Source: Octopus sinensis (Eukaryota). From it: a stretch of 64,000 nucleotides of DNA. A program made the position numbers and the translations under genes. Of this stretch, positions 1-64,000 are shown in pieces (within the stretch, counting starts at the first letter, position 1; every line of letters starts with the position of its first letter). The notes beneath the pieces are model-generated. The model was not told where the DNA came from. It ran no database searches and saw nothing but the letters and a program-made list of their open reading frames with translations. The stretch is from the NCBI RefSeq assembly GCF_006345805.1, contig NC_043001.1:89590001-89654000 (forward strand). Direction: 5' to 3'.

Positions 1-129
1 TAGTCGCAATTTATGTTCCTAACACTAGCTTAATGATAACTAAGTTATTTCACTAAATTCTTTGTTATATTTAAAATTGATTGAAAGAAACACAGAGCAT
101 CTCAAAATAAATACAGTAACAAAAGGGTT

Positions 130-960
130 AATGTTGGTTGTGGTTACTTGTAAATTGCATGGTGAGTTGTACTAGGTGATTTTCATTTTTCTATTCTTAG
201 TTTTAAGCTTTGTGATGGGATGTAGTTGACGTTTTCTTTGGAATCACTTAGTATAAGGATATTGTATGAGTATTCATTTTTTATTAAGGCAAGCTTTGAG
301 GAAAATATTTCTCGGGTTTATTGCTTATGGAGGGTTATATCATTGAAAGATGTATATTTGTTGGGTTATTTTGTTAGATTTTCAAAATAAAATTTTTGCA
401 AGGTGTGTCTAGAGTAAATTAATTATACACTTTTTCTATGTTCGTATTCACTGAGATTTTCACATTGGAGCCTTTCAGCAGAGAAGCCCTCATGAATATG
501 TTTGTGGCTCAGGGATTCATGTTTTTGACAATGGGAAGCTTTCGTTCATGTAAAGGCCTCCTTCAACAAATTGTGATTTAGTGTTAAGAGTGTATAATTA
601 AAATAGGCCAACCAGTTCACTTACCTCAGTGGATTTGTATGACTCCAAACTTATGGGAGAGTGTTTAACAGGATTTCTCTTTATCCTTACATTTCCATTG
701 TTTGAAGAGGTAGATTTCTGACATGTATAATGTTCATGTCTTGTGCTGAGATAGTGGTGAATTGGTTGGCATGTGAAATTGTGAAATTACAAGGAATTCC
801 TTTGAAATCAGTGTTTCGGCTTTTATGTTTCATGGATCTACCTCAAGAGAGAGATCAACCACTGAAGTTGACAACAGTATGGTTGCTATGTGCAATTAAG
901 GATTATGAGGACAAAAAAGGCAGGCTAGTTTATAAGAAATAGCTATAGAGATGCTTAAAA
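130..960 (-). mobile_element. Degraded Penelope-like retroelement RT/thumb fragment
   Basis: Broken minus-strand translations include KNRKMKIT*YNSPCNLQVTT, resembling the PLE post-RT motif RKRKIxWFNPPxxxxVxT, and K*PNKYT...NPP. Many stops and frameshifts. Confidence 0.45.
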
Positions 961-2279
961 TATCTGAAGCAGAGTATGTGCTAGTTACTGATATAATCAG
1001 ATAGTATAAGAGCTTTTTGTATGCAATATGTAGCACATTATCATCAAATGCTTCTAAGGCAAAAGAAATACACAAGAAAGACCAATTACAGATTAATTAA
1101 ATTGTTGGATCAGTTTACGAAAGTCTTCAACAATCCCAAATCTTGTCCAGTCTTATCCAATATAAATTGTAAAGAAACGTAACTCATTCCAAGAAATCCT
1201 CAACATTTGATTCTACCAGTATAGTAACTCAACTACAAATACCTTCACCATAACATAGTATAATATGCTGTTAGCATAACCATATGCTCTTCAAATAGGC
1301 AAATCCTTGACCTAACTCCAAACAAATTCAAAGTTTGCTTTAAGCAACATCTGAGCACACATTTAGAAATATTTACAGAAAACATGAAGCCAAGTAAGCA
1401 CATTTGGAAAACTTGAAACACTCCAACACTTCACATTCCATTACTTAGACATTAAACTTCAGGCTCTAAATTCTGTTCCCTCTCCATTACAGAAAGGAAA
1501 GCAGTTCTCTTCAACAAATAAAACTTCAAAACAGAGTTAATCTCATTCTGTAGACAGAAAATCCTCCCTCTTTTGAAATGTCTTTAACCCACACAGATAA
1601 TAGCACACCACTACTAACCCTCATACAACTTCCTACAACCTCCATATTATCCCTACTGCACACATATTTTATCTTGCCCAAATAGCTATATATGAATATG
1701 CAGATGTGTGTATGTATACACTGTTATATTTGTATGACTTTAAACTGCATCCAGTGGTAGGGCTCTGGTTCAGGAGACCTCAGGATTTTCACAGTGTAGA
1801 AGCATCTCTTAGCCACTATTGCTCTTAGGTCTACTCTGACTCGGAGAAGCAGCACGTGTCAGGGTCCCAGATAATGGTTAGTATTATGGTTTGCCTACCT
1901 ATACATGTGAAGACTGGATTCGGTGGACTTTGCAGAGGAAACCTTTATGGTTCAATGGAGGGGAAGACAGCTGTAGCAATACACTGTGGAGTGCAGAGAG
2001 CAAAATGATACAAGACATCTTGGTTATTGTTTAACACCAGATTAATCCTGATCCATTAGCCTTATTATCAAAAATTTTCCATTCATCACCATTGTAGCTT
2101 TTATTTAGACATAGACTATCTAAGGCTATATAATCAAATGTATCCTTTCTTTTTTAAGACAGTAGAATGTGATTTCTAACAGATGCAGAAACCAGCTATA
2201 GACTCTTACATTGACTTTTGTTTGTCAATGTTATAGTTTCTCTGTTAACATTAACTCTTGATGGTTAAAAACAACAGAA

Positions 2280-2500
2280 ATAGTCATACATGTAAAGAAA
2301 AAGGCAAACACATTACCTGAATGCACTGGTGTATCAAGATAAGATGTTGGTGGTGGTAGATGGAAATGAGAAAATCTTTATTTGGCTCATAAAAACACGA
2401 GCAGGCACATTAAACACACAATTGCTCCTGATTTAGAAACATAAAAATTGTCTACACTCTCCTAGTATATCTGGAACTTGAAAGAGTATGGAATGAGCAA
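2280..2500 (+). mobile_element. Degraded Penelope-like GIY-YIG endonuclease fragment
   Basis: Translates in pieces to ALVYQDK...KIFIW and LSTLS*YIWNLKE, matching STSLADFVW*LKE in the better-preserved copy at 24932-25620. Confidence 0.4.
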
Positions 2501-3707
2501 AACCAAAATAATTGATTAATAGCCTTTATATAGTCAACCTAAGAGTAATGCAAATGTATCAGAGGACAGACAGATGGACACACGCATGCATGCACACACA
2601 CAAATTGAAAGAGAATGAAAAGCCAGTAATCAATAGAACTTTTGATTGTTTTACCATATCATCCTAAACTGCTTTCACAATTAATATTTGTTGCTAGGAG
2701 TAGGGTGTGTGTGTGAATGTGCTCTGACCAATCCTAATTTGGTTCATATCAGTTAACTTAGTTTTATTTGTCCTTTTTTATTTTGTATGTGTAGTTATCT
2801 GAAAGTGGTACCCCCTTCCACACATCCCGTTCTTCTAACAACAACAAATAATAATTGTTTGTAACATAAGCACAATGCTATAAATTTGGTGAGAGTGGGG
2901 TTAGTTGATTAAAATGGTGTCAGTACTTGATTGATATTTTATTTTATTGACCCAATGAAAGGCAAGGATTTGAACTCAAAAACCAGACTAAATACTGCCA
3001 ATCTATTGCCCTTCGAACAACAAATAATCTTTATTGATATGATTTATTGAGACTTTTCTTTAGACTATATATTCATGATGTTTATTTCAAAATCATTGCT
3101 GCTGGCATGAAAACATACATAGTATATGCTGTAAAGTGGTTGGCATTAAGAAGAGCATCCAACCATAGCAACCATTTCAAATCATACTGGAATACAGTGC
3201 TGTTCTTGGGACCAATGGATCCTATCAAACCATCCAACCCATGCCAATATGGAACATGAACATTAAATGATGATGATATCTCTGATTTCTGTTGTCTTTT
3301 TCATGGATGTGTATATGTACATGATTCCAGACCAGATTCAAAGTAATGGTAGTAAGTCCTTAAACATACGTTTAGTGGATAAGGACATTATTGGCTGGAT
3401 ATGTACAAGCACATATCCAGAAATAAAAGAGCTAATGATATCCAGAAAATGAATAGAATGAGATGTGTTGTAGATATAAATATTGTAAATATACACATTA
3501 GACCTGAAGTTTATAGCCTGGGTAAATTATAATCATATTAACATCTCATCTAGTCCTTATCCACTAAATCCCTAGTACATACACATGTACAGGAACGAAA
3601 TTCCTGATGATGTTCAGAAGTTGCATGAAATGAAATGTGATGTTGTTATAAATATTGTAAATATGCACTTTAAAGCTGAAGTTTATAGACTGGATAAATT
3701 ATAATCA

Positions 3708-4062
3708 TCATCATCATCATCGTTTAACGTCCGTTCTCCATGCTAGCATGGGTTGGACGGTTCGACCGGGGATCTGGGAAGCCAGAAGGCTGCACCAGGC
3801 TCCAGTCTTATCTGGCAGTGTTTCTACAGCTGGATGCCCTTCCTAACGCCAACCACTCCGTGAGTGTAGTGGGTGCTTTTTACGTGCCACCTGCACAGGT
3901 GCCAGGCGAGGCTGGCAATGGCCACGGTCGGATTGGTGTATTTTATGTGCCACCGGCACGGAAGCCAGACGAGGCGGTGCTGGCATCGGCCACGAGTCGG
4001 ATGGTGCTTTTTACGTACCACCAGACCAGGGATCCTGGCTGGTTCAATTCGATTTCGATTTC
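3708..4062 (-). mobile_element. SINE family C (Meta-domain-like core, (GAT)n tail)
   Basis: Sense core GTTGGCGTTAGGAAGGGCATCCAGCTGTAGAAA and 3' end CCCATGCTAGCATGGAGAACGGACGTTAAACGATGATGATG. Related copies near 3110-3275, 8942-9135, 10830-11170, 13365-13510, 16920-17180, 35062-35245, 38095-38585, 38780-39058, 39414-39770 and 45450-45650. Confidence 0.8.
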
Positions 4063-4558
4063 GCTTGCCCCAACATGTCTTCGCAATAATCTTATTAAGA
4101 ATTCATCTAAGACATTTAGATATTTAGTAATAATTGATTTATCAAAATAATATAAGAATGGTTATTCTCCTTACATATTTAGGTGGGATGGTGATGGGAA
4201 ATATATGAAATTTGTACTCAAATCTTTCACAAATTAAACTGGAAATTTGAAATAATGATTTCTAAGATTGATATAAAACAGCACATTTTGAGGGAAAGGT
4301 TTGATTTGGTTGACTCCAGTATTTTACTGGTGTATATTTAATTGACTCTGGAGAGATGAAAGACAGTTTTACAGTGAAATTTGGACTTAAAAAAGGCGCT
4401 ATAATGCTGAAAGTAATTCATTCTGATACCTTTTACAATACTGGAGATTTTTAGATATTGTAAGGTAAACTTTCAAATGACTCAGATAATTTTTATAGAT
4501 ACTGTGAGATTATGCATGCACAGCTGTTGTTAATATTATTGTTCTTTTCCATTTCCAG

Positions 4559-4804
4559 CTGGAACCAGAAATAAAGGCAGTACGAAAGACACAAGAGAGT
4601 CTAATAGAGGACTTGACGCATATCCGTAGCAACAGTGATGTGCACAACAAGCAGTATTCAGAACTGCAGATGAATGTCAGACAAATTGCAGAAGATGCAA
4701 CAGAGGCCATTAGCAGCATGAAGACCTTGAAATCACAGACAGTAAATAATCTGCAGCTTATCAAGAATATTAAGCTGGAATTGAACAAACTAAAGGATCC
4801 AGAA
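4559..4804 (+). CDS. Unidentified coiled-coil protein, internal exon A (82 codons, phase 0-0); upstream exons not identified
   Basis: Acceptor cttttccatttccag|CTG and donor GAA|gtaagc. Open frame LEPEIKAVRKTQESLIEDLTHIRSN...LNKLKDPE with heptad-like pattern. Confidence 0.8.
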
Positions 4805-5379
4805 GTAAGCTAATCTACTTTTAGTTTGTAATGTTTGTCTGGTGTTAGCTAGATAGGTATGCAAATTTATCATTTCATCATTTGCCATCTAACTTACTTT
4901 TGACTGATTACTAAGTTAGCCTTTCTAATTTATTTAGATTGGTTATTGTCATCTTGTTACATATGCTTATACCAAAACCTATCTTTTGTCTGGCTACCAT
5001 CCCATGTTCATTCCATTCACTTTTAGCTGAAAGCCATTACAAAGATCCACTATACCTCATGTCACCTAATACATGGACCACTACAAAGGTTCACTATCTG
5101 TGCATCAATACAATAAAGTACAGATTGATCTGTACTTTATTACAGATGAACCACCATTTAATGCAACCAGTCAAAGTATATTGATTGGAGTATAATGAGA
5201 GAGACCTGGGCTTTCATTGTTAGCTTAATCAAACTGATTAAGTGTATTTATGCCTATATGTCTTCTGCAAGAATTTTTCTTTGTGACAAATTACAGTAAG
5301 TAGCCTTCTTACAGGTCCAAATATACTCAAGCATATTTGAACTGGTAACAAGTTTATATCAATACAATAATGAATGTAT

Positions 5380-5704
5380 CATACAGATAAGAAAGTAATA
5401 TTTTGAATGTAGTATAGTTGTGAAAACAGCAGAAAGGTTGGGTATTTTACATTTATATGACAGAAAAAGTTGTCAGCAGACAGCCGCAGGATTCAAACCC
5501 ACACCTCTTAGATACCAGCTGAGTGCTCTACCATTAAGCTAAACTGCCTGTTGACAACCTTTTTAGTCATATAAGAGTAAAATATCCAATCTTTCTGCTG
5601 TTTCCACAGCTATACTGTATTTGAAATATTACTTTCTTGTCTTACGATACACATTTGACGCTTCCAAAAACAAACAAAAAGATGTTTGTTTACATATGTT
5701 GTTG
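5380..5704. mobile_element. Foldback insertion with tRNA-like loop and 15-bp flanking direct repeats
   Basis: CAATAATGAATGTAT at 5365-5379 and 5705-5719. Inverted arms at ~5385-5483 and ~5544-5641. Confidence 0.7.
5478..5548 (-). pseudogene. tRNA-like sequence (anticodon GGT, Thr-like), probably a pseudogene
   Basis: GGCAGTTTAGCTTAATGGTAGAGCACTCAGCTGGTATCTAAGAGGTGTGGGTTTGAATCCTGCGGCTGTCT folds as a cloverleaf. A box TAGCTTAATGG, anticodon loop CTGGTAT, T loop TTTGAAT (decayed TTCGAAT), one anticodon-stem mismatch. Confidence 0.7.
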
Positions 5705-6457
5705 CAATAATGAATGTATTGGTTTTTAAAGCTGGTTGTTCAGGTTTCTAGATGCCTTGTTTAAGAGTACAACACAATAGCTCTAAAAGTGTTGTAATTT
5801 GTTTGAAGCATTGCAGTATGTATAAATAAGGTGTTTGAAAAAGAAAAAGACCTTTGATCTATGCAGGTGAGGAGTTAGGCAAAGTATATGTAAGGCTTTG
5901 TCAATCAATAACAACAAAGAAAATAGATATTATATTATTTTACATAGGTTATTTAATGATTGTATGATATTTCAGAAAAAAGTTCCCCACTTCAAATATA
6001 AGAAAATATAATTAAAGAGTATGGAGAAATGTATTGTTACCAAGTCATTCTTGTATGTTGTTGAATGGCTTACTAGAAAGAGCACATTTCTCCATTCTCT
6101 GATTATTTATTTTCTTCTGTGAAAAAGGGATGTTTTTTCTAAACTATTTCATAAGATCAGTAGACAACCTGTGTAAGGTAATATAAAATCTCTTCTCTTT
6201 GTTTTCATTTATTGACATGACCTTATATATTTTGTCTAACTCCTCACCTACATTGCTCAAAGGTTTTTTCCAACATTTATCTCATTTACAAAAGCTGGTG
6301 GTGGTAAAGTTTGAGCATGCAATCATATGGTCTGTAGTCCAGCACTTTTACCTTATAGCCATTCTCTGACAAAAGTTTACTTGGAATGCTTGTGATTTCC
6401 AATAAATTTCCACAACAAAGTTTTGATTTTATTTTAATTTCTAATTTTTTGAAATAG

Positions 6458-6700
6458 TCTCGAATAAACCTGAAGATTGAAGCTGAGCGAAAAGAAACCA
6501 GACAGGATATCGACATGTTGAAGACACAGTTGAAAGAAGAACATACTCGCTCCTTGAATACGGCCAATGAGATGGAGAAAATCATTAAATCTTTATCATC
6601 AGTCACCATGATGCAAAATGACATTAAAGCACAGTTAGAGGAGATGTCATTAAAAGTGAGCGATCTGCAGAATGACATCAGTACCTTGAAGATATCACAG
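6458..6700 (+). CDS. Unidentified coiled-coil protein, exon B (81 codons, phase 0-0)
   Basis: T-rich acceptor ...gaaatag|TCT and donor CAG|gtaaaa. SRINLKIEAERKETRQDIDMLKTQLKEE...LKISQ, in frame with ORF 6515..6709. Confidence 0.8.
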
Positions 6701-6932
6701 GTAAAATAATCATGGTAGTGTATCTGTGTGATGATAACAGGGTGGATATTAACCAAATAAGGACTGTATGTAGATGGTGACAGGATAGGTGCAGTGAGTA
6801 GTTGTTGGGTATATTTCCTATTTCTAGCAAATTGAGTAACCCTGTAGATGGGGTGGCTTTATATGTTCCCCTACAATGCAGTGTATTACCATTGAAACAT
6901 GAGATGTTTTCCTTTTTTCTTTCTCTCCCCAG

Positions 6933-7172
6933 GGGCCGATTTCGAAAATCAAAGAAATAGAAAACAAACAAGAACTTCTGCAGACAATGTTAAACAGTGC
7001 TATGAAACAAATCGAAGAGAACAAGAACAACCAGTTATTGTTCAGTGCATCACAGACTCCAAACCTTCAGAGAGATGTTGTTGATAAACTGGCTATGCGT
7101 ATCAACGAATTAGAGACAAGCTTTGGGGAAATGAAGAATAATCAGAAAAATATGAAACTGGGACTTCATTTG
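6933..7172 (+). CDS. Unidentified coiled-coil protein, exon C (80 codons, phase 0-0)
   Basis: Strong pyrimidine tract ccttttttctttctctccccag|GGG and donor TTG|gttagt. GPISKIKEIENKQELLQTMLNSAMKQIEE...KLGLHL. Confidence 0.8.
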
Positions 7173-7426
7173 GTTAGTGACATATTTACATCTCTTCCTA
7201 CTGACTCTCTTTACTGTTTTTACAAATGAATACGTTTGCCTTTCTCTAAACAACCTTATTTTATTGTCATCTGTTGATACTCTCTGTTTTTCAGTGTATG
7301 TATGTGTGTGTGTATGTGTGGGTGTCTTGGTGACCTTGGGTAGAGACATAAGCAGACCACATTGACCGTCATGAGCAGGGTTCAATCTCACCCTGGACCT
7401 GCATTAAGGGGTCTTACTAAAATTTT

Positions 7427-7600
7427 AGGCTGTGTGGTAAGTAGCTTGCTTACCAACCACATGGTTTTGGGTTCAATCCCACTGCATGGCACCTTGAGTG
7501 TCTTCTACTATAGCCTCGGGCCGACCAAAGCCTTGCGAGTAGATTTGGTAGATGGAAACTGAAAGAAGTCTATTGTATATATGTATATGTGTGTATGTGC
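7427..7600 (+). mobile_element. SINE family A, 5' half (tRNA-derived head)
   Basis: GGCTGTGTGGTAAGTAGCTTGC...GGTTCAATCCCACTG head followed by the shared body GATTTGGTAGATGGAAACTGAAAGAAG. Confidence 0.75.
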
Positions 7601-8349
7601 TACATATTTTGGTCTTCTGTCATCTTCATAAGGCTCAGCATTTTGAGATCAGCTTTCAATATTTCATCCTCCTCATCCATATGCATCACATGACTAAGCC
7701 AGCAGTCTCCTCTCTTGCACACTGCATATAATTCCTCTTATGCCCACAACACACCAGTGCTCTATCATACATGCATATCTCATGGAACATACCAGCTTCG
7801 TTCCTCTCCAGCTTTCACATGTCCTAAGCATTCAGATATAAATTTTTTCTTATAATGTACCTGAAGAGGTATTCTTAGTTTGCTTCAGATACCAAGCACT
7901 GGAGGGGATCAACTGAACCCTGTAGATCCCTTCTTTATAAACATGTACTCTTGTGCAATTAGAAATAATTATTTTTGCTGTTGTATCTTACTTTAGTTGT
8001 TGCTTAATTAAATAAAAAAAACCCAATGTTAGTTTGCCTTCTATAGGTTTTTACCCCAGGTTCTATTTGAATTTAGTCAGAGAAACATCCATTTGGTATA
8101 CATTATATCCAATGTTTGTCACAAAACTTTTCTTTTTTTTCAAGACTTTCTCATTGTTGACCTCCTGTGCATAATCTATGTACTTTTCATACAGTTATGG
8201 TGATTTTTTCTGATGAGTTGTAGTGTACCTGAGTCCTGCATACAATTAGTTCATTATTATTATTTTTTATCCTGATGATACTTATACACATGGATGAATT
8301 TAAGCTCAGTATCAGGATCCAATAAAACAATGTATTTAGTGTCATATGA

Positions 8350-8580
8350 GGAGGAGGAGACCCTCCTCCGGTCATGAATGACCATGGGATTGCACCTAGA
8401 AAGTTACCCTCCGAAGCACAAGTCCGGGCAAGGTTGTTTGTGGAAGACCAGTTGTTGCCCATGCATACCAGCCTCTCCTCTCCACACCACTGATGTTATC
8501 CAAGGGAAAGGCAAAGGCCGATACAGCTTGGCACCAGTGATGTCGCAACTCATTTCTACAGCTGAGTTAACTGGAGTGAC
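8350..8580 (-). mobile_element. SINE family D, 3' part
   Basis: Reverse-complement homolog of 31160-31378; both give the spurious ORF 'LHLESYPP.HK..QGCLWKTS.CPCIPAS'. Confidence 0.65.
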
Positions 8581-8709
8581 ATATAAGATACTTTTTTTTT
8601 TCTGAAAAAAATCACCCTGGGTTCTGTAAACAAAGTTAGACTTCTATTACATACTTTAATGCACTAAAAACTTTTACTGAATATGTAGTTGAAATTGGAG
8701 TGTATTTAA

Positions 8710-8899
8710 CCCTTTAGCATTTAAACCAAAATATTCCAGCTGTTTTATGTTCAAATTGGCCCTTCACATCAACTCTACAATATAATTCTAAAAATTAAGT
8801 TACCTCATCAAAATTTCAAAACTATAAGATAATGCATGATTAATTGGAAGCAATGTGAATAAATATTACTTTTGACAAAATAACCTGAATTCTAAAGGG
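8710..8899. mobile_element. piggyBac-type non-autonomous element (MITE)
   Basis: TTAA|CCCTTTAGCATT ... AATTCTAAAGGG|TTAA. A degenerate second copy lies at ~16266-16475. Confidence 0.75.
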
Positions 8900-9365
8900 T
8901 TAATATGCCCCTGCCTCTTTTATGCTGTACCACCTCATTGTTCATCATCGTTTAACATCCGCTTTCCATGCTAGCATGGGTTGGATGATTTAACTGAGGA
9001 CTGGCGAACCAGGCTCCAATCTTGATCTGGCAGAGTTTCTATAGCTGAATACCTTTCCTAACGCCAACCACTCCGAGAGAGCTTTTACATGCCACCGGCA
9101 TGAGGGCCAGTCAGGCGGTACTGGCAACGGCCACAAAAAAAAATATCGTTTTTTTTTTTATACCTATGTAAGTAAAAACTTTGTGGTACCTATTTTGCAT
9201 TAAGAACAAAGGATAGTTATTGAAAATGTTTGATCCCCTTTGCACTTAATGTCCAAATAGCTACCTTTTATTGTTGTCACATTTTTCTTTCTTGTTGTTA
9301 CTGCTGTAATTGATATTGCTGTCCAGTGGACAGTTTACTCAGTCTACTTTTTCTATCTTTCACAG

Positions 9366-9427
9366 AAAACCAGAGTTATCCACAAACCACAAGCAAAGAA
9401 GGGAAAATATCAACACAAGAAAGTGGA
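9366..9427 (+). CDS. Unidentified coiled-coil protein, exon D (phase 0-2), basic tail
   Basis: Acceptor ctttttctatctttcacag|AAA and donor GA|gtaagc. KTRVIHKPQAKKGKYQHKKV(E). Confidence 0.7.
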
Positions 9428-10579
9428 GTAAGCATTTTATTGGTTATCCAGTCCTGACAATAATTTTTCAGTGTGGATGATTGCACTTAATATAGCCAAC
9501 ATCAAAAACAGGTGGTAGAATTTCAAGCTAGTTTACCTTAGTTCACAACCAAAAATTATATTTTGTGAGAAACTAGAGTAATCCCATATTTTAAGTCATT
9601 TAGAGATAAAAAAAGAAATACATCTAATTTGTCTAAATACTTCTTTGTCCCTAAGATTTATATTAAACAAATGTCAAAAGTTCTCTCCCTATACAATACT
9701 TTGGGCAAATGTCTTTAGCTATTGCCCTGAGCTGACCAAAACCTTGTGAGGTTTGGTAGGTGTAAACTGAAAGAAGCCTGCCATGTTTGTGTACATATAC
9801 ATACATGAGTGTGTGCTTGTTTATTGTGTCTCTTTGTCTTAACATCATTCAATAGTTGTAAGCAAGTGTCACCTTCATTTCCAGTTGTGTATAATCATGT
9901 CCAACTATGAAGAGATATTACCTTGCTTGGAAACAAGCGAGGATTGGTAAACAGTAAGGGCATCCAGCTGCAGAAAATCTGTTAACTTTGGGTTTCATTG
10001 TTTGAAAACAATGGACAAGACAGTGTGAAGATCTGGTTTGATTGTTTTGAAGTGACCTAATGTTCTTCCACATTTGGTGTGTATATAGAAACATGAAAAG
10101 CTTGGTGTAATTGGAGAGAGAGATAGTTTTGAAAATTTGCCTATTGTGTAGAGTTGGATGCAAAGTGGGCTACAAAAATGAAATTGTATTAAGATATATG
10201 GCTTAGAAAGCCATGAAATTGAAAAATAAAGGGAAAGCAGATTCCACAGAATTAGTAAAGATTCTTTTAGCAAGGAATTAAAAGGACTGCTTGCAGTTTA
10301 GGAGGTAAGAGTCTGTGTAAGAATTGCAGCGGTGAGTAAAAGCTGTCTAATTAGTAGATTTGGTATTAAACAGGATAGTATTGTATGCTCACTAGCCAAA
10401 TATGTATCTCACATCACGAGAAATTACTAGAAATACTGAATGATTACTTTGATCAGCTACAACTGTATCATAGCAAAGATGACCGGGGGGAACTATCCAA
10501 TACAAAACTTAACACCAATCTGATTCTTGTTTTATTTCATTCCAAACAATTTCACTGCTTTCAATTTATTTCCATACAG

Positions 10580-10615
10580 GATTAAACATACCTCTTGGCA
10601 AGCTCCTCAACCACG
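10580..10615 (+). CDS. Unidentified coiled-coil protein, 36-nt exon E (phase 2-2)
   Basis: Acceptor tttatttccatacag|G and donor CG|gtaagt. Reads (E)IKHTSWQAPQP(R); phase matches exon D. Confidence 0.6.
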
Positions 10616-11676
10616 GTAAGTGAACAAACAATGACTATTACATACAAATGCTTCTCTCTTTCACTCTGTTTACTAGCTTTATTCTAATAGTAGATAGTCA
10701 ATGAGTCAACCGACTACTGTTAGATGATGGCTGATAAACTGAGAGAGAGAAGTTTGTCTTAAGGAATATTATGTCAAACTCTGGCTGGGTAGCCATGTAC
10801 CTCTTCTGCAGCAAGTCTGTCACACTCTAACCTTTCATCATTTGGCACAAGATTGCCTCCTCCAATGCCCCTTCCCCTCTCAAAGATTTCTTGTCTTGCA
10901 AGTTACTTGGTGACTCTGCCAGTGCTGGTACCATGTAAAAAGCATCCAGTCCACATAGTAAAGTGGTTAGCATCTGGAAGGGCATCTAGCTGTAAAAAAC
11001 ATGCTGAAACTGATCTCGCCTGTGCTGGTGCCACTCAGTGGTTGGTGTTAGAAAGGGCATCAGCCATAAAAACTATGTCAAAACAGACACAGAAGTCTGG
11101 TGCAGGCTCCTGCCTGGCCAGCCATCCAACCCATGCCAGTATGGAAGGAGGGCATTAAACGATGATGACAATAATGAAGCAATGGTTTTTCAAAAGTGAC
11201 AGGAACAAAAGATTAAAGTAGGACATTAAAGAAACTAAATAGAAGTAATCACACAAAAATCATCTACATTAGATTTTTGATGTTTCACACAAACATATAC
11301 GAGATTTGTTTTACTGATGTTTTACATTTCCATGCCAGCCTGTTCTTCCTACTTCTGTTTGACTTATGATATTAAAAAGTGGTTGTGCCACCTAGGTGCA
11401 AACCAGATTATATTTTGTCCAAAGGTACAACAATGGTAGAATGGTTTGAACCAATGCCCATGTAATTGTTTAGCAACTAAATTTGACTGCTATCTTCAAA
11501 TTTACCTGGGATTAATAAAATATACTAAATTCTTTGACTGATCCTATTTCCCCAGGACCAGGTAACTCTGAAGCCTTCTTCCTGCACAGGTTTACACACA
11601 CAATTATGTAGTTATTCATTCATTTTACATTATTCAGTATTTAAAACATTTCACTTTTATCTATTTTTGTCAACAG

Positions 11677-11692
11677 GAATGAAGGTAATTAA
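11677..11692 (+). CDS. Unidentified coiled-coil protein, terminal coding exon F
   Basis: Acceptor ttttatctatttttgtcaacag|G, then AAT GAA GGT AAT TAA = (R)NEGN*. Phase matches exon E. Confidence 0.55.
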
Positions 11693-12326
11693 AGAACATC
11701 ACAGCCCTCAATGGATAAAAATGCTCAGATGAGGTTTGAAACAAGAATTTAAGACCATTTTCTGCCTCATTCTCACTTTAATTAATTGATTTGATTGATG
11801 ATTTACCAATTAAAGATTAAAATATTTCTGTGCAAATCATATTGAAATAACTTGGTTCAGTTTGTAGATGCCACCTCCTAACCTTGTTTCTTTAGCTTTT
11901 GCAAGAACATTTGTCTGCAGTAAGACCAGCTTGTCATGTAAAATGAGTTGGTCACTAATCAACCAATGAGGCTTGACTTTTTTTCTGATGGACTGAAGAT
12001 CAGACACTCCAGTCTGGGAGTAAACTCTTGCATCAAAAAATATCTTTGCAATTGGTTCCTGAAAAGAGTTCACAGTGGACAGTGATTGGTCAGGTCAATA
12101 ACATATCAGACAAGCAGGTGAGACAGCTGTTTGTGTCCTCTTACTTACACCATACTGTGATCACATCTCTAACAGTAAGTAAAGCAGGGAATCATTCATT
12201 ACTGTGTTAAACTACCTGTCTCCAGTATATCTATCTATTTAACTACTTGTCTGCCTACTTATCTCTTGCAAGATATCAGATACTTTGATGATGGGTTTAT
12301 CTATATTAATAATCTTTCATACACAA

Positions 12327-12332
12327 TTTATT
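12327..12332 (-). terminator. Candidate polyadenylation signal for THUMPD1
   Basis: AATAAA on the minus strand about 330 nt downstream of the stop codon. Use not verifiable from sequence. Confidence 0.4.
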
Positions 12333-12661
12333 ATATGTCAAAAAGTGAAGGTCCAAAGTAGTAATAACCCAATTCTCTTGTTACTCCATTTAAGATTGTC
12401 AAAATAAATACCAGTAATATACTGGAGTTTTTGCCATATCTTTACCTGTGTCCCATTTCTATAAAACCTATAAAAAATAACAACAGAACAGCAGGGTTTA
12501 AAGAAATGGTAACAGATATTTTTACAACTAAATAGAGCTGAATGGAACAAACAACAGGAAAGTACATCTTAGGGAGTTGACTTCAAAAGACTGCACACTT
12601 TCTTAAAATTCATCTGATCTCCACTGCTGCCAGCAATGGAACTAGTTCACAACAGTTCTTG

Positions 12662-13033
12662 CTAAACTTTCTCACCAGTTTCTGTTTCTGATTTTTCACT
12701 AGACTGATTACAATCATTCTGTATTTCAGTACAGTTAGATCTATTAATGTTTGACTTGTCCTTAGAATTAGCACTTAGTTCATTTTTAGAGTCAGATTTA
12801 GCAAGAGTGCTGGCATGAATGATATCAGTGTCAGGTGTGCTCTCTGTTAGAGCTGTAGCATTTGGTTGTTCTTCTGTGGTTTCACATTGATTTGCAGCCA
12901 GACGTTGCAGTGCTTTGGCTGTCTCCTGTAGATTGTACTTGCGGAACTTGTAGAAATCTTTCACAACACTTAGGCAGCAAAATCCTTTCAGGAACTCTAC
13001 AATGACAATAAAGTCTGGTGCACTGTAGTTAAC
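12662..13033 (-). CDS. THUMPD1: THUMP domain-containing protein 1, last coding exon
   Basis: Acceptor ttttttacag|GTT. VNYSAPDFIVIVEFLKGFCCLSVVKDFYKFRKYNLQE matches the THUMPD1/Tan1 C-terminal motif (CCLSVV..Y..RKYNLQE), followed by an acidic tail and TAG. Confidence 0.93.
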   Translation of the reverse strand, partial: VNYSAPDFIVIVEFLKGFCCLSVVKDFYKFRKYNLQETAKALQRLAANQCETTEEQPNATALTESTPDTDIIHASTLAKSDSKNELSANSKDKSNINRSNCTEIQNDCNQSSEKSETETGEKV

Positions 13034-13959
13034 CTGTAAAAAACAAGTAAGACATTTCATAAGATCATCAACAGTAGGCTGTTATTTTTTTTTTTATGTA
13101 CAAGTGGTTGATCAATGATCTTTTGGTCTGAAACTACAGTTATTCCCCAAAACACCTAATTGAGTTAGTCTGACTTGGTAAGAGGTTCTTGTGTTATGAA
13201 AGATTTACAAAACATAAAGTTTTGAGATGTGAATATAAACTTATTTAACCATATGACTTCTAGAGAATTATGGCTGCTTCACATTATTCTTCATGTAGTA
13301 TTAATTTCAATATACAAGAAATTATACATGTGTTAGGCGCATGATTCTCAGAATCCATATTATCATCATCATTTAACATCCATTATCTATGCTACTGGCA
13401 AAGCGTCACACCAAGTTACATAGTCTGTTTTGGCATGGTTTCTACAACTGGATGCCCTTCCTAATACCAGCCACTTTAGAGAGTGTACTGGGTGTTTTTT
13501 ACATGGTACCATTACTATATATATATATTTGTGTTAGCGTTTCCTTATCTTAACACCTCATGATAGTTGTAAATGAGAGTGAACATTATAAAATTGATGC
13601 CATTCATTTACAATCGTCCATGAAAAACAGGCCTTGCCATGAGGGAAATATTACCTTACTTAGAAATAATGAAGGGCATCTGACCATAGAAAACCTGCCT
13701 GACTCATGAAAACATGAAATAGTGGACATTAAAATGATGAGTGATGTGACCTACTTTAAAACTGAAGAAAGCAAAGGAATGTGGAAGATAACAATGGCTG
13801 CTGTAATGTTTAAATTTTAGTTCTGCAAATCTTAACCAGCAGCATGGCATCTGGTATAAATCAACAATTATCAAGACTATAATTATCATCCTATAATAAT
13901 TTTTTTTTTACTGGTTTGGTCTACTGGAAGGGGTTGCGCTAATGGCTCTCATAGGTCTT

Positions 13960-14530
13960 CCAAGGATGTAGCTAATGCTCTTTTTGGATAATTGCAAGAA
14001 AAACATAAGCAGGGAGAGAATTCCACAGGGTTGATGTTCTGGAGAGAAAGGACCTTGAGAGTTATACACAGTATAGAGGAAAGACAAGTAAGTTCACGTG
14101 AGTGTGATTCATGAAAGTGGTGAAAGAGCCACTACAAGTGAGGAGCAGGTGTTTCAGTAATAGAAGGGCAAAGACAGAGTGAGATGCCAGCATGTCTGCA
14201 AGCCAAAGGTTGATATCTGCCAATGAGTGATATCATATCAATCAGTTAGACGGCCTTTTTATTGGATGTTTGCAGCTGTTCCAAGAAAAATTATAGCAGT
14301 GGTGTTGGTGCATGAAAAGGTAGTAAGGGATTGAGCAACATGAGAACATGAGCAAGAAGAGGTATTCAAAAATAATGTCTTTTGTAGTAAAGAAATGGGT
14401 ATTTCATTTGATGTTAATAGTACAAAGAATACACTACAGATTCTGGAGGGAGAGCTTGATAAGTCAACTCCAGTAAGGTGAGGAAATATACAAAAATGAT
14501 ATAAAGTTAACATATGGAAACATCATTTCT
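13960..14530 (-). mobile_element. Degraded LINE (Jockey/CR1 group) RT C-terminal fragment
   Basis: Broken translation CSHV...IQ*KAV*LID...QPLA.R...SFLSRTSTLWNSLPA matches LINE ORF2 C-terminal motifs. Confidence 0.5.
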
Positions 14531-14704
14531 AAAGTGCATCATTACTAGATTTTAAAGGCATCCACAACAAAATTAAACTTAAAAACATCATCAATAAACT
14601 CAGTTTAAGATTATCACAGATATATCAGATGTTTTTAACACTTAAGAACATCTGATTCATCTGTGATAGTCTTGAACTATAAACCTGGTTTTAAAGGTAT
14701 GACA

Positions 14705-15110
14705 AATAGGTGCAGACTTGGCTGTGTGGTAAGAAGTTTGCTTCCCAACCACATGGTTCTAGGTTCAATCCCACTGCATGGCATCTTGGATAAGTATCTT
14801 CTACAATAGCCTCAGGGCATTGAAAGCCTTGTGGGGATTTGGTAGAGAGAAAGAAGCCTGTTGTATATACGTATCTGTGTGTGTATTTGGTTCTTGACAT
14901 TTTGTGATAGTTGTAAATGAGTGTCACTGTTGTAGAAGGAGTGCCATTCATTTCTAAATCTGGAAAAACATATATGGCCTTAGGAAAATATTACCTTGCT
15001 TGGAAGGTGAGGGTTGATGATAGGAGAGGCATCCAGCTGAAGAAAATCTGCATCAATAAACTGTCAAACCCACACAAGTATAGCAAAGTGAATATTAAAA
15101 TGGTGATGGT
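14705..15110 (+). mobile_element. Degenerate SINE (family A head with family C-like tail)
   Basis: GGCTGTGTGGTAAGAAGTTTGC...GGTTCAATCCCACTG head and GGCATCCAGCTG core. Confidence 0.6.
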
Positions 15111-15248
15111 AATGAAGAACAAACTAACAAACCAAATTTTCAAGGTAATAAGCAAACCAAGTTTTGAAACATGATAAACAGAATTTTAAACGTGTGTTCA
15201 AACTAAATTGTAAAACATTAACGCAACAGATTTATATACATCACCAAC

Positions 15249-15725
15249 CTTATTCAAGGGATTCATCTCTTCAATAATCTGACAGATATTCCGAATTACA
15301 TCATCACGGGACACTCTAGCTGACATACGAGCCTTAAATGAAATGCCATATGTTGTTGTTGTTCCAAAAGGTGTGGAGAAATATGAATCCAGGAGATCCG
15401 TGGCCACCTTTGTGATCTCTGCCAAATCGATACGACAAATGGTACTCACTGGAAGGACACGAAGACTATAGCGTGTCTTTTGGACTTGACTTTGGTAAAT
15501 ATCACCGAGAATGTGATGAATTAATTCACATGGCTTCTCTAGGGTAGTCTTGATGAATAGACAGTTCTTTGTGCCACTGTCCACCTGCTGGAACCGCCGT
15601 TCAGCAGGTTTTTCCTCTTTCAAGGCTTTCACTTCTCGTTCAAGTTCATCTTCAATCTCACCAGCTGATTCTTCTGAATCTTCTTTGTCATCATTAGATT
15701 CCAAATTCTTTGATGTCACCTCTGT
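15249..15725 (-). CDS. THUMPD1: THUMP domain-containing protein 1, second coding exon (159 codons, phase 0-0)
   Basis: Acceptor tttag|ACA and donor AAG|gttggt. Contains ERRFQQVDSGTKNCLFIKT and KTRYSLRVLPVSTIC, THUMPD1 signature motifs. Confidence 0.95.
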
Positions 15726-15819
15726 CTAAATCAGATAAAATATCAGAAAAACAAAATAAAGTAATTTTAATTTCTTAAATATGGTGGGAAGGGGAGGAAT
15801 GTCAGTCAACTAAACAGAC

Positions 15820-15975
15820 CAGTAGTTTCCAACCTGGGGTCTGTGGACTCCTGGTGGTCCATGAACAAAATTCAAAATTTCATACACACACACACACACA
15901 CATATACATAAGGATAAGCATATTAAAAGGGGTCAGTGGGAAAACTCAATTAAATAAAAGGGTTGGAAACCACTG
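15820..15975. mobile_element. hAT (Charlie-like) MITE
   Basis: TIRs CAGTAGTTTCCAACC / GGTTGGAAACCACTG. 8-bp TSD AAACAGAC (15812-15819) / GAACAGAC (15976-15983). Confidence 0.8.
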
Positions 15976-17496
15976 GAACAGACCTGAGTACATAACTGGT
16001 GCCTTACTTAATCAACACCAGAGAGATGTTGAATTCAGTGGGATTTGAATTGAGAATGTAAAAAGCAGTCTGACAAATGATGTAATGATTCTGCCTTTTA
16101 AAAGATGTTTCTGATTTCGAGAGGTGGGGAAGGATAAGTTGATACCATCAACCTTAGTACATATTTATTTTAATGATCTCAGAAAGATGAAAAGCTAAGT
16201 TGATCTCAGCACAAGCAGACATGAGATCTTCATTCCACTCCATTCAGCAACAATCAGCTGGAATTACTTTAGCATTTAAACCGGCCATATCTGGTCAAAA
16301 TATTCTACCTGTTTTATGTTCAACCAGGTCAAATCTGGCCCCTCACATCTATCCTACAATGTCATTCTAAAAATAAACTACCATGTCATCAGAATCTAGA
16401 AGCTACAAGATAATTCATGATTAATTTGAAACAATGTGAATAAATAAATATTACATTTAGCAGAATAATCTCAACAGTGCCTTAAATGTTGAAAGCATTC
16501 AATGATATCCACAAAAAAGGTAAAAAAAAATCAAAATCAAAAAGAAAATGATTTCCACTTTAGTTTTACTGTGTAGCACCTTGGGTATGCATTCTGTTAT
16601 GGCCCCAGACCAACCAAAGCCTTATGAGTGAATCTGATAGACAAAAACTAAGCAGAAACCCTGTATGTGTGTGTTTACATTTGTGCTCTATGAAAGTCAC
16701 CAACTACAAGCAGAGTTCTTGGCGTTGCTTCATTTCTCCAACCAGCAAATAGTTTGCTCACTTTTGCAGGGGTATGAAATAAGGGATACTTGTGAAACAG
16801 GTAAGGGGTAGCATCAAGAAGAGTATCTAGCTGTAAAACAATGCTTCAGTAACATATTCATCTACCCCATGCTAATATGGATAAACAAAAGTCCAAACAT
16901 GGTCAAATACCCACTAACTGGCTCATGCTGGTGGCACATAAAAAGCACTATCTGAACATGATTGATGCCAGGCCTGCTTGACTGGTTCCTGTGCCAGTGG
17001 CATGTAAAAGCACCCACTACACTCTTGGAGTGGTTGGCATTAGGAAGGGCATCCAGCTGTAGAAACATTGCCAGATAAGATTGGAGGCTGGTGCAGCCGA
17101 TGGCTCTCCAGACCTCAGTCAAACTGTCCAACCCATGCCAGCATGGAAAATGAACGTTAAACGGTGATGATAATGATGACCAAAAGGACCTCAAAATAAT
17201 AGGAAGTGTTACTATGGACTATATTGAGTTCAGTATTTTACTAGTATTTATTTTATTGACCCTGAAAGGATGAAAGTCATCAAACCTTGCACAAGGATTG
17301 AAATATGAAGAGAGGGCTAGATATTACATCGATCCCAATGCTCAACTGGTACTTATTTTATTGATACCCAAAAAGATGAAAGGCAAAGTTGACCTTGGTG
17401 ACATTTGAATTCAGAATGCAAAGTATTTTCTCCAGCACAGTAATGATTCTACCAGTCTGTCGCCTTACAAAAGATACTATTAATAAACAAACTCAC

Positions 17497-17706
17497 ATGC
17501 TCAGGTCCATATAATATATCGGCGTATTCATTGAGAAGATTATACATTTCCTTAACAGCTTGACTTTCATTGCGATTACATGTCACCAGAAAACCTCGCA
17601 TCCCAACATCTATGGAGTTCCATTTCTTACGTTTCTTATACATACATTTCTTATAATAGGTACGTGATCTCTTGCAGCCACTCTTTGGTCCATCATTGCC
17701 TCCCAT
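17497..17706 (-). CDS. THUMPD1: THUMP domain-containing protein 1, first coding exon (70 codons)
   Basis: ATG at 17706, with an acceptor (ttacag|) opening the exon at 17723 and donor CAT|gtgagt. GMRGFLVTCNRNE...KEMYNLLNEYADILYGPE is the THUMPD1 N-terminal motif. Joined CDS is 352 aa. Confidence 0.95.
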
Positions 17707-18803
17707 TCTGATGTTTATGCAACCTGTAACATAATGTAACTGAACAATTAAAGTGTTTCACTCACATAACTGTTGATTAATACTTTTGGAGTAAAGGTAG
17801 GTCTTTGAATAGAGATAGATTATTGGAAAAATGTAAAGTAGGGGTTGGGTTCTTAGTAGAGGTAAGTTTTTGGTGTACAGGTAACAATAGGTATTTCAAG
17901 CAGATGTAGGCTTTGGATATAAATACATTCTTTGGGATGGTTAAGAAGTTTGTTTCTCAGCAACATGGTTTTGGGTTCAGTTTTGGATAAGTGTCTTCTA
18001 CTATAGTCCCAGGCCGACTAAAGCTTTGTGAGTGCATTTGGTAGACGGAAACTTATAGAAGTTTGTCGTATGTATGTGTGAGTGTGTATATTTGTGTCTC
18101 TTTGTCTTGTCATAACATGATATCTATACATGAGTGGCATTGTCATACAGTTATTCGTTCCTATTCATATTTTAACTGAATGCCCGAGTAACGAATAACA
18201 TCATCAAATGCTGACTGATAGCGACAGTAACGTTACAACGAAACTCTATATTAAATGCAATAACCAAAATAACTGTGGACCTAAGACATAAAACTTGGCA
18301 ACTTGAGAATGAAACTGAGTGGTGGAAGCATTACAATCAAAAGGCTTCCTTCAGTAACTTACCCAGGATGCAACTGGAACCATGAACTAAGTCAGTAGAA
18401 GAGGGGCTAGTATCGCACATATAACATTTTGCAGGACCTACCCCTCCCAAAAGGCAGTTTAAACGATTTAATATGCTTAACATGAAGGCCTAAAGAGAAA
18501 GTATATTTAAAATCGTCATTTTCAAAAGACATTTACTACCCAACCAAACTTTCAGTGTAGTTTTTTTGTTGAGACCCATATCACCTTAGATCGAGCAAAC
18601 CTACGATCAAATGAGTTCCAGTTGTGACCATTTCGTCTTTCCGCATTTCAGAGATTAGATTGTCTAATATATCCTTCATTTATGACGGTAGGGTGTGATG
18701 AGAAGGAGATATGTCTATCATTTTTAACAGGCTGAGCGACTGCGTAGACATTCCTTTGTTATTTTGCCGCCTTTATAATAGAGAGCAGGGTTTATATATA
18801 TAT

Positions 18804-18839
<36 letters not shown>

Positions 18840-19235
18840 GTGTTGTATTGATGTAGCGAATATATATTCTCGTTTATTAAAATTACGGGACACTTTTGTA
18901 TTTGTGGGTGGAGGACTGTAAGTTAGGGAGTTGGAATACTATGGCATTAGCAACCTAACTGAAAGCACAATTGAGGAACCAAAACCAGCACATGTAGGAA
19001 GTACTGAATACCTTGTAAACTGGCTAGAGCATAGTATATTACTGAGACACACATTAACAATCCACAATTGAGGGATGGAACCAAAGGATAAAGACTAGCG
19101 AAATTTCAAAAGCTCAATAATAATAGAATAAGCTAGTTACATAGTTACCGGTTAATATTTATACATGTGTCAGCTATTAGTTAATAGATCAGTTAACAAA
19201 CTTGTGCCGGTTGTTATAAATATAGTTATACATAC

Positions 19236-19330
19236 CTTCCGATTTATATATGTATATATTCGAAACAACAGAAATTCAACGATATGCAGAAATAAACAAG
19301 AACGACACGAAAGAACACGTGGTGCGTTTG
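19236..19330 (-). other. Candidate non-coding first exon / promoter region of THUMPD1
   Basis: The ATG exon starts with a splice acceptor, so an upstream exon is implied. Donor-like AAG|gtatgt at 19236/19235 in a locally CpG-retaining stretch. 5' boundary is a guess. Confidence 0.4.
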
Positions 19331-19428
19331 TTTGTAATTTGTCAGTAATCTCCCTTGATATTTTAATTATCTCCCTTGTCAACTTACTGCTTCAAGGCTA
19401 AAACGACTTCCTAAACGTCAAATCTGTA

Positions 19429-19816
19429 TACTCTTTACTCTTTTCAGTCATTTGACTGCGGCCATGCTGAAGCACCGCCTTTAGTCAAGCAAATCGACCC
19501 CAGGTCTTATTCTTTGTAAGCCTAGTACTTATTCTATCGGTTTCTTTTGCCTAACCGCTATGTTACGGGGACGTAAACACACCAGCATCGGTTGTCAAGC
19601 GATGTTGGGAGGACAAACACAGACACACAAACAGATACACACGTATACATATATACGACGGGCTTCTTTCAGTTTCCCTCTACCAAATTCACTCACAAGG
19701 CTTTTGTTGGCCCTAGGCTATAGTAGAAGACACTTGTCCAAAGTATCACACTGTGGGAATGAACCCGGAACCATGTGGTTGGTAAGCAAGCTACTTACTA
19801 CACAGCCATTCCTGCA
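19429..19816 (-). mobile_element. SINE family A, full length
   Basis: tRNA-derived head, internal microsatellite linker, tail ...GCTCCAGCATGGCCGCAGTCAAATGACTGAAA with GAGTA(A)n repeats. Homologous copies at 30667-31081, 54103-54330 and 57522-58104. Confidence 0.85.
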
Positions 19817-21691
19817 CCTATGTTTGAATTATTTTACTTATTGAGTCAGGGTGGTGGTTCCTATGCCTTCAACTTCTCCTAAATCAGTGAAACTGATGTT
19901 TTTGAAAGTCAACATTTGTTGGAAAGATGTGAAGTAACAGAGGTCCAACATTCTTCAGAGAAAGGACGGGATGAAGTCATTAGAGCAGGAGCTAAGGGAG
20001 GTGGCAGTGGTGCAGGACATTGCAGAGTAATGGGAAGAGAGATGAGTTGGAATACCAGCCTGGAGGTAGCATGATTTTAACTAGCTCTAAGGAGCAAAGG
20101 CCATTATAGTAGAAGTATTGATAGAAAAAGCAGAAGGGGGAGACTGCACACTTGTGGACTAGAAGTAGGAGTTCGTTTATGTATGCATGCATATATGTGT
20201 ATCAGTGCACATATGTATGCTGCTACTGCTCCTGCTACTAATGATGATGATGATCACCTCCACCACCCACACACATATTATTCTTTAGCCCTTAATCTTT
20301 GGTTTTGATGCAATAGAAAATGTATACCCCTACTTGGATGATATCTGGATTTTATTACAGATACATTGTTGAATAGTTTTATCATGACCACCTTAGCCTC
20401 ATAGTAGAAATAGGCATTATGAAGTTTCTTTTTATATAAAAGTGCCCCAATCTTATGGATCAGATTGTTTCCTTTTTCTCTTACTGGGTCCTTAAATTCT
20501 TTTTTAAATTTTAATATTTTAATAGATAAATTTTGCTAAGTTAAGATGCCCCCCACCCATATTCCTAATTCCCACACTTAGATCTCAATGTGATCTCCTT
20601 TGTTCTCCATTTTAAGCCCCTTTTAGTTGATAATCATAATATGTTAAGCCACCCCACCCGTCCTCTTTCTAGTTATTACCCCGCCTTTATATCATTATCT
20701 TACTAGCATCTTCTGACTGATTTTATGGTCATAGTGAAATAGGGGTAGCGAAGAGTATCTAACATTAATTAATTTATCACCAACAAGAACTTAACTGTTA
20801 ATTCCCAATGGTTTTGATTCTAAGGGGATATAGTCTACTTGCTGCATTGGGTCTGTTGAATGTGATAAGGATAAAAATGAATGTGTCTATATCACCATTT
20901 CTCTTTACTGACCCCCATTATTTCCTTCTGCCACTCTAAATTATAGTAGACTTTAGGTATTTTTTCCCTATATTCATTCTGATACAATAACAGAAAAAAG
21001 AAACAATATATTGTAGTCCTTAGTATTGATGAAAAACTTGCGAAAAAATTATGATGGAGTATCTGTATGTTGGAAATCTATATGGTCATATCCATCTGAG
21101 TAGAGTGGTTTATTTCAAATTGATGTAATATTTGCATTGATCGATGAAATGGAGCCACTTGAAACAGCTGTAATGCATCGATTACCTGGACATCCTTGTT
21201 ACTTATTTGCTTTATATATATATATATATATAATCATCACCAAGACATACAAGAAAACTCACACCTCTATGTACAATGACATAAATGCAGAAGTGAAGGA
21301 GCTATCCATGTGATACAGATATATATATAAAAAAAAACATAAATTCAAAATGACAAAGAACATTTCAAATAACCACTCCTAAAACACCCTCTTTCCAAAA
21401 CCCAAGGAAACAAATTCAACTCCAGATTTTTTTTTCGGCTAGCTCATATAAAAAAAGGTATGAGTTTTATATATGAAATTATTCTTGATGAATCCCTGAA
21501 AGAGATGAAAGCACTAAATAAATACTTTTTATTCAAATCCTAACTACCTTCTTTTTCTTAATATGTATAATCTGTACACCACTTTAAACAATGTACACAC
21601 ACACATGGCACACGTGTACACTAACCTGTACATGAATGCTAACATACACACATATTCACACACACAGACGCACACATATATATGCATATAT

Positions 21692-24600
21692 GTTAGTTAG
21701 TTAGTTAATTTGGCTCAAAAGCAAATAGCAAGGCCATGTAGGGGGACATGGAGTTAAGTACAGGGTGGTGTTCATGTAAAGAGTTTAGGCCACTTGAGGT
21801 CAAGGGAGGCTTTGAACAAAGCGGTTGTCGGCATCTTCACCATCTCGTCTGGCAGCTTGTTCCACGGATCCGCAACCCGGACGGAGAAAGCTCCTCTCCT
21901 TCGATTGAGATGAAATCGTCGCAGGTAGAGCTTTTCGGAATGACCCCGCAGCCGACGCTCTGGAGCAGGAGTGAAGAACAGCTCTTTCGAGAGGTTACAC
22001 TTTCCGCTTATGATGTTGTGGGCGAGAATGAGATCACCACGGCGGCGGCATTTTTCAAGAGAATAAAGGTCGAGCGTTCTCAGCCTTTCTTTGTAGGACA
22101 AATTTTTGAGACCATGAACCATGCGGGTAGCCAGCTTCTGGACTCTTTCGAGATGCTGTATGTCTTTGAAGAGATAAGGAGAAGAGGCTTGAATCCCATA
22201 CTCCAATATGGGTCTCACCAGCATGACATAGAGTGGTAGGAATATGGCTGCTGCGAGCATTCCAAATGACCGTCGAATCAAGAACAGAATTCCGCGTGCT
22301 TTGTTGGCAGCATGGATGCACTGGGCCGAAGGCGAAAAGGAGGAATCCACCAAGATACCTAGGTCCTTTACCTGATCGGTCCTCTCCAGCAGCAGACGAC
22401 CCGGCTCGAAATCAAGTTGAGTTGCAGGAGTAGAGCCGACAGGCAGATGACAGCACTTTGACACGTTCAGACACAGGTCCCAATTGTTAGACCACTTCCA
22501 AATTTGGTGGAGGCATCGACGAAGATCCTCTATATTACCGCGAGGAGCGACCAGTTTGATATCGTCGGCAAATAGAAGGGTGTGTTGCGTGAGATCGTCG
22601 GGCAAGTCATTTATGAAGACTAAGAACAACAAGGGCCCAAGCACTGAACCTTGAGGCACGCCACTGCTCGCACTGGAGACGTCGGACCGCGAACTATTAA
22701 CTTGGACTTGGAAGAAGCGATCTGAGAGGAAGGCACCAACCCATCGTACAATATCCGGATGGAAACTATATGCTTGAAGCTTGACAAGCAATAGGCGGTG
22801 GTTTACCGAGTCAAAAGCTTTGGCAAAGTCCAGTAAAACGATGTCAACAGCATCACTATCATCGAGGATGCGCGTCACCAATTCTTCCATTACTAGTAGG
22901 TTGGTCAAGCATGATCTCTTCGGCACGAAGCCGTGTTGGGAATCAGAGATAGAGGCTGTGTTTAGGAGGTGGAGCATCATACTTTTCTTAAGGATGGTTT
23001 CGAACATCTTGCTGATAATTGATGTAAGGGAAACCGGTCGGTAGTTAAGCGGGTCTTCGCGGCTCTCTTTCTTGAAAATTGGGCAGATTATCGCTGTTCT
23101 CCAGTCTGCAGGTATAACACCCGTCGCCAATGACATATTGAATAGTCGTGTTAAGGGCTCGCAGATGACCGGAGCCAACGCTTTGATAACCCGTGGGTGT
23201 ATGCCGTCAGGGCCGTGACCTTTGTTGACATCGAGGCCTTGAATAACACGTTTGACTTCGTCCCGCGTGATGACCAATCGAAGCATTGGAGGTACCGATC
23301 TATCAAATGGAGGGGGTTCACGACCATCATCTTGTTTGAAAATAGTTGGAAAAGCCTCGGCAAATAATTGACTCTGTTGATAAGGGTCCTCAATCGATAC
23401 GCCTGTTGAGTCTACCAACGTTGCAATCTGGTTGTTCAAGCGGGAATTCCGCTGGACATGGGCAAAGAAGGTTTTTGGATTGCTACTGGCATTTGCCACG
23501 ATTTTGTATTCGTAACTGAAGCGTTCTTTCTTTTCAATTTTCACGGCTCGGTCTCGTTGAGTTTTGTACACCTCAAAAGCTGCAGTCGAATCTAGATTTT
23601 TGAATTCAGCCCAAGCAATATCTCTGAGTCGACGTTCTCGTTTAACCTTCTTCGTCACCCAGGGCTTGTGTTTCTTCCTCTTGGGAAGCCCAACGGGAAC
23701 TGCCTGGTCAGTCAAACAGATTACATATGCTTTGAGGGATGACCATAGTTCGTCAACTGAGGACAACGTCATCAGGGATGGCCAGTCCAGAAGCGCGGAA
23801 GCCTCGGTTAGAATTTCAAGATTAATTGCAGAGAAGACTCTACGTGGCAGCAAAGTAGTCGTGGGCGTAGAAAAAGTTGTGTGCATGACGAACTTCAGGA
23901 CCGCATGATCACTCTTGGCAAGAGGGGCGCACACAGATACGTCTGACACTGATCTTGGATAGCGGGAGAATACCAGATCTAGCATAGATGGCTGCTGCCC
24001 AGACCGATGCCTTGTCGGATATTCAACATGTTGCGATAGAAAACAATCTTCAGCCACGTCAAGAAGGGCCTGGCCGAACCGGGAAGATGTTGTACAAATT
24101 GATGCGGGCCAATCGATCGTGGGAGCGTTGAAGTCTCCTAGTACCAAACAGTCATGCGAAGCTGAAACGAATCTTATCGCTTCGAGTAGATGAGCATCGT
24201 CCTGGGGGTCGGCAAGAGGCGGCCTGTAGACAGCCAACACGGGCAGGCAAAACTCAGATAGGCTCAGCTTGCAATAGACGGCATCGAATTTTGTTGTAGG
24301 CTGAGCATTAGTGGGTAGAATACCGCTGGACGGTTTGTGCTCAGACTTAACATACACAGCAACACCTCCACCTCGCCTTTTTCCTGTCACATCTGAAAAG
24401 GACGTAGCCCTGCAGGTGGATTTCTGAGTCCTTTACTGCTGGAGTCAGCCAAGTCTCGGTGATAGCTATCACATCAGGGGAGTCACGTATGGCCAGTGTA
24501 AATAGTTTACTGAACTTTAGGAATAAGGAGCACGAGTTGGTGTAGACGATGCTGAGCTCTGAAGTCTGAGGGGCGGGAGTTGGGGAGCAAGCAGAATAAG

Positions 24601-24692
24601 GGGTATCAGTGATAGCATCATTGACGGGGGTATCAACTTCACTTCGATTTGCCCTCACATCACTTTCCCTGTCAGCACTACAGCATGGGACC
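21692..24692 (-). mobile_element. 5'-truncated CR1-group LINE (APE endonuclease + RT) with (TAAC)n tail
   Basis: ORF2 motifs, short 3'UTR with stem-loop CCATGT-N6-ACATGG (21734-21751), and a (TAAC)4 tail at 21692-21707. Much richer in GC and CpG than the flanks. Confidence 0.95.
21772..24560 (-). pseudogene. LINE ORF2 (endonuclease-reverse transcriptase) with one frameshift at ~24380
   Basis: APE motifs IVYTN, DVIAITETWL, RRGGGVAVYV, LGDFN and SDH. RT motifs NYRPVSLTS, QHGF, LDFAKAFDSV, GVPQGSVLGP and LFADD. ORFs 24347..24694 and 21772..24390 join across an A5 run. Confidence 0.92.
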
Positions 24693-24931
24693 ATGACAGG
24701 CTTCTTTCAGTTTCTGTGTGCCAAATCCACTTGCATGGCTTTGGTCAACCTGGACCTATCATAGGTACCATATAGTGAGACTGAACCTAAGAACATATGG
24801 TGAGGAAGCAAGCTTCTCAACCATGCTTGCACCTATAAAATAATTTATATTTATACAGCATTTATATTTATTCATATTATCATTTATGTTTATATTTCGT
24901 AATTACACTATATATTTTAAATCGACAAACC

Positions 24932-25620
24932 ATGAAGGTATCCTATGCCAACTCTGCTAATTTAGAGCAGCTTATGCACTGCATAAACAATAGCAAAATG
25001 CGGCAAAGGTTCAATAACTCACCTACTGGATCTAGCGAACATTTGCATCTAAACACCAACCAAGGAGATGTAAACTGCATTGATAAACACCAACTACGAC
25101 CAATTTGTAATAGTAGAAATACTTATGATACAGCTAGCACGGTAACAACACCGGTAAATGGAGTTGGGACTGCCTTATATACAAATAAATACAATAAATG
25201 CTCATGCAGAGAAAAATCAAAATGTCCTTTGATGAATCTTTGTATGAGTACAAATCTTGTATATAAATGTACCATGCACACAAGAGGAGGGCCCTATGTT
25301 TACATTGGGCAGACGGCTGATTCATTTAAGAATTGCTATTGTAACAATGTTGCCAGCTTTAAGACAATCAATAAGAGATATTCAACATCTTTGGCAGATT
25401 TTGTATGGTGACTGAAGGAAGTTAAAACGAAGTACAACATTAAGGTATGCAAAACTATACAATATAATTTCCAGGAGATGCCGCCTTCTGCTCCGAGGAA
25501 TCCCTGTCTATTCTGTGGACCAACGAGAAGATAATTAATAAAATTTCTGAATAACTCGACATGTCTACATGCATATAAATGTACTTTCGCACAATGCATT
25601 GAGAATGAATTTTGAGTAAC
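24932..25620 (+). mobile_element. Penelope-like element, GIY-YIG endonuclease region (degraded)
   Basis: MKVSY...CSCREKSKCPLMNLC..NLVYKC...YVYIGQTADSFK...STSLADFVW*LKE, followed by frameshifted CxLC-like and CxH motifs. Confidence 0.85.
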
Positions 25621-26429
25621 TGTTAACTTAATTTACATTAAAGTATGGATGACTTAAGTTTACTTTCAACCCCTCCATTTTTATAAACACCAAGTAGATA
25701 ACTAACTCACTTTGTGATTGTGAGAGCATCAAACCTCATGTGTGCATATGCTCAAATATTTGCTGATGTATGAGCGAGTGGTATTTGAGCCATGAAGTTT
25801 ATACATCTATATACATCCATATCTGTTAAGGGTTATTTTTAATACTTTTCTCTCCAGCTTGCTTGTTCGTTTCTCTTTTTGCCATCTGTGATTTTATTTT
25901 TGATCTTCTATGTAAATGAAGATATTTCCTCCATCGGGCTGTGCTTCTCTCTACAAAATGGAAAGTTACATTGTGGAACAGTCATTTTAACAAGTTGTAT
26001 TTATTTATCATCCGACAAGATACATCTGCACCACCAGATGCTCTTGAACAAAAGATGCAGCCTAGTTCAGGAATCAAACTCACTACCTAAAGATTGTGAG
26101 CCTGATGCTCTAACCACTAAGCCATGTGCTTTCACACACACATGCTCACGGGTACACACGCACACAAACACACACACACACACACAACACACACACACAC
26201 ACACCACACACACACACTTTAATGTAGAGCAATGTAGATATAATAAGGAAGGAAACAAATCAGAGTGTATAGCTGCAGAGTGAAGGTTGATAATATACTG
26301 GAGAGATATTAATTTTGCTAATTGACAAAATGTGAATGTGTGTGTGTGTTAATGTGAAGTTTCAAGTAGAAATTGGTTGCTGTAGTGGAATTAAGGTATC
26401 AGTAGTTCTGATAGCAGTTTGTTGATCTG

Positions 26430-26945
26430 ATGTTGTTGTTGTTGTTGTTGTTATTGTTATGTTGCTATGGGTGAGAGGTGTGTTGTAGTTATATGTTGTA
26501 TTGATAATGCTGTTGTCATGGTGGTGGTGGTGATGGTGGTGGTGATGGTGGTGGGGATGGTGGTGGGGATGGGGGGTGATGGTGGAGGTGGTGGTGTGGT
26601 GGTGGTGATGATGGTGATGGTGCTGTCATAGAGGTGTTAGTGGTGTCAGTGGTGATGGTGATGGTGGTGGTGTTGGTGTTAGTGTTAATAGTAGGAGTGG
26701 TGTCATTGGCGATGCTGTTGTCATGGTGGTGTTGCAGTTGGTGTTGACAATGGTGTTGTCATGGTGGTGGTGATTTCGCTGTTGTGCTGCTGGTGGTGCT
26801 ACTAATATTTGTTTTTATGATGATAGTGTTGGAGATACTATTGTCATTGTGGTGGTGGTGGTGACAGTGCTGTTTATGCTGTTGTCATGGTGGTGTGTGT
26901 CGTATTTGTGTTGTTGTTGTTGTTGGTGGTGGTGGTAGTGATGTG
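26430..26945. repeat. (GTT)n/(GGT)n low-complexity tract
   Basis: Degenerate GGT/GAT/GTT triplet repeats. Confidence 0.85.
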
Positions 26946-27102
26946 GGTAGTTTTGATTTGTTGCAGCAGAGATGAGTCCAACATCCACTACCACCATTGT
27001 CATCCTCATCATCATTGTTGTCATCGTTGTCATCATCACCATGATGTTAGTCACACATGTGACTAACATGGTGGCGGTAATGGGGGATGAAAAAAAAAAA
27101 TA

Positions 27103-27520
27103 AGGCGGCGAGCTGGCAGAATTGTTAGCACGCTGGGCGAATTGCTTAGCGATATTTCGTCTGCTGTTATGTTCTGAGTTCAAATTCCGACGAGGTTGAC
27201 TTTGCCTTTCATCCTTTCGGGGTCGATAAATTGAGTACCAGTCGCGTACTGGGGTCAATCTAATCGACTTAATCCGTTTGTCTGTTCTTGTTTGTCCTCT
27301 CTGTGTTTAGCCCCTTGTGGGTAGTAAAGAAATAGGTATTTTGTCTGTCGCTACGTTCTGAGTTCAAATTCCACCGAGGCCGACTTTGCCCTTCATCCTT
27401 CTGGGGTCGATTAAATAAGTACCAGTTACACACTGGGGTCCATACAATCGACTTAATCTGTTTGTCTGTCCTTGTTTGTCCTCTCTGTGTTTAGCCCCTT
27501 GTGGGTAGTAAAGAAATAGG
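27103..27520 (+). mobile_element. SINE family B (tRNA-derived, Nin-domain-like core) with tandemly duplicated 3' part
   Basis: Head GGCGGCGAGCTGGCAGAATTGTTAGCACG and core GCCTTTCATCCTTTCGGGGTCGATAAATTGAGTACC. The ~190-bp body is present twice. Other copies near 17270-17450, 27890-28240, 49745-49920 and 63235-63451. Confidence 0.8.
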
Positions 27521-29189
27521 TAATGGGGGATGATGCAGAGTTGTGTGAAGCTGCAGTTGAAACCCTTTTGTTATCATCTTTCTCTTGAAATGCAATGCCT
27601 TTGTTTCAAATAACATTGAAAATAATGAAGGATCTAGTAAAATAACTGTCAATAGGGAGCTGGTGTAAGGCAGTGAATAGGCAGAATCCCTAGAGCACTG
27701 GATAAAATGGTTTACAGCAGAGGTTCCCAATTGCTGAGGCATGGACCAGTTCTGGGCCACAAAACATTTGGTACCAGACAACATAGAAAGAATGAATTTC
27801 AAAATTTTTATTTCAGGTTTGGTGATGCAAACAGGAAAAATAGACTTCAAAACATGAGCATTAATATATATCTTTTTTTAAAATTTATATTTAGCAGAAG
27901 CGTCTGTATTTATGCTTTGAGCTTAAATTTTGCCGAGGTCGACATTGCTTTCCATTCCTTCAGGCTTGATAAAATAATTACCGGTCAAGCAGTGGGGTCG
28001 ATGTTGTTGATTTACCCCAACCCCAACGAAAATTACTGGTCTTGTGCCAAAATATGAAACCAATATTTAGCAGAAGTGTCAGTCATTACATTCTGATTTC
28101 AAATTCCACTGAGGCTGACTTTGCCTTTCATCCTTTCAGAATCGATAAAATAAATACCTATGGAACATAGGTTGATTTAATTGACTAAGTCCCAACTTGG
28201 AACTTGCTGGCCTTGTGCCAAAATTTGAAATCAATATTTATCAGAAGCAACAGAGTGACTCAAGGGCCAAAAGTTTCCTGCATTAGCACTTATCAAATTC
28301 TTTTTGTTTTTACTTTATTAAATATTTCAGTCTGCTGAGTGTTTTTGCATCAGAAGCTCAGAAACATGGTGAGTGACCAAGACTAACATCCACAAGTTCC
28401 AGACATTTGGAATGGATCTTGCATACATAAAGCGGATTCGATCCACCATAGCCAAATTTAAATTAACACTGCAGCAGAACTTTTCCCACGGCGGAACAAT
28501 GGTTTTTCTCTGACAGCAGTTTTACATTTTCCAGATGCCTTTTGCTAGGCCGAAATAATGTCTTCACCACTTGATCCTTTCTAACCTCTTCTACTTCACC
28601 AAAAGCTAGAATAGAGATAACAAGACCACCAACTAAATCTATTGTTCACAATATTTCTATCCTTCTGGTTAATTATAAAAGCAAGAACACCTCAAGACAA
28701 AATTCAGTTGGTGATAATTCAACAAGTCCAGTCACATGGTGACGAATCAATGAGAACGAAGTCTGGCTGACCAGCTAGAACCTTGGTCAGAGGGAGAATG
28801 AAGTTTATTGTCAGCAACTGTGAGACAACACCCTACAACTCTCTCTAGCTCTAATTCTGTTCTCTTATGGCATCATTCTGTCACTATCTGTTGATTACTA
28901 CTCATTATTTGTACATGCCATACTATGCAAAGAAAGATTCTACTGCATCTAACTTTCTTTCGCATGCTTTTGGATTTATCATAACCTGCCTGTCAAGGCA
29001 AGGTATTGTAATGTATTGGTATGCTGCTATAATAACAAATTTTTATCGTTACAACTGCTGACTCCAACATTTCATAATATTGTTTACCAATGAATTTCTC
29101 CCTCTACAATTGGTGACCCTCGGCTTCAACTAAAAACTTTATCATTACAATTGGTGACCCTTGACTTCAACTAAAAGCTTTATCATTAC

Positions 29190-29566
29190 ACATTCACTAA
29201 CAGTTGTCTCAGAAACATCCTTAGCATCAGGTGGCCAGAGGGCATCTCAAATGAACAACTGTGGGGCAGGACAGGACAAGCCCCAATTGAGATATATATC
29301 AAGCAATGAAAATGGGGATAGATAGGCCACATGCTATGAAAGCCTGCACCAAATGTCACCAAGCAGGCCCTTGACTGGAACCCATAGGGGAAGCGAAAAG
29401 TGAGCCAACTAAAACAGTCTTGGTGCAGGAATGTTAACCCAGAGGTGAGGGCAGCCGGAATGACGTGGGCCGAGCTGAAGAGGATCCTATGTTCCCTGAG
29501 GAATCAAGCTGAAGAGGATCCTATGTTCCCTGAGGAATCAAGAGGCCTAAGAAGAAGAAGAAGAAG
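29190..29566 (+). mobile_element. RTE-clade LINE 3' fragment with (GAA)n tail
   Basis: FTNSCLRNILSIRWPEGISNEQLWGRTGQ...KWG*IGHML*K...KQALDWNP*GKRK...GMTWAELKR. A 34-bp tandem duplication at 29473-29541, then a GAA tail. Confidence 0.85.
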
Positions 29567-30630
29567 GTATTTCATATGTAATAGATATGTATTATATATG
29601 TAATAATTAAATTATATACCATGAATTTTATTGTGTTTTGTTATGTGCATGCCCTCCCAGTTGATGGTAAAGTTGTCTTGCTTGAAACTGGTTGGTGATG
29701 CAAATAAAGGTTGGGTATTGCAGCTTTATATATTTATTCTGGCTGTAATATGTTCTAAGTTTAAATCCTGCTGAGGTTGACTTTGCCATTTTTGCCCCCT
29801 AAGTTGTTAAAATAAAGTACCAGCCTAGTACTGAGGTTGATGGTAGTGACACATGCACATACCTAAAAATGACTGGCCTTTAGAAACAACTATTAAGCTA
29901 GTTTTTGAGACAAAGCATGGAATTTCGGTGAAAGATTTTAATTTAGATCATTTTAAAACAACAGTTTGTACCATAGAACCTGTCTCAAGTTGGGTTGGTT
30001 TCAAAAGAGTTTAAGAGCTACATCCCTCAGTTCAATCCCAATCCAACAGATCTATGATCAAAGAAAGACATTTTGTTTTCTATAATCATTATTATACATA
30101 ATGTGTCTAGATGTGGGATTACATAATCTGATGTATTGTACAGACTATGGAATGTGGTCCAACCCCTAGCTTTGCTGGCTCCTGTCAGGCAATCCAACCC
30201 ATGCCAGCATAATGGAAAACAGACATTAAAAGATAATGATGATACATACATACATATCTACATACATACATATATGTCTATTGGTGTGTGACCTGTTAGT
30301 TAGGCTGTTGCACTCATGATCACTATATTGGGGGTTCGATTCCTGATTGGGCAGTGCATTGTGTTCTTGAGCAAAACACTTTATTTCACATTGTTCCAAC
30401 CCCCCATTTTGATCAGAGGAAGAATATTGGCCTGCTCAACTAGCCAGTGGGGTGGTATCATTTGAAGTATAATGCAATGCAAAAGCACATTGTGATCAGT
30501 GATGTGTAACAACATCTGATAGCTTGGTCAGTCATGTGATCACATAATATACCTATATATACATACATATACATACATATGTACATACACATATACATAT
30601 GTACATACAAATACACACACATACACATAT

Positions 30631-31378
30631 GCATGGTTCAGTGGTTAGAATATTGGGCTCACTATCACTCTTTACTCTTTTACTCTTTTACTTGTTTCAA
30701 TCATTTGACTGCAGCCATGCTGGAGCACCGCCTTTAGTCGAGCAAATCGACCCCGGGACTTATTCTTTGTAAGCCCAGTACTTATTCTAACGGTCTCTTT
30801 TCCCGAACCGCTAAGTGACGGGGACATAAACACACCAGCATCGGTTGTCAAGCAATGCTAGGGGGACAAACACAGACACACAAACACACACACATACATA
30901 TATATATATACATATATACGACAGGCTTCTTTCAGTTTCCGTCTACCAAATCCACTCACAAGGCATTGGTCGGCCCGGGGCTATAGCAGAAGACACTTGC
31001 CCAAGATGCCACGCAGTGGGACTGAACCCAGAACCATGTGGTTGGTTAGCAAGCTACTTACCACACAGCCACTCCTGCGCCTCACAAAGTAGTGAGTTCA
31101 ATTCCTGGACTGGGCTGTGTGTTGTGTTTTGAGTAAGACACTTTATTTCACATTGCTCCAGTTCACTCATCTGTAGAAATGTGTTGTGATATCACTGGTG
31201 CCAAGTTGTATTGGCCTTTACCTTTCCCCTGGATAACATCGGTGGCATGGAGATGGGAAGCTGGTATGCATGGGCAACTGCTAGTCTTCCACAAACAACC
31301 TTGCTCGGTCTTGTGCCTAGGAGGGTAACTTTCCAGGTGCAATTCCATGGTTGTTTGTGACTGAAGGGGGTCTTTACT
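30631..31378 (+). mobile_element. SINE family D interrupted by a family A SINE
   Basis: Head TGGTTCAGTGGTTAG...CTCAC resumes at ~31081 as CTCACAAAGTAGTGAGTTCAATTCC. Confidence 0.65.
30667..31081 (-). mobile_element. SINE family A, full length, young copy
   Basis: Near-identical to 19429-19816 and 54103-54330, with a (GAGTAAAA)n tail. Confidence 0.85.
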
Positions 31379-31499
31379 CCTTATTCCTATGTGTGTGTGT
31401 ATGTATGTATGTATGTATGTATGTATGTATGTATGTATGTATGTATGTATGCATGTATGTTTGCATGTATGTTTGCATGTATGTTTGCATGTATGCATG

Positions 31500-31822
31500 C
31501 ACAGGGTGCAATGGGTAAATTGTTGCCATTTTATATTTTTAATTTCATACATACACATTGTTTTTGATTTTGTTGACTACGCAGTATAGTAGGGTCAGTT
31601 GGGCACCGTCTATGAGAAAAACAGCACCTTGACATGATACACTCTGCCCGAAATTTGGAAACATGATGTACTGCTTGGCATTTGTACCAGATTCTCCAAT
31701 ATGAACATTTCAGAGTGTTTGGGTGTCAGTCTGAGGACATGTACTGAGAGTAATAAAAATCAAGCATCCAGTCAACATCATGATGTTTGGAATGATCACT
31801 AGTGATGGTGACATTGTCATCA
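31500..31822 (+). mobile_element. Internally deleted Tc1/mariner-superfamily remnant
   Basis: Terminal CAGGGTG motif and transposase-like peptide KHPVNIMMFGMITSDGDIV. Confidence 0.55.
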
Positions 31823-32183
31823 TCGTTGTTGTCACCGTAGTTGTAGTTGTTGTCCTACTCGTCCTCCTCCTCATCATGGTTTTAATGTCAACATTTTCAT
31901 GCTTGCATGGGTCAGACAGAATTTATTGAAGCAGATGCCTATCCTGTCATCAGTTCTTACCTGCTTCCATGTAAGGTAATATTTCCCCATGGCTGGATAT
32001 GCCTTCATAGAAGATGAGAAATAAAAAGCACAGCTTGTACGAAAGTGATGTTTGTTGAATGATGTTAAAGCAAAGAGACAAAAATGTAGCTTTGTGGTAA
32101 GAAGCTTGCTTCCCAACCACATGGTTCTGGGTTTAGTCCCAATGCATGGCATTTTGGGCAAGTGTCTTTTACTATAATATGTG

Positions 32184-32351
<168 letters not shown>

Positions 32352-34262
32352 CACATAGACATGTATAGGAATACTTATATATGTATGTTTAAATGTAGGT
32401 GTCTTTTTGTATTGAATATATAAACATACATTTACACAAACTTATTAATTTATGCTACTAAACCCATTTGCACAAATCACATATACGCACAGTCACATGC
32501 ATGCACATACACGCACATGCACTCACACACACACACACAAACATACATGCATGCACACTCACACACACACACAAACACACACACACACACACATTCATTG
32601 AAATTTAAAATCTACTTAAATTAAGCAGTTGTTCCTTTTCAATTTGCCCCTCCTCTCCACTATCCACTCAAACACTAAATCCACCAAGATCACTGTCACC
32701 CTGATTATTATCATGAACTCCAGGACTACTCCACCACTTTCAATATCCCCACCAACTTCTCCACCATCATTGTCAACATTATCAGCTTCCTTCTTTGCCC
32801 TGTTCCCTCTACTTATTGTTTGTGGGATTATAGAAGTGTGACACAGAGGCTAGAGAACTGAATAATGATAGTAGTGACTGTTGTGGTGGTGGTGACAAGG
32901 ATGATGGTGATTGTGGTGATGGCCGTGGTAGTGGTGAGGATGTTGGTGGTGATGAGGATATTGGTATTGGGTGGGATGGTGATGATGGTGGCACTGGCAG
33001 CAGCAGCAGCAGTGGTGGTGACAGTGGTGGTGGTAGTGGTGTGACATTATAGTCAGGGAAGGATCTGTGTTGAAGTAGTGAAGTATATGAGATAGGTGAC
33101 AATTAGTTCAGTTATTGTTCAATTAACACCAATTAGGAAGTAAAGCATTTCACACTATGTCATTACACATCTTTACTGCTGACACCAACTGAAGAGCTTG
33201 GCAAATGCACTGTAGCAGCTTAAACCTGCAGTATATTACTGCACTTCAAATAGCCGAGAGCAATAACAACAACAACACAAATAACTGCACAAATGCAACA
33301 TTGTTGCTGATATTTCTTGCTTAAAATGTGTGCATCTGCACTTTGACAACTAAAATTAGACAGCTGCACCTTGGAATAATGGCAACAATGGGAAGACTTC
33401 TGTGATTCTTGCATCAATACTGTCTAAAGAATTATGGTGAATTCCTGGCACATTGACTTATATGAGTTCCTTCGGTGAGCACGGCAACAGAACATTTTCA
33501 ATGATGATGACAACACCAGCAACTACAAACAGAACTACAACAACAACAACAATAATTTAAACCTCACCTGTTTAATCATAATTTCAGTAAAAACAGCTCT
33601 TATAAGAAAATTTTTTTTTGCAAAACTGCATACTGAGTGGAAAAAACAGCAAATGTTTGCATTGTTATAACTTTAGCAGCAGCAGCAGCTGAAACAACAG
33701 CAGAAACAACAACAGCAGCAACATAAATCTCACCAGTTTAAATGAGTTTTATTAGAATCTGAGTAACAACATTTCTTATAAAAAAAATCCTGCAAAACTG
33801 CATATCAAATGGCAAAAAATAACAAATGGTTGCATTGTCTCAACATCATCAACAACAACAGCAACAAGAGATGTAGATGTACACAGACTTCGACTCCACA
33901 TCTTGAGTGATAAAAGCTGAAATCCAAAATATCTCTTAGTTAAAACCAAATGTTCTGCATCTTCAGTGACAAGTTCTTCTTTGTTGACAAACTTTGCGGT
34001 GAAAATGTCTCAAATGCAACTTGATCGGCAATAGTAAGAGTAGAGTACTGCCTCTGTCCTAAAGTCCTTGAGTATAATTAAGTATTTGATTGGCTACTTC
34101 TTCGTTTTGTTTTGTCAACCACCTTAAACTTGAGTGACAACAACTGCAACAGAAATTGCAACAGACCTACTGCAAACTTAGAGCAAACAAGGTAAATTGT
34201 TATTCCAAGTTCACATTCTTCGAAAAAGTATAACTTCTGTGTTTTTTTTTTTTGCATTGTGT

Positions 34263-34329
34263 CATAATAATAATAATAATAATGATAATAATAATAATAA
34301 TAATAATGATAATAATAATAATAATAATG

Positions 34330-34390
<61 letters not shown>

Positions 34391-34476
34391 TGATGATAAT
34401 AATAATAATGATAATAATAATAATAATGATAATAATACTACTACTACTACAAATAATAATAATAATAATGATAATA

Positions 34477-34513
<37 letters not shown>

Positions 34514-34515
34514 CA
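34263..34515. repeat. (AAT)n microsatellite with GAT interruptions
   Basis: Direct reading; source of the poly-I/N/L ORFs. Confidence 0.95.
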
Positions 34516-35247
34516 TCATCATCAACATCACTACCACAACTACCATGACCTTCTTCATCATCATCATTGTCATTGTCATCATCACCATTGTCATTACTAT
34601 CATTAACCCCCACCCACCAACCACCACAATCTTCATCATCATTAACACATCCACAACATGTGTGTCCCTGAGTGTGTGAGTGTATACATGCATGCACATA
34701 TACACACACTCACACTTAAGCATATATGTATACACAAAATGCCACTGCCACCATCTTCGCCATCTTCTCCACCACCACCACCACCACCACCACTATCATC
34801 ATGATCATTATTAAAACCACAACAGGTGTATGCCTGAGTGTGGTGTATACATATGCTCACACGCACACACACATGCACACACACATGTATATGTATATAC
34901 AAATGAGTGTTTTTTATACAAATATGTACATGTATTGAAATTTCAGTCTATTAACCTCAACTTTTCTGCTTCTATACACACTACATTTTGACATTTATAA
35001 TTTTTTCCTGTCTTTACATGTCATATCACTTTATTTGTATGCCTGTGTGTGTGTGTGTGTGATCATCATCATCATCATTGTTTAACATCCGCTTTCCATG
35101 CTGGCATGGGTTGGACAGTTTGAGTGAGAACTGGCAAGCAAGTTGGCTGCACCAGGTACCAATCTGATCTGGCAAGGTTTCTACCGCTGGATGCCCTTCC
35201 TAATGTCAACTACTCCAAGAGTGTAGTGGGTGCTTTTTACGTGTCTG

Positions 35248-35398
35248 GTTTCATGTTAAGAGAGATATATGCCTTGACAATAAACAAGCCTGTTGCATGG
35301 GACGGTGTTCACCTCCATCTTCAATGAGAGACAAACACCAGCTTCTCATGCAACAGAGTTAGTTATTGTTAAGACATATATCTCTCTTGACATGAAAC
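35248..35398. mobile_element. Small foldback (MITE-like) element
   Basis: GTTTCATGTTAAGAGAGATATATGCCTTGACAATAA...CTGTTGCATG is the imperfect inverse of CATGCAACAG...TTATTGTTAAGACATATATCTCTCTTGACATGAAAC. Confidence 0.65.
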
Positions 35399-35483
35399 TA
35401 CTGGTAGCCAGGTTAACCCATGAATAATGAATATTTATACATCAAGCAGTGTTGGGCACTAATCCTCACAGTATATGTGTGTA

Positions 35484-35537
<54 letters not shown>

Positions 35538-35985
35538 CACAGGTACACACACACACTTGGGAATCTTCTAATATCCAACTTCATGTGTGTGTGTGTGTAT
35601 GTCTGTGTGTGGGCATTTATATATATATATATATGTATATGTATATATGTATCTGTCCTTCTTTTGTCTCCAGTCTAACAGGACATTTTCATTTTCCTTT
35701 GCACTACCCCATGCCAGTCTGTCTTGCGGAAGCAGGGCTTTTTTTTGCTTTGTATGTATGTTTTATTTTGTCGTGTTTGTTTCCATCATTGTCCTGTACA
35801 TTCATTAACTATTCCCAGTGGCCTTTTGCCACTGGCGCTACCAAGAGTGAACAATATCAACATTAAAGGTGCAAAATTATAATGATCTTTTGGATATTGA
35901 CTGATGAGGAATAAGCTATGAATTTTCTGTTTGTTATGCTTTTCTAATATTTCCATTTGTTGCGATTCTGTTATAAATTTTTGAA

Positions 35986-36048
<63 letters not shown>

Positions 36049-36066
36049 ATGTATATATGCATATAT

Positions 36067-36108
<42 letters not shown>

Positions 36109-36247
36109 GTATATATGTATATACATATGTATATGTATATATACATACATATATATATGTATATATATATATATGTATGTGTGTGTATATATATATATAT
36201 ACATACACACTTATATATATGTATGTATATAACACATATATATTATA

Positions 36248-36548
36248 CTAGCAGTATCACCCGGCGTTGCTCGGGTTTGTAAGGGAAATAACTATATAAG
36301 CATTTTTAGAGAGTTACTTCCCTTATATAATAGCAAAAAAATGCATAAAAAATGGAAAAAAATGACGGTAAATTTTTTTTTTTAAATCGTAGACTCATTG
36401 TAGACGCATGCTAATACCCAGAAGGGTTCGATATGAATCACGACTATAAGATACCCGCTTTTGGTTAAACTGCACCGCAAAATGTGGGAGTAGTTAGGAA
36501 TCTAAATCGTAGGAGACAGACACACAACTTCACTTTTATATATAAAGA
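36248..36548 (-). mobile_element. Non-autonomous Helitron
   Basis: Minus strand begins A|TCTTTATATATAAAA and ends with the GC-rich hairpin CCCGAGCAACGCCGGG then CTAG|T. No TSD. Confidence 0.8.
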
Positions 36549-36576
36549 TATACAAACATACATCTTTCTTTCTCCC

Positions 36577-36609
<33 letters not shown>

Positions 36610-37489
36610 ATGTGTGTGTATATATATATAAATGCATCATACATAAAAATGCTCTCGTTCAACTGTGCCCGTGTGATTAAGTGTCTGTTTATGGAAGATT
36701 TGTCTGCTTTCTTTTAAGGCATCATTGTAGAGGCACCATTGTTAGTTTGTATGTAATTGTGGTTGTAGTAATATAGTTAGGGTCATGGTGATGGTTGTGG
36801 TAGTTGCAGTGGTGGTGGTGGTGGTAGTGATGTGTGGTGGTGGTGATGGTGGTGGTGGTGGTGATGGTGTCAGTGTCAATAAAAGCTTTCAGTATTTAGA
36901 AGATAATCTGAAATTAATTTTATCCGTAAGTACTTAAGTTAAGAAACAGTGATTATTTCAGTTAATTGTTTACCAGCAGGAGTGGGTTGTCATAGTGTTG
37001 GTCATGTTAGGTAGCTAATGGTAAGTAGTGGATGACAAATGACATCGGAGCTGGAAGCTGTTTTAAGGTTATCACACTGAATAATGACAGCTAACAGTGT
37101 AGAGTTTAGATGTAACTACTGTTGAAGTGAAGATGTAAGGTTCTCTTATAGGAGATACCAGTGAAGAAGAACACCAAGGAATACAGATTAATATTTACAG
37201 ATTTATTTGCCCACAGTTGTTAGTAAGACAGCAATAATTATAGATAGTTGACAGTGACAAAGCTTCGCCTGCTTGTTGGTAGTTGGTAGTGTATATGTTG
37301 TATTCTGCTGGTAGAGAGAGAAAGAGTAAGGATTGCATTCTGTAGACAGAGAGGAAGAAAGGATAAAGGTAGCATTGTCCCTTTCTGATTCTGGCTGAAA
37401 GCTGCTCTTTGTATGCCAACTGAAGAATGAAGAGAGGTGTTGCTCTTAGTTGGCTTTGCTTTCCATAATGGAGGTCTCTTGTCGATGTC

Positions 37490-38040
37490 AGTAAACATGA
37501 TCAACAGCTCCTGTATATCCACAATTTGATCTTTGGATGTAAATTCCTAATTGACACAGGAGCAGAAGTCAGTGTGATCCCAGAATTAGCAAGGAATCTC
37601 TGCTATGGAAAGCAAGGCCAACCTTCAATGGCCACCAATGGCTCCACAAGCAAGATATACAGTTGCTGCATTCTTTCACTTCACATCAGCTCATAAGCAT
37701 ACACATGGGCATTCACCATTGCTGATGTCCATCAGCCCATTATTGGAGCAGACTTTCTTCAGGCACATTCACTGCTGGTTGATCTTCATGGGAGAGGACT
37801 CGTCAACAGAAACACATATGCTTCCATTTCTCTTGCAGCATCTGCACATGCTGCCCACCACATAGCAAGTCTCTCAGACTGAGAACAAATTCTTGAATCT
37901 CCTTGTGAGCCACCTGAATCTCACTACCCTGACATTTTCCAAACATACAACCTACCACAGAGTGATGCATCACATCCTTACCAGTGGCCCACGCCACTGT
38001 GCACAGCCATGTGCATCGGCTATCACCAGACAAACTAGCT
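37490..38040 (+). mobile_element. Ty3/Gypsy pol remnant (aspartic protease and linker)
   Basis: LLYIH...KFLIDTGAEVSVIP, ATNGS, YTWAFTIADVHQPIIGADFLQAHSLLVDL and HRVMHHILTSGP, with stops and frameshifts. Confidence 0.8.
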
Positions 38041-38937
38041 ATGAAACATATGTGACCTGGATTTTATCTACTCCATTTCTTAATCTTTGGATGCTTAAGT
38101 GAAATCGAAATCGAAATCAAATTCGATGACTGGCATCCATGCTAGTGGGGCGATAAGAGTACCATACAAGTGAGATTGTTGCCAGAGCAACAAGCTGGCC
38201 TCCATGCCGATGGCATGTAAAAAGCACCATTCGAGTGTGATTGTTACTTGTATCACCTTACTGGCACTTGTGCTGGTGGCAAGGGAAAAAACATTCGAGC
38301 GAGGTCGTTGCCAGTGCCGCTGGACTGGCTTCTGTGCAGGTGGCACATAATAAGCCCCATTTGAGCATAGCCGTTGCCAGTACTACCTGACTGGCCCTCG
38401 TGCCAGTGGCACGTAAAAGCACCCACTACACTCAGGGAGTGGTTGGCATTAGGAAGGACATCCAGCTGTAGAAACTCTGCCAGATCAAATTGGAGTCTGG
38501 TGCAGCCATCTGGTTCGCCAGACCTCAGTCAAATCGTCCAACCCATGCTAACATGGAAAGTAGACTTTAAATGATGATGATGATGAACAACCTTGTTGCT
38601 AACCAAGAACTATGAAATTAACTTATTGCAGATTATCATACTTCGATACAGGAAAAATTTACAACTTTCTGCACCAATAAAGCACTATTGTTCCTGAAAG
38701 TTGTTTTTTATATCTTCTACAGATTGCTTGAAGCTTACTTACTTCCTACAACTAGGTCCTTACATCTTACCTTTACATGGCCCTCATGCTGGTGGCACAT
38801 AAAAAGTACCCACTAGACTCTCGTTATGAAGGGCATCCAGCTTTAGAAACCTTGCCAGCTCAGATTGGAGCCTGGTGCAGCCTTCTGGCTTGCCAGTCCT
38901 GTCAAACCCATGCCAGCATGGAAAGCAGATGTTAAAC

Positions 38938-39001
38938 GATGATGATGACGACGATGATGATGATGACGATGATGATGATTACGATGATGATGATGACGAT
39001 A

Positions 39002-39057
<56 letters not shown>

Positions 39058-39058
39058 A
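38938..39058. repeat. (GAT)n expanded SINE tail
   Basis: Directly follows the family C 3' end GTTAAAC. Confidence 0.9.
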
Positions 39059-40255
39059 TATGCTCCTGAACCAGTTGTTAAGTCAAACCTATGAGGGACC
39101 AATGCTAGACATGCCGAAACAATTGTTGTGGTTAACAAAAATTCTTGTATATCACATCTTCTGTCTTTCATTTACCATATACATATATATAGCCTGTACT
39201 CCTTAACATATTTTCGTATTCCTTGAGTCCTGAGCATTTCCTCATGTCTGCGATGTAGATATTTTAAAATTTTGTATTAATATAGAGTCTTATGAGCTGT
39301 CCACAAAGCTAAAGCATTATGGGTGCAAAATCCTGGGTAACTCTATGTCCAAGATATAAAATTTTGCTTTAGTATTTTCTGCTCTATATTTTTAGAGTGT
39401 GCTTCTTTCTGATATCATCATCATCCTTTAATGTCCATTTTCCATGCTAGCTTGGGTTGGACAGTTCGACCAGGGTCTTGAAGCCATGGAGGCTGTACCA
39501 GGCTCTAGTCTGATTTGGCAGTGCTTGTACAACTGGATGCCCTTCCTAACGCCAACCACTCATTGAGTGTAGTGAGTGTTTTTTACGTGCCACCGGCACA
39601 GGGGCCAGAGCTGGCTGGCAAACGGCCACGATCAGTTGGTGCTTTTACATGTCACCAACACGGACGCCAGTCAGGTGGCGCTGGCATCTGCCACATTCAG
39701 ACGGTGCTTTTTGCATGTCATTGGCACGGGTGTCTTAACTACAATTTCCATTTGAATTTTTATTTTGATGCTATATGTTTTTTTATTAACTAAATATATA
39801 TGTTATATGTATCCATATATCACCTGAGAGCACATAAGGGTACCCATAAATATCCAGTCATATGTGACATAGTATACAGTAAAATATATAGTTAAAGCTA
39901 TATAACCTAATTTTATAACATTTCCTCCTTCAGGACATTAACTGTTTCAAATGGTGAACACATTAGGTCAATACAAGAGAAAGGACAACAGATGGTAGAA
40001 TTGGTAGAGTGCTGGACAAAATATTGTGTAGTTTCAAGTTACATCTCCTTTACATTCAGAGTTCAAAACCACACAGATTGATTTTTTTGCTTTTCTTTCC
40101 TCTAGTCTTCTGTATTGGGGTCAAATCCAACAATCTATTTATCTTCATCGAAAATCTGTGGCCTTATGCCAATATTGGAAATTATTATTGGTCAATAATA
40201 TACTGTTATTTTGAGTGTGGGTGTATGTATTTTGATATGCAGAGATATAATCTAC

Positions 40256-40342
<87 letters not shown>

Positions 40343-40343
40343 A

Positions 40344-40412
<69 letters not shown>
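40256..40412. repeat. (TATC)n microsatellite
   Basis: Direct reading. Confidence 0.95.
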
Positions 40413-40413
<1 letters not shown>

Positions 40414-40591
40414 GTATCCTATCTATATACGTATGAATTTATGTCTGTATATATATATTTATACTTACACACACACACACAAAAGCACACACACACACAT
40501 AAATATATACACATGCGCATAAATACATATATACAAATATAAGTACATACATGTATATGAATATACTTATATATAAATATATGTACATACA

Positions 40592-40639
<48 letters not shown>

Positions 40640-41486
40640 CTGAAATGTACAGTATTATATATCTATCGCAGTTGATCTTACCAATCAGTTTCATGCAAGG
40701 AACACAATGGAGTATTAGGTAACAGTCTAATTATATAACCTTTCACTCATCAGAGTTAGCTGATATGGAAGGGAATATGGCAACGGCTCCCTATTGTTGA
40801 AGGTGGATTAACACATCTGGTTTGTGGCTGCTGTAAAAAAGGTGGTGAAATGAAAAAGTGCCAGGAGATTAGGTTAGGGGCTATGTCCCTTGGTTGGATA
40901 CAATGTAAGGCTGGTAAAAGTTATCCTGAAGTGTTTGTGGGGAAAGTGTGTGTTATTAAGTATGGTGCTCCTGAGGGGATGGGGTGTGTGATATGTGTAG
41001 TGGTATCAAATGCATAACTTTTTCTAGGGGTGTAGGTATAAATAGTTGTGTTCGTTGGTCTGTTTTCTTTCTGTATTGGTTAAGGTTGTGGGAGTTTTTA
41101 TGCTAGCATGTGGTGTGTAATGTATGGAGTCTATATATATGTGGTGGTGGTGGGAGACAGTCTATTTTATGGTGTGTCCACCTTGTAGGGGGGTGTGTGT
41201 ACATGGGTGCATTGGTATGTATTCAGGTCAAACTCTTTGCTAGGCCCGAGAGTATTGGTGGAAGGTCAAGGCTGAGGACCTGTGGTTGCAGTCATGATGG
41301 AGTGTGCAGGTACGATAGGATGTACATCCTTTCAAGTGGGCAAGGACTAAACACTTCACTCCAGCTATTCAAGTAAATATCTGGACGTTGGGTACCCTTT
41401 AATATTGCTGTCTTCTTTACCAGGCACTTCCTGCTGCTATGTGTGTGTGTATTTACACACACACACACACAAGTATATATATATAT

Positions 41487-41522
<36 letters not shown>

Positions 41523-41683
41523 TAAATAGATAATGAGGGTGTGGTTGTTACTTTCTGTTGCTTCCTTTCTGTTTCTTATCACCACATTCTCCCTCTTTTC
41601 CACTCTCTTACTATTGTGCATATATATATATATATGTGTGTGTGCGTATGTATATATATATATACACACACACATACACATAC

Positions 41684-41714
<31 letters not shown>

Positions 41715-41983
41715 TGTATGTATGTATGTATGTATGTATGTATGTATGTATGTATGTGTGTGAGTATGTATATGTTTGTGTCCTCTTGCCTTGATATTAT
41801 GTGATATTTGTAAATAAGTGTCCCCATCATGCAAGTGATTCTTCGTTTTCAATCTTCCATAAAAACATATCTGGACACGGGGAATATTACCACACTTGGA
41901 AACTAGAAGGATATTTGGTCATAGAAAATCTGTCTCAACAAATTCTATCAGACAAATGACAACATGAACAAGTGGACATTAAA

Positions 41984-42505
41984 TGAAGAAGAAGAAGAAG
42001 AAGAAGAAGAAGAAGAAGAAAAAGAAGAAGAAGAAGAAGAAGAAGAAGAAGAAAAGAAGAAGAAGAAAAGAAGAAGATGAAGATGAAGATGAAAAAGAAG
42101 AAAAAGAAAAAGTATAGGAGGAAGAAGACGTATTGGAAGAGGAAGAAAAAGGAGGAGAAGAAGAAAAAGAAGGAGGAGAAGAAAAAGAAGGAGGAGAAGA
42201 AGAAGTAGAAGAAGTAGAAGAAGAAGAAAATAAAGAAGAAGAAGAAAAAGAAGAAGAGAAGAAGAAGAGAAGAAGAAGAAGAGAAGAAGAAGAAGAGAAG
42301 AAGAAGATGAAGATGAAGATGAAAAAGAAGAAAAAGAAAAAGTATAGGAGGAAGAAGACGTATTGGAAGAGGAAGAAAAAGGAGGAGAAGAAGAAGTAGA
42401 GAAAGAAGAAGAAGAAGAAGAAAATAAAGAAGAAGAAGAAGAAGAAAAAGAAGTATCAGAAGAAGTAGTAGTAGTAGTAGTATTTGTAGTAGTAGTAGTA
42501 GTAGT
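41984..42505. repeat. (GAA)n-based polypurine tract ending in (GTA)n
   Basis: Direct reading; contains an internal ~90-bp direct repeat. Confidence 0.95.
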
Positions 42506-45500
42506 GGGATTTTTCCAAGGAATAATTTAGTTATACACAGACAAGAAATTGACTTTGATAAAATCAATTGTCAATTAGATTATGAAGTTATGAAGATACT
42601 CTGGAGAATTTGTTGTAACAACAAGAGCCCTATTCATAAAACTTCCTTTTAAAAAGGAAAAATTTAGTTTTATTTACAACACATGTAGCGGTGTGGTTAT
42701 GAAGCTTACTTCCCGACCATGTAGTCTTGGGTTCAGTTCCACTGTGTAGCATCTTGGTAAGTGTCTTATACTAAAGCTCCAGACTAAGCAAAGCTTCATG
42801 AGTAGATAGAATCCAAGAGAAGACTGTTAGATAACTATGTATTTAAAACAATATCAACCTACCTACCTACCTACTTATTACGTACGTACGTACATACCTA
42901 CCTATCTACCAATATACATACATCAATGTGTATGTATGTGTATGGTGTGTTTGTGCGTGTGCCCCTGTCTTGATATCAAGTGATGTGTTTTGCTTTCTTT
43001 TAATAAAGATGTTAACAATGCTGAAAAAATACCCATGGAAACATGGTAAAAGTTTATTTCTAAGAGAGGAAATGGTGTTAGCAGTAGTGATCGTAGTGTG
43101 GGTATGGATTCATCAAATTTACATTTTGGAAAGAAAAGGGTAGATGAAAAATGCATCAGTGAAAAGTATAGGTAAGGTTAATATTTATGAGATATATCTA
43201 TACTAATGAGATGATAAAATTTCTTATTAGTGTGGATCATAGAAAAACAATCAGCTGGTGATTCAGTGAGAAAAATATTTATTTGTGAATAAGTCTCTTT
43301 ATAAATCTTCAGAAAGATGCATTTACTTCCAGGGTTGATAGATATTTATAGGTAATGTGAGTTGCTTTGAGTCTTTTAAAAAACATTAGAATATTCATTG
43401 TTATGGCATATGACAAGGGAACTACCTCAGTTATTGTAAAAAAGTATCATGCTGAATTTTGTGAGCTTGTAAATGAGGTTTGATTTCTGTTCTTTGTGGG
43501 TTTTTAATTGCAATGAGACTTGTTGTTTTTAGAGAAACTTATCTACAAGACACAGGACTTAATTTTCTGGATATAAGCCGATGAAGTATAAGTTAATCTT
43601 ATTTTTCTGTGCCAGTGTCTCAGATTTGAAGGTAAATCACTCCTGGAGAAAGTCAGAGCCTACAAAAAGATCAACAAGAACAGGTTTGGTACTTAGTGGA
43701 GTTCCAGCTTAAAGGCCTTATTTACTTTGTGGTTTATTAATTTGTTTGCTGGCATTCTTCATGGGAGAAGTGTCTTACAATGAAAGTTTTTATGAGGGAT
43801 AATTCTCCAGTACATCTTCATAGAAGGCATATGGCCAGTGGCTAGGGTGTTGCTCTCACAAGTATCAAATTGTGGTTTCAAAACCTAGACCATGTGGTGC
43901 ATTGTGTTCTTGAGAAAACCACCTCATTTTATGTAGCTCCAGGTCACTCAGCTGTAAATGAGTAACCCTGTGTTGGACTGGTATCTTGTTTAAGGGGAAT
44001 ATTGTGATCTCAGTCACTTATATGCCATGGAAACCAGGTAATCAACCTGATGAGTCCTAGGGATGAAGACAGAATTACTACTACATTTTCATAACTTCGT
44101 AGTCCAATTGCCAGAAGAGTATGATTTTTATCAACATCCATGACCATTTCACTACTATAGACCATGGATCATCAAGTGATTGCAAATTTTGAAAAAAAAT
44201 TTATATAAAACATTCATTCAGGGTCTGCTATGGAGCACCCACTCAGTTATGTAGCAGTTAAAAAGTGTCTCCAAATTATTTCATCACTACAGATTCTGCG
44301 AGTTTAATAGTAAAACCATGGGGTAAGCTTTCTTCTAAGTATTTGATGCTGTCACTTCAAGGGACAAGTGTTTGAGACAGAGTCTGTCGTTAAAGAAATT
44401 ATGTTTCAGCTTTTCCATGAATGGGGATGATTTGAATGACTAGATTGACAAGTATAGAAGAGAATCGTCCATTGACAGCCTGATAAGCTTCATTGAGAAG
44501 AAGCAACAATGAGCGTATTGTGGAAGAGAACTAAAATAGAATCAAGAGCCATGAAAGTTTTCTTCTTTTGCCTCTGGAGTGAGCTCACAGACATTGTGAA
44601 AGCTCACAGACATTGTGAAAGCTCACAAACATTGTGAGAGCTCATCACTTTTTCTTAAAAGGTGGCGAGTCAGGTTTTCACTACTTTTCTTAGAAGAGTT
44701 GCACTACTTTTGGATTGTAGAGAAAAACAATCTGCAACAATCCATGCTGGATACTTACTTTGAAAGGAATAACTCAGGAACCTTCTACTTCTGCTGTACC
44801 TTCTTCAGTAACAGAAGACTCTGATGTTCCTCTCTCAGAAAAATGAAGTTCTCCTAAGAGTCTGAGAAGAGACAACTTTTTTTTCCACTCAATAATTCCC
44901 TCACCCCAGCCTCCTGGCACCCTTCATCCTGGTTGAACAACCTACTAAACTCAAGGGAGAAACTGTGTCATTTTTCGATTATTAATTAATAATTTTTTAT
45001 TCTTTAAATTTATGATTTGCTTTCTTTAAAAATTTAATTAACCATTCCTTCATTTTACAGATTATTTATGTAACTTATCTTGTAATAACACTTTTAATAT
45101 ATTAGTTTAATGTTCATTAACTTTATATCTTTGCATGAGAGATATCTTTGAAACGACGTACAGAACTTTATTTTAGTTTGATTTTGTTTATTTATTGTAG
45201 TTTTTACTTTTTTTTTTGAATTACTAGATATTTTATCATTATACATATATTGTCTTATTGATTAATTGTGATTTATTAATGTTTAAAGGACTGCTTTGAG
45301 TATTGACTCTTGGTCTTTGGTTGAAGTTTAAGAAAAAATTGTTCCTAAATTCAAATATTTTCATTGATGAATTTTAGTGAATGAAGTTCAGGAATGAATT
45401 AAATTCAATATCACAAAGTTAATTGTACATGTGTCTATGTACGTATGTATCATCACCATCATCTTCATTATCATTTAACGCCCATTTTCTATGCTGGCAT

Positions 45501-46348
45501 GGGTTGAACAGTTTGACAGGGGCTGGCTAGGCAGAAAACTGCCCCAGACTTCAACTGTCTTTTTTGGCATGGTTTTTGCAGCTGGATGACCTTCCTAATA
45601 CCAACCACCTTACAGAGTGGACTGAGTGCTTTTTACATGGCACCAGTACCATACATATGTGTGTGTGTGTATAATATATGTGTGTATGTATGCATACATT
45701 TATACACACAGACACATCTATGTATGTGTGTGTGTGTGTGTATGGGAGTGAAGGACCCTTAGTTCTTAGAATTTCCTAGGGGAAGGTTAAGTCGTATAAA
45801 AAAACTTGAAGTACAGTTGATGACCACTGCATCATCCTTCCATAAAATGTGTTTTTTAAAAAAATATATTTAAAAACATCAACACTTGTGACCAAGAAAC
45901 GAGCTAGGTACCAGGTGGTCGTGGGATATGCTGGAAACAACAGCTAAATCTCCCTTAAATCATACATCTTTTTGTCCGATAATTAGTTTGAAATTCTAAA
46001 CAAAAACAAATTGGAAATTAAGCTTGCTCGTATTTTAAAACTATGATTTAAAAAGTCCAAATTTTAGGATTAATGGGGGTGAGGGGGTAGAAGTTAATGA
46101 AAAAAAAATTAGTATTGTTTTCAAATTACATTTCATTCTCTGTTTGAAAAGAATGGAAGTAGGGATTGTAATGGTGATTGCTGATGTCCGAATTTTTTTT
46201 AACCTTCAAGGCTTCTCCCATCACTTTTAAATGTGAAGTGCAAAAAAAAAAAAAAGGCCGAAATCGATACTGAGGGGAGTGTGAAAAATTTCTAAATTTT
46301 CAACAATTTTTCTTTCTTTTTTTTATCAAAAAAGGCATCACTCATTTT

Positions 46349-47162
46349 GGATCTTTTCATTTCCAAGGCCTGTTTTTTCAGATTTTTCCTACTTAACCAA
46401 ACAATTTGAAACTTCGTATACTGGTAGAATGTGTCAAAAGAAAACATAATTGTAAACCAGAATGAAAACGGAATTGTAATTTCAAAGTTTAACGTTGTTT
46501 AATAATTAGAATTTTAACCAATGGTATTCGGTCTTTCGGCTTCATATTATTTACTCCGTCTCAATAGACGTAAACGGCTATTTTGCTGACGTATTTAACA
46601 TACGTGAAATGTAAACACCCGGTTACCGTATTCCTTCAGTTTCTATTCACATTTTTTTAATATATTATTAACTAACTTATATTAAACTTATATATTATAT
46701 AACTAACTTAGTTTTTGTAAATTTTCGTATATTTTTTGTGATTTTTATTCCTTACTTTATTCGTGTAACTTTTATTTCTGTAACTTTTTATCTTTGGCAA
46801 TCTTTCGTATGTGTGTGTATGTATGTATGGCCGATTCAGTGTTTACATTATTTCGAGTTAAAACGAAAGATTACCTTTGCTATGTAGAAAACACAGACCT
46901 ACGCACAGCTGTCTACGTCACAAAATAGCTTTCTACGTCACACTAAGATAAGGCAGTTAATTATTTCAAATGAAAACAAACAATACGATTGGTTAAAATT
47001 CGCAGATTTAATCTACCCTTAAAGTTATAAAATACATTTTTCTCAAATAAACAAGTTGAAACTAGTGTTTTCTTTTGAGACACTCTACCAGTATACGAAG
47101 TTTCAAATTATTTAGTTAACTAGAAAAATCTGACAAAACAGGCCTTGGAAATGAAAAGATCC
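46349..47162. mobile_element. Non-autonomous DNA transposon with long terminal inverted repeats
   Basis: GGATCTTTTCATTTCCAAGGCCTGTTTT...TTTGAAACTTCGTATACTGGTAGA..GTGTC is inverted at 47066-47162. Weaker similarity extends to about 180 bp. Superfamily not determined. Confidence 0.8.
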
Positions 47163-47299
47163 CTGACACCTTGTATTTTAAACAATTGTCATGACTTCCA
47201 TAAAAGTTTTTGCAAAAGGAATAAAAAAAAATAGCGGGAAAAAAAAGAAAAAATATCAATGCAGCACCAAGTGCTTCAATTGGTCGCACACCACAAGGT

Positions 47300-47606
47300 T
47301 TAACGAAACCTACCAAAGCAAGCCAGCACGCTCGCTACATTACCACGGGCAATGGCGAGGCTAAGGTATTGGAAAAGCCAAACGCCCTCACAGGCATCAC
47401 CTAACATCTTGGTGAGGCCAGCTGCCAACGATGACAAGAACTTCGCGGTTAGTGGCCCAGTCCCTCCAAACGTCTCAAACGACAAAGGTTGGAAGAGACA
47501 GTTCACTGTCAGGGTTTTGTTATGTTCAGCTACGGAGGCAGTGACCTCCCCCGCCCCAATTACTGCGGCATCCAAGATGTGGGAGGGAGCAAAAGAGTCA
47601 CAGTAA
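47300..47606 (-). mobile_element. CRE-like non-LTR retrotransposon, C-terminal restriction-like endonuclease fragment
   Basis: YCDSFAPSHILDAAV...AE...FQPLSFETFGG.G...FL..L...WLFQYLSLAIARGNVASVL. Confidence 0.75.
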
Positions 47607-48789
47607 CGTCTCAGATCATATCAGAATGTGATAGGTGATGCTATATAGTCCCTAGAGTTCGTAACTGATGCTAGTTTCTTAAAACATATTTCGCAATACA
47701 TAAAAATATTCATGACTGAAATGGCTTGCTTCATGTATTAGACGAGACTGATACTGGACAAACATAACATCAGAAGGATATCCTTCTATTGATTACGAAA
47801 GAAACAAGGTAAAACAAATCGTTTCTAGTATGCACAGCTGATGCTTCTCACACAACAATATACATTTCAAGTGAATTTCTGCACAGAAAATTATTCTGAG
47901 CAAATGAGATAAAGAAAACAAAACAGTGGAATGTACTTCGGATCACAAACAAAAATCGTTGAATGTTTGTTAACACAACTTACAACCGTCTGTTGTTTTG
48001 TTGGTGTTCAGAGGAAGTCAAAGGAAAAAAGGCTACAGAAAAAAAAATGTCATAATTTTCGTCGAGAAAGAAGTCACTGTTAACTGGAAAAAGTTAATTT
48101 TTTATTTAAAAATGCTTTAAACAAAGCAGTAAAACAAAAAACAGTTTTAAATCGGTTATTAACTGACAGTACGCGACTTGTACACAATTTGTATACGATG
48201 GCATTACACATGTAAATAAAAAAAACAACAAACCTTTAATTCAATTTCTTAAATAAAATAAGACAATGAAACAAAAAATTTAAACCATTTATTGACAATA
48301 CATGACGTAGAGATTGAAGACACCTTACATTGTATCGTGGCGTTAGAAGTATATTCAATATTTTTAATGTTGAGACTAAGACGAATATTCCAGTCGACGC
48401 CACGAAGAAACTTTGCAAGTCTTATGGTTCTCCCACCTTTTCCAGTGATTCTCCCCCCCCCCTGGATTCATTCATTCATCTATCTGCTAAATTTCTTTAC
48501 TTAATAATGCCTTTATCCTAGACATATTTTGATAATATACCTCTCCCCGCTCATCTTTCCTCATCCTTCTCTAAAGTCAATAATTTAATTTAATATTCAT
48601 TGTAAACCATTACTCAGCGATTCTCGTTACGCGTTATTCTTTTGATATGTGTAGTCCTTCAGACGGCAAACTATCTTTCATTTACATGATGTAGAGACGT
48701 ATTGAATAATCAGCATTCAGTGAATAAACTCGGCAGCATGTATTGAGTATACCTTTGTTTATCAAAACGTGTGTGTGCATGTGTATGCA

Positions 48790-48822
<33 letters not shown>

Positions 48823-50871
48823 TTGCGTCAGTATGCGTTTGACATACATAGGAGATAAAAGTACTCAATACCGGATAGTAAGGTTTCAGAAACTATAATA
48901 TACTGCAATTAACTAATGTGATATAGCTGGCAACGAGTGGTTTTCTGAATTGCCGTGATTTCCTTAAGAATATTCATTAAGTTCGCAAACCCGATTCATT
49001 GCTTTTTCAGTTTCTCTTCCGCTCTTGTATGAATTTAAATCCTCCTTCATTTTTCTGTTAAAATTTACCATTAATGAATTCGGGGTGAATAAAATAAAGT
49101 ACCAGTCATGTAACGGGATCGAAGTTATCGATCAAACACTCTTCTCGAAACTTCTGGCCGAGTGCCTTAAGTAAAAACGATAATTAATTTCATTACTCTT
49201 GTTTTTACAGTGTTATTACTACAGAAAAAAATATTCGCAATAAAATTGATAACAGTTACGATAACATCAAAGCAATAACAATAATAATATAATTAGTAGC
49301 GACAGAAGCAGTATTAATATGAAAAAGCAACCTTGATCTCCAACTTAACGCGGAGGTTGAGTTAGACCACAGACTACTGTGTTATTTACCTTTAGAGGTC
49401 TTCTCGTATGGACTTGTGGTACATAAAAGCACTTGAATTTACATCGTTGACAGTCGAGAACCGTCTGCTACAACCGCCGGAACTACCAGATAACGTGATT
49501 TCGTCCGACTATGGGCTTTTCAGTTACGGGTATCCAGCTGTATTCAACATAACAGTTAAATCTCCAGTGAACAATAAATAGAATATCAGTGTCTATTCAG
49601 GTACTAATGTTGCAAATGGCCAGTGGGTTTATTAAAAGATAATAGCAACAAAAGCAGTATTAATACAAAAAGGCAATTTTAATCTCCAACTTAACGTAGA
49701 GGTTGTTAGAACTGCGTTATTTAGCTTGATGATGATGATGCTCCTTTCTACTATAGGCACAGGGCTTGAAATTTTATCGACCTCCAGTACTTGACTGGTA
49801 CTTATTTAATCAACCCCGAAGGGATGAAAGGCAAAGTCGACCTCGGCGGAATTTGAACTCAGAACGTAGCGGCAGACGAAATACCGGTAAGCATTTCGCC
49901 CAGTGTGCTAACGATTCTGTTTGCTAGCCAAGAGACATCGGACACAAATTAGACCCTGGGAGAATAGTTAAAGCAAGCATAACGAAATGTAGCATGTCAG
50001 GATCAATCAAAATGAATTTACAACTCTTAATGACCAGCAAAAGCTATAAAATCATACTATAGAAAGATTGATGACAAAGGATAGGAGGAATAATTCACAT
50101 CTTAGAGCTGAAGAATTAGGAACATTGAGCAAAAACAAGAAAAGCGAAAACAATGAAGTGTAAAAACGAACAATGAACACCAGCAGCCAAATCTCTTGGA
50201 ATGGTAAGTGGAATATATTTATACCCAGTATCTCAATTGATGCACAAATATTCGGCTAATAAGGAAGAACAAATAACTATCGATGGATATTTACGAACAA
50301 TCGTTGAAAATACGAAAAATCTCAGAAATAGTAAAAAACGTAAAAATAATGAAAACAAGTGAGGAAGAACAATGTCTTCCAAATCAAACGAGATCCTTCC
50401 TCTGGAAAATAACGAAGAAAATGGAGTGGACAAAGACGAATTAAGATTTATCGTTAATCGAAAACCAAAACAAAAGTTAAGAGACAAAATTATGGATCTC
50501 TGTGCCACGGACTTTCAGGAGTTATAATGATACGAAATCAACTAAGTTCAGACTATAAACAACATGCAAAAGATAAGATTAAAACTATGATATTACACCA
50601 CACTTAAAAAAGAATAACCTCAAGATGTTCATGCTTTTCAACACCACATATTTCAAAGTGCTCACTGGTGTTTTTGGTTACAGTCGGGCACAATCTGAGA
50701 AATTGCTAAGTGAACAGGGGTGTGGAGTATTCTCTCAAGTTTTATTTCCTTTAATTATACTTTGCTTTCATTATTGTGGGTTATCATTGAAAACTTATAA
50801 AAATATATACATAAATATTTAAAAAATTAATATATATATAGGCGTATGAGTTGCTGTGTGGTAAGTAGCAC

Positions 50872-52123
50872 GCTAGGGAGGCGGAGGTGGTGCAGATGTT
50901 CATAGCATCAGTAGTCACCTACCGCCTGACCGTGGTGCCTTGCCCCGATTTGTGGCTGAACAAGTTGGAGAGAATCCTTTTCCACTTTTTGTGGAAAGGA
51001 GGAAAGCCACTTGTAAAGCGCTCTGTCTGCTGCCAGAAACCGCTAAAGGGTGGGCTAGGGATGCCTTGGCTGAAGATGCGAAAATTCGCGTTAAGGTTGA
51101 GGCACCTCTGGCTTTACTTGGATGGAGAACAGGTGTGGTCACCGCACGTTCGTTTCTACCTTCCGCAATTAACGTCCTTAACGGACATTGGTAATTGGAT
51201 CAAGCAGAGACCTAGGCTGGGGGACTGGCAATTGGAGTACCGTCAGGCACTTCAGCTACTCTCTCGGGCGGGCAATGCCGGCAACAGGAGTTCCACCGCG
51301 GATTTCTATAGCGGGTTAGTGGAAGTTAAGTCCGAAGACGCCTTGAGGGAGACCCTGGGCTACGATGAAAATCAGTTGATCAACCTGTTCCGGAGAACGT
51401 TCGGGCCGGGATACCTGGATAATTACCAGAAATCCCTGGCCTGGCAGTGTTTCCGTGCGACGTTACCTGTTCGCGACAAGCTGTCAAGGCACAGAAGTGC
51501 CGTCTCGCCGACATTTCCGCAATGTGAGCGGGATAGGGAAACCGTCTTGCACGCATTCGTGGAGTGCTCGGAGTTATCGGGACTGATTGCTTTTGCCGAA
51601 CACCTGTTGTCAGTGAATGGAAGAGTACAGCTTTCAGCGGAGTCTATCATTGAGATTGTGCCACCTCCCTTCCTCAGCAGGGAAAGGAAGGCTTGTTTTT
51701 CCTGCGTAGTAGCCATACTGAAAGAAACAGTATGGAAGACGCGTACGAAAGGTATAGTGACAGGTACCTTCGTATCCGGCCAGGGGTTTTAACTTTTTTA
51801 GTCACCAACTCGGTAGTAAGATCAGGCTGGAGAAGAGGTGTCTGTCACGAGATATGTTTGTGAAAAGATGGAAGTCTGTAGCTTGCAAGCTGGGTATATT
51901 TGGAACCAGGTAAGTGTGGCCGGATCAAGAAGTAAAGGTTCTACCCAGATGGCTGGGTTCCTTGCCCTACTGTGTAATATTAAATTTGTAAACGTTATAT
52001 TGTAAATATTGTACACATTCTATTGTAAATACTAAAACGTTTTAAGCTAATACACCCTATATGTTTGTCTGTATTTGTATGTCCCCTCTATGTAACGTCT
52101 TAATGGCGAATTTTCATGAAATA
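50872..52123 (+). mobile_element. 5'-truncated Tx1/L1-clade LINE (post-RT region, zf-RVT, 3'UTR)
   Basis: ORF 50887..51792 has FLWKG, KGGLGMP and LPVRDKL...FPQC..DRETVLHAFVEC. AATAAA at the 3' end. 9-bp TSD AAGTAGCAC at 50863-50871 and 52124-52132. Confidence 0.9.
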
Positions 52124-52259
52124 AAGTAGCACATGGTTCCGGGTTCAGTTCCACTGCGTAGTACCGTAGGCCAGTGTCTTCTATTATAGCCTCGGGCCGA
52201 CAAAAGCCTTGTGAGTGGATTTGGTAGACGGAAACTGAAAGAAGCCCGTCATATATATG

Positions 52260-52344
<85 letters not shown>

Positions 52345-52552
52345 TGTGTGTGTGTGTATGCGTTGGTGTGTCTGTGTTTGTCCCCCACCAACATCGCTTG
52401 ACAACCGATGTCGGTGTGTTTACGTCTCCGTAACTTAGCGGTTTGGCAAAAAAGGCGATAGAATAAGTATTAGGCTTACAAAGAATAAGTCATGGGTCGA
52501 TTTGCTCGACTAAAGGCGGCCACAGTCAAATGACTGAAACAAGTAAAAGAGT
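52124..52552 (+). mobile_element. SINE family A, remainder of the copy split by the Tx1 insertion (head at 50841-50871)
   Basis: CACATGGTTCCGGGTTCAGTTCC continues the head GCTGTGTGGTAAGTAGC found before the LINE. Confidence 0.8.
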
Positions 52553-53374
52553 ATATATTTAATATTTATATATTTTTTCGATGGCAATGTTTTCCATATA
52601 TAAATGCTTTCTCAAATAAAATTACTCTCAATTTTGAGACTCTGACAAAACCACAGTGATACTGAACATGCACTGAACTCTGGATGCATTGTATCTCATA
52701 GCAGAAACAAATAAAAACAGTAGGAAATGTTTAATTTATCATAGCGTCCTCCACCTGAGCGTGTCTGCAGGACCCAATTTGAACAAATCTGTCTAATTGG
52801 CTTAAAACCGGCCCTGTTTAGGCATACACACACAACTGTACCCTCTCCCAACATTGTTTACTCATAACTTTCAAGAAAATAAATAATTTTTAATGAAACT
52901 TTTTGCAAATACCTTTCAGATGATGTTTATTTCGGAACCTAATCTTAAAAACAATAAAAAACAATTTTGGCGTATACATACTTGATACATCACTATTTTT
53001 TCAAAAGTTCAACTTTCATGTTACAGATACAGGCGCAGGCGTGGCTTTGTGGTAAGACGTTTTCTCCTATGTTCACTCACAATGCATGGCACCTTGGACA
53101 AGTGTCTTCTACTACGGCCCCGTGCCCGCCGACCAAAAAGCCTTGTAAGTGAATTTGGTTGACGTAAATTGAGAGAAGTAGGTCATTTATATATATATAT
53201 GTACATATATAGCCGAAATTGCGAAGATAATCTGGTACTCGACCGAGGAAAGAAAACTTCGAATGACCCATCCGTGTTTTCTTTGTATCGTTTATCTGGA
53301 TGTTTTGTTGTCTCCACCTAAATATCCGGATGTTTTGCGCTCTTGTCCCATTTTGTGTGTGTAGATATATAAGC

Positions 53375-53870
53375 TAAGGATTAAGGTTGTTGAAAAGCCA
53401 GGCAACCCTATCAAATCTATAATTGGTAGAACCTATCCTTTTAGTAGAACCCCCTGTACGGATAAGTACTGTACTGTATGTAGATTTAGCCCACAAACAA
53501 ATTGTAAAGCCAGAAATGTAGTCTATAGTATTGTAAAGCCAGAAATGTAGTCTATAGTATAAGATGTATAGAGGGACGATGCAGTACCAAGACAACGACA
53601 TACGTAGGGGAAACGACAAGAAGCATAGGAGAGCGGGTGAATGAACATTGGAGACAACTCAAGGAAGGTAAAAGCTCATCGATTCTGTATCAACACGCCG
53701 AACAGGAACACGGGGGATCAATCAACAACATAGAAATTAAAATATTGTCCATACATAGAACAGATGCAACAATCAGACAAATTACAGAAGCTACACACAT
53801 AATAGAAAATAAACCTAGCCTGAATAGAAAACTAGAATGGAACACTAACACACACCACAACATATAACGG
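53375..53870 (+). mobile_element. Penelope-like GIY-YIG endonuclease fragment
   Basis: CTDKYCTVC...NCKARNVVYSI..CIEGRC...TYVGETTRSIGERVNEH...SILYQH...RQITEA..I...KPSLNRKLEW. Frame broken by a 29-bp tandem duplication at 53501-53558. Confidence 0.85.
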
Positions 53871-55076
53871 TAGAGGATCCCGAAAACATAATAAATACAC
53901 AGATAAATAAACAAATAGAAATGAATAACTATATATATATATTTTTTGGATTTATTATTATTATTACTAGTATTGTTGTTATACATACATACATACATAC
54001 AAGCATATGTAATGATAATAATAATAAAGGGATGTAAACACATGAACAAAATAAGAATAAACAAAAACAACAACAACAAAAACAAATTACATGAACATAT
54101 ATACTCTTTTACTCTTTTACTTGTTTCAGTCATTTGACTGCGGCCATGCTGGAGCACCGCCTTTAGTCGAGCAAATCGACCCCGGGACTTATTCTTTGTA
54201 AGCCCAGTACTTATTCTATCGGTCTCTTTTTGCCGAACCGCTAAATTACGGGGACGTAAACACACCAGCATCGGTTGTCAAGCAATGCTAGGGGGACAAA
54301 CACACACATATACATATACACGCATATATGAGTACAGGACACCAAAAAGGACGTCGAACACAATGAGAAACGAAAACATAGACACAAACCAAAGGAACTG
54401 GACATTTATTAAAAACAGCAAAAAAATAGAATACAGGACAGTTAACAAGGAAAAACCCCTTCTTCAGTCGCTAAAGCTTTCATCTACTCTACGTTTCGAA
54501 GGATAAAAGCGAGACGTATCTTCGACAAGAAAACTTTCCTTCCTGCGAGAAGCAAACAATTAAAATTCTGAGATCTTTTCGCAGAGGGGTAAAAAATAGT
54601 AACAGGACAGTAACGACAGTGCAAATTGTAAACAGTATAAGACAGAACAAGGAAAACAAGATAAGAAGGGCTGTTGACGCCGAACGAAAAAAAGTATTGC
54701 AAACGCAGAATTTTTTATGGACGACGAGCGGAGGAAAAAGAGTGTCCTCCATTACCTTGAAAGAGCCAGGCGAGAGAGACAGCAGCGGAAGTGACGTCGC
54801 GGGTGAACGACGGAAAGGGGGGAGGAGGAGCAAGAGAAAGGGGAGGAGAAGGGGAATGGCTGCGAGGAAACCATGAAGAATGGAGAGGGAGAGAGAGAGA
54901 GGAAGAGACAGGTTAAGTAGAGGATAAGGAAAACAAAGAATGAAGGCTGAGAAAGGGATGGGACAGAAAGGGTAAGAGTGCGCGTGAGAGTTAATATCAA
55001 GAACAAAAACTTGATATAAAGAACAATCTTAATTAAGGGGGTGCGTGCGTTTCATCATATAATATATTAATAAATA

Positions 55077-55114
<38 letters not shown>

Positions 55115-55720
55115 ACCGGAGTAAACACATAAATGCGAAACAAGGTGGAAAAAAGAGTACTCAAATACCAGGGGTAGAGTAATATGCTTTATTTAAAAGC
55201 AGCAGAAATTCAGGTTTTGTTGAATTTCTGCTGCTTTTAGGTAAGTATATATATATAATTTTTAATGTATCGACCGGTTTCGCAATCGCTATTCATGATA
55301 TAATGTTTAATTTATATGAATATATATTTTTTCTTAAGAAGAAATTTGGTCCATGTAGTTTGTAATGAAATTCACGAGTGAATGATTTTACAAAACTTGT
55401 AAAATCATTCACTCGTGAATTTCATACACATACAATGTTTCATATAAATTAAACACTATATCATGAATAGCGATTGCGAAACCGGTCGATACATTAAAAA
55501 TTATATTATAACCATGTAAGTGTGCGTATTTTTCCTTTTTTTATTTTCTTATTTACAATCCACCACGTGGGGACAACTGAAATTCCTCTTTTCTGTTACT
55601 ACTACTATATATATATATATATAACGGGAAGGTTTACGAAAATAAACAAAAGACGAAGGCAGGTGGAGTACAAACAAACAAATGTATTAGTATGGCGCTC
55701 AGGAATAGAAATAGAACAAG

Positions 55721-55758
55721 TCTTTTACGTTTCGAGCCTACGCTCTTCGACAGAAAGA
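55721..55758 (-). ncRNA. Minimal type I hammerhead-like motif (A6U variant core)
   Basis: TCTTT CTGTCGA A GAGC gtag GCTC GAAA CGT A AAAGA. Confidence 0.55.
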
Positions 55759-55966
55759 TACACAGAAAAGAAACAAGGAGAGAAAAAATGCGTGTAGGAG
55801 CTAACGGTCTATCGTCAGTAAAGCATGAATTCGAAAGAGAAACACGCTCTAAATCTATAGAGCAGTAGAGTAATGATAATTAGATAGTTATGGCCGGTCT
55901 GAAGAGACGCTGTAAAACTAAGCGCTTTATGAACGTGAAACTCTGGGTAACCTCACAGACCAGCCA

Positions 55967-56046
<80 letters not shown>

Positions 56047-56137
56047 ATCTATCTATCTACCCACCTGTCTGTCTGTCTAGATGCGCGCGCGTGTGTGTAT
56101 ATATATAGTATGTGTTATTATATATATATATATATAG

Positions 56138-56169
<32 letters not shown>

Positions 56170-56216
56170 AAACAAGTCAAGATAGAAAATGCTAAAATAA
56201 TTATTAAAGAACATTT

Positions 56217-56254
56217 CAGTACCGGTTTCGGTCATTTTGAGACCTTTTCAACTG
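56217..56254 (-). ncRNA. Minimal type I hammerhead ribozyme (U3-A8 covariant core)
   Basis: CAG TTGAAAA GGTC tcaaaat GACC GAAA CCGGT A CTG. Confidence 0.65.
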
Positions 56255-56385
56255 TAACGATTGAATAATTAAATTTAGAAAAATTAAAAGAAAAGTTTTT
56301 TTAAAGGAATATTTGTATAGTGTTCAAATATAAGTGGCATTCTGCCTTTCTCTGTCTCCCTTGTTTGCACTTGTGTATATATATA

Positions 56386-57489
56386 CATATCACCCTCCTC
56401 ACTGGCACCCATCATCGACCCTATCGCATCATCAACTCCTTCACCTGCACCTCCAGCAATATTATCTATTGCGTCTCTTGCTCTCTCTGCCATTCCCTGT
56501 ACATCGGACAAACGGGACGCCGCTTGGCTGACCGGTTCGCGGAACACCTTCGTGACATCCGCCTTGCGAACGACACACCTGTCTCACGCCATTTCCGCTC
56601 CACCGGTCACTCCTTGCAACACCTGTCTGTGTTCGGTTTGTCCTTACACAGAGGCCATCAGGATTCCCGTTTGCGCCGTGAACAGGAATTAATGTTCTCT
56701 CTTCGCTCTTATACGCCATTCGGTCTCAACTCTCCCCCCCCTCCTCATCTAACCACCTCTCCCCCTCCTCATCTAACCTCCCCCGACCCATACTTCTCTT
56801 CAGTCCTTCGTCCTTTCACCCCTACTCCCCTTCCCTTCTTCCCTCTTTCTCCCTCCCTCCTTCCCTCTTCCCTCTTTCTCTCTGCTCCCTCACTCCCCTT
56901 CTCTCTCTCTCCCCCTCTCCCTCTATCCTCCCTCCTCCTCTCCCCTCCTCTCCCCTCCTCTTCTCCTCTCCTTCCTTCTCCCCTCCCCCCTCCTCTTCTC
57001 CCCTTTCCTTCTCCCCTCTTCTCCCCTTTCTTTCTCCCCCTCCCCCTCTTCTCCTCTCTCTACACTACACCATACGACTTTACACATCACATCATATATA
57101 CATACACACGTCCAGACCTCTCATACGCACAAATACTCTCTCATACACACACACTCTTATGTTGGAGCGAGGTCATTTAACCCTATTATCTCCCCTAATT
57201 TCGCTCTTGCGTCTCACGTTTGATCTTTGACTTCTGGCCGAAATCAGATCGCCATGTTGATTCGCTAGCCTCTGCACGCATATTTTTTTCTCTCCTTCTT
57301 TCTGTGTTTTTTCTCTGTGTATCTTTCTGTTGAAGAGCGTAGGCTCGAAACGTTAAAGACTTGTTTTATTTATATTTCCTGAGCGCCGTACTAATACAAT
57401 TGTTTGTTTGTATTCCACCTGCCTTCGTCTTTTGTTTATTTCCGTAAACCTGCCTTCGTCTTTTGTTTATTTTCATAAAGCTTCCCGTT
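56386..57489 (+). mobile_element. Penelope-like (Neptune-type) element 3' end: GIY-YIG domain, polypyrimidine tract and pLTR
   Basis: FTCTSSNIIYCVSCSLCHSLYIGQTGRRLADRFAEH...PVSRHF...H...RLRREQELMFSL...PFGLN, uninterrupted and CpG-rich. Confidence 0.9.
57322..57359 (+). ncRNA. Minimal type I hammerhead-like motif (A6U variant core)
   Basis: TCTTT CTGTTGA A GAGC gtag GCTC GAAA CGT T AAAGA, located in the PLE terminal repeat. Confidence 0.55.
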
Positions 57490-57490
57490 T

Positions 57491-57521
<31 letters not shown>

Positions 57522-57522
<1 letters not shown>

Positions 57523-57703
57523 CAGGAGTGGCTGAGTGGTAAGTAGCTTGCTTACCACCCACATGGTTCCGAGTTCAGTCCCACTGCGTGGCACTTGGGC
57601 AAGTGTTTTCTACTATAGTTTCGGGCCAACCAAAGCCTTGTGAGTGGATTTGGTAGGCGGAACTGAAAGAAGCCTGTCGTATATATATATATGTATATAT
57701 ATG

Positions 57704-57739
<36 letters not shown>

Positions 57740-58104
57740 GTGTGTGTATATATATATGTGTGTGTATATATATATATATAATATGTGTGTGTGTGTGTGT
57801 GTATATATATATGTGTGTGGTGTGTGTATATATATACATACACACACACACACACAACACATATATTATATATATATATATTACATATATACACATACAT
57901 ATATGTGTGTGTGAGTGTGTTTGTATGTATGTCTGCGTTTGTCCCTCCAGCAACGCTTGACAACCGATGCTGGTGTGTTTACGTCCCCGTAACCTAGCGG
58001 TTCGGCAAAAGAGTCCGATAGAATAAGTTCTGGGGTTGATTCGCTCGACTAAAGGCAGTGCTCCAGCATAGCCGCAGTCAAATGACTGAAACAAGTCAAA
58101 GAGT
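57522..58104 (+). mobile_element. SINE family A with expanded internal (TA)/(TG) microsatellite
   Basis: Head CAGGAGTGGCTGAGTGGTAAGTAGC through tail GCAGTCAAATGACTGAAACAAG. Confidence 0.85.
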
Positions 58105-58370
58105 ATGCGTGTTTATGTGTCTTTGTCTTTGCGTTAGTTCCCCCATCGTCGCTTGTCAACCGTTGTTGGTTTGTTTATTCCCCCCCGTAACATAGCGGTT
58201 CGGCAAAAAGAGGTCGATAAAATAAGTACCAAACTTTAATATAAAGTACTGGAGTCCATTTGTATGACTAAACCAGTCAAAGCGGTGCTCCAGCATTGCC
58301 GCAGTGTAATGACTAAAAAAAGTAACAGATAAATTATATATATGTGTGTGTGGGTGTGTGTCCATGCGTG

Positions 58371-58404
<34 letters not shown>

Positions 58405-58802
58405 GTGTGTGCGTGTGTGTGTGCGTGGTGTGTGTGTGTGTTTAGTACTCTCATGTTTTGAGTTCCGTTTTTTCTTGATTGTTCTAGCAAGTCTATATAT
58501 ATATATATATACATGGTGTGTGCAAGTATAGATCCTGTTATACATATAAGGAGATGGATAAATAGATTCAGCTCTCCAAACATAGATATAGTATAATTCA
58601 GAGGTTATATACGTATTCCATAAGCATTAATACTCTATCATACACAAATTCCGCATATTATGTGTACAGTGTGTGTGTGTGCTTCTGTATGTGCGTGCGT
58701 GTGTATGTATGTATGTGTGTGTGTGTGTTCATGTCTTTCATCAGGTCGTTAACTCCATGAGTCATGTCTATGATTATGAGCCTCGTTCGGTCAACTACTT
58801 AC

Positions 58803-59058
58803 CTGTACACCATGATAGGACCGTTCGAGTAGAGCTGACTCAGGGTTAAAAAAGAAGCAACAAAATTCAGTGAATGCTTTCGCTGTCGCTCTGGTCGTTT
58901 TGCCGGCTTTAAAACCATCCACCGCAGTAGTCACTTCTGTAGTTGATATTTTTAACCTATCCCTGCCTTTACTTGTTACTTTCTTTCTCAGATCCTCTGT
59001 TTTGAAAGCCTTTTCGTATTCTTCCTCACCGCTTTTTATTATCTCTGACACTGCACAC
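58803..59058 (-). other. Candidate orphan exon
   Basis: Consensus donor CAG|gtaagt, a weak acceptor tag|G, and 85 open codons of non-repetitive, CpG-retaining sequence. Confidence 0.3.
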
Positions 59059-59220
59059 CTACATAACTCTAAATACCCATAAGCACAATACCTCCACCAC
59101 GTCCACATACGCGCACACATATATGGACACAAATGCTCACAAACATATACACATAAACACTCCACGTATACACAAGCATACACACACTTATATACAAAAA
59201 GGCCCCCGACACAGCTACAA

Positions 59221-59296
<76 letters not shown>

Positions 59297-60453
59297 CTAC
59301 CCAACATACTCACACCTACAAAAATAGATGTATCCCGACACAACTACAAGCACATTCACACATCCACACTTATGCCAACACATACAAGCACACAACCACA
59401 CACGTATATACTCAAACCACCCCCACACGTACAAACACCAACACCCACAAACGCACAAACACCCTTACACATCCACAAATACATACATATACACCCCGCA
59501 CACGCAAACACAGGATCAGACACATGTACAAACACCACCCAGCATCCCGACACTACACATTTATATGCTACACACATCACTCTGTGTAATGTATTCCATA
59601 CCCAATCTGTTTTTAGTTTTTCTTTTCGCTATTTTCCTTTCATCTCTCAAATTTTTATCTTTTTACATCTCGTTAACTTTCATTTTCATTTTCATAATTC
59701 AGTTTCTCCCGTTACTCCTTTTTTTGTTTATCTCTCTCCCCCTTCTCATCCTCCTTCTCTCTCTTATCTATAGCTTTGTCTCTTCCTCAAACCTCTGTTC
59801 TTCTATCTTCTAGTGTCCCTTCTCTAATCTGACACTCTCCATTCTTTCCCCCCTCTTTTATTTTCTTTCTGTCTATTTTCTATAAGTCTATTCAATAGTT
59901 CTGTCTCTTCCTCAACCTCCTCTCTTCTATCTTCTTCCAGTGTCCCTTCTCTATTCTAAAATTCTCCATTCTGCCACACCTTTCTTCCGTCACTTCACCC
60001 TCTTTTTTGCTGTTTTTTTCCTCTCTCTATCTTTGTAACTCTTCTACAAACCCAACTCTCTTTCTTGTAACTCTTCTCTACCATCATTCTGATTCTTTCT
60101 CACATTTCTCTGTACCTCTCTATCTCTCTCTTTCTTTCATCTCTTCGTACTTCTCTCTGTATCTCTCTTTCTTCTTCTTCTTCTTCTTCTTCTTCTTCTT
60201 CTTCTTCTTCTTCTTCTTCTTCTTCTTCTTCTCTCTCTCTCTCTCTCTTTCCCTCATTCTTCATTCTATTCTAGTCTCTTCTCTTATCTTCTATTTTACT
60301 CTCCACCAGCTCTCTACATGCCACTCTCTTCGTCACTCATTCATTCGTCTAATCTGTTTGTATGTGTATGTTTGCATATGTGTATATCGTGTGTTTATAT
60401 ATAGTTGTGTGTTCATGTGTATATATGTTTGTGCTTTTATATATTTGTATGTT

Positions 60454-60530
<77 letters not shown>

Positions 60531-61373
60531 TGTATATATAAATGTTTTTATAAATCTTTGTATATGTATGTATGCATGTATATGTTTGTGTACGTATATA
60601 TGTATATATATGCATGTATATGTATATCTTTTTGTGTGTATATATATATCTATATATATTTGTGCATGTGTATCTATATTTTGTGAGTGTGTATTTATAT
60701 GTATATATATTTCTTTGTATGTGCTCCATCCTATTTATATACTACCTTGCTTCTTTCAAGGATGTCTGCTTACTCTGTAACCGATACTTTCTTTCTTTCT
60801 TTCTTTCTTTCGTTCTCAATCTTAGCCGTTCCAAGTCTCCTATACCTCTCTTTATTTTCATTATCTCGCCGATGCGTTTTTATTTGATGTATTTTTTTCT
60901 CTTTTCCTAACGCCTTTTGTCTTTCGTCACATTTCGACCCGAAGTGCCTCTCATTCATTTCACCATCCTTCAGTTTGTTAATATCTCTCAATTGTTCTGA
61001 ACATACTAATCTATACTCTAAAGTCTCCTTAAAGAATTTACCCTGAATGAGATTTTACTCACTTTTTCACTTCTCTTCTCACTCTCTCTCATTTCCCGTC
61101 TTTCTTTTTGAACGTATGTTTTTATATGTATGCCCAATGAGGTACGAAGAATATATATATATATATTTAAGTAGGTGAATGAATTATTCTATGTTTATCG
61201 TCAGCATGGAAAATTCGTTTAAGCGAAACCTGGGTAGCAAATTCACGTCAGAAAACACGGTTGAAGCGACCTGTCAAGGGTAGAAACTCCGGGTTCATGT
61301 GTAGAAATTTGTGTGTTGTATATGAATAAATGAAAGAATGGAGTCGAACGAAGATGTTAACAAAATTCCTTTA

Positions 61374-61455
61374 CTCTCGACACATGTTTCGAAGACAGCA
61401 TCTTCTCATTCCAAAGGAATAAAGGGTGCATTATGCAATCTTCTCATCAGGAAAG
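61374..61455 (-). ncRNA. Type I hammerhead ribozyme with canonical core
   Basis: CTTTC CTGATGA GAAGA...TCTTC GAAAC ATGT GTC GAGAG: stem I CUUUC/GAGAG, long stem II, GUC cleavage triplet. Confidence 0.75.
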
Positions 61456-61605
61456 AAAGGGAGCCTCTCTCGACAACAAGACAAAAATTTCGATGATTGC
61501 CTACATTCCTTTGGAATGAGAAAATGCTGTCTTCGAAACATGTGTCGAGAGTAAAGGAATTTTGTTAACATCTTCGTTCGACTCCATTTTTCCCCTCTCC
61601 CCTTA

Positions 61606-62101
61606 CCTCCCCCTCCCCCTCTTCTCCTCTCTCTACACTACACCATACGACTTTACACATCACATCATATATACATACACACGTCCAGACCTCTCATACG
61701 CACTAATACTCTCTCATACACACACACACCACACACACACACACTCGTCTCATACACACACACACACTCTTATGTTGGAGTGAGGTCATTCAACCCTATT
61801 ATCTCCCCTAATTTCGCTTCTTGCGTGCTCTCATGTTGGATCTTTGACTTCTGGCCGAATCATCGCCATGTTGATTCGCTCTAGCTTCTGCACGCATATT
61901 TTTTTCTCTCCTTCTTTCTGTGTTTTTCTCTGTGTATCTTTCTGTTGAAGAGCGTAGGCTCGAAAACGTTAAAGACTTGTTTTATTTATATTCCTGAGCG
62001 CCATACTAATACAATGTTTGTGTTGTATCTCACCTGCCTTCGTCTTTTGTTTATTTCCGTAAACCTGCCTTCGTCTTTGTCTATTTTCATAAAGCTTCCC
62101 G

Positions 62102-62103
<2 letters not shown>
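61606..62103 (+). mobile_element. Second near-identical copy of the Neptune-type PLE terminal repeat (non-coding)
   Basis: Collinear with 57034-57489, including the hammerhead-like motif at 61937-61975. Confidence 0.85.
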
Positions 62104-62173
<70 letters not shown>

Positions 62174-62796
62174 CTGTCCGCGCGCGCACACGTGTAAACA
62201 ATTAAGTTTATTCGTAGAGATAACAACAACAATGAATATGAATTGTTTTCCTTTTATTTACTATATACCAACAAAAATTAGACCTCTTCCGATTTTATTT
62301 GTAGAATAATTCAGTAATAATAATGCCACAGTACGTGATTTAAAGACACAGGTTCAAATCGGACAGAATTCAGATAGAATATAGCAAAGTTTAAGGTAAA
62401 GTTTGTAGATGTGCTTTCAAGAATGAATATTCATATTTTCGTGGTTTACATAGTCAATTGAATAATGTGTTGTAATAGATAGAAAGTCTTATTGAAAATG
62501 TACTTATATGCGTATGCGTTTATAAAATCTAGACATTTACAAGTAAATAACGGGCAATTATAAATAAAAGTTAGTACAAGCAGAAGTTCTATCGAGGTAT
62601 GGCAACGGTTGAGGTTTACTGCCAGCAAGGAATATAATGAAAGGAGACAACTTATTGATGGATACTAGTGATAGATAAAAGAGAGTTAGAAATTGACTAG
62701 TTTACTTCTTAAATAGCTAAAAAAAATGGCTCACAGTCTACAATACACATAACGACAGTGATGCAAAAATATCTCTGCATAAAATCGCTACAAATG

Positions 62797-62830
<34 letters not shown>

Positions 62831-63234
62831 TGTATGTATGTATGTATGTATGTATGTATGTTGTATGCATGCACGCATGAATGTACATACACACATAGGT
62901 ATGCACATGCATCTCTATACACATGCGTACATACATGTGGGCAAAATCATTTTTACCTTTCTTTCTCTGTATTACATACCCGTGTGTGTGTGTAAACTTG
63001 TTATCTGTAATTTTTACGGGTCATTATTGCAAAACTTCTAAGTCATAGTCGTAATGTGTTCCTATCAAATAAAATATCAAGACACCTCTTTGGCATTGGA
63101 GCATTTTTTCATTTGATTTTCTTTGCTCTTCTCTAAAACACCAACACATGCATGCACTCGTCCTCTGCACACGCGTACTTATATATGTGTGTGCGAGTGT
63201 TGTATATGTATATGTGTGTATGTATTAAATTATC

Positions 63235-63451
63235 ATATTGGTTTCAAATTTTGGCACAAGGCCAGCAATTTCGTAGGAAGGGGTAAATCGATTACGTTGA
63301 CCCCAGTACTCAACTGGTACTTATTTCAATGACCCCGAAAAGATCAAAGACAAAGTCGACCTCGGTGGAATTTGAACCCAGAACGTAAAGACAGACGAAA
63401 TGCTGCAAAGCATTTTGTCCGGCGTGCTAACGGTTTTGCCAGCTCGCCGCC
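63235..63451 (-). mobile_element. SINE family B
   Basis: Reverse complement of the GGCGGCGAGCTGGCA head and the Nin-like core. Confidence 0.8.
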
Positions 63452-64000
63452 ATAAGTTGTTATATTAAAGTTAAAGAATGGGATGACACAATATTGAGAC
63501 CGGAAGGCATATCGGAGAGTCCTAGTCAACACAAACTTATATATATATATATATATATAAGGAAAGGAAGGATTGTAGGTGTATATGATCTTTAATTCAT
63601 AATCTAGTTTGGTACAGAACCAATATACATTCTACAAATTGGTTCGGAGTTTAATTAATTCCAAATACAAAAACGAAAGACTCTTTTTGAAATAAAAACT
63701 AGAATCTTCGTCAGGAATTACATACGGGTATGAATAATTACGACCAACAAAAATATACAAAGACCTTTTATAGCGCAGATGGGAACGAACAAATAATAAT
63801 AAAATGAAAGATAACTAGAACGCCAGATAATTCAAAACCAGAAAAATATATTTAAAAATATCCACTCCAGCGTTTTATTAACATTAAAATTCATGATATG
63901 TAAATATCTAGGGTTTTTTTAATTTTTATAAAAAACGTTTTTTATTTTTATAAAAAACGTTTTTTATTAAAAAAAATTAAAGAACGTCTACACCTACAAT

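Follow-up and report, generated by a model that had tools for sequence, protein, structure and literature searches.

A dispersed, non-coding octopus repeat family with a tRNA-like head, probably copied in trans by a Penelope-like enzyme, and the likely origin of a long intronic hairpin at insertion

We found that a long intronic hairpin tipped with a tRNA-like cloverleaf, located in a 64,000-nt stretch of Octopus sinensis DNA (hereafter the window), is one of roughly 200-800 old dispersed copies of a repeat family. The family is non-coding and headed by a tRNA-like sequence. Probably it was copied in trans by the enzyme of a Penelope-like element (PLE), and the hairpin was likely made at insertion.

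The hairpin was noticed in an initial annotation made from the letters of the window. Measurement of its inverted arms (5385-5483 and 5544-5642) confirmed the mismatch count made there by eye: each arm is 99 nt long, the two are 84% complementary across a 60-nt spacer, and 14 of the 16 mismatches are transitions. Likewise, the minus-strand cloverleaf proposed for the hairpin tip was called by ARAGORN as tRNA-Thr(ggt) at 5476-5549 and scored 48.6 bits against Rfam RF00005 at 5478-5548. Folding, suggested as a check, supported the structure: the minus strand reached -138.7 kcal/mol over 5365-5719 (z = -13.9, from 100 shuffles); the plus (host) strand of the hairpin region gave -138 kcal/mol, and 11 of the 14 transitions form G-U pairs there (p = 0.057). 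The 15-bp flanking direct repeat is also in place, at 5365-5379 and 5705-5719, with two matches in the window where 0.08 are expected. That this 15-mer lies outside the element was borne out among 428 fetched loci, where it occurs only four times, always as the window's own site. Some of its outermost letters, ~4 nt on one side and 2 nt on the opposite side, also match the element's own termini, and given this match the true target duplication may be 9-15 bp.

The annotation had further taken the sequence for a retrotransposed non-coding element fitting neither SINEs nor MITEs. Our data agree: the element is likely retrotransposed, belongs with neither the classic SINEs nor the MITEs, and exists in many dispersed copies. 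The family-1 unit is 285 nt long and comprises four modules, T-A-B-C:

Unit 1-74: module T, the tRNA-like head.
Unit 75-168: module A, the trailer.
Unit 169-232: module B, the tail.
Unit 233-285: module C, the leader.

Direct copies follow a 5'-truncated (A-B-C)-T-A order; thus, the unit is circularly permuted and its template was longer than one unit. Searches of the octopus's own genome (2.7 Gb) returned 871, 545 and 478 first-look candidates, with 40 scored in each. An exact 20-mer of module A matched the genome 45 times and its reversed control 0 times. Recapture gave about 200 loci as a lower bound, and divergence gave 370-1160 A modules, corresponding to as many as about 800 insertions; identity of the copies to the family yardstick is about 85%. 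A search with the tRNA family uncovered a sister, family 2 (L276), with a 291-nt unit of the same design that is identical to family 1 at 195 of 285 positions (68%). Loci L276 and L281-L360 belong to family 2, whose best copy reaches 56 bits with the Rfam tRNA model and is called tRNA-Ser(gga); copies of this kind can therefore enter tRNA gene lists. At one further locus (L206; G000:C22 near 22.673 Mb) matches to the head and module A recur at 174-nt spacing, apparently through local amplification.

The window copy reads, in the tRNA sense, inverted B, inverted A, T, A, and its features are as follows:

4805..6457, plus strand: host intron around the element, GT..AG, with exons ending at 4804 and starting at 6458.
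5365..5379, no strand: left target-site duplication, 15 bp, whose inner 4 nt match the element end (direct-repeat and uniqueness counts).
5380..5475, minus strand: direct arm, formed by module A (trailer, unit 75-168) and terminating at fixed 3' site 1.
5464-5468, minus strand: T5 run, 8 nt after the cloverleaf.
5476..5549, minus strand: module T, the tRNA-like head, degenerate and bearing A and B boxes; it is no tRNA-Thr gene (ARAGORN, Rfam, column counts).
5541..5569, no strand: head-to-head junction inside the natural 25-nt inverted repeat of leader/acceptor versus acceptor/trailer.
5544..5642, plus strand: inverted arm, a second copy of module A (unit about 67-168).
5642..5704, plus strand: module B, a tail of ~62 nt bounded by 3' sites 1 and 2.
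About 5668-5691, plus strand: small stem-loop in module B.
5705..5719, no strand: right target-site duplication.

The intronic position was verified by a contig that joins 4804 to 6458 between GT..AG ends, from a run guessed to be RNA and at a depth of 2. The cloverleaf is antisense to this host transcript, so the suggestion that it serves as an RNase P/Z substrate within that transcript would not hold at this locus. A role for the hairpin as an ADAR editing substrate in the host intron is plausible, judging from its predicted fold. In a related organism, a contig has the right portion of the element at the corresponding position (5610-6716), with a flank ~4% diverged; the insertion therefore predates the split from that organism. 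No empty site was found among the contigs examined, and the window copy is old and probably inert. Immediately left of the duplication, a fragment of a different high-copy repeat, palindromic at its core, occupies 5326-5366 (summed depth 2800-4900; single-copy sequence has 15-35), and the same intron holds a second, older inverted repeat (5845-5889 and 6225-6269, spanning about 430 nt). Elsewhere in the window, the minus strand carries exons of a THUMP-domain gene (15198-15725 and 17449-17757, with a Pfam hit in the first piece only) and an 886-aa open LINE reading frame with endonuclease and reverse transcriptase domains (21772-24432), which we take to be CR1-like.

The head retains A and B boxes in the column counts of 37 copies, and its anticodon loop is decayed. 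Position 33 is C in 21 copies and T in 14, and position 34 is G in 25 and A in 9, a pattern that fits CpG decay. The significance once given to the GGT anticodon is therefore lost, and the canonical-looking U33 of the window is likely an accident. Compared with authentic tRNAs, the head is identical at no more than 55 of 74 positions (a small gene sample, 46 scored of a larger candidate pool); the sampled tRNA-Thr genes have AGT, TGT and CGT anticodons and reach at most 53 of 74. A functional tRNA-Thr gene was rejected on the frequency of C33 and this poor match to the tRNA-Thr genes of the host. Between the two families, sequence differences in the anticodon, T and acceptor stems leave the pairing intact, except for one G-G, and in both families pairing of leader with trailer extends the acceptor stem by 17-18 bp. 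This comparison of two sequences, which is not a covariation test, suggests that the fold of the head mattered to the master copies.

We next consider how the units were inserted. The survey comprised 175 distinct insertions from loci L001-L130, L206-L225 (without L209) and L281-L360, leaving out groups that touch a locus edge and segments under 35 nt. Head-to-head arrangements account for 80 of the 175, a single orientation for 93 and a tail-to-tail arrangement for 1. In family 1 (n = 121) there were 55 head-to-head, 1 tail-to-tail and 64 single-orientation insertions and 1 alternating array; in family 2 (n = 54) 25 were head-to-head and none tail-to-tail. Because the first query was itself an inverted copy, we recounted orientation on insertions found by a short motif only, and 21 of 40 and 16 of 35 were head-to-head, in two sets that may share a few members. 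Two ordinary SINEs in the same fetched loci, taken as a control, were head-to-head in 4 of 236 cases.

Copies terminate on the 3' side at either of two fixed sites, which lie about 60 nt from each other at unit positions of about 160-180 and 220-240. Erosion affects an end in 23 of the 80 head-to-head pairs; among the 57 clean pairs, 52 combine the two sites, one per end, where chance predicts 28. A tail of about 55-62 nt lies between the two 3' termini and appears at one end only. A microsatellite adjoins 89 of 215 3' ends, compared with 481 of 4663 control windows. Flanking duplications of 8-15 nt that are exact and not microsatellite sequence occur at 19 of the 175 insertions, against 5.8 for shuffled flank pairs, and 16 of the 19 are head-to-head; a few of these duplications are AT-rich and weak, and the remaining 156 insertions have no clean target duplication. 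Read-through in the order A-B-C-T-A, a partial tandem resembling a pseudo-LTR (pLTR), occurs in 19 of 121 family-1 and 9 of 54 family-2 insertions. A leader of at least 30 nt is kept by 46 of 61 head-bearing insertions in family 1 and 23 of 26 in family 2, and module C is present in 40 of 59 tRNA-bearing family-1 arms. The commonest position for the 5' end of an arm is unit 61-80 (51 of 189 and 14 of 81), which fits stalling of the reverse transcriptase at the stem or an end made by RNase Z, at a boundary blurred by the natural repeat.

These features bear on two familiar routes. A tRNA SINE depending on a LINE, with 5' inversions made by twin priming, would account for a tRNA-derived head with A and B boxes, for variable duplications of 8-15 bp and for 5' truncation, in a genome where SINEs and LINEs abound. 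Twin priming inverts the 5' part of one RNA without duplicating its 3' end. In the octopus insertions, however, both arms carry module A and end at the two fixed sites, leaders and A-B-C-T-A read-through are frequent in family 1, and ordinary SINEs are seldom head-to-head. Furthermore, one CR1 and one other LINE reference gave no match within 80 nt of the 175 insertions. We consider this route very unlikely. The second route, in which a captured tRNA sits between the long terminal inverted repeats of a MITE or foldback DNA transposon, agrees with the many copies that have inverted arms, some with flanking duplications. Yet the arms are unequal, with the tail at one end only, their interiors are variably truncated, more than half of the insertions have a single orientation, and the duplications vary between 8 and 15 nt with no fixed length, which makes this origin extremely improbable.

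The signature is that of PLEs. Parts of PMC8557442 describe PLE copies as partial tandems next to which lies a 5'-truncated copy in inverted orientation; one end bears a tail of 30-40 bp, and insertion is biased towards microsatellites. Passages of PMC3846280 report a target duplication of 8-10 bp, head-to-head arrangement and mobilisation in trans, including that of unrelated sequence, and in the portion of PMC11167929 that concerns the tail, it is the stretch between two internal start sites of reverse transcription. PLEs are abundant in the Octopus sinensis genome, and five families (F1-F5) were compared with the units. Within 3-kb loci, in which long arms are undercounted, head-to-head copies made up 7 of 25 loci for F1, 2 of 25 for F2, 3 of 30 for F4 and 3 of 30 for F5. 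The spacing of the two ends, judged by eye, is about 57 nt in F1, 33 nt in F4 and 38 nt in F5. F4 encodes reverse transcriptase and GIY-YIG domains, and one of its loci (L394) holds an inverted plus a partial-tandem copy. In the same locus the F4 coding region is split into two overlapping open frames (1105-2415 and 2355-4706), at the same place in three copies, which may reflect a programmed frameshift or an intron. The window itself contains PLE endonuclease fragments of three abundant families (24839-25411, without a Pfam hit, 53529-53867 and 56305-56730), and F1-type PLE ends are nested in a family-1 tail module at L016:1675-2094 and L014:1269-1321. One flank (L287) resembles, by eye, the end of the Octopus Naiad consensus in part of the PMC8557442 supplement.

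Mixed insertions connect the units with PLEs physically. Three of the 175 insertions are fused at the 5' junction to coding sequence of the F4 lineage. In L397, two internal pieces of F4 reverse transcriptase (138 and 62 nt) run together into a family-2 arm and the F4 3' end is absent, a chimera that is hard to explain except by template switching. L361 consists of a family-1 inverted arm and an A-B-C-T arm lying 2 nt from a 5'-truncated F5 copy, with family-1 site 1 and the F5 tail as outer ends. In L363 a family-2 tail arm stands head-to-head with a 5'-truncated F4 copy 26 nt away. About 0.1-0.2 such PLE-fused neighbours are expected by chance, a rough figure assuming 15,000-30,000 PLE copies; in L361 and L363 the PLE could have inserted later, into an existing copy. 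The neighbour scan used another F4 subfamily than the one seen in L357/L397, so this insertion lies outside it and rests on separate comparisons. Two family-2 copies near F4 but unfused (L381, L384) were not counted, and L349, where a TA run separates the copy from an F2 end at a distance of 21 nt, was ambiguous and was left out.

A partner end was sought as well. The 3' end of the unit had no profile or BLAST match in F1-F3 (75 loci), none in F4 (30 loci) apart from neighbouring copies, and none in F5 (30 loci). Family 1 weakly resembles the F1 end in register, a score equalled in 21-29 of 2000 shuffles, with 648 of 2000 for family 2, and a likeness of family 2 to the F2 end scored about 1% in shuffles and did not repeat in family 1; both were dropped because each was seen in one family only. 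The tail of the units is longer than the 30-40 bp in print and longer than the F4 and F5 tails. Its length fits F1 and the chimeras point to F4 and F5, which counts against a simple partner story.

PLE machinery might instead have picked up read-through RNA from an ordinary tRNA gene array or cluster, making the unit a passenger rather than a selected parasite. The layout of head, trailer and T5 run is that of a tRNA gene, and unrelated sequence can be moved in trans by PLEs according to parts of PMC3846280. Against this, the head is only distantly similar to the authentic tRNAs sampled, and two families that are 68% identical keep both ends, and their stems through compensatory changes. Moreover, no long head-to-tail array was seen among the 175 insertions, the longest arms being 466 and 506 nt. 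We regard such a passenger origin as very improbable.

Together these data favor copying of the units in trans by a PLE enzyme. RNA longer than one unit would be bound by the PLE reverse transcriptase/GIY-YIG endonuclease, both strands of an AT-rich target would be nicked 8-15 nt apart, and one cDNA would be primed at each of the two internal sites. Both cDNAs would then run towards the 5' end, often stopping at the foot of the tRNA stem, and would be joined head-to-head. At the window locus they were likely joined via the 25-nt leader/trailer repeat, yielding a cloverleaf at the tip of a 99-bp stem. Arms of the same insertion are slightly more alike than arms of different insertions (0.820 vs 0.795, n = 35; 0.856 vs 0.843, n = 17), a difference that leaves snap-back copying and two primings unseparated.

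The reverse complement of acceptor plus trailer matches leader plus acceptor over about 25 nt, and since the window junction falls inside this match, the inverted A arm abuts the head and the stem is lengthened to 99 bp. An inverted arm placed against the acceptor stem was seen in only 3 of 59 tRNA-bearing family-1 arms; thus, of what the initial annotation had asked of other copies, their multiplicity stands and the hairpin as a fixed feature does not. Most likely, the long hairpin was made at insertion, when two cDNAs were joined through the natural repeat; a later deletion between the leader and trailer repeats would give the same 99-bp structure. Editing of the template by ADAR before insertion was also considered and is not supported, because an opposite excess of A>G and T>C in the two arms was expected and both arms show the same rates (A>G 0.055, T>C 0.036-0.041).

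What the head does is the least certain step. A T5 run lies about 8 nt behind it in both families. A scan for the hammerhead core, which a minimal variant could escape, was negative on either strand of either doubled unit, and the same kind of scan found the core in the F1 end; no Rfam ribozyme reached the gathering score in the window. The pseudo-LTR of F4 (3' ends of L364-L393) has, by eye, a hammerhead-like layout with a variant core. The reading we rank first, with an even chance of being correct, is a putative internal Pol III promoter on a tandem master copy. Two observations count against a simple promoter model: the T5 run would be expected to stop Pol III, and a 506-nt family-2 arm (L290) starts about 50 nt upstream of the first of its two heads. 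Possible, and rather doubtful, is a putative RNase P/Z cutting signal that takes the place of the PLE hammerhead, and it is unlikely that the head is a passenger.

The full-text literature searched contains no tRNA-headed non-autonomous PLE, and in Repbase or Dfam the families may figure with an automatic label. Three motifs from the unit, each 15 nt long, are absent from the part of the PMC8557442 supplement that was compared. Repeats derived from tRNAs are described as LINE-dependent in parts of PMC5786205, and the non-autonomous PLE parasites that we found in print are retrozymes and truncated PLE derivatives. A bolder reading, less likely than not, is that the two families represent a new class of parasite, SINE-like in form, that uses Penelope enzymes and carries, in place of the hammerhead, a tRNA mimic locked in a 25-bp stem. 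Unit-length or circular RNA, which a retrozyme obtains by self-cleavage, would then be produced by Pol III or RNase P/Z of the host, and the chimeras would show that PLE arms are primed separately, possibly from different RNAs. If so, a tRNA-headed PLE parasite would join the tRNA-derived repeats with the PLE parasites. The 285-nt unit offers a minimal substrate for asking how PLEs build tandem and inverted insertions, and the rule of one start site per end together with the mixed insertions makes direct predictions for the in vitro system presented in PMC11167929. The family also explains spurious tRNA-Thr(GGT) calls and is a source of long intronic double-stranded RNA. The octopus is known for heavy RNA editing.

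The octopus units share with tRNA SINEs a tRNA head with Pol III boxes, retroposition and target-site duplications. This holds for the octopus OK, OR1 and OR2 SINEs, reportedly described by Ohshima and Okada in 1994, and for the Ceph-SINEs, all of which are set apart from the units here by description rather than by sequence. Unlike tRNA SINEs, the octopus units are permuted, with the head lying inside them and a T5 run directly following it; they end at two fixed 3' sites, lack a simple-repeat or poly(A) tail of their own, and form head-to-head pairs.

Among PLE-related elements, the non-autonomous Chlamys elements (MRC1) in parts of PMC8557442 are likewise non-coding PLE derivatives with pLTRs and head-to-tail copies. 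They generally have a 3' end like that of their autonomous partner, and those parts mention no tRNA head, whereas no partner end was found for the octopus unit. Animal non-LTR retrozymes, as portrayed in sections of PMC7761336 and bioRxiv 10.64898/2026.07.22.740005, also have non-coding units of 150-300 nt and copies of more than unit length, and both sources propose their mobilisation by PLEs. In these sections retrozymes are defined by a type I hammerhead and are said to lack promoters, whereas the octopus unit has A and B boxes and no hammerhead core and forms mostly sub-dimer inverted pairs in place of long arrays. Compared with endonuclease-bearing (EN+) PLEs (Penelope/Poseidon, Neptune, Naiad), the octopus units have no open reading frame, a length of 285-291 nt, a tRNA-like head, no hammerhead core, a tail of about 55-62 nt and no sequence identity with the five PLE families tested. 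Nevertheless, the two share partial tandems, an inverted 5'-truncated copy, a tail at one end, two 3' termini, a microsatellite bias and short, variable target-site duplications, as these are set out in parts of PMC8557442, PMC3846280 and PMC11167929.

What the first reader, a model, noticed from the sequence alone, without database searches (positions are those of the whole stretch)
53200..62110. Cluster of Penelope-derived termini with hammerhead motifs of three core types
Seen within ~9 kb: two different GIY-YIG fragments, five complete hammerhead-like folds (55721-, 56217-, 57322+, 61374-, 61937+), several half-motifs ending GAAAC-palindrome-GTH, and multiple inverted repeats. Most abut (TA)n tracts. 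Established: PLE terminal repeats carry minimal type I hammerheads with palindromic stem III that act as dimers, and non-autonomous retrozyme-like elements exist in animals. Inference: a (TA)n-targeted hotspot of several ribozyme-bearing non-autonomous families, including non-canonical cores that standard models may miss.
Basis: partly seen in the sequence, partly recalled or inferred. Interest (0 to 1): 0.75.

Follow-up and report, generated by a model that had tools for sequence, protein, structure and literature searches.

The report
Penelope retroelement tails with variant hammerheads
This 9-kb stretch is a pile-up of broken tail ends of Penelope-like jumping genes inserted into TA repeats, each keeping that group's small hammerhead-ribozyme motif; this is an ordinary, known arrangement, except that one hugely abundant family carries a U at a core position normally held by A, which would likely weaken self-cutting.

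Summary
All five hammerhead-like folds sit at the stated coordinates, both GIY-YIG fragments are real, the inverted repeats exist, and the tails abut (TA)n.

[quoted passage not shown] They are not separate non-autonomous families.

- **Canonical core:** 61374-61455(-) reads CUGAUGA with a 41-nt insert in helix II.
- **U3-A8 core:** 56217-56254(-) has this pair, a variant already printed for Schistosoma PLEs.
- **Possible A3-U8 core:** 55268-55300(-) and 55459-55491(+), a weak candidate.
- **U6 core:** 55721(-), 57322(+) and the damaged 61937(+) are one family reading CUGU-N-GA-A.

U6 is the fixed state of at least 19,153 genomic copies, against 358 with A6. Across four subfamilies whose flanks differ by 37-68%, the 28-nt core differs only at N7 and H17.

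Rfam reports none of these motifs above threshold.

This is a known kind of element, and this scan has met it often in other genomes. The conserved U6 core is the one new feature. Whether it cleaves is untested, and I put that at about 0.2.

The parts
53370..54103 (+). Fragment of PLE family 'A'. It holds a GIY-YIG endonuclease remnant (ORF pieces 53365-53550 and 53529-53867), broken by a 29-nt tandem duplication (53503-53531/53532-53560). It is cut off at a SINE-like insert and does not reach its own tail.
   Evidence: Pfam GIY-YIG at 21.8 bits. The linker CTDKYCTVC is read from the ORF. The family gave 4,627 first-look candidates, and 11 copies match only 53370-54103 and run on about 330 nt further than the window copy. 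BLASTP against the F2 endonuclease gives E 3e-8.
55247..55395 (-). PLE family F4 tail, the left arm of a head-to-head inverted pair. It carries a possible A3-U8 hammerhead-like motif at 55268-55300.
   Evidence: Inverted repeat I13, relaxed descriptor hit, family data.
55398..55602 (+). PLE family F4 tail, the right arm. The motif at 55459-55491 reads AUGAAUA-GC-GAUU-GC-GAAACCGGUC. The tail ends at the (TA)n of 55606-55623.
   Evidence: At least 1,159 first-look candidates. AUGAAUA occurs in 24 of the 25 other copies printed. Longer copies encode a weak RT match (RVT_1 19.1 bits, below its cut-off) and GIY-YIG at 26.2 bits. The MFE does not give the hammerhead fold (z +0.09).
55624..55790 (-). 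fam1 tail of the C7 subfamily, about 165 nt. The U6 min-hammerhead-like motif at 55721-55758 reads UCUUU-CUGUCGA-A-GAGC-GUAG-GCUC-GAAA-CG-U-A-AAAGA. Its 3' end meets the same (TA)n as F4.
   Evidence: Repeats I6/I9, strict descriptor hit, subfamily analysis.
56166..56366 (-). PLE family F2 tail. The U3-A8 hammerhead motif at 56217-56254 reads CAG-UUGAAAA-GGUC-UCAAAAU-GACC-GAAACCGGU-A-CUG. Its 3' end lies at the (TA)n of 56119-56165.
   Evidence: Rfam HH9 at 21.8 bits, below its cut-off of 52. Relaxed descriptor hit. 1,963 genomic copies of the flank-anchored pattern, with UUGAAAA in 98 of the 100 listed. Longer copies encode the CGRPNCGIC linker and GIY-YIG at 23.9 bits.
56391..57490 (+). fam1 copy of the U7 subfamily, 5'-truncated at about 1.1 kb. 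It holds the endonuclease coding remnant (about 56391-56730), a low-complexity 3' UTR, the U6 motif at 57322-57359 (predicted cut site 57354/57355), and a 3' end at the (TA)n of 57491-57526.
   Evidence: 40 scored copies are 98-100% identical, from 1,680 candidates. Copies show variable 5' truncation and a common 3' end. The ORF reads YIGQTGRRLADRFAEH with the CSRPRCRTC linker in longer copies. BLASTP against the F2 ORF gives E 1e-29.
61170..61503 (-). PLE family F3 tail in its long 3' form. A canonical-core hammerhead at 61374-61455 reads CUUUC-CUGAUGA-GAAGAU-[41 nt]-(A)UCUUC-GAAAC-AUGU-GU-C-GAGAG. The tail ends near the (TA)n of 61151-61167.
   Evidence: Strict descriptor hit of class C3G8/A6. 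The CUGAUGAG box is intact in 20 of the 29 copies printed. Longer copies carry a GIY-YIG-like ORF at 13.8 bits. Rfam does not report it.
61500..61591 (+). Inverted, more truncated F3 arm. It is a half-motif with GAAACAUGUGUC only and no CUGAUGA box.
   Evidence: Inverted repeat I3, 92 nt at 96%. Context of the copies.
61592..62103 (+). fam1 copy of about 510 nt. Its U6 motif at 61937-61974 is damaged by one extra A (GAAAA). Its 3' end lies at the (TA)n of 62104-62175.
   Evidence: Direct repeats D17, D19 and D20 are 91-99% identical to 57034-57463. Relaxed descriptor hit.

Best explanation
The stretch is a nest of 5'-truncated tail ends from at least five autonomous Penelope-like retrotransposon families, inserted into (TA)n microsatellites. 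Each complete tail keeps the family's minimal type I hammerhead motif.

**Shown**
- The families are repeated thousands of times, with variable 5' truncation and a fixed 3' end next to (TA)n.
- Longer copies of all five families encode a C-terminal GIY-YIG, four of them behind a CX4CxxC linker. A YxDD reverse-transcriptase motif is visible in fam1 and F4.
- The hammerhead-like motif lies 50-135 nt from the 3' end, or about 200 nt in the long-form F3 tail.

**Inferred from published work on PLEs**
- Copies arise by target-primed reverse transcription that starts at an internal site downstream of the hammerhead.
- In tandem transcripts, two motifs would pair through their palindromic helix III. 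They would cut after H17 as a dimer, slowly.
- The window copies are inert relics.

**Core types**
- F3 is canonical.
- F2 has the published U3-A8 covariant pair.
- F4 may have A3-U8.
- fam1 has U instead of A at position 6. That is the fixed, old state of a superfamily of at least 19,000 copies.

I read the U6 motif as a true hammerhead descendant kept under constraint. Its cleavage is likely weak or lost (about 0.2 that it cuts detectably).

A canonical core is then not needed for these elements to spread.
For: **PLE identity**
- GIY-YIG scores above Pfam's cut-off in F2 (23.9 bits) and F4 (26.2 bits). It is weaker in fam1, A and F3.
- The fam1 ORF aligns with the F2 ORF over 286 aa, E 1e-29.
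- YIDD and YLDD reverse-transcriptase motifs and CX4CxxC linkers are read in the ORFs.
- Truncation patterns. (TA)n at 3' ends. Head-to-head pairs.

**The genome holds bona fide PLE hammerheads**
- Rfam RF00163 gives 8 hits over its cut-off. They read GUAC-CUGAAGAG...CGAAACAUGUGUC, and those whose tail end is visible lie about 55-95 nt from a (TA)n end.
- CTGANGA-N{8,30}-CGAAACCGGTH gives 197 hits against 13 for the control pattern.
- At least 12 canonical families appear in 584 kb of fetched loci. Many of those loci were chosen by hammerhead patterns.

**fam1 architecture**
- It equals the published min-HHR consensus NNN-CUGANGA-H-G..C-GAAA-N-palindrome-N-U-H except at position 6 (Cervera and de la Pena 2014, main text parts 1-2 and supplement 2).

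**U6 counts**
- 19,153 non-A6 copies against 358 A6 copies, with control patterns at 0.
- Among 100 flank-anchored rows, none has A6, 99 have T and 1 has C.
- U6 is present in 46 of 46 aligned copies from four subfamilies.
- Within C3..H17 the majority state differs only at 57331 (N7: U, C, A, G) and 57354 (H17: U, A, A, U). Flanks differ by 0.37-0.68.

**Conserved island**
- Contigs of four runs pile up about 9-73 times deeper on 57318-57365 than beside it. Loose ends sit at 57323 and 57362. The only variant at 10% or more inside the motif is at N7.

**Published mechanism**
- Reverse transcription starts internally, and hammerhead catalytic mutants still insert in vitro (Frangieh 2024, passages).
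Against: - Rfam reports none of the window's motifs above its cut-offs.
- MFE z-scores are not significant.
- Relaxed descriptor hits occur by chance at 1.55 per 64 kb.
- The conserved island is wider than the motif, about 57282-57371. Invariance of core bases is therefore not by itself proof of ribozyme selection.
- Stems I and II never vary within the fam1 superfamily, so there is no covariation there.
- In the MFE fold, U6 adds pairing between UGUU and AACG. That would compete with the active fold.
- The harm done by A6 substitutions is recalled from classical mutagenesis and was not checked here.
- RT evidence is weak in Pfam: 19.1 bits, below its cut-off, for one 103-aa fragment. The two fam1 RT fragments gave no hit.
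- No cleavage or RNA-end data could be obtained.
Confidence: 0.82

Rival explanations
1. All the non-canonical cores (U6, U3-A8, A3-U8) are catalytically competent natural hammerhead variants. They cut PLE transcripts as dimers, so the hammerhead consensus is wider than the CUGANGA descriptors allow.
For: - In fam1, variation among four subfamilies falls only on N7 and H17, the two positions free in the hammerhead consensus. Two changes in 28 sites landing on exactly those two has a chance of 1 in 378 (my arithmetic).
- Positions 3 and 8 stay Watson-Crick in F2 (U-A) and in its sister family F4 (A-U).
- U3-A8 is in print for Schistosoma PLEs.
- A C3G/G8C double mutant partly restores cleavage in a PLE hammerhead.
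- The published searches required 'cuganga', so a U6 family could not have been found.
Against: - A6 is one of the invariant core bases, and substitutions are strongly harmful in classical mutagenesis (recalled, not checked).
- Canonical PLE min-HHRs are already barely active in vitro.
- If loop II and the extra A are also counted as free positions, the chance figure rises to 21 in 378.
- F4's helix II has only 2 bp and its MFE does not form the hammerhead fold.
- No cleavage data exist.
Confidence: 0.2
2. One reading: the region is a hotspot of several ribozyme-bearing non-autonomous (retrozyme-like) families that use (TA)n as target.
For: - The window copies are short (about 90-1,100 nt) and non-coding or hold only ORF remnants.
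- Canonical hammerheads in tandem arrays spaced about 355-360 nt apart exist elsewhere in this genome.
- Animal retrozymes are proposed to derive from PLE pLTRs (bioRxiv 10.64898/2026.07.22.740005, abstract only).
Against: - Each family has longer copies running into GIY-YIG ORFs, with YxDD reverse-transcriptase motifs in fam1 and F4, and a continuum of 5' truncation points.
- No tandem unit-length array lies in the window.
Confidence: 0.07
3. The motifs are chance look-alikes in AT-rich repeat DNA, with no hammerhead ancestry.
For: - The relaxed descriptor finds 1.55 hits per shuffled 64 kb, and the first, looser descriptor 5.9.
- Folding z-scores are not significant.
- Four relaxed hits elsewhere in the window look like noise.
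Against: - The exact-pattern controls are 0 against 19,153, 358, 6,244 and 1,963 hits.
- The motifs sit at the same place in PLE tails as Rfam-passing hammerheads of this genome.
- The architecture matches the published consensus feature by feature.
Confidence: 0.02

Closest known systems
Minimal hammerheads (min-HHR) in the pseudo-LTRs of metazoan Penelope-like elements (Cervera and de la Pena 2014, PMC4209133)
   Same: - Type I topology with a 4-5 bp helix I.
[quoted passage not shown]
- Helix III absent or 1-2 bp with a palindromic 15.2-16.2.
- Position near the PLE end, thousands of mostly solitary truncated copies, and frequent opposite-strand pairs.
   Different: - fam1 has U at position 6.
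- F3 has a 41-nt helix II insert, where the published descriptor allows a loop of 3-10 nt.
- F2 and F4 have a 6-nt palindrome, longer than 'gaaannuh'.
- None of the window's motifs would pass the published descriptor or Rfam.
U3-A8 core covariant of Cercyon PLE hammerheads in Schistosoma mansoni (same paper, about 1,300 hits)
   Same: F2's UUGAAAA core replaces the C3-G8 pair with U3-A8, with the other core bases intact.
   Different: - The host and PLE family differ.
- Here the sister family F4 would carry A3-U8, which I did not find in the papers I read.
C-terminal EN+ PLEs with a CX2-5CxxC linker (Neptune/Nematis type; Arkhipova 2006 as cited in Craig et al. 2021, PMC8557442)
   Same: - A C-terminal GIY-YIG preceded by a CX4CxxC motif.
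- Insertion bias for (TA)n.
- Partial tandem and inverted 5'-truncated arrangements.
   Different: Clade membership was not tested by RT phylogeny, and the RT was seen only as C-terminal fragments.
Animal non-LTR retrozymes (Cervera and de la Pena 2020, PMC7229834, search listing only; Li et al. 2026 preprint, abstract only)
   Same: They carry type I hammerheads related to PLE pLTRs.
   Different: Retrozymes are short tandem non-coding units that give circular RNAs. The window holds single truncated tails of coding families.

Membership tests
PLE minimal hammerhead (min-HHR) | Type I order: helix I 5' strand, core box 1, helix II hairpin, GAAA, short palindromic helix III, U-H, helix I 3' strand | tested here: met
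   Descriptor hits at 55721-55758(-), 57322-57359(+), 61374-61455(-), 56217-56254(-), 61939-61974(+) and 55268-55300(-)/55459-55491(+).
PLE minimal hammerhead (min-HHR) | Conserved core CUGANGA ... GAAA | tested here: inconclusive
   - Met by F3 (CUGAUGA).
- Not met by fam1 (CUGUNGA, U6 in 46 of 46 copies).
- F2 (UUGAAAA) fits the published U3-A8 variant.
- F4 (AUGAAUA) fits no published variant that I saw.
PLE minimal hammerhead (min-HHR) | Extra nucleotide between 9 and 10.1, G10.1-C11.1 pair, palindromic 15.2-16.2 | tested here: met
   - fam1 has all three: the extra A, GAGC/GCUC, and ACGU.
- F3, F2 and F4 have G10.1-C11.1 and a palindrome (ACAUGU/ACCGGU) but no extra nucleotide.
PLE minimal hammerhead (min-HHR) | Location in the terminal repeat or 3' region of a PLE | tested here: met
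   The motifs lie 50-135 nt from the shared 3' ends of the families (about 200 nt in the long-form F3 tail). Longer copies of those families encode GIY-YIG, plus a YxDD RT motif in fam1 and F4. I did not examine whether the same motif also sits in a 5' repeat.
PLE minimal hammerhead (min-HHR) | Site-specific self-cleavage (as dimers) | not testable with these tools
   No listed run is on record as RNA and all are held as contigs, so RNA ends cannot be read.
Rfam Hammerhead_1 (RF00163) | Score at or above the gathering cut-off of 34 bits | tested here: not met
   No RF00163 row even at E<=10 over 52500-63000 or 61300-61620. The same model does find 8 hits over its cut-off elsewhere in this genome.
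Penelope-like elements, C-terminal EN+ with Zn-finger-like linker | C-terminal GIY-YIG endonuclease preceded by CX2-5CxxC | tested here: met
   - PF01541 scores 23.9 bits (F2) and 26.2 bits (F4), both above the 22.6 cut-off.
- It scores 21.8 (A), 14.7-16.3 (fam1) and 13.8 (F3), all below it.
- The linkers CSRPRCRTC, CGRPNCGIC, CGRPNCGTC and CTDKYCTVC are read in the ORFs.
Penelope-like elements, C-terminal EN+ with Zn-finger-like linker | Telomerase-like reverse transcriptase upstream in the same ORF | tested here: inconclusive
   - Only C-terminal RT pieces were fetched.
- YIDD (fam1) and YLDD (F4) motifs are present.
- RVT_1 scores 19.1 bits, below its 29.6 cut-off, on a 103-aa F4 fragment. 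The two fam1 fragments gave no hit.
- No phylogeny was made.
Penelope-like elements, C-terminal EN+ with Zn-finger-like linker | Insertion bias for (TA)n, with 5'-truncated and inverted or tandem copies | tested here: met
   Inverted pairs are seen.
Animal non-LTR retrozymes | Short non-coding units in head-to-tail tandem arrays, each with a type I hammerhead | tested here: not met
   No such array lies in 52500-63000. Arrays spaced about 355-360 nt apart occur elsewhere in the genome.

The most novel reading that the evidence does not exclude
CUGU-N-GA is a natural, selectively maintained and still self-cleaving hammerhead core. At least 19,000 copies in this genome would then be active-type ribozyme genes that every CUGANGA-based descriptor and Rfam model has been blind to. 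A6 would not be an absolute requirement of the hammerhead fold.
Probability: 0.2. Interest if true: 0.65.

Novelty: new variant of a known kind. Interest (0 to 1): 0.4.

Why it matters
The cluster itself is ordinary. PLE tails with minimal hammerheads at TA repeats are well described, and this scan has noted them many times on other genomes.

What is worth a bench test is the U6 core. It is the fixed state of the most prolific PLE lineage in this genome, and its pattern of change mimics hammerhead constraints.

- **If it cleaves:** the accepted hammerhead core consensus is too narrow, and genome censuses of ribozymes under-count.
- **If it does not cleave:** it is a natural experiment. [quoted passage not shown] That would fit the in vitro result that hammerhead mutants still insert, and the success of hammerhead-less Naiads. 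The conserved motif would then have to serve some other role.

Tried and rejected
1. **A6 copies as ancestors.** I first read the 358 A6 copies as ancestral canonical lineages, because 12 of 12 examined had flanks only 72-88% identical to fam1. Flank-anchored retrieval overturned this. The same flank types carry U6 in 99 of 100 rows. On a rough tree whose bootstrap had not settled, the A6 copies of the G7 and A7 types sit scattered among U6 copies. Only L114/L118/L123 and L115/L121 form separate A6 groups. The polarity of A6 against U6 stays open.
2. **The 61374 fold.** I first read its core as GGAAUGA and called it degenerate. Copies elsewhere showed the real CUGAUGA box 45 nt upstream.
3. 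**RNA evidence.** No RNA holder is listed and all runs are held as contigs. The second shows depth and loose ends only, with no molecule ends.
4. **Thermodynamics.** No z-score is below -1.89.
5. **Rfam at E<=10.** Only microsatellite-driven miRNA noise and one sub-threshold HH9 row.
6. **Literature on A6U.** The search for 'hammerhead ribozyme' with 'A6U' gave nothing relevant. Lunse et al. 2017 (PMC5785218) is not held. It may describe further core variants, so 'U6 is not in print' rests only on searches and on Cervera 2014 with its supplement.
7. **Element A.** I asked whether it owns the Rfam-type hammerhead 1 kb downstream in L043. The family's shared similarity ends about 330 nt past the window copy, so no link is shown.
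8. **Earlier scan notes.** None exist for this genome.

Full report
**Observation.** The window is C5:89590001-89654000 of a 2.72-Gb genome. I wrote a descriptor for the published minimal PLE hammerhead. It asks for:
- helix I
- a 7-nt box with U4, G5 and A9 fixed
- an optional extra base
- helix II
- GAAA
- a palindromic A15.1..U16.1
- H17
- the helix I return strand

The strict setting requires helix I of at least 4 bp and helix II of at least 3 bp. It finds three hits in 64 kb, against a mean of 0.25 in 40 dinucleotide shuffles: 55721-55758(-), 57322-57359(+) and 61374-61455(-).

The relaxed setting adds 56217-56254(-), 61939-61974(+), 55268-55300(-) and 55459-55491(+), plus four AT-rich hits elsewhere that look like noise. 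That makes 11 hits against 1.55 expected.

Half-motifs of the form GAAAC-palindrome-UH number 10 in 53200-62110. The whole window holds 17, against a mean of 9.2 per shuffled window.

Rfam finds only a tRNA at gathering thresholds. At E<=10 it gives one HH9 row of 21.8 bits against a cut-off of 52, at 56200-56265, among microsatellite-driven miRNA noise. It reports nothing at 61300-61620. MFE z-scores for six motifs run from -1.89 to +0.09.

**What the pieces are.** Each motif-bearing piece is the 3' end of a highly repeated family.

| Family | Window piece | First-look candidates | Identity of scored copies |
|---|---|---|---|
| fam1 | 57290-57500 | 1,680 | 98-99% |
| F2 | 56167-56366 | 1,578 | 98-99% |
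| F3 | 61505-61591 | 1,315 | mostly 97-99% |
| F4 | 55439-55530 | 1,159 | mostly 96-99% |
| A | 53370-54103 | 4,627 | about 90-92% |

Copies share a 3' end and start at many different 5' points. This is the signature of target-primed reverse transcription.

Longer copies run into ORFs:
- fam1 has YIDD, the linker CSRPRCRTC and YIGQTGRRLADRFAEH.
- F2 has CGRPNCGIC and GIY-YIG at 23.9 bits.
- F4 has YLDD with a weak RVT_1 match (19.1 bits, below its cut-off), CGRPNCGTC and GIY-YIG at 26.2 bits.
- F3 has a GIY-YIG-like ORF at 13.8 bits.
- The fam1 ORF aligns with the F2 ORF over 286 aa, E 1e-29.
- The window's endonuclease fragment 53529-53867 aligns with F2, E 3e-8.

The 3' ends adjoin (TA)n in 29 of 29 fam1 copies. 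The same holds for 11 of the 12 F2 copies that keep the end key, out of 29 examined, and for 20 of 28 F3 copies. The other 8 F3 copies have a longer 3' form.

Head-to-head inverted pairs are common in F2, F3 and F4. All of this is the published picture of C-terminal EN+ PLEs with the CX2-5CxxC linker and microsatellite bias (Craig et al. 2021, passages). The window copies are therefore truncated tails of autonomous elements, not separate non-autonomous families.

**The hammerheads.** The genome holds canonical PLE hammerheads.
- RF00163 gives 8 hits over its cut-off. They read GUAC-CUGAAGAG-...-CGAAAC-AUGU-GUC-GUAC, and those whose tail end is visible lie about 55-95 nt from a (TA)n end.
- The pattern CTGANGA-N{8,30}-CGAAACCGGTH gives 197 hits against 13 for the reversed control. 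Some sit in arrays spaced about 355-360 nt apart.
- At least 12 canonical families turn up in 584 kb of fetched loci. Many of those loci were picked by hammerhead patterns, so this is not a density.

For F3, copies elsewhere showed that the true core box lies 45 nt upstream of where I first looked. The motif reads CUUUC-CUGAUGA-GAAGAU-[41 nt]-UCUUC-GAAAC-AUGU-GU-C-GAGAG. The box is intact in 20 of the 29 copies printed. The window's minus-strand copy has it at 61374-61455. The plus-strand arm is truncated and keeps only the 3' half.

F2 reads CAG-UUGAAAA-GGUC-UCAAAAU-GACC-GAAACCGGU-A-CUG. This is the C3-G8 pair replaced by U3-A8. Of 1,963 genomic copies, 98 of the 100 listed carry it. The variant is in print for Schistosoma Cercyon PLEs (Cervera and de la Pena 2014), and this scan noted it before in another genome.

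F4, whose protein is close to F2's, reads UAUC-AUGAAUA-GC-GAUU-GC-GAAACCGGU-C-GAUA, which would be A3-U8. AUGAAUA occurs in 24 of the 25 other copies printed. But helix II has only 2 bp and the MFE does not form the fold. I rate it a weak candidate.

**The U6 family.** fam1 reads UCUUU-CUGU-N-GA-A-GAGC-GUAG-GCUC-GAAA-CG-U-H-AAAGA. It matches the published consensus NNN-CUGANGA-H-G..C-GAAA-N-palindrome-N-U-H feature by feature, except for U at position 6.

Genome counts:
- CTGBNGAAGAGCNNNNGCTCGAAAC gives 19,153 hits. Of the 100 listed, 99 have T and 1 has C at position 6, and all four N7 bases recur.
- The A6 form gives 358 hits. Controls for both patterns are 0.
- A pattern anchored only on the flanks, CTGTGTYCYTTT-N{28,38}-AAGACTTTT, gives 6,244 hits. 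None of the 100 listed has A6.

I aligned 46 copies from four subfamilies: U7 (n=11), C7 (n=5), A7 (n=15) and G7 (n=15). U6 is present in 46 of 46. Within C3..H17 (57327-57354) the majority state differs between subfamilies only at 57331 (N7: U, C, A, G) and 57354 (H17: U, A, A, U). Mean differences between subfamilies are 0.37-0.68 at 57212-57281 and 57442-57511. The anchor columns 57315-57326 and 57356-57364 were fixed by how the A7 and G7 copies were found. The interior was not.

Independent of my patterns, contigs of four public runs laid at 90% likeness or more pile up about 9-73 times deeper on 57318-57365 than on the neighbouring bins. Loose ends sit at 57323 and 57362. The only variant at 10% or more inside the motif is at N7. 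Summed contig depth is a crude measure, and the runs are only guessed to be RNA.

On a rough tree, the A6 copies with G7 and A7 flanks lie scattered among U6 copies. Two small A6 groups stand apart. Which state is ancestral is open.

**How it most likely works.** This is inference from print. PLE transcripts are tandem. Reverse transcription starts at an internal site downstream of the hammerhead, which sets the 3' ends of genomic copies. The endonuclease prefers AT-rich DNA. Hammerhead catalytic mutants do not impair insertion in vitro (Frangieh et al. 2024, passages). Min-HHRs lack a stable helix III and cleave, weakly, only as dimers. The window copies are solitary, truncated and, in one case, mutated, so they are relics.

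For U6, classical mutagenesis makes A6 changes strongly harmful (recalled, not checked here). In the MFE fold, U6 also adds pairing between UGUU and AACG that would compete with the active fold. On the other side, the change pattern mimics hammerhead constraints: two changes in 28 sites, both on the free positions. That has a chance of 1 in 378, or 21 in 378 if loop II and the extra A also count as free. I commit to 'a hammerhead descendant under constraint whose cleavage is weak or lost', and give about 0.2 to real activity.

**Comparison and novelty.** The cluster, the TA targeting, the inverted pairs, the min-HHR architecture and the U3-A8 core are all known. This scan has 149 notes on PLE min-HHRs in at least 9 other genomes.

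I did not find a U6 core, or an A3-U8 core, in what I could read. That covers searches and Cervera 2014 with its supplement. Lunse et al. 2017 could not be read. The published descriptor demands 'cuganga', so such a family could not have been retrieved by it.

My verdict is a new variant of a known kind, of moderate interest.

Noticed in passing
G000 C1:182078659-182079400, C4:158033749-158034647, C2:188530504-188531247, C3:138197537-138198053 (rows): Canonical hammerheads reading CUGACGAG-AGGC..CCUC-GAAACCGGUC occur in head-to-tail arrays spaced 355-360 nt apart, each with one inverted copy at the upstream side. This is the layout of animal retrozymes or PLE pLTR arrays.
   Followed up: no
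window 57392-57441: A second conserved block lies downstream of the fam1 motif. Differences between subfamilies are 0.13-0.18, against 0.36-0.65 further on. It has its own depth peak in the laid contigs and overlaps a direct repeat of ACCUGCCUUCGUCUUUUGUUUAUUU. It is a candidate for the internal reverse-transcription start or a protein-binding site.
   Followed up: partly
window 61170-61333 and loci L128, L130, L132, L133, L135, L140, L147, L153, L155: F3 has two 3' end types: a short one ending at (TA)n, and a long one with about 170 nt more. F4 likewise has a short and a long end. This recalls the optional PLE 'tail' that lies between two reverse-transcription start sites.
   Followed up: partly
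one fetched locus, not tracked (row of class G3C8/A6): A single motif reads UUUGUCA-GUGAACA-G-GUCGC..GCGAC-GAAAAUAUU-U-UGACAAA, with a G3-C8 swap and a 7-bp helix I. It could be a third kind of 3-8 covariant or a chance hit.
   Followed up: no
loci L187-L195, about 2345-2400 in oriented coordinates: The tail of the family-A element, absent from the window copy, holds a hammerhead-like stretch CUGAUGC-G-GUCAC..GUGAC-GAAAG. It has C at position 9 and no palindromic helix III.
   Followed up: no
window 54095-54321, 57917-58120, 58150-58330, and tRNA-like 53040-53185 and 57527-57680: Several copies of SINE-like repeats lie here, some of them tRNA-derived. They sit between the PLE tails and also next to (TA)n, so the TA tracts collect more than one kind of retroposon.
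   Followed up: no
window 5478-5548 (-): A tRNA gene, the only Rfam match over its cut-off in the window (48.6 bits).
   Followed up: no
G000 C1:44606292 and C1:44718563 (rows): Two F2 copies share CUGAAAA (C3 with A8, unpaired) together with a loop one base shorter. This may be a small subfamily that carries a mismatched 3-8 pair.
   Followed up: no
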